Source of the DNA: Salpingoeca rosetta
Taxonomy: Eukaryota; Protista; Choanoflagellata
DNA length: 64,000 nt
Reading direction: 5' to 3'
Assembly: GCA_033442325.1 (NCBI GenBank)
Contig: JAWQFM010000001.1
Coordinates: forward strand, 984,779 to 1,048,778
The position numbers were made by a program, and so were the translations under genes. A model generated the notes under the pieces. That model saw only the letters and a list, made by a program, of their open reading frames with translations. It did not search any database and was not told the DNA's origin. Of the stretch, positions 1-64,000 are shown one piece after another. Each line of letters begins with the position of its first letter. Positions within the stretch are counted from its first letter, which is position 1.

Positions 1-3701
<3,701 letters not shown>

Positions 3702-4649
3702 TCCTCGTGTGTGTGCGTGTGTGTGCGTGTGTGTGTGCTTGACAGTTCATGTGAGTGTACTTGCCGTGGGATGAAAAATATCCATCGTGTGCTCGTGTAC
3801 CCCTACTTACCATCTGCTTGTGTTGCACGATCAACACCAGACCCTCGTCGCACATATGCCAACGAAAGGCACTGATGATGATACAGATGCGCGGCGTTGT
3901 GACGCTACATTTCATCCCTCTTCAGCTGGCACATGGTTGTGGCTTTGGTTACAGCATGTGTATGTGTGTGTGCATTTCTCCATGTGCATGTGTGTCTCGT
4001 GAGCCATAGTTCATGCGTTTACATCAACGGCCATTGGCTGCGTCTCATTGACATCTGTGCCAACATTACACGCACACAGATATGTTTCCGCTCGTTTTCA
4101 CCATGTGCGTTCCGCTGCAGCCTTTTTCAGCGATTGCTGTATGTTAGCCTCTCTTCCACCGTGGTGCACGTGTACCTGCTGCATTGTTCGTAAGCTTAGC
4201 TCCGGCGCTTGTGTTGTGCTTTAACTGCATTTGTTCCCGCCCGCACCCACTCTGCAGCAACTTGCTTGTTGGGATTCAACATTGTTGAAAAAAAAAACAT
4301 AGAGAACGCGTTGGGCTGGTTCCACATCGTAATGACACGTGAAGCACAGAGGGTTACCGAACGCGCAACACAGCGCTGGCTTGGGCATGTGGTGCAAGCA
4401 AACACAATGGCGAATCAAACGGCAAAGCAGGGAAGAAGGGAGCAAGCGGGTAACCGGCACCCGGCACGAAGCGTCCGCAGAACACCGAAGCAACGAACAG
4501 GTGTACCGTCATGTCATGCAACAACAGCGTGACTACAAGGTCAAATCACAGAAGAACACACGCGGAAGTATCACTTGGGGGACATGTGGCCAAGCGGAAT
4601 AGAGACAACCAGCTGTAATGGAACTTCCTTTTCAGGGACTTGGATGCGG

Positions 4650-5075
4650 TTAAGCCATGCCGTCCGCATTGTACGCCTTTGCTGCTTGCATCAGCTTGAT
4701 TGCTGGCCCAATCTTCACACCCGCCTCTTTGAGCAGGTGCTTTGTCAAATCTCCCTCAATCACCGCCTCCACCAGCACCTCCAGCGAGTCAATGCCGTGC
4801 TCCACAAGCGCCGATTCGACGTGCGGTAGCAGTGAGTGCTGCTGGAGCCACGCCGTTAGCGCAGGCTCCAACGGGGACGAAGGCAAGAATGAGGGCGATG
4901 GGGTTGCAGATAGGAGCGCAGCAGGAGACGAAATCGTGGTGGGCGACGAGGACTGCAGACACAACCCGACGAGACGAGGGCGAGGGGAATGAAACACTGT
5001 GAGCTCGAAGCAGGAGGAACAGGAGCAAGCTTGCAACCCTGCGAACAACCCAACAGCACACACACGCACACAGAC

Positions 5076-5106
<31 letters not shown>

Positions 5107-5127
5107 GAGACAGACAGACAGAGAGAC

Positions 5128-5164
<37 letters not shown>

Positions 5165-5329
5165 CCCACCCACACAGACCGACACCCACCCACACCCACC
5201 CACCCACACCCACACCCACCCACCCACACCCACACCCACCCCCCCCCACCCCACACACACACACACACACACACACACCACCACCACCACCACCACCACC
5301 ACCACCCACCACCACCACCCCCCCCCCCC

Positions 5330-5366
<37 letters not shown>

Positions 5367-6220
5367 GTGCCACGGAAGCGATTGGGCTTGTTGGCGTGAC
5401 TGGCATTAGTGCAGGTATTGGCTGTGGTGTCTGATGCTGCAGTTGGGCCATGTGTTGGCCAGCTGCACTGCTGGCATTGCATGCCGCCACTGCCCTGCGC
5501 ACGTGCTCTGCCATCCTCGCTGCATCGGCCGCTCGGTCATGCTCACTTTGGAACGACACGACGCCGTCCACGTCAAACAACGACAGAACCACTTCGCGCA
5601 CGCTCTTGTGCTGCCGTGGTGGCGGCATGTGCAGCACGTGTGTGAAGTACTCGTCGAGCGCTGCTGCCGTCTTCTCGCTCACAACATCTGGCAGCTTCGT
5701 TGCCAGCCGCTTCATGCGGTCAAATGAGTCATACTCGCTCACTTCTGCCGCGCTCATGGCGTGGCTGCTGCTGTCGTGCCAGCCACTGCCAAGGAAGAGC
5801 GGAACAATGCGGCGAAGGCGGATCTTGTCTGATTGCTGGTGCACGAGCTGCTGCAGCTCCAACATCGCCATCCACTCCAGCAGCACGTTGTCGCACGCGT
5901 CATCGTAATCGAGCGAGCGCATCTGATGAATTGCCGCGACAGACACAACGGGGGAGGCAACAACGCTGTGCTGGATGGCCTGAATGCACGCGTGCTTGAA
6001 GTTAAGGCCCGTCTCCAAGTTGTTGGCATCCATGAACGCAACCAGCCCATGGTGCTCCAGCTTCGGGTGCAAGGCCAACGCCAGACCTCGATTGCCGCGT
6101 TGTCTGTGGCATGTTTGGGGGAGGGGATTTGCATGTAAGGATGTGTCGAGTGAGGGGCAAGCAGGGTGAAACAGACGATGAGCAGGCAGTTGACACACAC
6201 ACACATCCACACACACACAT

Positions 6221-6300
<80 letters not shown>

Positions 6301-8741
6301 CACAAGCACAAGCACACACACACACCTGTAGCTGATGAATACGTCGTACTTGTCCTGCAGACCGAGAATGGGCAGGAGGGGGCCATACTTGGCGACCAGA
6401 TCATCCGGTGGCAGCAAGTCTGAGCGGCCAACGCGAAGCACCCTCTTGTTCGTGTGGTGAAGCAGCACATCCTCAAAGAACAGCAATGTGCTCTCGTCGT
6501 ATGGCACCAACAGCTTGGCCTTGAGGTCAGGATAACGCTGCTTGGCAGCCGCTGTGATGGTGTCGTACAGCATGTGCAGCAATGTGCGAGGGCGTGCATT
6601 CGTGATCTTCACCTTGATGCCACCAACATCCGGCACAAGCTGCAGCTCGATCTCAGCAGCATCCATGAAGATCACGGCGTCCGTGCGGCTCAACATGGGC
6701 GGCTCCGTTGCACCGTGCTGCATGTGTGCCATCACGCGTGCCAACACCATCGCGAACAGCCCCTCTGGCAGGAAGGAGGCTCGCTGGAGGTCTGCAAGCT
6801 GAGCACTCGTGCCCCTTTTCAACCCCTCCAAGCAGAAGGCGACGTACACCGTTTTCTCCTCATACCCAACATAACAGTTGATTTGCTTTGCTGCTGCCGT
6901 GCTCAGCGTGACTGATGACGCCTGTTCATCCTCCAAGGTCATCGGCAGGATTGCTGGGACGAGGTACTGTTGGTGGTGTTGTTGTTGCTGTTGGGGACCG
7001 GGGAGCAGCACCATTGGCGCCGTGTACTGGATACACAGCCCATACTCCATCATGAGGCGCAGGAACGGGTCAATCAAGTTGCTGTCCACGTCTCTCCACA
7101 GCACATCAAGTAAACGACGGTGCAGGATACCGCGGTCAACCAGGTCGTCCCACAGCTGCGCGCCAATGGCCCTCGCCTCGCCATCACGCACATCACGATG
7201 CAGGTCAAAGTTGCGGATGACGCGCGTCATCATGTCCACCGCCCACTGCGGACTCAGGATCACAAAGTCCTCCATGCCTGGCACGCTGTCGTAGTACAGC
7301 ACCATGGAGTACAGGTGCAGGAACTGCAAACAGGCCCTCGTCTCCTGGCGTGTGCGCAGCCCACACGTGTGCGCAATCTGCACCACCTCGTCAAAGGTGA
7401 GCAGCAGTCGCTTCTCGTCGCGGGCGATGGCGTGGAGCTTGTCGTAGAGGTGGAGGTATGGCACAGCCACCTCCTGGCTCACGTACTCCTGCGCCAGTGC
7501 TGTGGAGGAGATAGTCTGGCGCAGGTCCTGGATCATGGGGTCATGGATGGACTTGGTGTTGTCGACGGGCCAGAGCCACAGATTGTGTTTGTAGTTGTAC
7601 ACAACGGAAGGGAAGGCCGGGTTGTGGCGCAGGCGACTGTGGATGTCACGGGATATGTTCTCGTGCTGCTTTCTCTGGCTGACCACATCAGCGAAGGTGC
7701 CGACGATGAGGACGGGTGCGCCCTTTGCATGGAGGTGGAGGGAGGAGAGCCAGTGCTCCATAAACTCCCACGATTCAGCCCGCTTGCTCTCGGCTTGGTG
7801 CAACAGGTCCTCCATTGAGAACACCAGCAGGTACACCGCGTACCTGGTGGGTGGGATGCGGGTGTATGGAAGGAAGGTGTGGGTGGGTGAGTGGGGTGAG
7901 GAGGGGCTAGGATGAGTGGAAGTAGGGTGAAGGGAAACATGTAAGCATACTGACACACACACACACACACACACACAGAGCACATACAAATACATCCCAC
8001 TCACTTGGTGAGGAAGAAAGGGTGGAAGATGTAGAAGGTGGACTGGCCGCCCAGGTCAAAGATTTTGAACGTGACCCTGGCTTTGCCCTCGCCCATGACG
8101 GCGTCCACATTGAACTCCTTGATGGCCTTCTCAATGTCCTCCGCAGACATGCCGGGAGCAGCCGTGGTGACGAGTGCATGCTTGGAGCTTGAGGTGGTGA
8201 ACGATGCCGCCTGTGCTTCATTTGATGGTGCTGGGACATTCGATCGCAGACCAGCCCGTGAAGGCAGTGGTGATGGCGGTGAGGACATGCTTGGGTCACC
8301 GCGCCCGTGAAGAAAAGGGTCAGGGTGCACCTCACTGTTGTCTGGGAGGCCACGTCTGCCCAGCCAGGCAGGCGCGTTTGGATGACCTTCGTCGCCGCCA
8401 CCATGGCCGCTTTGCTCGTTGCTGAGCAGTCGTCGCTGTTTGCTCAGCTGTGGGACAGCACGATCTTCGTCCTCTTCATCATCATCGTCATCATCATCCT
8501 TCACCTGTTGCTGCTGCTTGAGCCGTTGTTGATGCTCCTTCATCGCTTTCTTCATGGTCACCTGCATGGATGCGTCCATGCCAGACATCCTTGCAAGGGC
8601 TGTGCTCAGCAACGAGCGCATGTACTCGCTGAGGTCGCTCCGAAGGTGCTGTTGTGATATGGCGGTATGCAAGTGTTCTGATGAGCCGAAGCGTGCTTCT
8701 TGCGAGCAAGCAGGACAGACAGACAGACAGACAGGCAGGCA

Positions 8742-8784
<43 letters not shown>

Positions 8785-10415
8785 GCACACACCTGCCAGT
8801 TGAAAACCTCCATGGTTTCGACGCTCACGGACATGTCCATGCTGTCGGCACCAAGCGTGGAGTGCTCGTGCATGTTGAACTTCTTGCCCATGAGGGAGTT
8901 CAGAGTGGTGGTCTTGCCCGCACGCCCCTCACCAACCAGCATCAGCTTGGCACGCCCTGCCGTTTGTGCATCTGAGTTCTCTGCAATCTGGCGCATGGCC
9001 GCCATCACCTCCGCTTCACGCTGCTGCTGTTTCTGTTTCTGGTGACACGCAGAAACAGCAGGGAGGTGAGCGACAGTGATAAACACAACCACATACATGC
9101 ACAAACCACACGCACACACAAAACCAGCAGAGGCGGCAAGCACATGACAGCACTGCCACGAACCTCGACGTCTTGAGCAGCACTCACGTCGCTACTGTCG
9201 TTGTTGTTGTCAATATCACCATTGTCATTGGGAGCATTACCGCCATTGTCAACTGGCTGCTGCTGCTGCTGCTGTTGTTGTGTTTCATCTTCTTCTTGTT
9301 GCCGTTCTTCCGCCTCTTGCTCTTGTCCTCCTTGTCCTTCTTCTTGTCCTTGTCCTTCTGCGCCCTGCTGTTGTTCCTGCTTCGGTTGCACTGTCTGTAC
9401 CTGCGCTGGTTCGGGGTGTTGCGGCTCGCTTTGTTCATGCACTGCTGGCTGCTGTTCTTTTTCGTGTTGATTGGATGGCAGCAGGTCTGTTTCCACGCTT
9501 GACTTCGTCTGCTGCTGTTGCCCTCCCTCGTTTGACGAGTGGTCTTGCGGTTGCGGCAGAGACGCTGTGTCTGCGTGAGTGCCCGAAGGCTGCGGTTTGG
9601 CATCTGCCTGTGTCTGCACCGTCATCGTCGTCGTCTCCTCCTGATGCCCCTTTCCGGTTCGTGCCTCCCAGAAAGCCTTCCTCTCCTCCTCCGACAATCT
9701 GGTGAATGTCAGCAGAACACAAGGGCAGAGGATGGTCAGTATCATTTGCGGATGCACGATGCGGTGGGCGAGCGCGACTTCGCAGCCCGATCACCACCAC
9801 CACCACCACCACCACCACCACCACCACCACCGCCGCCAGTACTCTTGCAACTCATTGCAGTGTAGCACATACACACGCGCAGCAGCTTACCCCTCGCACT
9901 CAATCTCTCGCTCGTCGGACAGCGCAGTGCCGAATGCACGCACAGCTTCGACGCTGTTCCCCCACATCCTGCATGGGAGCAACACCCCACGAACGGGGAG
10001 GGGTTGTGAAGTGAACTCGAAGGTACAGGAGTAAACCAGAAGCACATGCGGATAAATGTAGCGGGATTGTGATCATTTTCTTCGCCAAGAACGAGCGTAC
10101 GTGATGTGAGTGAAGGACTTGTTCGCGTTCATTGCTTCTGCAAGGGCACGGCCGCCCGCAGCTCCGACGTGATTGCAGTTGATCCTGTCGGGAGAATCAC
10201 GCGCATGAGTGTCAAGTGTGGGTGAGCGCATATGCAGAAGCTCCTGCGGTGCAAGGCATGATGTTCAGGCACAAAAGAGAGGCGGAACAGGCCACGGGGC
10301 AACTTACCGCGCCGAGCACAAGCTGGTGCTCGTTTGGATCGCACGGGCAAAGGCGACTGCGCCGTCGTCACCGATGTTGTTCTTGTACAGACTGTACACC
10401 AAGCAATCCCCGTCA

Positions 10416-10489
<74 letters not shown>

Positions 10490-12232
10490 AGAAGCACAAT
10501 GGCGAGAGTGAGGCTCAGAGAGTTGGTTGGTGGAACATGAGGGCAGTACAGCTTCTATGCATTGGGCGTGAGAGAGGAAGGAAGGGGAGCATTCGAGAGA
10601 CAACATGGCTGGTATGTGTCATACCTGACCCATCGCAAGCGAGGGTGATTTGCGATGGCATCAGCGAGAGCAATGACGCCTGTGTCGCCCAAATGGGTGT
10701 TATCGAGGCTGTCGCACCCATGACGAGAGTGCAAGTTGGTGTTAGCACGAGAACGGGGTGTTGAGTGGATGTATGATGACAAACGAGCGTCCTCATGGGA
10801 GCGTGCACGCGTGCAAATGCACGATGGCAAACTCTCTCCCAAAACAAAGCCAAGCGAACATGTGGGGGTGAAGCATTGGCAGACAGGCCAGCGTCACTGA
10901 CTCAAGGTTCACGATGCAGGTGTTTGCCTTTAGGGCTTGGGCCAATGCCTTTGCTTCTGGCTCGCCAAGGCGGACACCATCAAAGCTGATTCAAAGAGGG
11001 GGGGGGGTGTATGGGAGTGTCAGTGAGTGAGTGAGTGAGTGAGTGAGTGAGTGAGTGAGTGAGTGAGTGAGTGAGTGAGTGAGTGAGTGAGTGAGTGTGT
11101 GTGTGTGAGTGAGTGAGTGAGTGAGTGAGTGAGTGAGTGAGTGAGTGAGTGAGTGAGTGTGGCAACAACGAGCGAGCACGCACTGGTGTATAGAGCAGAC
11201 AATCACGTGAAGCCATAAAGTAGCCCCTCAACGTTGGTGTCCAACTCACAAGACAGCAGCGTTGCAGGTGTTGGCAGAGATGGATCTGAGCTTGGACATG
11301 GTGGCTTCGTTCAAGTCGCTTTCGCTTAGGGCCTTCTCAAGATCTGCAATCTGCAGCCCAGCCAGATGCGCAGCAGTGCCAGGGTTGACGATGAGGGTGG
11401 TCACATAGGTGCAGCGTGTACGTCCGCGAATATGAAGCACGCGTGTGTTGAGGCCAGCCATATCATGTCACAACGAACAAGCAATGGGGTCTTACTTGCT
11501 GTTCCGGCCCTTCGGTCATCGTTTGGGCTCGCGCGTTTTTGTACGCATTCAGTTCTTCCGCAGCACTGCGATGCCAACGACATAGCGCAATGCCGCGTGA
11601 GCACGACCCGCAGCCCATCAATGTACCAGGCGTGACATGCACATACACATGCGCGCACAAATCCACAAAGTCTGCACACACACACTCACACGCGCACAAA
11701 CCCACAAAGTCTGCACACAGGCACTCTCATGCACACACACACACACACACACTTACACACGCACACAATGAAAAGCAAACACAGGCGAGCGTACAACTCG
11801 ATGACGACTTGACGGTTCGGTGGGAGTGCGCGACCAAAGGCAGCAGCCGTCTCCTTGCCGTTCCCTTGCAGACTGGTGGTGTTCCCAAACAACACGCACA
11901 CACACATGAATGGGGGAGAGTATAGCAGATGAGCACGAAGAAGACACGCGCGCAGAGCGCGACAATGGCGGCATGATGCAGCACAGCAACCAGCGACACA
12001 CCTCAGCTGTTGGAGGGTTTTGTTGGTGTGGAGCGCCAGGCCGAGAGTCCTGCCACCGTTTGCCGTGATTCTGTTCTCGTAGAGACTGCGTCCGCGCGGG
12101 AGCACGCCACACAATAGACGATCATGTGGCGGGAGGAGTGAGAACAAAGCAGACAAATTAGAGCCATGATGATGATGATGGTGATGATGATGATGATGAT
12201 GACGATGATGAAGATGATGATGATGATGATGG

Positions 12233-12298
<66 letters not shown>

Positions 12299-12800
12299 CT
12301 GATGGTGATGATGATGATGATGACGACGACTCATACAGCCAGGTAACTGATTACCGACACAGCTGGGTCGCAGGTGAGCAGTACCAGTGGCAAGGGTCAT
12401 GTGCTTACAGGAGGTGACTCAAGGTCGAGTTGTCCTGAAGTGCACGTGCGAACGCTATGGCGCCTTTGTCCCCGATGCGGTTTCGATCCACACTGCATAT
12501 GGGGGACAAGCAAAACGAACGGAGAAGTTCAGGATAGCATGTCAGAAAAAAAACATGGTTTCGGTTCCATGTACGTGTGCGTTTGTGTGATGTGAGTGAG
12601 TAAGTTAGTTGTGACGCGCGAGAGAATGACTGCAGTGGCATGTACGATTCAGGACAACCAGCACAGCAGGTAGCCTGGTCAGCGTGCTTGCAATTGCAGT
12701 ACGTACAACATGACTTTGAGAGACGTGTTGGTTTTCATTGCATTCGCAAGCGCGTTCGCGCCAGGGCGGCTGATGTAGTTCGAGCCAAGCCTGTGAGTTG

Positions 12801-12881
<81 letters not shown>

Positions 12882-13317
12882 TGATGCGGCATCATCGTGT
12901 GAGATAGGTGGAGTTCACACGCGGCTGTGGGATGCGAGCGCATGGCAAGTCCAGTGCAGAACGTGAGATGGACATACAAGATGCGCTCGAGGGTGTTGTT
13001 TTTCCTGAGTGCGCCTGCAATGGCCATGGCTCCCTCATCTTGGACGTTGGCGCTTTGAAGGCTGCAGTCGTGATGCGAATCCGGAGGGGCGGTTCAAAAA
13101 GCAAGCAGGGAACACACGCGTGAGCAAAATTTTCATCCACCCACGACCAAGTTTATCGCACACGCATACACACAACCATACACACACACACACACACACA
13201 CATAAAGGCATGTGGTTTAGAGGCTCACCTGAGCCTGAGAAGCGACGTGTGGTGTTTGAGTGCAGCGGCGAGAATGGCAGCACCGGTTGGCCCGAGCCGC
13301 GTTCCATCCAACCTAAT

Positions 13318-13388
<71 letters not shown>

Positions 13389-14218
13389 AAATACACACAC
13401 AGACAGACACACACACACATAAACGTGAGTAAGCGGGCAACCAACGACATGTTACGTTATGCCATGTGAACTTCCTTGTTGTGAGTGAGGTTGCTGCGGC
13501 AAGGACAAAGACTGTACCCCCAAACCACAACATCACGGCTGTTGGTGTGTCATGCCAGGAACATGAACTGCAATCACTCACTCAAGCTCTTGTAATCGGC
13601 CACTGTCCCTGAGTGCAAGGGCGAGAACGCGGGCGCCCTGTGTGTGGAGCGGCGTGTAATTCAGACTGGCAGTGGTGCCACCACAATTGTAAGTGCGAAA
13701 GGGGCGAACGAGTGAGGCCATGAAGTGTGGGCGAGGGATCAGATTGCAGAGATTGTGCAACAGGCAGCAGTGCTTGCTGTGAGGGAGCGCATGCAACTGT
13801 ACTGATCACTTACTCAGCGGCGGCACAATTGTTCTTGGCAATGGCTTGAATGCTGCGTCTTGTCTTTGGCTTCAGGGATTGCTGCTTCAGCATGGCACCC
13901 AGGTTGTCCCACTGATGTCAGACAAGAGAGCACGTGAGCAAGCACGCAAAGGGCAGGGTCAGCATGTTGACAAGCCCATGAGCAAGATGGTAAGCTGGTA
14001 AATGTTTCCAGAGAGTTGTGGAATTCAAGACGGGATGGATGGACGCACGTTGAGGTGGTGCGTTCTCTTCTCTTCTCGGGCATCGTCGAGAGCATCCCGT
14101 TCATCATTGCTGAGACTGAAGGCGAACCACAAGCGTTTAGTTGGTGAGGCAGTGGGGCACAGAAAGTCAAAAAGCCAAGCATAGCAAGAAACACACACAG
14201 ACACAGACACACACACAG

Positions 14219-14249
<31 letters not shown>

Positions 14250-14527
14250 AAAGAGGGTGGATGGTGACCTGGATCACGTGTTGTTCTCAACTCACTCATT
14301 GCATTGCATCATGCGCTCGGGTGGCAGCGCGGCGCCAAATTCCCGGATGGCGTCGATGCTGTTGCCCCACAACCTGCACATGAGTACGAAGGCATGCGCA
14401 AGTGGTGAGGGTGAGAGCAAAGAGGAATCACAGCGCACACAAGACAAAAGGAACTTCGACAGTGCAAGGCGTAAACATGTGTGTGCATGCGTGTATGCGT
14501 GTGTGTGTGTGTGTGTGCATGCGTGTA

Positions 14528-14565
<38 letters not shown>

Positions 14566-14684
14566 CGCAATTTGCCAAGCACGATCAGCAACGCACGTAA
14601 TTTGGGTGAGTTTGCTGTTCTTCTCCATTGCCGTTCCCAGCGCGCGGCCGCCATCGGGCCCAATGTTGTTGCAGTTGAGCCTGC

Positions 14685-14780
<96 letters not shown>

Positions 14781-14947
14781 ACATCGGGGGGTCAGGCACG
14801 TAGCAGCGTTATCGCAGGGAAGAGCGTCAGTTGTGCGTCTCCACAGCCCCACAGACACGTGGGCATGCAGACAGGTCGCTATACGGACCCTCGCACACTC
14901 ACGCACACATACACAGACAGTTTAATGTGCAGATAGACACACGGCCA

Positions 14948-14988
<41 letters not shown>

Positions 14989-16145
14989 CTGCACACACAC
15001 ACACACACACGCACACACAATCACACCTGATGACGTATAGAGAGTTGTTCTGCTGGAGCGCTGCTGCAAATGACCCGGCACCTTCATCGCCAATGTCGTT
15101 GTTGAACAAGCTTTGGTCGCAGAATGCCCAATAATGTTGGATGGATGCATTGGTCAGCACAATTGCGTACGTGAGCATGATCGTGAGCGTGTGCGAGTCA
15201 AGCAGTATGCGAGTTGGCGGCTGCTGCAAACGAGTTGGCATGACATAGCACCTGCAGCATGCTCATCGTACCTGAGCCACTGCAGGGACGTGTGGGTTGC
15301 GATGGCATCTGCAACCCTGGCAGCACCTTGGGGCCCCAAGGTATTGTTGTCCAAGCTGTCATTGAAGCCGCGTTGAGGAACCGAAGCGACACATGTCAGG
15401 TCATGTGTGCACGAGTCCACACGCAAACACACAATGACACACAAACATACACATACATGCACACAAATGCCACTTATACACACACATGCACACTCTTACA
15501 CCCACACACACATACATACATACACACATTGACATGCACACACACACACACACACAAACACACACGTGCACACTAAGAAGGGGCAAAGTAGACAAGGGGG
15601 AGCTGAGAACACACGATGTCCCTTCTTCAAGTGGTGCAAGCCCACGTACTTAAGCCTTTCGAGGTTGGTGTTGACGGAGAGGGCCACGGCCAAGGCACCA
15701 GCGCCTGTGGGGCCAAGCGAAGCGCCCTCCAACCTGTGTTGGCAAAGTGTCGCGTGCAGGGTGCAGGCCGCGTGTGCAAAAAGACGCGTGTGAGCTGGCA
15801 GCGTTGGGGAAAGTCAAAGACAGAGCAACAGTGTGCTGCAGTGCACAGATCAACAGCCATGATAAGGAACGGGTGGATGCTTGAGCAGTTCGTTGGTTGT
15901 TCGCTTTGCGGGAGCACTCGTCCAGCGTCGGCTTACGAGATACGTGCAGCGCAGCTGCCGTTGGCTATTGCTTCGATGAGCTCCTTGTCCCGCTGTTTGA
16001 GGTGAGGAGCTTCCGCAAGCGCTTTTCGCACAGCATCTTCCTTCTCATCCTTCTCATCCTTTGCCAGAGACGTTGTTGGAGCGTGGGAGACTACTGGATG
16101 CTCCTTGGTCTCTCCCCCTTTGCTGCTTTTGTCGGTGGTCGACAT
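4650..16145 (-). CDS. LRR-Roc-COR-TIR-SAM ROCO protein, 28 exons, ~1979 aa
   Basis: Exons 15937-16145, 15650-15733, 15272-15355, 15027-15110, 14597-14680, 14296-14373, 14049-14115, 13814-13911, 13582-13665, 13229-13312, 12978-13061, 12707-12790, 12409-12492, 12002-12085, 11795-11872, 11496-11565, 11250-11350, 10902-10985, 10625-10708, 10308-10391, 10101-10184, 9891-9968, 9164-9698, 8793-9038, 8005-8648, 6326-7843, 5365-6103, 4650-4952. All are GT-AG and phase-compatible, summing to 5940 nt. RI-like LRRs (LxxNxIGDxGAxAxAxAL). Roc: KLMLVGEGRAGKTT, DLGGQSTF, PVLIVGTFAD. COR: LQFLHLYSMVLYY..VILSPQW. TIR: YDVFISYR..FMD..DNVLLEW. C-terminal SAM-like: WLQQHSL..LVEHGIDSLEVL..LKEAGVKIGPAIKL. Confidence 0.88.
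11022..11160. repeat. (GAGT)n tetranucleotide microsatellite in ROCO intron
   Basis: Directly visible gagt repeats. Confidence 0.95.
12166..12330. repeat. (GAT)n trinucleotide microsatellite in ROCO intron
   Basis: Directly visible; lies between LRR exons 12409-12492 and 12002-12085. Confidence 0.95.
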
Positions 16146-16636
16146 GTTGTGCGCTCTGAGAGGGTGATTGGCGTGTGTTGTGTTGTGTCTTCGGCTGGCG
16201 CTGTCCTGCTTGCCGACAAATAACCAAAGTTTTCATACAATCGTCTACGACAAGCTTGCTGTGCCATGTATTGCCTGCTCGCTTCTTTTCGTCGTGCTTG
16301 CTTCATGCCTCATGCTTCTCCGTTCACATGGGTTCACTGCATGCTGTGAATGTGGTTTGTGTGTCACACGTCACACACGTGTCGCACGTCACACATGTGT
16401 CACACACGTGTCACCACACGTACGCAAACAACAAGTCAACAAGCTCACACGCAAGGGCAGTACAGCAGCAAGGCGGAAGAGAACAGGCCCTTCCCCAACC
16501 CTCACAACTTGAACAGCTCTCACAACAACACCACGAAAAGGGACAAGAGGGGTTGAGGTTGAGAAGGTGGTGGTGGTAGCGGTGATGGTGGTGGAAGGGC
16601 ACAGGGCAAAAAGCGCGCGCGCGTGTGGAGACAGGC

Positions 16637-19964
<3,328 letters not shown>

Positions 19965-20322
19965 CGTGGCTGTCTGTTCGTGTGTGCGTGTGCGTGTATG
20001 TGTGGATGTGTCTGTGGATGTGTGGAAGACAGCAGAGGCAGATCGCTCGGACGCTCGCACGTTGGTTGCGGCTGGCTGCTGGGTGGCGGTTGTGGGAGGA
20101 GGAGAGAGAATGTCGCACACGACACCACAAAATTATTACAACTTTGTCGGCTCGCGCCCTTGTCCTCACCCACGACGGCAGGCTGCTTCTGCGTTCCTTT
20201 ATGTTACAGCGGGCAACAAAGCTGTCTAACAACGACGAACAAGCGGCAACAACATCATCCACCAATCGCATGCATGACGTGACAGCATGCATTGCAGCAC
20301 AGTTGCGCGTTGCGCGCGTGTG

Positions 20323-20586
20323 CTACACATCGCTTGACGATGCCGTTGCCTTGTGCACTGTTTTGTGGCGCGTGGAAAACCGCTTCCCAGTCTTGGGGCA
20401 CACGTACGGATCTGACCCGCACCCGAGGCACGTGATGATGGCATTGGGGTACCTGGTGGTGATGATGGTGATGGTGGCGATGGTGGTGATGATGGTGATG
20501 ATAATGGTGGGATAAGGAGCAGGCAAAAGCCGTAGCAGCGAGTGAGCAGAGGAAGCAAGTTGTGGTGGGATTTTGGAAAGTGGAGA

Positions 20587-20627
<41 letters not shown>

Positions 20628-21519
20628 GAACGGCCAGCAACCACACGACGGCAGAGAACACAAGCACACATCAGAGACAGGCAGACATACATTGACACAC
20701 AGACACACACACAAACACGCGCACTCATAAACACAATCATACACACACACACGCACGCACACAGACCTGACAAAGGGGCCAACTTGTCCGTTTGGTGCGA
20801 GATCGCGTCCGCAGACCATGCACTTTGCATGCTCCTCATCCATGACAACGCGCTGCTGATGCAACATCATGCGCTCCTTGTGCAGTTGCGTGTTCTCGCT
20901 GCGCGCCAGCCCTTTCGTCAGCTGTGTCGTGCGCAGGTAGTGCACGTCCGAGCGAATGGCCTGGCGCAGGAAGTTGCCGACAACGGAGAGGGACCAGTGG
21001 TCTGGGATGATCTTCAGCACATCCACAACATTGAGGTCGGACAGGTCGCTGTTGAGCATCTTCACGGCCTCAGCCGTCATCGGGTGCTTCCCTTCGCTCG
21101 GGTGCAGATACACCTGGTGTCACCATGCAGAGGAGCGGTGGTGAGTGAGTGGGGTGAGTGGGCGAATGTGTGTGTGTGAGTGAGTGAGTGAGTAAATACG
21201 TGAGTGAATGTGTGTGTGTGAGTGAGTAAATACATGAGTGAATGAGTGAGTGAGTGAGTAAATACGTGAGTGAATGTGTGTGAGTGAGTGTGTGAGTGAG
21301 TAAATAAATGGGTGAATGTGTGTGTGTGTGTGCGTGTGTGTGAGGGCAACTGAAGCTTCACCTGCAGGAGAAGGCGGAAGAGGTACTGTCGCATCTTGCG
21401 ATCACCCTCCGTGGTTTCATTGCAGTATTCCTCCGCCAACCTATCACAATGAGTTGGGTTTGTAGGTTTAAGGAAGAGCAAGAAACACATGTGTGCAGCA
21501 GAGATGACCTACGCACGAG

Positions 21520-21583
<64 letters not shown>

Positions 21584-21897
21584 GCAAACCACCAACGCCT
21601 GGCCTCTCCCGTCCCTCTCACCTGTGGTCCTCCACGTCGTACACCAGCAGCCTGAGTGCCTTCTCGTGCTGGCCGGCGCGCCCGTACACAATCGCACGCT
21701 CGGCATGGAAGTCCGTGTCGTCGAGGAACCGATTCAACTTGTCCACGTCGTACCGCTTGGAGGACTTGAGCACGCGCTGGAAGCGGTGGCGCAGTGACGC
21801 TGAACACATCGTAGTGGTGATGGTGGTGATGATTGAGCACGCGTGGTGATGAAAGGATAACATTGGTATGTGTGTGTATGTATGTGTATGTATGTGT

Positions 21898-21928
<31 letters not shown>

Positions 21929-23216
21929 GCATGTGGTTGGGCGTTTGTTTGGTGCACACACATGACAAGGATCAACAACCATGCACGCACACTCTTGGCA
22001 TCGTGCAACCTACCTAGCTTTTCTTCATCCACTGGAACATTGACGCGCCGCTTGTTGTCATTCTGCACACACAGACACACACACAGACACACACACGCAC
22101 GCACACAGACAGACAGACACACAGACACACACGCACACAGACAGACAGACACAGACAGACAGACACAAGCAGACATATGTTGAGGTGATGGGTCGTGCAC
22201 ATCACAGGAAAGCGCCGTGGCATGGCGAGTTGGCAATTACAGGGATGCGGAGGAGCATTGCAAATGGCACGCGGTGGTCGCACCTCAAGGCGCGTGCGCT
22301 TTACGGCGTCCAGCAGCATCATTGCCAGCGTCGTGTGGTAGTGCTCGTCCTCAGACTAAGCCAAAGGGAGAGAGGTGGTGGAAAGCGAGGGCACACACGC
22401 ACCGACACAGATACATACACAGGTACAGGAAAAGACAGAGAGACACGCATACACACACACGCACATGATCAGCATTCCTCCGTGTGGCCAGCCATTCAAC
22501 TTATTCAACATGTCAGGAGCGAACCAGCACACCGCCGTTCAATCTGCGGGAAGACAGAAGGTGCACACCACACCTTCATGGTGAGCACGAGGTACTCGAG
22601 GTAGATCATCTTGGCCGTGTGGAAGTCAGCCAGGCGGTCAAGCACAGCCGGCGGCGGGAACAGGTGCTGGTTCTCCGTGTTGGACTTGGCCGTGAAGATG
22701 TGCACACACGCCTGGCATCGGTGGTGGTGGGAAGGTTAGCCTTGGGAATGCATGGGAGGGCAACCGAAATACAGTTGATGACAGTGGATACACCATCGGC
22801 AAGAAACAAGCAAAGGTTTGTCCGCTGCCAGGAAACCGCCATCACCATCACAGCAACAGCCCCCGCAACAACGACCATCACCACCACCACCATCATCAAA
22901 CAATTGCACGCAAACAATTGCGCGCACCTCTGGGGCGATAGGGAGGATCCAGTCGATGTTGCGGAATACGAGGTCGCGGACCTGGGTCGGATTGGAGGCG
23001 TCCATATTGCTCAGCACGTCAATCACATACTCCACGCTGGCGTGCAGAGAGGGGAGAAAGGGGGTGGAGGAGGGGGTAGCAGGTCGACCAGAGTGTTGGG
23101 ACACCGTGAGTGAGCTTGTGTGTGTGTGTGTGTGGGGGGGGGGGAGAAAGGAGAGATGAAAATGGCAAGAATGGACGGCACGACAGCGACACAAAAATGG
23201 ATGCAGCTCATAATCA

Positions 23217-23277
<61 letters not shown>

Positions 23278-23665
23278 TCATTACCCAGGATAGTCTGGAT
23301 CCACTTGTGTCGCGTCCTCTTGTAAACTGCAAGCAATAAGGAATAGCAGTGCCGTGCAGGGTGACGTGAGAAGCAGGTGGAAGCAAAAGTAAGACACACA
23401 GAGTGTACCACTGCATTGGCGCACAAGCGTCCTCCCGCCCATGCAGGACTACACAGGACCACACAGGACCACACAGGACCACCCACCTTCTCCAAATCTC
23501 AAGTGCTTTTCGGTACTGCCCGGCCTGCGCATGCAGACACGCCAGCGCCTGTGCAGGAAACAACAAACATCAGACAAGTGCAAAACGATGCGGAGATGTT
23601 TGCTTGCGTCATGACGCGAATGCAACCAGGAATGGTGCGAAGAAGGAGCTTGACGAAAGGAGTTC

Positions 23666-23720
<55 letters not shown>

Positions 23721-24521
23721 CTTAAACAACAACAACAACAACAACAACTTAAACAAATGTATCGCAATACCCCGGTTTACAGCACACACGCACATGCACA
23801 CATGCACACATGCACATATGCACACGTACGAAGAAAAGCAAGACTCACGTGAAGTTTCTTCTTTGAAGCGAGAAACGACGCGCACTGCTCAATGTTGCAC
23901 TGCGTGTCTTCGCGGGCGACAAATGCGTTCAGAGACTCGCCCTCGTACATCGCGTAGATGATCACCAGCGCCGTGTCAACTGTCACGAGGTCATTCCTGC
24001 ACACCCCATGGGCAGTGTACGCCGAGGTGGTGAGCGCAATGCTCGGGATAAGGTTGGCTCAGTTGGTTGAGTTGGCTTCGCAGGGCAAGATGCGCATGCA
24101 CGCAACAAACCGTGTCACGCCGACAGTAATCACATCAATCAACACCAGCAACACTGGCATCGGTAGCAGCACCAGACCTTGTGAGTTTTGACCTGACGGC
24201 CTCCATGTATCTGGCGAGGGAGATGTACGCCTGTGCACGCTGCTCATCAGACTCAACTGCAAGTCAGCACACAGGGAGGCAATCAGGCCAGTTGTGAGGG
24301 CATGATGTGCATTGATTGTGATGGTGAAGAAAAGAAGGGGGGTTGCGAGCGGATAAATACGCGCAAATGCAAGAGCGGCCGCCATATGTGTGTGTGTGTG
24401 CTGACCAATGTCGTCGATGGAGGAGAATGGGGCGGAGGCCGAGATGCGCGTCTGTTTCACTTTGAGCGCTCCCGTCGACAGCAGCGGGAACAGCGGCAGC
24501 AACTGGCCATGGCAATGACAA

Positions 24522-24585
<64 letters not shown>

Positions 24586-24609
24586 CGATGATGATGATGA
24601 TGATGATGA

Positions 24610-24640
<31 letters not shown>

Positions 24641-25028
24641 GAGTGTCAACGATGACCCAGCAACAAACACACGATCTCTTACAAGCACACGTGCATCGTC
24701 ATGGTGCAAGTGGTGTCGTACCGCGCCTGGAGGGGTGAGCGCCTTCTGCAAGAGCTCAAACCCCCGCTTGAAGTTTCGTTGTCCCAGCAGCGCCAAACCA
24801 GCATCGCGCCGCAACCGCCGCCGCTTCTGCACACGCAGAAGGTACAGACGTACGCGCCATGGAAAACATGGTCAGGATTGCGTGGTTTGAGATGAGAACA
24901 GCGCAAGGCATGTGTGCTAGCAGATGGGGCGAAGCATAGGGGGGGGGGGGGTTCACGCACTTTCTTGATTTCGTCGGCCTCGTTGGCATCATCCACTTCC
25001 TCAAGCTCTTTCGAAATCGTCGCCTGGT

Positions 25029-25101
<73 letters not shown>

Positions 25102-25210
25102 NNNNNNNNNNNNNNNNNNNNNNNNNNNNNNNNNNNNNNNNNNNNNNNNNNNNNNNNNNNNNNNNNNNNNNNNNNNNNNNNNNNNNNNNNNNNNNNNNNN
25201 NCCGTCGTCG

Positions 25211-25286
<76 letters not shown>

Positions 25287-25536
25287 TCACCATCAAGCAC
25301 GCGTGAGCTCAAGCAAATAGCAACGGCAGCAGCCGCAGTGGTGTCGCGAGAGGGGCAGTGACAGCAGTGACATGGGCGTGAGAGGGAGTGCCACAGCAGG
25401 TTGGTGCTGGGACGTACCTCCATGAGTGTCAATGCCTCGTCAACCAGTCCCTCGCTGATGAGGTGGGAGATCTGGTGGTGGCACAGAGTCATGTACACGT
25501 GAGGGTAGCGGAAAAAGCCACACACGCACGCACACG

Positions 25537-25592
<56 letters not shown>

Positions 25593-25621
25593 TGCACACA
25601 CGCACACACGCATATGCACAA

Positions 25622-25653
<32 letters not shown>

Positions 25654-25950
25654 CAAAATCGGCACACCTGAGCATGGAAGGAGGTGAGGGCGAGGAGGAG
25701 AACGGAGCGGCCGCGAGCAACGAGAATCTGCCCGTCCGCGACGTCAAACAGCATTGTCGGCTCCTGCGAACGGACATGCGGCACGCGCCGGCAAACGTGT
25801 CACCAAGGGAGCGGTGGGGGGGGGGGTCAGCTTGTGAGGAGATAGCACGCGAGTGAAGCATGCGTGCAAATTTGGAAACACTGACAGACCGTCGAACATA
25901 CTCTCATACACGCATGGCCCCATCTCGACTCTGGTCCGTGCAGCAGTGCA

Positions 25951-26047
<97 letters not shown>

Positions 26048-26436
26048 TGTGTGTGTCTGTGCGCACGGTAACTCTGTGTGCGCATCACATGGTATGCCTC
26101 TTTGTGTGTGAGTGAGTAAGTGTGGTACCTTGCAGTCGAACACTTGCACGGGCGCGAGGTCGAGGATGGAGAAGACGGAGAGGGTGCCAACAGAGGGATA
26201 CATGCCAACGACATAAGGGTACGTGAAGGCGATGGACGTGGGCCCCTCCACCCACTGCATGGGGCTTCGCAGCGGTTCTCCGTTGGCCTGGATGCAGATG
26301 GCCAGCGCCTGCGCACCAGCGCCGTGAACAACAAGGAACTGGCGGGCGGTGGCGTTGGTGGGAAGGATGATGTGAGCACTGGTTCGAGGACACGGGAAGG
26401 ATGCGCGAACAGCTGCTCACATGCACACACATACAG

Positions 26437-26467
<31 letters not shown>

Positions 26468-27971
26468 GACAAAGACACGCAGGCACAGACAGACAGACAC
26501 ACCAAGCACTTTGTGCAGCCCTCCTCCTCCTCCTCCTCCTCTGTGGAGACCTCGTTCTGCTGGAGCCACTTGACGCGCGGGGTGGCGGTGCCGACGTTGG
26601 TGATGTGCTTCTTGCTGGTGGTGAGCAGGTCAATGCGGTAATACGCGTCGCGCTGGGCGACAAGCAGCGCCCGCCCTTCCCGCTCCATGTCGAGGATCTC
26701 CTACAGCCAACAGGTTTTTTTTTTTGGGGGGGGGGTGAGAAGAAGGTGTTTTTGTTGGGGGGGGGGTGAGTGATGGTGGTCAAGGGTTGTGGTAAGTAAA
26801 GGTACTTCATCGTAACTTCGCCCTGTCACTCATTCTACCCACTATCACTCTACATACCCACCTCCCCTCATCTCCACCATCACCCAAACACTCGCATTAG
26901 TCATGTGCGAGTGAACTTTCACGCGCGAAACGCACCTGCGCCTCTCTGAATTCCTTGAGACGCTTGTTTGGTGTGAGGACATTGCCCACGAGCTCATACG
27001 ACTTGATGGCCCCTTTCTTGAACACCACTGTGATCTGCGGAAGCGAAACGGAGGCGGGGGGGGGGAGGGTTAAGTTGGTGTGGAGACAGGCAGGCAGGCA
27101 GGCAGACAGGTACACACAGACACACAGACACAGACACACACGCACACACACAGACACACAGACACAGACACAGACACAGACACAGACACACACACACACA
27201 CACACGCACAGACACACACGCATACATGCTCCACTTGCAGACACCTCGAAAACGCCGTCCTCTGTTGGGTCGTGCGAGCGATCGACGCAGAATCGGCTGA
27301 CGTTCTGCAGTTGAACAAACACACGAATACGGCATGGCGTGAGATGCAGGTGGACAGCGAATCAATACAGTGGCATGGACAGCTGGCAACACAGTAAACT
27401 AAGCACCACTGCACACACACTGCACACACATGCACACTGACTTTGAGCTGCACATGCTTGTGGGATTCCATGTGGTTGAGATTGTCCATGAAGAGGATGT
27501 ACAGGCAGGACTCTGACAGCACCAGCAGCTTGCGCTGCCGTGGAGCCACCTACAGTTGGGTAGGCAAGTTGAGGTTCAAAGGGGGCATGATGACGCTGGG
27601 CAAGAGCACGCAAGCCAATGGGCAGTCGAATTGTGCACGCATTCATGCAAGGCAGCGGAATAGGGAATAGCATGCCCACGACAGTGAGTGCCGCAAAGCA
27701 CAGCATTCGCACCGTGAGCTGGGTGATGGGCTTGTGGGGGATGATAGTGGTTTGCTTCTTGTAGTTGCACTTGATGGTCTTGGTCTGCCCCGATGACAGC
27801 TCCGAAGTCAAGTGATGGTACACGATATGTCTGCAAAGCAGCAAGAGAGACACGTAAATTGCAGTGAAGCACAGCGACTATGAGAAAGGGAGGTGGGGGG
27901 CGGGAGGGGGACGAGCGGGTCCTTAAGCAAGCGTGTGCACACATGCAACGCTCTGCCACGCACGCACACAT

Positions 27972-28031
<60 letters not shown>

Positions 28032-28438
28032 NNNNNNNNNNNNNNNNNNNNNNNNNNNNNNNNNNNNNNNNNNNNNNNNNNNNNNNNNNNNNNNNNNNNN
28101 NNNNNNNNNNNNNNNNNNNNNNNNNNNNNNNTAAATGTTTAATTATTTATCCCTCCACAGACTACAAGGGACATTAGACTCGTTGTACAGTATGTGCCGC
28201 CACTAGGTGTTGTAGCGCCAGAAACCATTCTCAGCAAGTTTGTCCATCGCTCGGACCGACAAATGGAAGATCATGTCCCAGCCCACATCTCCCCGCTTAA
28301 TATACACATATAATAATAGACTGTGGCGTTCGGGGCACAGTTAAATCGGGCCAAGTGCAACGTACCAGCCCGGAGCAGCACATACAGCTGAAAGATTGAG
28401 GAACATTTAACAGGCAAAATCGTAGCGAATGAACACAC

Positions 28439-28499
<61 letters not shown>

Positions 28500-28641
28500 G
28501 CCCACACTGATTGACTGACCCTTCATTTGTGCCAATCCACAGTGAATCTTCCCACATATCAAGGGCACTGGCAACAACAGAGGCCTTGTTGTTGGCCACA
28601 GCCGGAAGCAGCTGCAGCAGCTCAAATGCGTGCAGCGCCAT
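20323..28641 (-). CDS. TGFBRAP1/Vps3-like (Vps39 family: CNH + clathrin-like repeat + C-terminal Zn finger) CORVET/HOPS subunit
   Basis: N-terminus MALHAFEL..LWIGTNEG; CNH pieces KLLVLSESCLY and QWVEGPTSIAFTYPYVV; VDTALV; YLEYLV; ERAIVYGRAGQHEKALRLLV..AEEYC; VLKIIPDHWSL; C-terminus CMVCGRDL..FVRYPNAIITCLGC..CPKTGKRF*. About 20 exons, two N gaps within introns. TGFBRAP1 vs VPS39 needs a phylogeny. Confidence 0.82.
21168..21340. repeat. Degenerate minisatellite (gtgagtgagtaaatacgtgagtgaatgtgtgt-like units) in TGFBRAP1-like intron
   Basis: The gagtaaata(c/a) core recurs four times, embedded in GAGT/GT runs. Confidence 0.75.
24523..24640. repeat. (GAT)n-(GTT)n-(GGT)n compound microsatellite, intronic
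   Basis: Directly visible. Confidence 0.9.
25102..25201. other. Assembly gap (100 N)
   Basis: N run flanked by (CA)n. Confidence 1.
28032..28131. other. Assembly gap (100 N)
   Basis: N run following (CA)n. Confidence 1.
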
Positions 28642-28857
28642 GGCTCAAGAGGCAGTGGGGTGGAGAAGGACGATGTGTTTGTGCTCCTGCTGATATTGGC
28701 TGGACGAGCATTAAAATCACATCGAATCATTCCCAGCAATAACAACAAAAATCATCACGCACACAACGACGACAGCGCACCAACAGCCACTCACTGACAG
28801 GCGGATTGTTGTGTGTGTGTGTGTGTGTGCGTGAGAGGGGACGAGTACCACACAGCC
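28642..28857. promoter_or_regulatory. Putative bidirectional promoter TGFBRAP1-like / RPB7 (216 bp)
   Basis: Divergent ATGs at 28641 (-) and 28858 (+); AT-rich patch at about 28709-28755. Confidence 0.6.
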
Positions 28858-30659
<1,802 letters not shown>

Positions 30660-31229
30660 TGAACAGCCGCACACTCGTGTGTGCGTGTGTGTGTGCGTGT
30701 GTGTGTGCGTGTGTGTGTGCGTGTGTGTGTGTGTCGAGTTGTACATGCAATTCAAGTGTCGTTGTGTTTGGTCCGTCATGTGCTCGTATTTTTTGTTTCA
30801 TGGTAGCTGCGCTTTGTGGGTTTGTGGATGTGTGCGCGCGCGTGTGTGGACGTGCAAGACAAAGGCCAGTTGCCTGCTGTTCAGGTGTTATTGGCACAGC
30901 AGGGGATGAGTGCACATGTGTACTTTCTGGGATTGAACTACAAGCAGAAAGCGAGAACCACGTATGTCAAGAAAGGATGGGGTGTGCTGAACAACGAGAG
31001 TGAAACAAACAATAGCATGTCAACATGCGCATGCACGCACAACACAAAGAGGGACAAGCAGGGCAACAGCAAATGAATCCGCACAGACAGGCAAATATTC
31101 GAGCGCCCAAACACACAGGCACATGCAGGGGCGGGCAGACAAGGAGACGGGGGAGATCAACACGCACACGCACGCACAAACACGCACGCACACACACAGA
31201 AGAGATACATGCGCGCGTACAACACCACA

Positions 31230-32200
31230 TCACATGACGGGGATGCGCTTGTCCTTTGCCCACTTGCGCATGACGCGGGAAATCTGGTCCACTTGCGGGT
31301 TGTTTGAGTTGCGCAACATGGCAAGAATCTCCCTCAGTCCTTCCTTGGGCTCGTGCCCAGCAATGATCTGCTGGAACACGCCGACACACGCGCCGCGCTT
31401 GCCCTCCCAGTACTCGGGGCTCGGGTCAAGCCGCTCAAGCACGTCAAACGCCTTGGCGCTGTAGTAGAACGCCCCCATCTAGCGATGATGATGATGATGA
31501 CGATGATGATGATGATGAGATATCAGTGGGGGTACGTGAGATGCGTGCAATGGGACGAGAGAAGGAGACGCAGGGAGGGATGGTCGTACATGTGTGCACA
31601 TGCACGCGTGTCTGTGTACATACCCTGTAGCAGTCGTGTGCGATGAGCTGGAGGAGGAGATACGAGTCAGCGGACGTTTCCATGCGAAGATACAGCTCCC
31701 ACGCCAGTCGCGGCTTCTTGTTCATGATGTCTGCACACACACACACGCACGCACACACATGAAACAAACGGTGGTGTCGGTGAGGACAAGGGGCAAGTTG
31801 TGTGTGCGTGTGTGTGCGTGTGTGCGTGTGATGAACGCGCACGCAAAAAAATGGAAAGATGCAAAAACAAGAACATCATGCGTGTGCACGTGTGTTCATG
31901 TGCACATGGCGCGTGTACACGTACAGCAGCGGGCAAGCCAGGAGAGGTAGGTGTAGTCGGACTTGTACGCCTCGGACTGCACGAGCAGAAACGTCTCCTC
32001 GGCCTCGTGCCATTTCCTGCATCCAAGTCATGCAGTGCAGCCGGGGGTGGGGTGCAGGGGGTGCAGGGGATGAGCACAGCGCACGCATGGAGATCGGTGC
32101 TGATGGGAGGAGACGAGAAGAACACGGGCACACGCACACGCACACACGCACACACACGCACACACACACACGCACACACACACGCACACACACACACACG

Positions 32201-32240
<40 letters not shown>

Positions 32241-33309
32241 NNNNNNNNNNNNNNNNNNNNNNNNNNNNNNNNNNNNNNNNNNNNNNNNNNNNNNNNNNNN
32301 NNNNNNNNNNNNNNNNNNNNNNNNNNNNNNNNNNNNNNNNTTTTTCCCATCCCCTTCGCCGGCGTCTTCGGTAACTCCTTTTTTTTCCCTCTCGGTTCGT
32401 GTCACTTTCTTTCCTTATCTATTTTTCCTATCTTGTTATGGAATTTCCTTTTTACTCTCTTCTTTAATCTGGCTTATACACCGCCAATCATCCCCCGCCT
32501 CCTCTACCTCCTTGTTCCTTTATCCCTCCACCCGGTACAATTTATCAGGTTATGTCGGCGGTCCGACGTCTCGCGGCGCACTGGTTCTTGAAGTTGATGA
32601 TGTTCCACAGCAACACTATCGCATCAACACATCCATCATCAAGTGCGGTCGATGATTTGCCGGTGGTGGAGTAGTAGGAGGAGGAGGAGGAGGAGGAGGA
32701 GGAGGAGGAGGAGGAGGAGGAGGAGGAGGAGGAGGAGAATGGTGAAGGGAGAGGTGGGTGGTCGGTGAGAAGCTGTGCAGATTGGGGCAGGAAGCACGGC
32801 TAAGCACACACACACACACACACACACTCTCTCTCTTGGTATGCCAAAGTTTACGAAGACAAGAAGGACAAGAAGAACAAAGGCAAGGGCAAGAACACCA
32901 ACAGCAACACCAACAGCACCACCGAACACCACCTCCAACAACAACGACAGCCGACTGACCGCATTCTGAGGCAGATCCACCGACGAGCTGGAAGTACTGC
33001 TGGGCGAGCTTGAGGTGGTCGCTCGAGTCCTGCTCCTGCCCAATGCACGCATTCACTACGCCCTTCAGGATGTACTCCTGGTATGGGGGCAGGCAGAGGA
33101 TGGGAGTGGTGGAGCGTCATTGTATGAGACAGGTATTGCGAGAGTGCAAGAGGAAAAAGAAGCACATGCACACGTGTCGACAGCAGTGCCCTCACAACTC
33201 ATGCCCATGGACAGAGTCATTATCACAGACACACGCACACAGACACAAACAGGTACACAAATGCACAAGGAGACAACCCCCTCACCCACTCACACACACA
33301 CTCTCCCTC

Positions 33310-33381
<72 letters not shown>

Positions 33382-33730
33382 ACTCACTCCCACACTCCCT
33401 CTTTCACCCTCTCGCTATCCTCTCTGCCGCGTACCGGCGGGGTGCTGGGCTCCATGTCCTTCACGAGCTTGAACGCTTCGTCGAGGTCGTTTTGGCGGAG
33501 GAAGAAGATAACGAGGTTCAGCCGCGCCTCGGGGATAACATCCAGCAGCTTGCTCCACACCTGCAGCCACAGGGGAGGTGCAAAGGGGGGAGGGGGAGGA
33601 GGAGGAGGAGAGCACATGAGGCCGATCATCAGCAGCTTATACACAAGAACAATCATACGTGTGCTGTTTTCTATTCGCACACATTTCACTTCCCATGTCC
33701 ATTCCATAAAAATCCTTCACAAGCACATGT

Positions 33731-33799
<69 letters not shown>

Positions 33800-36115
33800 C
33801 TGACCTGCAGTGCGCCTTCGCCGTCCCGGAAGACAACCTGCAACGCCAGAATAGCAGCGAGCAGCTCGTGTGTGAGGCGTTGAGAGGCAATGCAATCCAT
33901 CACGCAAAGACGTAGAGGCACGGGCGCAGGCGTGCTCGTATCAACAGTTGTTCGAACAAAGTCACACAGACACACACAAACACAGATACACACACACACA
34001 CACGCGCACGCACACACACGCACACAGATACACGCGCACACACAGAGATACACGCAATGGCACAGGCCCAAGCAGCAATCACTGAACGCACGAGATTGTG
34101 CTTGATGAGGTCCTGTGCAAACTCAAACGAGAGCGACGCCTTCTCCTTGAGTGTCATCAGCTCTTGCTCGGCTGCCTTGCCGTTGTACAGCCGGAAGTGG
34201 TTGCACGCCTACAATGGCACAAGCACGCACACACACACACACACAGACACACACAAACAAACACATACACAGACATTCACACAGACATTCACATGCACAT
34301 GCACACACAAACACAAGCACCACACAGCAGTTAAGTTCCAGGTGTGGAAGCGTTTTCAACCAATGGCTGCGTTATCTGTTCATCACAATCGCTCCATCAA
34401 CACAGCTGCCACCTCTGTTCCCTTCTCCCCCCCAAACGCACGGACTTGCAGGCAACATGCGTGGTGTGCCTCCTCGCCCCACCCACCTTGAGGTTGAGGG
34501 CGATGGCCGAGTCTGGGAAGCTCATGAGGTAGACGTTGATAATCTCTTGGGACACGTCGTAGTAGTCCAGCTTGTAGTAGCACAGCGCAATGTAGGCGTT
34601 GAGCGCAACCATGTTCGTGTCCTCCAGCACAATGCGCTTGTATGTGTCGATGGCCTCCTGGTAGTGGCTGCGCATGTAGTGGATGGACGCAAGCGACATC
34701 TGTACCCGGGCGCATGTGGAAACAACACAGTGTTGGTGTACGTCAGCACAAGAGACGTGGTGCAGCAGAGACTAACAGCACGCACATGCGTAAAATAAGG
34801 CTCACGCCTCACAACACACACACAAAACGCAGTGATTTCTTGTCTCGCAGCTTGCGCTGTCTGTATACACGCGCATCCCAACGGCACCAGTCGGCCCCAC
34901 CTTGTCTTCCATGATGTCTTGCAGCTGCTGATGGTATGTCATCAACCGCTTGTCGTCTCCAAACTGTCGAAGCGGCGGGGAGCACAGGCGGTATTGGGCA
35001 TGGACGAGGGCAAGGGGGGAGGGGAGCGGCAGCGTGTGCCACATGTATGCGCGTGAGTGAGCGAGTGAGTGATCGTATTTGAGTGTATGTGTGTAGGTGT
35101 GGATGGAATGCGAGTTGTGGTCTGTGGTCAATGTACAATGGCGGCGACAAGCGGCTGCAGCACCGATTATGAGCCGTGTCCCACTCACCTTGTGTGCGAG
35201 GTGAAAGAGAAGGCGGTTCTTGAGAGCACACTGTGGCCCCTTTTGCGCAGCCGCGTCTGCTTCCTCGTACATGCCCAGGAAGAAGCAGCAGCAGGCAAGG
35301 TACAGCCATATTCTCTCCGAGCTGCCCTCCGAAGCCAACAGCTTCTTGTACGTCTGCACAGCAGCGTCAAACAGCGCATCAGATTGTTGTTGTTGTTGTT
35401 GTGGTTGTCGTTGTTGTTGTTGTTGTTCGAAATCGCACGGAAGAAGTGACAGCAACGCAAGTGCGAGAGGGGAGAGCAAAGAACATGCACATCAGCCAAA
35501 CAGGTCGCACCCAAAGGTCAAGATGCACACGTGTACTGACCTGAAGGGCGCGGCGATAGTCGCCAAGATGAAAAGCACAGTAGGCAATCCACTCATCCTG
35601 CGCATCAATGGGCTTCCCTGAACCATCCATGAACTGAGAGCATGTGCCCAAGCAGTCAGTGCGGTCGGGGGGGGGGGGGCGAGGAAACAGAAGGAGGGAA
35701 AGAGAATTCGTTTCAATTGTGCACAGCCAAGGGACGCGACACACCGAGGTGAGCAACACCTCAAGATGACGCCAACAAATGTAAACACACAGACACCCAC
35801 CCACACCCACCCACACACACACACACACACCTCGAGCAAGGTGAGAGCGCCAACGTAGTCGCGCTTCTGAAGAAAATCTTCGAGCTTCGGCAGCTCCTTC
35901 TTCTTGGTGGAGCGAGACCTCGACATGGCCTGCTCATCCCGCGACTCCGCGGGCTTGGATCGGGACAGAATCTGGGCGTGCATCCACATAACAGGAGCAA
36001 GTGTCAGCACACACGTACACAGAGGAGAGCAAACCGATGACGGAAGAAGAGAAGGAAGCAAACACAACCACAGGCGAACACACACACACACACACAGCTA
36101 ACCATAGAGACACAG

Positions 36116-36192
<77 letters not shown>

Positions 36193-36301
36193 NNNNNNNN
36201 NNNNNNNNNNNNNNNNNNNNNNNNNNNNNNNNNNNNNNNNNNNNNNNNNNNNNNNNNNNNNNNNNNNNNNNNNNNNNNNNNNNNNNNNNNNNCAAGACAG
36301 A

Positions 36302-36338
<37 letters not shown>

Positions 36339-36370
36339 GACAGACAAACACACACACAAACACACACCAT
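31230..36370 (-). CDS. IFT56: Intraflagellar transport protein 56 (TTC26/DYF-13)
   Basis: M|[29 protein letters not shown]; [12 protein letters not shown]; [12 protein letters not shown]; [17 protein letters not shown]; [13 protein letters not shown]; [10 protein letters not shown]; [11 protein letters not shown]; [15 protein letters not shown]; [10 protein letters not shown]; [33 protein letters not shown]. The ATG is a separate micro-exon at 36368-36370. Some internal coding sequence probably falls in the gap at 32241-32340. Confidence 0.92.
32241..32340. other. Assembly gap (100 N) inside IFT56
   Basis: N run following (CA)n. Confidence 1.
36193..36292. other. Assembly gap (100 N) in IFT56 intron 1
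   Basis: N run following (AG)n. Confidence 1.
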
Positions 36371-36494
36371 CTTGTTGGTTTGGTTGTCTGCGACCGTTGG
36401 TAGGCGAAATCTGATGAATGATTTTTATCAATTTTCCAAACTCACACCAACCATCCACTTCTCTGGTCTCTCTCCCCTTACAAATGCGTGCAAT

Positions 36495-38117
36495 TCACGC
36501 CTGGCTGTGGTAGACACAGGTGGGGGCAAGGAACGAAAAGAGCGACGTGAGCTGTGTGGGTGTGTCCTGGCCTGCGCTGGTAACAAACACGGTGTTGTGG
36601 AGATGACGACGCACGCGCGGCGGCAGCAGCGTCGCCTGGCAAGTGACACCGTTCATGCGCTGCATCGCAAAGGAAAAGGTGGTGGGCGTCGCATCCTCTT
36701 CATCTGTCGTCGTTGCTGTCGTCGTTGTCGCCACTTTGCTTCCAGTCAAGTGCTGGAGGAGCAGCGCACCATCTTTCGCTCGCTGTTGTTGCGGGCAGAG
36801 CTCAGGCGGGCATCGCATGTTTGGCAACGCACGGAAGCCAACCAGCTCATAGCCTGCTTTGCCAAACCCTTCAAACACGTCGAGCGCATGCTGCTGCACC
36901 ACTTGCTGCGGTGCCTGGATCACTGCACACGCCACCTCCACAATACGCGAGCTGGCGGGGTCACGGACAGCACTTGCGCCCATCGTCGCTGGGTCCGACA
37001 TGTCCAGCCACGCGCGCACACACGCGACACTTGCGCGCGCGGAGGCCACCGTTGGAGACACTGCAGTTGCAAAAGGAAGCAGGAACGGATGTGGGCAAGG
37101 AGTGGGAAGAGGGCAACGAAGACAAGAGCGTGCGTGGTATGTGTGTGTGTGTGTGTGTGTGTGTGAAGAGCGCGTAAACGTTCACACACACGCACACATA
37201 CACACCGACGAAAATGTCATTGTCTCACCCCCAATACAAACCATACGCACACACCTGCAATGTGTTGGCGGTGAGATGGTGGCATCTCCACACTGTCGGG
37301 GCCAAGTAGATGCAAGAGCTTGGCTACTGCGTTGACGCGGCGAACGACCAGCAGCACCGTGTGCCCCATCGTGATGTTGGATGACGATAACGTGGACGGC
37401 GATGATGGCGATGAAGCCGACGGTGAAGGGGATGGTGCAATCACGGCAGTGAGGGTTGTAGCATCACAGCGCATGGCCTCACATAGCGTGCGCTGCTGTG
37501 ACGGTGACACCGCGCCCCACTGCCCACAGACGACCTCAAATCCATGCTTGCGCAGCAGAGGCAGTGCACGCGAAAACGAGTGCGGGTGCACAGCAACAAC
37601 GGTCGGCAGCGGGGCGGTGAGGGCAGGGTCCATCCACGACACGGGCTGTGGCAGCAGCGGGGCAAACAGGCGCGGCGGCACTAGCACCTCCTTCTCGGCA
37701 AAGAGGAGAGCAAGCTGCGTGTAGGCCTGGGCGAGCGCACTGGCGGCCACGCGGTCTTGTGGCAGCGATGCTGCGCGCGCAGCGGACGGCATGGCCCTGA
37801 TCACGAGTGGTGGCGGTGGTGGTGTTTGAACGATCAACGTGAGGTGAGGCGAGGGTGATTGCGTGGGTATTGGATGGATTGTGTTTGACCAGCACAAAAG
37901 GAACGCAAGGAAACAAGGCAAGCGCAATATTGCCGTGTGTGTGTGTGCGTGTGCATGCGAACGGTGGCATCAGTGGCACGTACGTCCTGATGCGGGTGCA
38001 GCAGTCCAGGCCAGCGAATACACAAGCAAACAACGGCATCCTAATCAGACAACCAAGTCACGGTGAGCAAGTGGTAAGCCATGGAAACGAGAGCAGCGAA
38101 CACACACACTCATACAC

Positions 38118-38148
<31 letters not shown>

Positions 38149-38557
38149 CACACACACACAGTGACACAGTCGCAGGGAGCAACACCTGCAGTAGGCTGCG
38201 ATGCTGGCCTTCATGTTCGGGTGGCCAATCTCGTAGGGAGACAGCACGCGTGCCTGAAACGACTCCACTTGTTGGATATGCTTGCAGGCAACCAAGACAC
38301 ACCCCGTGCTCTCACGCAAGACATCCACCACGCGCCAGTGCGCCTGCGCTGTCGCCCCTTGAATTGTGACGACGCACACGTGCGGCAGCTCCGCCAGTTC
38401 TGGCGTGTGAAAGTGGTCCGGTGTTGCACGCGCAGACACGCGCTTGTTGAAGGTGGCCTGGGACGGCGGCGCACCCACGCTCACCGTCAACACATCAACC
38501 TCGCTCGCCCTCAGCGAACACGCACCCCCTTCCATAATGTGAACGCTGGGCCGCCTG

Positions 38558-38618
<61 letters not shown>

Positions 38619-38900
38619 GCATGTGCGTGTGTACGCTGTCTTGCAACAATGTGGCACGCTGCTGGGGCTGTCCGTACATCGATACGAGAACGGCAAACGC
38701 ACTGGTTTTCGCTTGGGTGCTTGCTTGTCTCGTTGCTGATATGGCAGGCTGCTGCTGTCGATCGCTGTGCGATGGTGGGAAGGTGAGGGTAGTCGGGACG
38801 CGCGAATATCCACACGCGTGGATGACGGTACCTGCACGAGCCGGGAGAATCATGCGCAGTCAGAACATCAACATTTGAACGAGTCACAGGTTTTGCACGC

Positions 38901-38931
<31 letters not shown>

Positions 38932-41381
38932 AACACACGCACGCGCGCACATACACACACAGACACACACAGCGTCCTTGTGTGCTGGGCGTTGTTACCG
39001 ATCTCAGCGAGGTGCTGGATGACACTGAAGCAGATCTCAAGCGGCGCTGCTGGCGGGAGAACAACGAGCGCACGTGTCACCTCGGGTGCACGCAGCAGCG
39101 ACCGCGATGGCCTGATATGGAGAAGGACAGCACATTCTCAACGGTAAGTCACCGTTGACTGCAACACACACACACACACACAGACACAGACACAGACACA
39201 AACACAGACACAAAACACACACAGACACATACACACAGACACAGACTCAGACACATATACACACACACACACAGACACACATAGATACAAACACACACGC
39301 GCACACAAAAGCACGCGAGCACTCACTTGTCGAGGTCACGTGGGTCGCGAAGCCGGGGGCCGAACCAGCGCACAACATCCACAGCCGGCGCAGCGTGTGC
39401 GTGTGTTGTTGAGAAGAGGAGCTGGTACCGCCGCTGGCCAAAGACGGCGTGCAGGCTTGCGGGGTCGGTGCGTTTGGCCAACAGCGGGTCTCCGGGCCCA
39501 AGCAGCGACTGGATGCGCGGCAGAACACCATTTCCGGCGAAACACAGCGCGAGCATTGGAATTGTGGCCGTGTCTCTATTGCCATCATTGCCTTTGCTGC
39601 TGTCTGCAGATTGAGGCGTGCGTACACCAACAGCACCACCAACAGCACCACCGCCGTTGCTGCTGCCGTTAGTGGTGGAGGCGACGACGTGCGACTGCAG
39701 GTCTTGGAGATGGTGATCGTTGAGCAGAAGCGGCGGGAAATCAGCGTGGAGTGCAGACGACAGAGGAAGGTGAACAACACGGCAGCCAATCAGCGGTACG
39801 TGCAGTGTGCACGTGGCTGTGGCCAACAGCGCAGCCACCGCAACGCCGCTGTTGCTGGTCGTGTACGGAAGCGCAAGAACCAGCGCTGTATCAACCTGCT
39901 CATCCGCCATCCCATCCACACCGTGCGTTGCTGCTGCTGCTGCTGATGGTGTTACCGTCTTCGCTGAAGCGCCTGGCGCGGCGGCATTCAAGCCCGAGAA
40001 ACGCCTGACAAATCGGTGGTCGCCGGGAAATGCACAGAAGATGCTTGGTTCCTGTGCAAACAAAGCACCATCGCCGTCACACACGCGCACCAGCAGGTCC
40101 CCAACCGTCACACCCGCTCTGCTACCGTCAGCATCTTGCTCGTTCCCACAAGGGAGCGGGAATCCAGCCGCCAGCGCGCGTGCATGCACATCGGTGACCA
40201 ATGTTGACAATTGCGTCGTGTTCAGGAGGTCAACAACTCCCTGGCGCCGCCCCTTGCCGTGTGCGAGCAGGCACCGCAGCCAGGGCCCGCTGCCGTTGTC
40301 ATGGGCACTGCTTCCCCTGGCGCCTGCTGCTGATGGCATGTTGCCGTCATCGCCTTCAAGCTGAAGAGCACTGAGCGTGAACAGCGGCTGCTGTTGTTCC
40401 TGTTCCTGTTGGTGGTGACGATTGGGCGCAGTGGATGGTCGGCTGTCGTCTTTGGCTTGCGGATCAGCAGCGCGCGACCACAGCCACGCAATCAAGGCAA
40501 CGTACGCACGTGGCGATACATCACAGACTGAAAGCGTGACCTCGGTCAGGTCGCATGCTTGCAGGCAACTTGAAGAAGTTGCCGCAAGGCCTTCCTCAAA
40601 GGACACAGCAGCATCGAACACTAGCGGTGCCGGTGATGACAGCGACGACACACGCGAGAGAACACGCGCCTGCCGCTGTTGCTCTGGTGTTGCTGCTGTC
40701 GAGTTTGCGGTCGTCTGGCGGAAGCAAGTCTCCGTGTTGGCATTCACAAGCCGCTGCTGCGGTCCCCCACCAACATGACGGCCATTGCTACTGCTGCCGC
40801 TGTCGGTGGTGGTGGTTTGAGCAAAGTGAACGTGCTTTGGCTTAGGTTCTGATAACACCTTCACGACGTGATCCAGCTCCTCATCCGTGCATTCGTTCAG
40901 GAATTGAAGTGCAAAAGCCGTGCTGGTGGTAGAGTCGCCGTGTTCCTCGCCACCGCCGTCGCCAGTGGTCTCGCCTCTGCAGCTTGCCTTCTCTCTTCTC
41001 TCCTGCTCTTCAAGTTCCTTTTGAAGTTCGCGGCGCAACTCGTCACGCGTGAGCGAATACATGCTGTCGCGTTTCCCCTCGTGCTCTTCAGCAGTCATGG
41101 TGGATGATGACTTGAGGATGGACTTTGGTGGTGCAGCCGCCAGCAGCCGTTGCACATCCTCACCGTGTTGCTGCTGCTGCTGCTGCTGTTGTTGTTGTTG
41201 CTGTTGCTGCTGCTGCTGCTGTTGTTGTTGTTGCTGTTGCTGCTGCTGCTGTTGCTGCTGTTGTTGTTGTTGTTGTTGCTGCTGCTGCTGCTGCTGCTGT
41301 TGTTGTTGTTGCTGTTGCTGCTGCTGCTGCTGCTGCTGTTGTTGTTGATCGTGATGATGGTGCTGCTGCTGCTGCTGCTGC

Positions 41382-41444
<63 letters not shown>

Positions 41445-41446
41445 CG

Positions 41447-41510
<64 letters not shown>

Positions 41511-41659
41511 CTGCGTGAGCGCCTGCGTCCGCGTTTCCCACGCCTTCTGGTGAGCCGCGTCACCGCCGGTCGCGCCTGCTCGCCTGTCAAGCGCAAAGTT
41601 CACGTGAGATGCAAATAATTCCCTCTGCAGTAACGAAGAGAACACACACACAGGCGCGT

Positions 41660-41728
<69 letters not shown>

Positions 41729-44246
41729 CGCACACACACACAGGATGTGGCACCTTGGTCGCGGGCGCGAACAAACGACGCCAAGGACGGCGTCTCCGTT
41801 GTCAACTGCTTGAGTGTGTCATCATCCTTCTCCTCATCGCCATCATCATCATCATCACCATGAACAGCACCAGTAGCAGCAGCAGTTGAGGTGGCGCCAT
41901 CATCTTCGTTTCGTAATGCGTTGTGCTGTCTCCGCTCTTGGTCATCCTTCATGGACGATCCAGCACCGTGCTCACCATCGGCATCAGCTGTCGTGGTTGC
42001 CTGTCTCCCCTCAGCATCACCACCTTGGGTGCGCTGCTGCTGATGTGTGTCAGTGTGCGGTCCACGTTGCTCCTCCTGCTGCCCGCCTTCCATCTCGCGC
42101 CTCAGCCGTCTGAAGAAGAGCTCATCATCATCGTCATCATCGTCATCATCGTCGTCGCCACTGCCGCTGCCGCCACGATGGCCGCTGCCATGCCGTTGAG
42201 TTTGGGCTGAAAGTTGCTCATGCACGTGTTGATCTTCCCCTGCACCCGCAATCGGCGCCACAGCCTTGTCTCCCACTGTGGCACCAGCTGGCGATTGGGG
42301 TGGACGGTTGGTCCGGTTCATCCGCTGCGCCATGATGGAGGCCGCTCGGCGAGATGCACGTGTCGTTGCACCCACACGGTCGTCGCCACCTTGCTCCACT
42401 GCACTGCTCTCACCGTCCCCACGACCCCTAGCCGGTGTGCTGTCGCTGCTGTTCAAGTCAGCACTGGGCGGCTGCTGTGAAGGCGGTGCTGTCAGGTCAA
42501 TCACAATCGTCTTTGAGATGGCTGCAAAGCCACAACACGGCGTTGCGACATGTGGGTGTATGCACATAGGTGCGTGTGCATGTGAGCGTATGTGAGCGTA
42601 TGCGTGCGGATGCCAACATGTTTCTTTGCCACCTGAGAGCGTGCAAGGCTCTGCAACCTGAGCACGGGCGCAATTCCTTGTGTATGTATGTGCGTGTGTG
42701 TGTGTGTGTGTGCGGCTGCGTTTGAAAACCGCGCGGCAGGTGTGGCCACAACAATGAAGATTGAAGGAAACGAGGGCAATGTGTACAATACAAGGCTGCA
42801 ACTTGACAACGCAACAGTGTGTACGCACTGTATCTCGGCTGATGCTTCTGCAGCAGGAGGCGATTGTTGGCCCTCTGTCGGTTAAACATCAACACGTCTT
42901 CATCCTCATCAGCGTCGTCGTCATCGTCCTCCAAGGTGAGATCTGGCACACCCTCAAATCGCACCCGCCTCTTTTCAGGTCGACGGTGGCCGGGGCGTGC
43001 TGATGAGGTGCTGGCAGTGGAAGCACGTGTGCTCCTGTGGGCAGCAGCTGTTGTGCTTGTAGGCACAGACCGGGTGTCCTGCAGCCGTTGTTGCACTTCG
43101 TCAGCCCCATGGGGCAGGATGCTGTCGAGCTCCTTGGGCATTTCGAGGTGGACTGCAAACAGCGCCTGTGTCGGCACGGGCGTGTCTGCCGCAGCGTGCG
43201 GGTGGCTCTGGCCGGGAGACTGCGTGTTGTGCTGGGTAGTGGTGGTGTCGAGGCTGGGTAGCGGCGGGGAAGTGGTGGTCCTGGGTTCACTGCTGCGAAG
43301 AAAAGCCTCCAGCGCCATATCTGTGGCTGATTTGCCAGGTGACAGCAGGAGCGATGGGCGACGGTGGCCCGGTTGCTGGTGTTCTTGCCACGAAGTCGGT
43401 GTGGAGGGTGTTGCTGGCGTTTCGGCGGCCACCTTCTCCTCCTGCAGCTTTGTTTGGCCATGGGTACCAAGGAGTTCACGGCTGGATGGGTGAGCTTGGT
43501 GACTCGGCGCCTGCTGAGACGGTGGCGCTGGTACTGCGTTGGTGAGCGCCGCCGCCCGAAGCTCGGTCACCGCGGTTGTCTCTGCTGCAGTACTGACCGT
43601 GTGGTGTTGCACCTGGACTTGAACGTCCATGTTCGCAGCACGAGGTCTGGATAGTCGCGCCCAAGGCTCTTCTTCTTCATCATCATCAATATCGTCATCG
43701 AGAGTGAGGTTGCGGTCATCGTCGTTGTCGTCGCCATCAGCAAGCAGGCTGGGCAAGCTCGGGTGGGCCTCATCATCGCTGTTTAAGCTGACGGTCCAAG
43801 CATCGGTGCGAGAGAAGATGCCAATGTCAGCAGCGCTGCTGGCAGTGGAGACCTGAAGAGAGAAGTGGCAGGTTTGTCAACCAAGCAGCAAGCGGAAGGG
43901 AGGTGAAAAGGGGTAGCAAGCTTGGTGAGCACCAACAATGAGGGGTGCAGGCAAGTTGTGTGTTTCGTGTGTATGTATTCGTCCCAGATTCATCTACACC
44001 AAACAAGATCTCGCACACACATAGGCATACGTATAGACGAATGCACACAGACACACACAAACACACACGCAGACACACGCACACACACGCAGACACACAC
44101 GCAGACACACGCACACACACGCAGACACACACGCAGACACACAGCCACACACGCAGACACACAGCCACACACACACACACATACACACGCACAGTGTCGT
44201 CATCATCAGAGAGGGATGGCAGATCCAAGTCGGGTAGGTCAGCCAT
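36495..44246 (-). CDS. Large low-complexity/polyQ protein with degenerate NDK-like C-terminal domains; possible DNAAF8/DAAP1 (C16orf71) homolog
   Basis: Exons about 44193-44246, 42829-43852, 41754-42521, 39327-41583, 38999-39111, 38185-38831, 37255-37797, 36495-37060, phase-compatible. NDK-like motifs [32 protein letters not shown] and [20 protein letters not shown]-terminal LPSL..IFSR and TIVIDL motifs resemble DNAAF8 as I recall it. Confidence 0.6.
41167..41509 (-). repeat. Coding CAA/CAG polyglutamine tract (~110 residues) in the DNAAF8-like gene
   Basis: In frame within ORF 39323-41596. Confidence 0.85.
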
Positions 44247-44579
44247 GACCAGCTCACTCACACACTCACTCACTCTCACACACTCGCTCTCCCCTTGCGC
44301 CCGCTCTGCACTTGTCTCCGGCTCTACTGTGCGGTGTTGATCGAGACAACACACACACACACACACACGGTCAAGTCGAGCGACAAGCAGGCTGGCTGGT
44401 GGCCGTTGTTGTGTGGTGGAAGCGTTGTTGTTGCTGTGTTTGCCGTTTCGTCGAAATTTGCTGATGATCATTCACAACTTCTCTACAACCACCTCAACTA
44501 ACTCGACCACCACCACCAACAGCCAACACCACACATCCCAGCACCCAGCAGGTCACACTCACAACTACACCTCACCAGC
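44247..44579. promoter_or_regulatory. Putative bidirectional promoter DNAAF8-like / RGP1 (333 bp)
   Basis: Divergent ATGs at 44246 (-) and 44580 (+). Confidence 0.5.
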
Positions 44580-45516
44580 ATGTTGGAGTGGAGTGTGACG
44601 GTGGCGGAGCCCGTTGTGTTGACGGGCGAGACGGTGAGGCTGCGAAGCATCATCCGAAACACGACAAAGGCAGCAGGGACGGCAACGGCAGACACGGGCC
44701 ACCAGGCCAGCGGTGGGCAGCAGACAAGCAGCTTTCATGGCACGGCGAGCACAGCAGCATCCTCAGTCACGAACACGACCACGGCATTATCAGGACCAAC
44801 AGCGGCTTCAGACACCAGCAGTCAGAGCGGCAATGCCGCGCGCGTTGTGAGCGGATATCGGCCAGTGCACTTTGAGCGGGATGCCCACGCTGCAACAGCG
44901 GGCCATGCAAATGGCACCGCGCCGGGAGGGACATTGAGCGCAAGGCCGTCAGCGGGCATGATCAATGGACACGCCACAGGCCACGGTGCCGCCACAGGGA
45001 GTGGCGGCTCCAGACACGTTGTTGAAGGCACCGAAGCGATTGCATGCGCCATTATCCAAGTCGTGTGTCAAATGGCCGGCAATCCAAGCCGTGTGGACAT
45101 GCACAAGACAGAGACACCAACTACATCCTACAGCTTCACCCCAGCATCACGTACGTGCGTGCGGCTGTGCATCTGCTGATGACGAGAACTGATGAAGAGG
45201 AGGTCGTGTCGTGTGCTGTTCTGTGTATCCTTTTCTGGAGGCCTGAGCCTTGCGCACACGTCCGTGTTTGTGCAGTGCGCACGTCAGTGCAGTTGAACGC
45301 TACGGCTTCCCCTCACATGCTTGTCTCCCCCCCCTCTCTCCCTTGCCTTGTGTGCATGTTTTCGGTCTGTCGGCAGAGGCCAAGGGCATGGTCGTATTCG
45401 CATCTGTGCCTGTCATCCTCTTTTGTGATCTTCAGCTTGCACCTGGCGAGTCCAGACAAGGTCAGACGCTGTTCGCACGGACGTTGTGATTGTAGAATGC
45501 AAATTTGCTTTCGCGC

Positions 45517-45547
<31 letters not shown>

Positions 45548-47679
45548 TGGAGATGGGTTCTGTGCGTTGCACTTTGACAAGTATGTCGCTCACTTGTACG
45601 ATGTGTGCGCTGCTGGGCTTCAGACGATGTCTCTGTCAAGATTGCGCAGCACGCTCCACCCACGTACAAGGGCGATTCCATCTCTTACATCTATCGCGTA
45701 TGTGCCGAAGTGCGCGCGCTTGTTTCAGTCTCTCTCTCTCAGTCTCTCTCTCTCTCTCTCTCTGTGAGTTGAAGAAGCTCGGTGAGCTGAGTTGACGTGA
45801 TCAAGCATGCCATCTTGCACGTGTCATTCTATAGCTTGCATGTTTTTCTGCATGGTCATGACCTGCACACAATTGCTTGCCTCCTTCAGGTTGTTGGCGG
45901 CTTGCAACGGTTCGAACACCCCACGCGCTACGCGCATTTGCCCATCAAAGTGCTTGCTGTGCCAGGTTGGTTGGACCCATCACCTTTTTTTTTTTGAGTC
46001 TGTGTCTTTGTCTGTCACTGTCTTTGTCTGTCACTGTCTTTGTCTGTCTGCCTCTCACTCCCCCCTCTCTCTCGCGTGTTCAACTCACGCGTATCCCCAT
46101 GGCTGCCCTGCCCCCAACACTTGCGTTCCACACTCCTACCCCACGACCACGCCTTCCGCTGCTGTTCCCGTGTCGCCAGAAAAAGTGCGCCGTCAGTGCG
46201 CGCGTGGGAGTGCGACGTCTCTTCCAATTGAAGATGCCATCAACGGTCTTGAATCGCCCTCATCGTCGTGTTCCCGCCCCACACAGCCGCACAGGTCAGC
46301 TACTGTTGCAGCGCGCGCGTGTGTATGTGTATGTACATGTGCGTTCGGGCTCGTTTATGTGTGTGTGTGTGTGCGCGCGCATATGAATGAGCACGTCCAT
46401 GTGTGTGTGCCATTGTTCACTTACAACCTTCGTGTATTTTCCCTATATCCTGTCTCGGCCTTCTCCACCACCGCCCGCTTTCAGCCCGTTTGTTCCGCGC
46501 TCGGTTCCAACAGAGACGCGGGACCACATTCTCCGCGCCATCGCCTCGCTCACACGCAGGCGTGCCCCATGTGCGTGGTGGGGCTGCGATGGAAGGGTGC
46601 AGGTGCAGGAGAGTGGAATGAAGTGTCGCCATACTGTTTGTGTGCGTGGGTGTGCGCAGTACATGTGTCGTTGACACACGCACACCTACACACAGTGCCT
46701 TATTCCACCTCCACGTCACCACCATCACCACCACCATCGCCAGGCGTGTTTCGGCTGCGCAACAGCAAAGGAGCACAGATTGCGGGCGTGTCGCTGTCGA
46801 AGCTGTCTTACCGGCTCGGTGAAACAGTGGAACTGACCGTGTCATTGGAGGAGAGCGAGGTCACCGTTGTCCAGGTGGGTTGGCGTCGTAATGCGCAAAC
46901 GCACCGTGAATGGACTTAGTGATGGTGGTGATGGCGGCGAATATCTCCGTCATCAGCTTTTACTCACACTTACACACACACACACACACACTTCCTCACA
47001 CACATTCACACACACGCATGCACGCACTCACCTAGGTGAATGCGCGTTTGGTGAGCCGGGAAGTGGTGCGGCCGGCGCACCGCCTTGCAGGAATCACGGA
47101 CGAACTCGCCACCACCAGCACCACACACGCGTCAACCACTCTGCACACCAGCGTGACCCTTCTTGAATCTGTTGGGCTGCCCATCCCGCTCGTCTCTCAT
47201 ACCAACTTTGAAACACAAACAGGTGCGCAACTGGCAGCGTGCAACATGTTGTTCTAATTTGTGTGTCTTCGGCGCCTGAGAGGGTGTGTGTGTGTGTGTG
47301 CATTGACACGGGACGCCTTTGAGGCGCAGCCTTGAATGGCATGCTTCCTCCTGTGTGCTCATGTCCTCACTTCACCTTTTGCACGCCTACACCAGTTTCT
47401 GTCGAGTGGATGATCGAGGTTGACTTGGCCTATCGCCAGCGCGAGCCCTCTGCATCCGTGCAGCCAACACAAGCACCCGGCCCCGCCACAGCAGCAGCCT
47501 CGTCGTCATCCTCATCCACAGCACCAGCACCATCGCATTCGTCTTCATCATCGTCGCCAGCCCAGCAGCAGTCCTCTGCTACCCCTGATCACGTACGCTG
47601 GACGACAGCGCTTGAGGTATTGCCGGCAAATCCAATCAACATTCCCTTCAAAGCACCGCCCCTCAGCCTCCAATGGTGA
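44580..47679 (+). CDS. RGP1: RGP1, subunit of the Ric1-Rgp1 Rab6 GEF
   Basis: MLEWSVTVAEPVVLTGETV; IACAIIQVVCQ; VILFCDLQLAPGESR; APPTYKGDSISYIYR; GLQRFEHP..LPIKVL; LSKLSYRLGETV; LPIPLVSHTNFET..VSVEW; WTTALEVLPANP. Spliced; stop at 47677-47679. Confidence 0.85.
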
Positions 47680-48001
47680 ACTGATGGCAGCTTAATGCTG
47701 GTGTCGTTACAAAGCACGGATGCCGTGTATGTGTGTGTGTGTGTGTATGTGTGTGCTGTTTGTTTGTTTTTGTGCGTGCAATGGCGTGTGATTTTAATTG
47801 CCACAGCAGATAGTTTGCTCGTTGCAGTTACACAATGCAGTCTTGTCGCGCCTTGCTCGGATGTGTTGACTGTTGACTGGGTGTCTATCGTCACTAGAAA
47901 TGCCTTACTTGCCTGCGCATCAGAAGTTTCTGTACAGTGCCACTTGCGCGCTCTCTCACTCTCACTCCCTCCCTCTGCGCGGACAGACAGACAGACAGAC
48001 A

Positions 48002-48057
<56 letters not shown>

Positions 48058-48149
48058 CACGCGCAGAATGTACATGCCTGGTTCAAGCTCTGGTCGTGTA
48101 TATACAAATACAACCACCGTCACAAGCTGCTTTCTGTGATGGCACGACA

Positions 48150-53776
<5,627 letters not shown>

Positions 53777-54630
53777 CACCCTGGCCATAGGCTGTTAGGT
53801 TACCGCTCTGATACGCCCTGTTCTGTTGTGCTTGTTCTGATGCTCCCTGCTCTGTTGTGCTTGGATGGCATGCTCGCGCTGACGGGCGTGCGTGCGTGTA
53901 TTGCTGTTGTGTGCGTGGTCTAATCAACCAAGCCGGCTGCGCTTTGAGTCGGGTGTTGCTTGTTGTGGTTGATGATGGTGGCTTGGGCGATGCCAAATGC
54001 AGTTTGCAAACGCTTGTGGAGCGTGATCTGCACATTGATGGGCTGACGGTGTCAGGGTTGTTGGCAGTGGAGATGGGTGGTGTTGCTACGCTGATGTATG
54101 GGACTATTGATTAATAAAAGACGTGCGCTTTCGGTCTGACCGAAGAAGATCGACTCAACAGAGTACATCCACAAACGTTTGCACGACGCAGCGCGCATGC
54201 ACTGTGCGCTTCTTCGATGACATGAATGAGACGTGTATTGAACGCACATGGCTTTGGTTTGTACATGGGAAATCACAACAGAGCAGCAAGCGAGGCGCAT
54301 GTGCTCACACGTCACAACACAAGAACGAGACGCACAAAGAATCAACGCAAGAGCAGGCAGGAGCAAACATAGCAACAGCGCATCCTTTAGAGCATCCTTT
54401 CCCTTACCACCACCACCAACAAGCACACGCGCAAGCACAATGCCCGCCGGCAAAACCCAACGACACTTATCATCGCAGCAAGTGGACGCTCACCCGCAAG
54501 TGTAAACACTGACGCATCTATTCCACCCGATACTCCACCCTTCACCTTCCACCCCACACTCAACCTCACTCCACGCAACCCCCACACAACCAATTGTCAT
54601 GCTTCTTCCTCTTTCTCCTCTACCGCCGCT

Positions 54631-55625
54631 TCAGAACCGAACCACTTTGCGCGCGCCCTTGTTCGTGTTCTTTGCGGCGCGACGCTTGGCTGCCAGCTCC
54701 TCCTCGGAGACAAAGTGCGAGATGGGGAGACCCTGCACCGTGTTCTCCCGAACAACCAGCGCGTCGTCGGCATCGGCACTGCCCTGGTCCAAGCTGATCT
54801 CGTAGCGTGCGCGGCCCATCTGAAGGTTATCTGCGCGTGTGCAAGTGGGAACCACAGGGAAGCATTGGTCACCATTGAGACACACACAGAGAGAGAGAGA
54901 TAAGGGGTGGAGATGGCACTTGTAAAGACAACAAGAGGGGGAGTCGCAGCGCATTCACAGCTATCGCAGCACATACACACGACGAGCAATCGCAACACAC
55001 ACACGCACACACGCAGAATGCAAACCTTTCATGCGGCCTGGATCGGGCTCCTCGTCGTCCGCGATGATCAACTGTGTGCCTTTCACTTTGTGCTTGCTCT
55101 TCTTGGATGGGGCGGCATGCTTCTCAAGCAAGGTTTCTCGGATGTGCGCAGCCCTGCGCTTGCGCTCCTCCACCTCCCACCGGCTCTTTTTCTTGCTACT
55201 GCTCGAGCTCCCATGGCCTCGCTTGGACACGTCTTTCTCTTCTTCTTGCTGTTGCTGGTCCTGGTGTTGCTTCTTCTCGCGTTGGGCCTTCGCCTGGCTC
55301 CGCAACACATCGGCCCTCATAACCTCCCATGGTGTTGCATCCAGCTCCTGCTTGCGGATCTTCACCTTGCCGACCCTATGTGCGTGAGTGAGCGTGGGTG
55401 AGTGTGGGTGAGCGTGGGAGTAAGTTTGAGTGTGAGTGTGTGTGTGTGTGAGTGTGAGTGTGTGTGTGTGAGTGAGTGAGCTTGAGTGTGCGAGCGTGTG
55501 AGTGTGTGAGTGTGAGCGTGAGCACATGTGCATCTGTGCTTGCATCTGTGCTTGCATCTGTGCGAGTCGCACGCTCCAAGCAGGCAAGCCCGATCGCGAT
55601 TGCGCGCAACAACGCACCTGCCCAT
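54631..55625 (-). CDS. Small basic protein, ZCCHC9-like termini but no zinc knuckles
   Basis: Exons 55618-55625, 55026-55375, 54631-54831. Translation: MGRVGKVKIRKQELDATPWEVM..KKKSRWEVEERKRR..GSADADD..KGARKVVRF*. The gene model is well supported; the family call is motif-based. Confidence 0.6.
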
Positions 55626-55838
55626 CTTGGCCACCGCAAGTTTGGACGATTGTTGGAAAATATTCGCCTATTTTCAGCAACCTCGAGCACACACGTGGTG
55701 CTGTTGTCGCGGTCACACATCACACACATCCCTCTCGTGCTTGACTTTTTTGTGTGCTTGGTGCTGTGTGTGAGTGTCAAGTGGGGCCAGCCCAGCAGCT
55801 TAGCACAGATCACACGGCAGCAAGTAAGTGGCAACAGC
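55626..55838. promoter_or_regulatory. Putative bidirectional promoter ZCCHC9-like / MDN1 with E-box CACGTG at 55692-55697
   Basis: Divergent ATGs at 55625 (-) and 55839 (+); sequence acacgtggt; AT-rich patch at 55649-55680. Confidence 0.55.
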
Positions 55839-56132
55839 ATGGCAACAAAGGAAGAGCAAGTGGCTGCTGCCGCCGACCAGCAGCAGAATGAGGACCATGA
55901 ACATACCTGGGGCCTGCTCGATGTGGCCAAAGCTCTTGAGACCATGCAGGGCGTCTCTCAGATCTGCGATGACCACCTCGCTCCACTCTACACACAGCTT
56001 CAAAAGGTGTGCGCGGCGTTTGTATGTGTGTAGTTGTGTGTGTGTGTGTGTGTGTGCGAATGTGAGAATGTGCGAATGTGTGTGTGTGTGTGTGTGTGTG
56101 TGTCTGTCTATCTGTCTGTCTGTCTGTTTGTC

Positions 56133-56163
<31 letters not shown>

Positions 56164-58583
56164 CTCGTGTGCATTGCCGTCAGGTGCATTCCTGTGTACA
56201 CCGCCGTGGATGTACGTGCGTGCATTTTTTCCTCGCAGTCTTGTGCGCTGCAGGATGGCGTGCTTGTGATACGCACGGCATCCCTCTCTCTGCATTCAAC
56301 ACTCACGATCCATTCTGTTCCCTTCCCCCGTTCTTCACCACCTTCATCGATGCTGCAGGTGCATGCTGGCACTGCGGCAGCGGATGACTTCCGTGCAGAA
56401 GCGCTCCACAAAGCAGCACAGCTGCTGCTACACCCAGATGCGTTTCGCACTGTCGCGCGGTACTTCAGGCCAGTGCTCCTCGATCTCGTCTGCAGGTGAG
56501 GCGCTATGGCCCCGGAACATCTCTTCTTCACGTGATCTCGCTCAGAGTGCAGGCGAATTGATACCTGGCACGATGCGCCCGTGCTTTGTGTTGCTCTTGT
56601 TTTGTTTTTTTCGCTGTTTTCCGCTGACGCTCTTTGGTTCGCTGTACGTCTTTAGGTGCACGCGCCGCATTCAGGAAACACAAGGGCAACCAGAATGGCT
56701 TGAATCCCACGAGTGCCTCTCCTTCGCACTGGCACACCTCATCCCAACAGCACCGTACCTTCGAAGGTACGTATCCAAACGCAACGGCCGCTGAATGTCT
56801 TTGTTTGTATGTATGCCTGCGCTTGTGTGCGTGCGTGTTTGTACGCTTGTGCGCGTGTATGTGGGTGGATGCGAACGCTTCTCTATGCGTACGCTTCTGT
56901 ATGCGTACTCTTCCGTGTGCGCGTGTGTGTGTGTTTTGCACGATCGCAATGCTCCCCCCCCCCAATGTGTGCCCCTGCTTGCACGCCGTTGGTGCTCACT
57001 CATCCTGCATCGTCACTTATTACTGCTTTAATTGCTACCACATCAGCGTGACTGTGGAGTACTTTGCCGCCGTTCAGGCGCCGCCATTTGAGCGCTTGCG
57101 CCGCCAGCCCATCAACACTGTCACGGAAGCGCAGCTTGAGGTAACACAGTGCTCGGGTGCGAGCTCACCAGCCATGCACACACAAATGAGGCTAGGCTGT
57201 GCATGTGGTGCAACTTTGTTGTTCATCAACATCCAACAACACGTTGCTGAGACAGCGTGTTTGTTCAATCAGCGTTCTCGCCTCACACAGCCTGTGACTG
57301 CGCACATTTCTCCATCCACAGACGATGACGTGCGCAACACATCTCCTGCTCCTTCACAACCGCCGCGCACTGGCGGATATGTGGGACTGTACCCCTCTCC
57401 TCCCCCTCCTCCAACACACAAACAAGAACCTCGCTGTGTAAGTTTTGTTTGCTTTTGTGTGTTTCCCTGTGCTACGTGCTTGCTATGTGTCTGCCTCGTT
57501 TACACCTTGCGTCGTGACATTTTACACCTGCATGTTCGAGTGTGATATCGTCTGCTGCAATGATGATGGACTTGCCTTCCTCATGACAATTCGCTGTGTC
57601 TGTGCATGTGTGCTGTCGATGTGCTGTCCCTCCGGGTGCCTCCAGGCATGTCACTGCGATTCTTGGACTCGTGCACCACTTGCCGGGCGCAACCATTCTC
57701 GCTCTTGAAAGGTATTGTGCCAGCGCAGACATCCAACGCAGGGATTCACACACATGAATGTGCATGAGCATTACCCGCCTTTCCTCCCGTCTCCACAAGA
57801 TCAGCAGCAGCTCACAACGATGCACACACATGCCCACACACTCAACACCGCACGTCCACAAACGCACACCATGCAGGCGGCTTGGTGCGCAGGTGCACAG
57901 CAGTCACGTTGAGCTGGAGTGGCAGCGGGCAGAGGCAGCAGAGCAGCACACCATCGCCAGCGCCGCGCCGGCCATTCGCCCAGCCGCCTCTGCTAAAACA
58001 GAGGATCCCATCAACGTACGCGCTTGTGCTGCGACTCGCGTGCCTGTTGTGTTCTTTGAGTGAGCCATTCAGCTGAGCATCGCGTAACGTGCGTGCGCAC
58101 TCACGCTTTTGCTTTTCGACTGCTCTTATCCGTCCGTTTCCGCCCTGCTCTGCCGGTCTGTCTTCTTTGTTTCGGCAGGAGCGTATGCAGGCAACAGATG
58201 CGGACTTGAGCTCAGATGTCGTCAACATCAGCGGCATCCTCTTCGAAAAGGGTGCGGTGCTTGTTGCTTGTTCGTGCTTGTTGTTGTCGTGACCCATCAC
58301 CACCCTCCCTTCAGTAAGCACACACACACACACACACACAACCACCTCTTTCTCACTCACGCTGACATACGTACCCACACACACACACACACACACACGT
58401 AACCAATTTGGACCGTGATCTTCTTGGTACCGTACAACATAACCGCTAAATATTATCACCCAAGTATCATCGGTCCATAAAATTCACTGAAGACACCCTC
58501 CCTTCCGTACGCTTTGTGAGCTGTGATTCTAGCCTGTTTTAATTTCACGTCTCATAAATCTATCTGCCTAATCTTCCTTTGTT

Positions 58584-58652
<69 letters not shown>

Positions 58653-61558
58653 CTACCTCTTTCTCACTCACGCTGACATACGTACCCGCACACAAACCAC
58701 AACCACCAACAATTCGCTTCGTGCCCGTCCTTCAGGTCACCGCTTCGCATCATCACAATCATCGTCATCGGACGAAGAAATCTCTACCGCTGCTGCCGCT
58801 ACTGCTTCGGACATGTTTGTGCCGACAGCGTCAGCGCTGCGCAACCTGCGCTCCATTGCCGTTGCCCTCACCCTGCACATGCCCGTGCTGCTAACGGGGA
58901 GCACGGGCGCAGGCAAGACACTGCTTGTTGAGCACTTGGCGCGGCTAACAGGGCGGGTGGCGGCGGGCTCGCGGCTCATCAAGATCCAGATGGGCGACGA
59001 CACAGACAGCAAGGTACTCCTCGGCACATATGTGTGCACGGATATCCCGGGGCAGTTCCGCTACCAAGAAGGCATTCTGACGCAGGCGGTGCGGCAGGGC
59101 CTGTGGCTGCTGATTGAGGACATTGACCAGGCGCCACTGGACGTCATCTCCACGCTGCTGCCACTCGTGGAGAACAACACCCTCTTTGTGCCCGGCCGTG
59201 CCGAGACCATCCCCGCCCGCAGCGGCTTCCAGCTCTTCTGCACATACAGGAACACATCTGGCGGCAGCGCAGCAGGCACCGGCGCCAACTGGGGCATCAT
59301 CGCCGCGCACATGACGCAGGTGCGCGTGGAGGAGCCGTCGCCAGCGGAACTGCGCACTATCATCCGCACGCGCTTCCCCTCGCTCGTGGGCGTGCTTGAT
59401 GTCATGCTGTCCACCTACCAGCGGCTGCAGTCGCTCATGGGTGGCTCACGCAGGGCAGGGCGCCGCCGCCGCCAACACCACCTCAGCTTTGCTGATGCTT
59501 CCACCAACATTACGACAGGCCCATCATCTGCGTCATCATCACAGGTGCCCGAGCACGCGCTTGGGGCGAATGCTGCGGTGTCGCTGTCGCGTGCCAGCAA
59601 GAAGGCCGTGACGCCACGTGACATGATCAAGTGGTGCACGCGCATCAGCCAGCATGACCCGCTCACCCGCGAAGTCGTGTTCCTGGAGGCCGTGGACTGC
59701 TTCTGCGCCATGCTGCCGGAGCAGGGCGGGCGCAGCAGCCTCATCTACGCGCTGGGGCAAAGCCTGGACGTGGCCAAGGTGGAGGTTGAGCAGTTTCTCT
59801 CGTCGTACCGCCCGGGCATTGCCGAGGTCGAGACCTCGCTCTCCATCGGCCGCTGCAGTATTGACAAATACGATACGCAGAGCACTGGCGCTGCCCTCGT
59901 TCCCACGGGACACACGTACTCGTACGCGTTCACCAAGCCTGCGCTGCACCTGATGGAACGCTTGGCGGTGTGCATCAAGCTCAACGAGCCCGTGCTCCTT
60001 GTTGGCGAGACGGGTACGGGCAAGACAACGGCTGTGCAGAAGCTGGCCCGCAGCCTCTGCAAGCGCCTCGTCGTCATCAATATGTCTCAACAGAGCGATG
60101 TCGTCGACCTGCTGGGTACGAACTTGCTTTTGGTGTGTGCGCGTATTCATGCGTGTGTGAGCATTGCTGTGTGTTTGTGCGTGTATGTATGTGTGTGAGT
60201 ATTCGTGTGGTGCGTGCAACGCATGCTACCATGGAATTTGTGCGCGTTTGTATGCGCATACGCACAACAGCATGGCCTTCATGTGTGAGTATGTATTCTC
60301 AACCCTTTCTTTCCCTTTCCTTCCTCCTCCGCCGCAACCAACACTTGCACAGGTGGGTACAAGCCCGTGGATGTGCGTGTGCTGATTCAGCCGGCACTGG
60401 ACACGTTCCGCCAGCTCTTCTTCCAGACCTTTTCTCGCAAGCGAAACGCAGAGTTTATGGCACAGCTTGAGCGAAGTTTCGCGCGCAAGAAGTGGCGTGC
60501 ACTGCTCAAAGGCATGCAATCCGCTATGGTGAACGTGCGCAAGCGCATGGACACTGCGCGTGAGGAAGGCCCCGCCACCGATGATGCGTCTGCACGAAAC
60601 CTCATGAAGCCAGCGCTCATGTCGCAATGGGAGGAGTTTGATGCTGCTTTGGAACACCTCTGCATCCAAGTTGAACAGGCCGAGAACAGCTTTGCCTTTT
60701 CCTTTGTCGAAGGTGCGCACGCATGGTTTTGTGTGGGTGTGTGGGTGTGTGTGTGTGTGTGTGCGTGGCTTTGTGTGTGTGTGTGTGTTGTGTGTGTGTG
60801 TTGTGTGTGCGTGGCTTTGTGTGGGTGTGTGTGTGTGCGTGGGTTGTGCGTGCTTGTATCCGCGTGTGCTGCCTGAGCATGAATTGTTGTTCCTCACCAT
60901 GTGCAACAATTCCTCACCGACTCTTCCTCTCCATCTTCTGATTGTGTGTGCGTGCCGCACCAGGCACGCTGGTCAAGGCCCTGCAGCGCGGCGATTGGCT
61001 GCTGCTGGATGAGGTCAACCTCGCCTCGCCAGAAACCCTCGAGTGCTTGAACAGCCTCCTCGAGAACAGCGTATGTAGTGCGAAAAGAGAAGTGTGTGTG
61101 TGTGTGTGTGTTTTCTTCCGTTCGGGCGTCTGTGTATGTGTGTGTATGTGTGTGGATATATGTGTGTGTGTGTGCATCCATGTGCGTGTTTCCTCAACAG
61201 TTGTGTCGGACTGGGTATGTGTCCGGTTGATTTCTGCGCAGCTTCATGCTCACTGAATCCATGTGCGTCACCCTCCATCCCTCTTTCTCTCCACCTTCGA
61301 CCCTTCGCCTCGCCCGTGTACGTGTGTGTGTGTGTCTGTGTGTGTCTGTGTGTGTGTCTGTGTGTGTGTCTGTGTGTGTGTGTGTGTTCCAGGCTGGATC
61401 CCTTGTGCTGACAGAGCGTGGTGATCTGAAACCCGTGGAGCGCCATCCAGAGTTCCGCCTGTTTGCTTGCATGAACCCGGCAACAGACGTCGGCAAGCGC
61501 GATCTCTCCACTGGCCTACGAAACAGGTGCGTCAACTGCACACCAAACATGTGTTTGG

Positions 61559-61589
<31 letters not shown>

Positions 61590-61611
61590 TCCGCGCAACC
61601 CGCCCACACAC

Positions 61612-61680
<69 letters not shown>

Positions 61681-63646
61681 ACCTCATAACTCCCCCCGTC
61701 CTCATACCAACCACCCCTCCACAGGTTCACGGAGATTTTTGTGGACGAGAGCAATGATGAAGAGGACTTGACGGCAATTGTGGAGGCGTATCTTGCTGCG
61801 CTCTCCATTGACGACCAGTCCTTGTTTGCCAAGATTGTGCGCGTGTACCGCAGGGCGTGCGAGCTTGCCAAGACAGACCTCCGTGACGGGTCCAACATGC
61901 GACCCCACTTTAGCCTGCGTACGCTGTGCCGCGCCCTGATCCACGCCAGAGCGCTGGCGCCTGTGTACCCGCTGCACCGCGCTGTGTACGAGGGCGTGTG
62001 CATGAGTTTCCTGGCGCAGCTGAACCGGCGCTCGTACAACTCGATGAAGCACCTCATTGACTCCACCCTCCTCAAGAGCGACCGCGGAGACAAGCAGGTG
62101 AAGCGCTTGGCCATGCAACTGGAGCAGCTTCCCCCGCGCCCAAAGCACGCCAGCCACGTCTCGTACGGGTCGTACTGGCTGCCAACCGGCGACCAGGAGC
62201 CAACCCAGCCAGCCAACTACATTGTCACGCCAACCATCGAGCAGCAGCTGCGCGACGTCGTGCGCGTCGTTGCCTCGGGCAAGTTCCCCATCCTGCTGCA
62301 GGGCCCAACAAGCAGCGGCAAGACCAGCATGGTCAGCTACCTGGCGCAGCTGACCGGCCACAAGCTCGTGCGCATCAACAACCACGAGCACACCGATATC
62401 CAAGAGTACCTGGGCTCGTACATTGCAGACGAGCACGGGAAGCTTGCCTTCCAGCCGGGCGTGCTGGTGCAGGCCGTGCGACAGGGCCACTGGATTGTCC
62501 TTGACGAGCTCAACCTGGCGCCCACGGACGTGCTGGAGGCATTGAACCGCCTGCTCGACGACAACCGCGAGCTGTACATCCCGGAAACGCAGGAGACGGT
62601 GCGCGCGCACCCAAACTTCATGCTGTTTGCGACGCAGAACCCACCGGGTATGTACGGCGGACGCAAGGCGCTCTCGCGCGCGTTCCGCAACCGCTTTGTT
62701 GAGATCCACTTTAGTGAAATCCCGCACAAGGAGCTGGAGGAGATTCTCAGCAAGCGCTCGCACATCCCAAGCAGCCGCGCCAAGCTACTGGTGAAGATCA
62801 TGCACCAGCTCCAGAAGCGCAGGCAGGCCACAAACCTGTTTGCAGGCAAGGACGGCTTCATCACCCTGCGCGACCTCTTCCGATGGGCAGAGCGCTACCA
62901 GCGCACGCGGCCTGACTCTGGCAACGCGCAGCAGCTGGAGAGTGCACGGCGCATGGATGCACCCGCCAACCCGGACCTGAAGCGCGCCAAGCTGTCAACG
63001 CCCACCGCTGCGGGCGCCAAGGCAGCCGGTGCTGACGACAAGGTCACACGCGACTTTTACGACGACTTGCAGGTGCTGGCCAACGATGGCTACATGCTGC
63101 TGGCAGAGCGCGTACGTCGGGACGACGAGAAGCAAGTCGTGCGCGAGTGCATCGAGGGTGTTCTCAAGCGAACCGTGGACGTGAGCGCTCTGTACGAGTG
63201 CACGCACAGCCCACTGTTTGCCCGCGCACAGGCTGCACTGGCTGAGGCGCGCGATGACCCGGCCCACCCGCTGCACATGTTCCGCGACGTGGTGTGGACG
63301 CGTGGCATGAAGCGCCTCTTCTGCCTCGTGGAGCGCTGCCTGCAAGTCAACGAGCCTGTGCTGCTGGTGGGCGACACCGGCTGCGGCAAAACGACGGTGT
63401 GCCAGATCCTCACCACTCTGCTCGGCCAGCCGCTGCACATCATCAACTGCCATCAGAACACAGAGACATCCGACTTTCTCGGTGGTCTGCGGCCCGCACG
63501 CAAGGCCTCTTCCGAGGAAACCCAGTCAGATGCCCAGACCAACGCTGCTCAGGCCTCAGAGCAAGCATCCACAGCCTCCACGCAACAGCCGCAACAGCAG
63601 CAGGAGGATAAGGAACAGCAGGAGGAGAAGCAGGAGCAACAGCAGC

Positions 63647-63744
<98 letters not shown>

Positions 63745-63791
63745 CTACAACGACAACAACAACAGGAGCAACAACAACAACAACTACAACT

Positions 63792-63854
<63 letters not shown>

Positions 63855-64000
63855 GGAGCAACAACAGCAGGTGTCCACAGCCACGGACAAAGACGAGGTG
63901 ATGGTGATGATGAAGAAGAACAAGAAGATGAACAAAGGTGGCAAGCGCAAGGCTGGTGTCGCTGAATCTGATGCGGTAGCCACGGACGAGACAGCACCAG
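55839..64000 (+). CDS. MDN1: Midasin AAA+ ATPase (Rea1), 3' partial
   Basis: N-terminal [21 protein letters not shown]. Successive AAA Walker A motifs GSTGAGKT (58897), GETGTGKT (60004), GPTSSGKT (62302), GDTGCGKT (63370). Also [69 protein letters not shown]. The frame is open to the window end. Confidence 0.96.
63637..63870 (+). repeat. Coding (CAA)n polyglutamine tract (~75 residues) within MDN1 AAA4
   Basis: In frame after [11 protein letters not shown]; no stop or splice break evident. Confidence 0.85.

What the first reader, a model, noticed from the sequence alone, without database searches (positions are those of the whole stretch)
4650..16145. Candidate innate-immune receptor: (LRR)x3-Roc-COR-TIR-SAM in a single chain
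Seen: one phase-consistent 28-exon ORF joining sensor-like LRRs, a Roc GTPase and COR, then a TIR and a C-terminal SAM instead of a kinase. Known: ROCO proteins are GTP-dependent dimerisation switches; LRR-Roc-COR-TIR fusions occur in bacteria; TIR enzymes in SARM1, plant TNLs and Thoeris need clustering to cleave NAD+; SAM domains oligomerise SARM1. Inferred: an NLR-analogous sensor-switch-effector that uses Roc-COR in place of NACHT/NB-ARC. I do not recall a characterised eukaryotic protein with this full architecture.
Basis: partly seen in the sequence, partly recalled or inferred. Interest (0 to 1): 0.88.

Follow-up and report, generated by a model that had tools for sequence, protein, structure and literature searches.

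The report
Choanoflagellate LRR-Roc-COR-TIR-SAM receptor-like gene
This is a real, expressed gene of the choanoflagellate Salpingoeca rosetta that joins three leucine-rich-repeat sensor modules, a Roc-COR GTPase switch, an NAD-cleaving TIR domain and a SAM domain. It is one of about 40 similar genes in that genome, and the TIR of a sister copy has already been shown to make cADPR.

Summary
The order is three RI-type LRR modules, a Q/E-rich linker, Roc with a 188-aa insert, COR-A/COR-B, TIR with its catalytic Glu, and a C-terminal SAM.

Stranded RNA reads and spliced contigs support every junction from the last LRR module to the SAM exon. LRR modules 1 and 2 are joined by inference only.

The organism is Salpingoeca rosetta. 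The gene is not unique: the genome holds about 40 Roc-COR loci of this family, at least 30 of them with this TIR type beside them. At least 29 annotated public proteins belong to the family (mostly LRR-Ank-Roc-COR-TIR), and most of the 23 whose C-termini I aligned end in the same SAM. The scan had already noted a sister gene on another piece of this genome (s1-432458).

A 2026 preprint showed that the TIR of paralogue F2UB80, 71% identical to this one, makes cADPR. ROCO-TIR proteins are also reported in a red alga.

The NLR-like reading is plausible. In four paralogues the LRR modules have dN/dS near 1 with changes on the concave face, against 0.11-0.21 in Roc-COR. No immune role has been shown. 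Verdict: a new member of a known kind, of moderate interest.

The parts
4650..16145 (-). Whole coding region: 27 exons, 1990 codons, ATG at 16145-16143, TAA at 4652-4650
   Evidence: Exon chain with canonical GT-AG sites and one open frame. Stranded RNA reads lie on the minus strand.
15937..16145 (-). Exon 1: start codon, K/E-rich N-terminus and the N-cap of LRR module 1 (…IEAIANGSCAARI), with a GTAAGC donor
   Evidence: The N-terminus aligns from residue 5 with residue 3 of annotated paralogue PTSG_13066.
14296..15733 (-). LRR module 1: four 84-nt phase-2 exons (one RI-type 28-aa LRR each) plus a 78-nt closing exon (LWGNSIDAIREFGAAL…)
   Evidence: One search gives the exon list. Half-repeat LRR_6 hits on single exons. 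36% identity to the LRR_6-positive module of PTSG_13066.
14049..14115 (-). Inter-module helix/linker exon (LSNDERDALDDAREEK…)
   Evidence: Parallel 'LS.EER.A…AR' segments follow modules 2 and 3.
11795..13796 (-). LRR module 2: a cap fused to the first LRR (13796-13582), five more 84-nt LRR exons and a 78-nt closing exon
   Evidence: The acceptor of the cap exon is the least certain boundary in the model.
11250..11565 (-). Linker exon (11565-11496) and the N-cap exon of module 3 (11350-11250, …ISANTCNAAV)
9891..10985 (-). LRR module 3: four 84-nt exons plus a 78-nt closing exon (MWGNSVEAVRAFGTAL…)
   Evidence: RNA joint across intron 10100-9969, joining exon 20 (ends at 10101) to exon 21 (starts at 9968).
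9164..9698 (-). Exon 22: 178-aa Q/E-rich low-complexity linker, where most paralogues carry ankyrin repeats
   Evidence: RNA joints 9891|9698 and 9164|9038, and one X4 contig spanning the exon. No Pfam hit. Composition.
7549..9038 (-). Roc GTPase: P-loop GEGRAGKTT (8933-8907), 188-aa insert (8648-8085), DLGGQ (8057-8043), GTFAD (7701-7687)
   Evidence: Pfam Roc 7.1e-12. Motif coordinates. An X4 contig covers 8034-8651 without a break, so the insert is exonic. Joint 8005|7843.
6496..7458 (-). COR-A (7458-6946) and COR-B (6777-6496), in the same 1518-nt exon as the C-terminal half of Roc and the first TIR strand
   Evidence: Pfam COR-A 6.3e-19 and COR-B 3.9e-4.
5460..6351 (-). TIR domain, about 222 aa, split by intron 6325-6104. 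The catalytic Glu (E1720, codon 5877-5875) lies in NVLLEW.
   Evidence: TIR_2. 71% identity over 222 aa to the cADPR-producing TIR of F2UB80, whose E1118 aligns with this Glu. E and W are invariant in 34 sequences. AF2 model pLDDT 87.5; the top 29 Foldseek hits are all TIR domains. An X4 contig is spliced across the intron.
4653..4862 (-). C-terminal SAM domain (five helices) in the last exon (4952-4650), after an S/P/T-rich linker
   Evidence: SAM_2 21.1 bits against a gathering score of 20.5; 16 of 24 family tails hit SAM_2. AF2 pLDDT 94.9. The top structural matches are SAM domains: Foldseek TM 0.60-0.67, and VIA Z 8.5 with rmsd 2.3 A over 65 residues to Caskin2 SAM, with the top 18 rows all SAM. 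An X4 contig is spliced 5365|4952.

Best explanation
The locus is one expressed Salpingoeca rosetta gene. It encodes a 1990-aa cytosolic ROCO protein made of three RI-type LRR modules, a low-complexity linker, a Roc GTPase with a 188-aa insert, COR-A/COR-B, an enzymatic-type TIR and a C-terminal SAM. It belongs to a family of about 40 ROCO-TIR(-SAM) genes in this genome.

Shown here:
- The domains and their order.
- Splicing from LRR module 3 through to SAM.
- Intact G1 and G3 motifs in Roc.
- The catalytic Glu of the TIR.
- The SAM fold.
- Family expansion, with fast-evolving LRR faces in four paralogues.

Shown by others: the TIR of a 71%-identical paralogue makes cADPR from NAD+ when expressed in E. 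coli.

Inferred mechanism. The LRR modules hold the protein in an off state and bind a ligand or a guarded target. The Roc-COR unit, a nucleotide-dependent dimerisation device in other ROCO proteins, converts that event into a change of oligomeric state. COR dimerisation together with SAM self-association brings TIR domains together. TIR NADases need this to form an active site, and the assembled TIRs then produce cADPR and/or consume NAD+. The output is most likely a defence or stress response, working like an NLR without being a STAND ATPase.
For: Gene model, junctions and strand.

Domains: Pfam; structures.

Organism and family:
- The top hits are S. rosetta paralogues with LRR/Ank-Roc-COR-TIR.
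- The own genome gives 45 TIR-exon matches, falling on about 35-38 loci, and about 40 COR loci; at least 30 COR loci have a TIR match alongside.
- The SAM-like tail aligns at the C-terminus of 23 annotated paralogues, 16 of them at 51-65% identity.

Enzymatic TIR:
- F2UB80 is PTSG_12359 (P0154). Its TIR spans 1034-1255 with catalytic E1118 and is marked as a cADPR producer in Table S4 of bioRxiv 10.64898/2026.04.20.719644.
- The window's TIR is 71% identical to it, with the Glu aligned.
- E and W of the LEW motif are invariant in 34 homologues.
- The nearest solved folds are plant TNL TIRs and SARM1.

Receptor-like evolution:
- In four paralogues the LRR module has dN/dS 0.85-1.23 against 0.11-0.21 for the Roc/COR exon.
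- The amino-acid differences concentrate at the x positions of LxxLxLxxN.
- The window's LRRs are only 32-42% identical to those of paralogues, while Roc-to-SAM is 59-86% identical.
- The uniform 84-nt phase-2 LRR exons are shared with paralogues.
- Relatives add other C-terminal domains: PNP_UDP_1, SH2, or a second TIR.
Against: - No functional data exist for this gene or for any full-length family member. The cADPR result is for an isolated paralogue TIR over-expressed in E. coli.
- Junction evidence stops at exon 20. LRR modules 1 and 2 are joined only by an open frame and canonical splice sites.
- In runs X17 and X19 depth over 8200-10000 is at most 2.4, against 3-9 (X17) and 0.2-4 (X19) over 5400-7000. 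This could mean a shorter isoform, or cross-mapping of paralogue reads; about two thirds of laid reads were only 95-99% identical.
- The Roc G4 motif reads TFAD rather than N/T-K/H-x-D, and a 188-aa insert sits before G3. GTP binding is not proven.
- The SAM self-association test gave no answer.
- The dN/dS evidence comes from four other paralogues, not from this gene, and the six pairs are not independent.
Confidence: 0.6

Rival explanations
1. The protein is the same, but its job is not immunity. It would be a receptor for environmental or bacterial cues, or an internal signalling node. Its TIR would make cADPR as a Ca2+-mobilising second messenger, for example in feeding, settlement, or the rosette and mating decisions that S. 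rosetta takes in response to bacteria.
For: - The paralogue TIR makes canonical cADPR, and the preprint reports that most of the tested TIRs did not deplete NAD+.
- cADPR is an established Ca2+ messenger (general knowledge).
- S. rosetta life-history switches are driven by bacterial molecules (general knowledge).
- The gene is expressed in ordinary culture RNA-seq.
Against: About 40 copies with LRR faces evolving at dN/dS near 1 is the pattern of receptors in an arms race rather than of a housekeeping signalling node. The extra domains in relatives, such as PNP_UDP_1, are of the kind found in conflict systems. Neither point is decisive.
Confidence: 0.25
2. The long ORF is not what the cell mostly makes. 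The main products would be shorter isoforms, for example Roc-COR-TIR-SAM or COR-TIR-SAM from an internal start, or LRR modules 1-2 as a separate transcript. The full (LRR)x3 fusion would then be rare or absent.
For: - Depth falls 5' of about 8200 in two of the three RNA runs.
- There is almost no depth at 10200-10599.
- No junction reads were available upstream of 10184.
Against: - In X18 depth is similar across 5400-6000 (12-20) and 8400-9800 (mostly 5-13, with a dip to 1.8 at 8600-8799, where the 144-nt intron and a microsatellite lie).
- Junctions link exon 20 through to Roc.
- Depth at 7000-8200 is inflated by paralogue reads, shown by the many mixed-base positions.
- Reads of 101 nt crossing two junctions of 84-nt exons are hard to lay.
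- RNA-type runs hold about the exon-only share of 31-mers of 10600-16200.
- Seventeen consecutive phase-2 exons stay open in one frame, with introns of 123-346 nt and no room for a promoter.
Confidence: 0.1
3. The TIR and SAM act only as protein-protein adaptor modules, as in animal TLR/MyD88 signalling, recruiting other TIR or SAM proteins rather than cleaving NAD+.
For: S. rosetta has other TIR proteins, for example the TPR-TIR proteins listed in Table S2 of the preprint. Animal TIRs are classically scaffolds.
Against: The catalytic Glu and the neighbouring Trp are invariant across 34 family members and distant relatives. A 71%-identical paralogue TIR is catalytically active in a Glu-dependent way. 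The nearest solved folds are enzymatic plant TIRs and SARM1.
Confidence: 0.05

Closest known systems
Salpingoeca rosetta F2UB80 / PTSG_12359 (paralogue; its TIR was tested in bioRxiv 10.64898/2026.04.20.719644)
   Same: - Same family: 66% identity over 1148 aa from Roc to SAM, and 71% over the TIR.
- Same catalytic Glu.
- Same C-terminal SAM-like tail.
- Same RI-type LRR module.

   Different: The paralogue is 1352 aa, with one LRR module followed by ankyrin repeats. The window gene has three LRR modules, no ankyrin repeats and a Q/E-rich linker instead. Only the isolated paralogue TIR has been assayed.
TPR-ROCO-TIR of the red alga Chondrus crispus, and the LRR-ROCO families of brown algae (Teng et al. 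2024, PMC11378527)
   Same: Both have a Roc-COR core with a repeat sensor at the N-terminus, and a TIR after COR in Chondrus. The brown-algal ROCOs also have one LRR per exon, all phase 2, and are proposed immune receptors.
   Different: Here the sensor is RI-type LRRs of 28 aa encoded by 84-nt exons, not TPRs. The brown-algal ROCOs lack TIR and SAM, and the paper describes their LRRs in groups 1 and 2 as a different subtype. Homology of the exon structure was not tested.
Plant TIR-NLRs (RPP1, ROQ1, RPS4, RUN1)
   Same: Both pair an LRR sensor with a nucleotide switch and an enzymatic TIR. The plant TIR domains are the best structural matches to this TIR. The LRR faces diversify in both.
   Different: The switch here is a Roc-COR GTPase, not an NB-ARC STAND ATPase. 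The domain order is reversed, with TIR C-terminal and LRR N-terminal. This protein carries a SAM. No resistosome-like assembly has been shown.
SARM1 (ARM-SAM-SAM-TIR)
   Same: Both combine SAM with a Glu-dependent NADase-type TIR. SARM1 also yields cADPR, and its SAM oligomerisation clusters the TIRs.
   Different: This protein has a single SAM placed after the TIR, not a tandem SAM before it. It has no ARM domain, and it has LRR and Roc-COR upstream. It is not a member of the SARM1 family.
Prokaryotic and animal LRR-Roc-COR proteins (Chlorobium tepidum Roco, human MFHAS1, LRRK2)
   Same: All share the LRR-Roc-COR core. In these proteins COR mediates dimerisation coupled to the GTPase cycle.
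   Different: This protein has no kinase and a TIR-SAM output instead. It has a 188-aa insert in Roc and three LRR modules.
Paulinella micropora g13037 (P0034)
   Same: It has Roc-COR followed by TIR and a terminal SAM_2 domain, so the Roc-COR-TIR-SAM order is not confined to choanoflagellates.
   Different: It has an N-terminal WH1 instead of LRR modules and two TIR-like regions. It is about 31% identical over Roc-COR. It is uncharacterised.

Membership tests
ROCO proteins | Roc (Ras-of-complex) GTPase domain with P-loop and DxxG motifs | tested here: met
   Pfam Roc 7.1e-12, 46.1 bits against a cut-off of 27. GEGRAGKTT and DLGGQ are present; G4 reads TFAD. Nucleotide binding itself was not tested.
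ROCO proteins | COR domain immediately C-terminal of Roc | tested here: met
   COR-A 6.3e-19, 68.7 bits against 35.3. COR-B is 20.7 bits, below its cut-off of 27. Both lie in the same exon as the end of Roc.
Enzymatic (NADase-type) TIR domains | TIR fold | tested here: met
   TIR_2 scores 22.8 bits, below the cut-off of 28, because the domain is split by an intron. AF2 model pLDDT 87.5. The top 29 Foldseek hits are all TIR domains with probability 0.75-1.00 (27 of them at 0.96 or above).
Enzymatic (NADase-type) TIR domains | Catalytic glutamate at the active-site position | tested here: met
   E1720 in NVLLEW aligns with E1118 of F2UB80, the residue listed as catalytic in Table S4 of the preprint. 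It is invariant in 34 sequences.
Enzymatic (NADase-type) TIR domains | NAD+ cleavage or cADPR production | not testable with these tools
   Known only for the paralogue TIR expressed in E. coli (bioRxiv 10.64898/2026.04.20.719644).
SAM domain | Sequence match and five-helix SAM fold | tested here: met
   SAM_2 21.1 bits against 20.5; 16 of 24 family tails hit SAM_2, best 2.7e-6. AF2 pLDDT 94.9 with five helices. VIA Z 7.1-8.5 to SAM domains of Caskin2, ANKS4B, SHIP2 and tankyrase, rmsd about 2.2 A over 59-65 residues. Z near 8 is only moderate for a small helical domain.
SAM domain | Self-association (oligomer or polymer) | tested here: inconclusive
   Complex prediction with two copies gave 'no answer', score 0.00. 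This is not evidence either way.
RI-type leucine-rich repeats (Pfam LRR_6) | Tandem 28-29-aa LxxLxLxxNxIGxxGAxxLAxAL repeats | tested here: met
   Fourteen 28-aa units fitting the consensus are read directly from the sequence. Single exons give half-repeat LRR_6 hits in 5 of 10 cases, E 0.004-0.016, because exon borders cut the Pfam unit. The modules are 34-42% identical to that of PTSG_13066, which scores LRR_6 5.6e-17.
NLR / STAND receptors | NACHT or NB-ARC STAND NTPase domain | tested here: not met
   No NACHT or NB-ARC hit in any piece from 9757 to 4650 or in exon 1, nor in six related proteins, five of them S. rosetta paralogues. The protein may work like an NLR but is not one.
LRRK-type ROCO kinases | Protein kinase domain after COR | tested here: not met
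   No Pkinase hit. The UniProt automatic name 'non-specific serine/threonine protein kinase' on the paralogues is not backed by a kinase domain.
SARM1 family | ARM - tandem SAM - TIR order | tested here: not met
   A single SAM follows the TIR, and there is no ARM domain.

The most novel reading that the evidence does not exclude
[quoted passage not shown] It would be built on a Roc-COR GTPase instead of a STAND ATPase. Diversity would come from duplication and shuffling of one-LRR-per-exon, phase-2 modules with diversifying selection on the LRR concave face. The output would be TIR-made cADPR, with SAM and COR driving clustering. This gene, with three LRR modules in tandem, would then be a receptor with multiple or extended specificities.
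Probability: 0.4. Interest if true: 0.75.

Novelty: new member of a known kind. Interest (0 to 1): 0.58.

Why it matters
Choanoflagellates are the sister group of animals, and how they sense microbes inside the cell is largely unknown. A large, fast-evolving family that couples LRR sensors through a Roc-COR GTPase to an NAD-cleaving TIR would be a third solution to the sensor-switch-effector design, after plant and animal NLRs and bacterial STAND/Avs systems.

S. rosetta has CRISPR genetics, so the idea can be tested directly. The Roc-COR unit is also the core of LRRK2. A natural system in which Roc-COR controls a simple enzymatic read-out (cADPR) could therefore serve as a model for how ROCO switches work.

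This single gene adds little on its own: the family is annotated and one TIR has been assayed. The family-level pattern described here is what deserves follow-up. It comprises the terminal SAM, module triplication, per-LRR exons, dN/dS near 1 on the LRR face, and the other C-terminal domains carried by relatives.

Tried and rejected
- **First gene model.** My dynamic-programming gene finder (after a time-out) mis-joined most LRR exons and cut false introns into the Roc insert. I replaced it with a model curated from the RNA joints and the 84-nt phase-2 rule.
- **SAM profile against PDB sequences**: no meaningful hit. The SAM call rests on Pfam and on the fold.
- **Complex prediction, SAM x2**: 'no answer'. 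It is not used as evidence.
- **Looking for the window's own protein in public sets.** Two homologous-protein searches, on the TIR and COR regions, were limited to proteins of 598-1904 aa. They returned only paralogues at 86% identity or less. I could not tell whether this gene is annotated; a model of about 1990 aa falls outside the length range the tool can see.
- **PADLOC on the window's TIR and COR pieces**: nothing. The complete paralogue TIR gives only weak hits to bacterial defence TIR profiles (SAVED-TIR, TIR-pAgo, ThsB).
- **Literature.** Searches combining Salpingoeca or choanoflagellate with ROCO, or Roc-COR with TIR, found no description of this family beyond the 2026 TIR preprint. 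Subscription journals are not covered.
- **Brown alga considered and rejected.** My first guess from the exon-per-LRR structure was a brown alga. The protein hits name S. rosetta.
- **Continuation beyond the stop considered and rejected.** The 3.3-kb extension of an X4 contig beyond 4600 is unlikely to be more coding sequence. No minus-strand ORF follows the TAA, and a convergent plus-strand gene lies at about 2000-4000.
Full report
**What is in the sequence.** The window is GC-rich eukaryotic DNA (52-59% GC) with short introdns full of (TG)n microsatellites. On the minus strand between 16145 and 4650, six-frame reading shows a string of short open pieces with LRR-like text, followed by long pieces. 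Pfam on the long pieces gave the following:
- Roc: 7.1e-12.
- COR-A: 6.3e-19.
- COR-B: 3.9e-4.
- TIR_2: 1.3e-4, below the gathering score because an intron cuts the domain.
- SAM_2: weak.
- No kinase, NACHT or NB-ARC hit.

**Gene model.** A first automatic model was poor. I then listed all AG..GT exons that keep phase 2, read the borders by eye and assembled 27 exons. All sites are GT-AG, the frame stays open for 1990 codons, and the stop is TAA at 4652-4650.
- Fourteen LRR exons are exactly 84 nt, each encoding one 28-aa RI-type repeat. Three module-closing exons are 78 nt. All 17 are phase 2.
- The repeats form three modules of 4+1, 6+1 and 4+1 exons. Each is preceded by a cap of the type '…ANGSCAARI' and followed by a helix of the type 'LS.EER.A…AR'.
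- Next comes a 178-aa Q/E-rich linker (exon 22).
- Roc carries GEGRAGKTT, a 188-aa insert, DLGGQ and GTFAD.
- COR-A and COR-B follow. The TIR starts at KYDVFISYR, and the last exon holds an S/P/T-rich linker and the SAM.

**Transcription.** Three stranded RNA-seq runs of the same species and one run kept as contigs were laid on 4600-10599.
- First mates lie almost only on the plus strand. In most stranded libraries that means a minus-strand RNA.
- Read joints match introns 10100-9969, 9890-9699, 9163-9039 and 8004-7844.
- Contig pieces are spliced across 6325-6104 and 5364-4953. The few odd letters the aligner reported there are explained by short repeats at the splice sites.
- A contig covers 8034-8651 without a break, so the Roc insert is exonic. 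It stops three bases past the predicted acceptor, and those three bases (CAG) equal the end of exon 23. That is what a splice 8793|8648 would produce.
- LRR module 3, the linker, Roc, COR, TIR and SAM are therefore linked piece by piece. In addition, the end of Roc, COR and the first TIR strand share one exon.
- Weak points: no reads were laid upstream of 10599. Depth 5' of about 8200 is low in two of the three runs. Depth at 7000-8200 is inflated by paralogue reads, as shown by many mixed positions and by two thirds of reads being only 95-99% identical.
- A second index look-up showed that the RNA-type runs hold 0.17-0.30 of the 31-mers of 10600-16200. About 0.22 is expected if only the exons are present. 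This supports expression of the upstream exons but not their linkage.

**Organism and family.** An exhaustive HMMER search with the Roc/COR exon found 1568 relatives. The closest are Salpingoeca rosetta proteins:
- PTSG_13066: LRR-Roc-COR, 83-86% identical.
- PTSG_11903: LRR-Roc-COR-TIR.
- PTSG_03500: LRR-Ank-Roc-COR-TIR.
- PTSG_09165: Roc-COR-TIR.
- PTSG_02681: Roc-COR, a TIR-like region and a C-terminal PNP_UDP_1.

Word-index searches listed 24 and 30 proteins; 29 of the latter are annotated S. rosetta proteins, mostly LRR-Ank-Roc-COR-TIR of 1245-1728 aa. None was identical to the window. The tool could only see proteins of 598-1904 aa, so the annotation status of this gene is unknown.

In the window's own 55.4-Mb assembly the TIR exon gives 45 matches on about 35-38 loci, and the COR exon matches about 40 loci. 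At least 30 of the COR loci have a TIR match next to them. The window's copy has no near-duplicate: the next best match is 76% for the TIR and 85% for COR.

Relatives with Roc-COR-TIR exist in other choanoflagellates (S. infusionum; Didymoeca costata, which adds an SH2 domain) and in unnamed metagenome contigs. Hartaetosiga balthica and Mylnosiga fluctuans have relatives that match the window's TIR in a sequence search, but their domain content is only partly tested. The rhizarian Paulinella micropora has WH1-Roc-COR-TIR-SAM.

**TIR.** Table S4 of bioRxiv 10.64898/2026.04.20.719644 lists S. rosetta F2UB80 (1352 aa, TIR 1034-1255, catalytic residue 1118) among the TIRs that make cADPR when expressed in E. 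coli. The text names S. rosetta among non-animal cADPR producers and states that activity depended on the glutamate. F2UB80 is PTSG_12359, my P0154.
- The window's TIR is 71% identical to it over 222 aa, and its E1720 (NVLLEW) aligns with E1118.
- Across 34 homologues, down to 24% identity, the E and the following W are invariant.
- An AF2 model of the exon-26 part, which lacks the first strand, has pLDDT 87.5. Its best 29 Foldseek matches are all TIR domains: plant TNL TIRs first (RPS4, RUN1, L6, RPP1; TM by target about 0.6), then SARM1.

**SAM.**
- The last exon aligns with the C-termini of 23 annotated paralogues, F2UB80 among them; 16 of them are 51-65% identical and the rest are more distant.
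- The 76-aa piece scores SAM_2 at 21.1 bits against a cut-off of 20.5, and 16 of 24 tails hit SAM_2.
- AF2 gives a five-helix bundle at pLDDT 94.9.
- Foldseek's top rows are SAM domains with TM 0.60-0.67, though the E-values are not significant for so small a domain.
- The second-look aligner gives Z 8.5-7.1, rmsd about 2.2 A over 59-65 residues, and its top 18 rows are all SAM domains.
- I take the SAM fold as established and its oligomerisation as inferred. The pair prediction gave no answer.

**Evidence that bears on the receptor reading.**
- Two paralogue loci show the same 4x84 + 78-nt phase-2 module, followed by ankyrin exons, so the exon-per-LRR design is a family trait. The number of LRR exons appears to differ between loci.
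- For four close paralogues I compared the LRR module with the Roc/COR exon using Nei-Gojobori estimates. The LRR module has dN/dS 0.85-1.23 (dN 0.05-0.13). The Roc/COR exon has 0.11-0.21 (dN about 0.03).
- dS is lower in the LRR module, which hints at gene conversion or shuffling.
- The amino-acid differences pile up at positions 1-3 and 24, 25 and 27 of the 28-aa unit. These are the x positions of LxxLxLxxN, which line the concave face in solved LRR proteins (general knowledge).
- This pattern is also seen in plant and animal immune LRR receptors. It comes from only four genes, and the window's gene is not among them. The pairs are not independent and no formal site test was run.
- For the window's gene the same trend shows only as 32-42% identity in the LRRs against 59-86% from Roc to SAM.

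**How it most likely works.**
- Shown: the domain chain, the intact G1 and G3 motifs, the catalytic Glu, the SAM fold, expression, and the family pattern.
- From established knowledge: ROCO Roc-COR units dimerise through COR in a nucleotide-dependent way (C. tepidum Roco, LRRK2). TIR NADases need two or more TIRs side by side to form the active site (SARM1, plant TNL resistosomes, bacterial TIR systems). SAM domains oligomerise, as in SARM1, tankyrase and Caskin.
- Inferred: ligand binding, or loss of a guarded partner, at the LRR modules releases Roc-COR. The change in nucleotide state, together with COR and SAM contacts, clusters the TIRs. The TIRs then make cADPR and/or lower NAD+.
- Whether the outcome is defence, cell death or a Ca2+ signal is open. 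I put the immune reading at about 0.4 and a non-immune cADPR signalling role at about 0.25.

**Comparison with what is known.**
- The protein is a member of the ROCO family (Roc + COR: tested and met).
- It carries an enzymatic-type TIR (fold and Glu met; activity not testable here) and a SAM (met).
- It is not an NLR/STAND protein, not an LRRK-type kinase and not a SARM1 family member (defining features tested and not met).
- ROCO-TIR is already in the literature: TPR-ROCO-TIR in Chondrus (PMC11378527). The legend of Figure 3 of the 2026 preprint, which shows the architectures of the tested proteins, defines LRR, Roc and COR among its abbreviations, and a sister protein's TIR has been assayed.
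- I did not find the following described in the searchable literature: the terminal SAM, the size of the S. rosetta family, the per-LRR phase-2 exons, the LRR-face divergence, and the tripled LRR module without ankyrin repeats in this gene.
My paralogue data agree with it.

**Verdict.** This is a new member of a known kind. Interest is moderate for the single gene and higher for the family-level hypothesis.

Noticed in passing
L001 (G000:C29:885500-895499), L002 (G000:C30:50000-59999), L006 (G000:C4:68500-76500), L009 (G000:C36:34500-42500): Four close paralogues have LRR modules with dN/dS 0.85-1.23 against 0.11-0.21 in the Roc/COR exon. dS is lower in the LRRs, and the changes are concentrated at the x positions of LxxLxLxxN. 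This suggests diversifying selection plus gene conversion or exon shuffling.
   Followed up: partly
P0002 (PTSG_02681), G000:C4 about 943753-945973: One family member carries Roc-COR, a TIR-like region that keeps the LEW motif, and a C-terminal PNP_UDP_1 (nucleoside phosphorylase-type) domain instead of SAM. This is another effector-like addition.
   Followed up: partly
P0034 (Paulinella micropora), P0014 (Didymoeca costata), P0013 (metagenome contig of 4.3 kb): Roc-COR-TIR occurs outside S. rosetta with other partners: WH1…TIR-SAM in a rhizarian, SH2-TIR in another choanoflagellate, and an apparently intron-free 999-aa Roc-COR-TIR on a short metagenome contig. The origin of the fusion, whether vertical or transferred, is open.
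   Followed up: partly
Public records of the paralogues: UniProt's automatic name for most family members is 'non-specific serine/threonine protein kinase'. No kinase domain is detected in the six I scanned or in the precomputed Pfam lists.
   Followed up: partly
window 7000-8100: RNA reads show dozens of mixed-base positions and a second joint form (7843|8008 with three extra letters). These are best explained by transcripts of paralogues mapping here at 95-99% identity. Depth here is not a measure of this gene's expression.
   Followed up: partly
window about 2000-4600: An RNA contig that includes the SAM exon runs 3.3 kb further past 4600. No minus-strand ORF follows the stop, but plus-strand coding-like pieces lie at about 2070-3400. 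The likely cause is a convergent neighbour with overlapping 3' ends, or a long 3' UTR.
   Followed up: no
window 11020-11200, 12160-12400, 16640-16900, and most introns of the gene: The gene's introns and its 5' flank carry dense microsatellites. Nearly every intron has (TG)n. There is a 12-nt unit that reads SLTH at 11020-11200, and long trinucleotide runs at 12160-12400 and 16640-16900.
   Followed up: no
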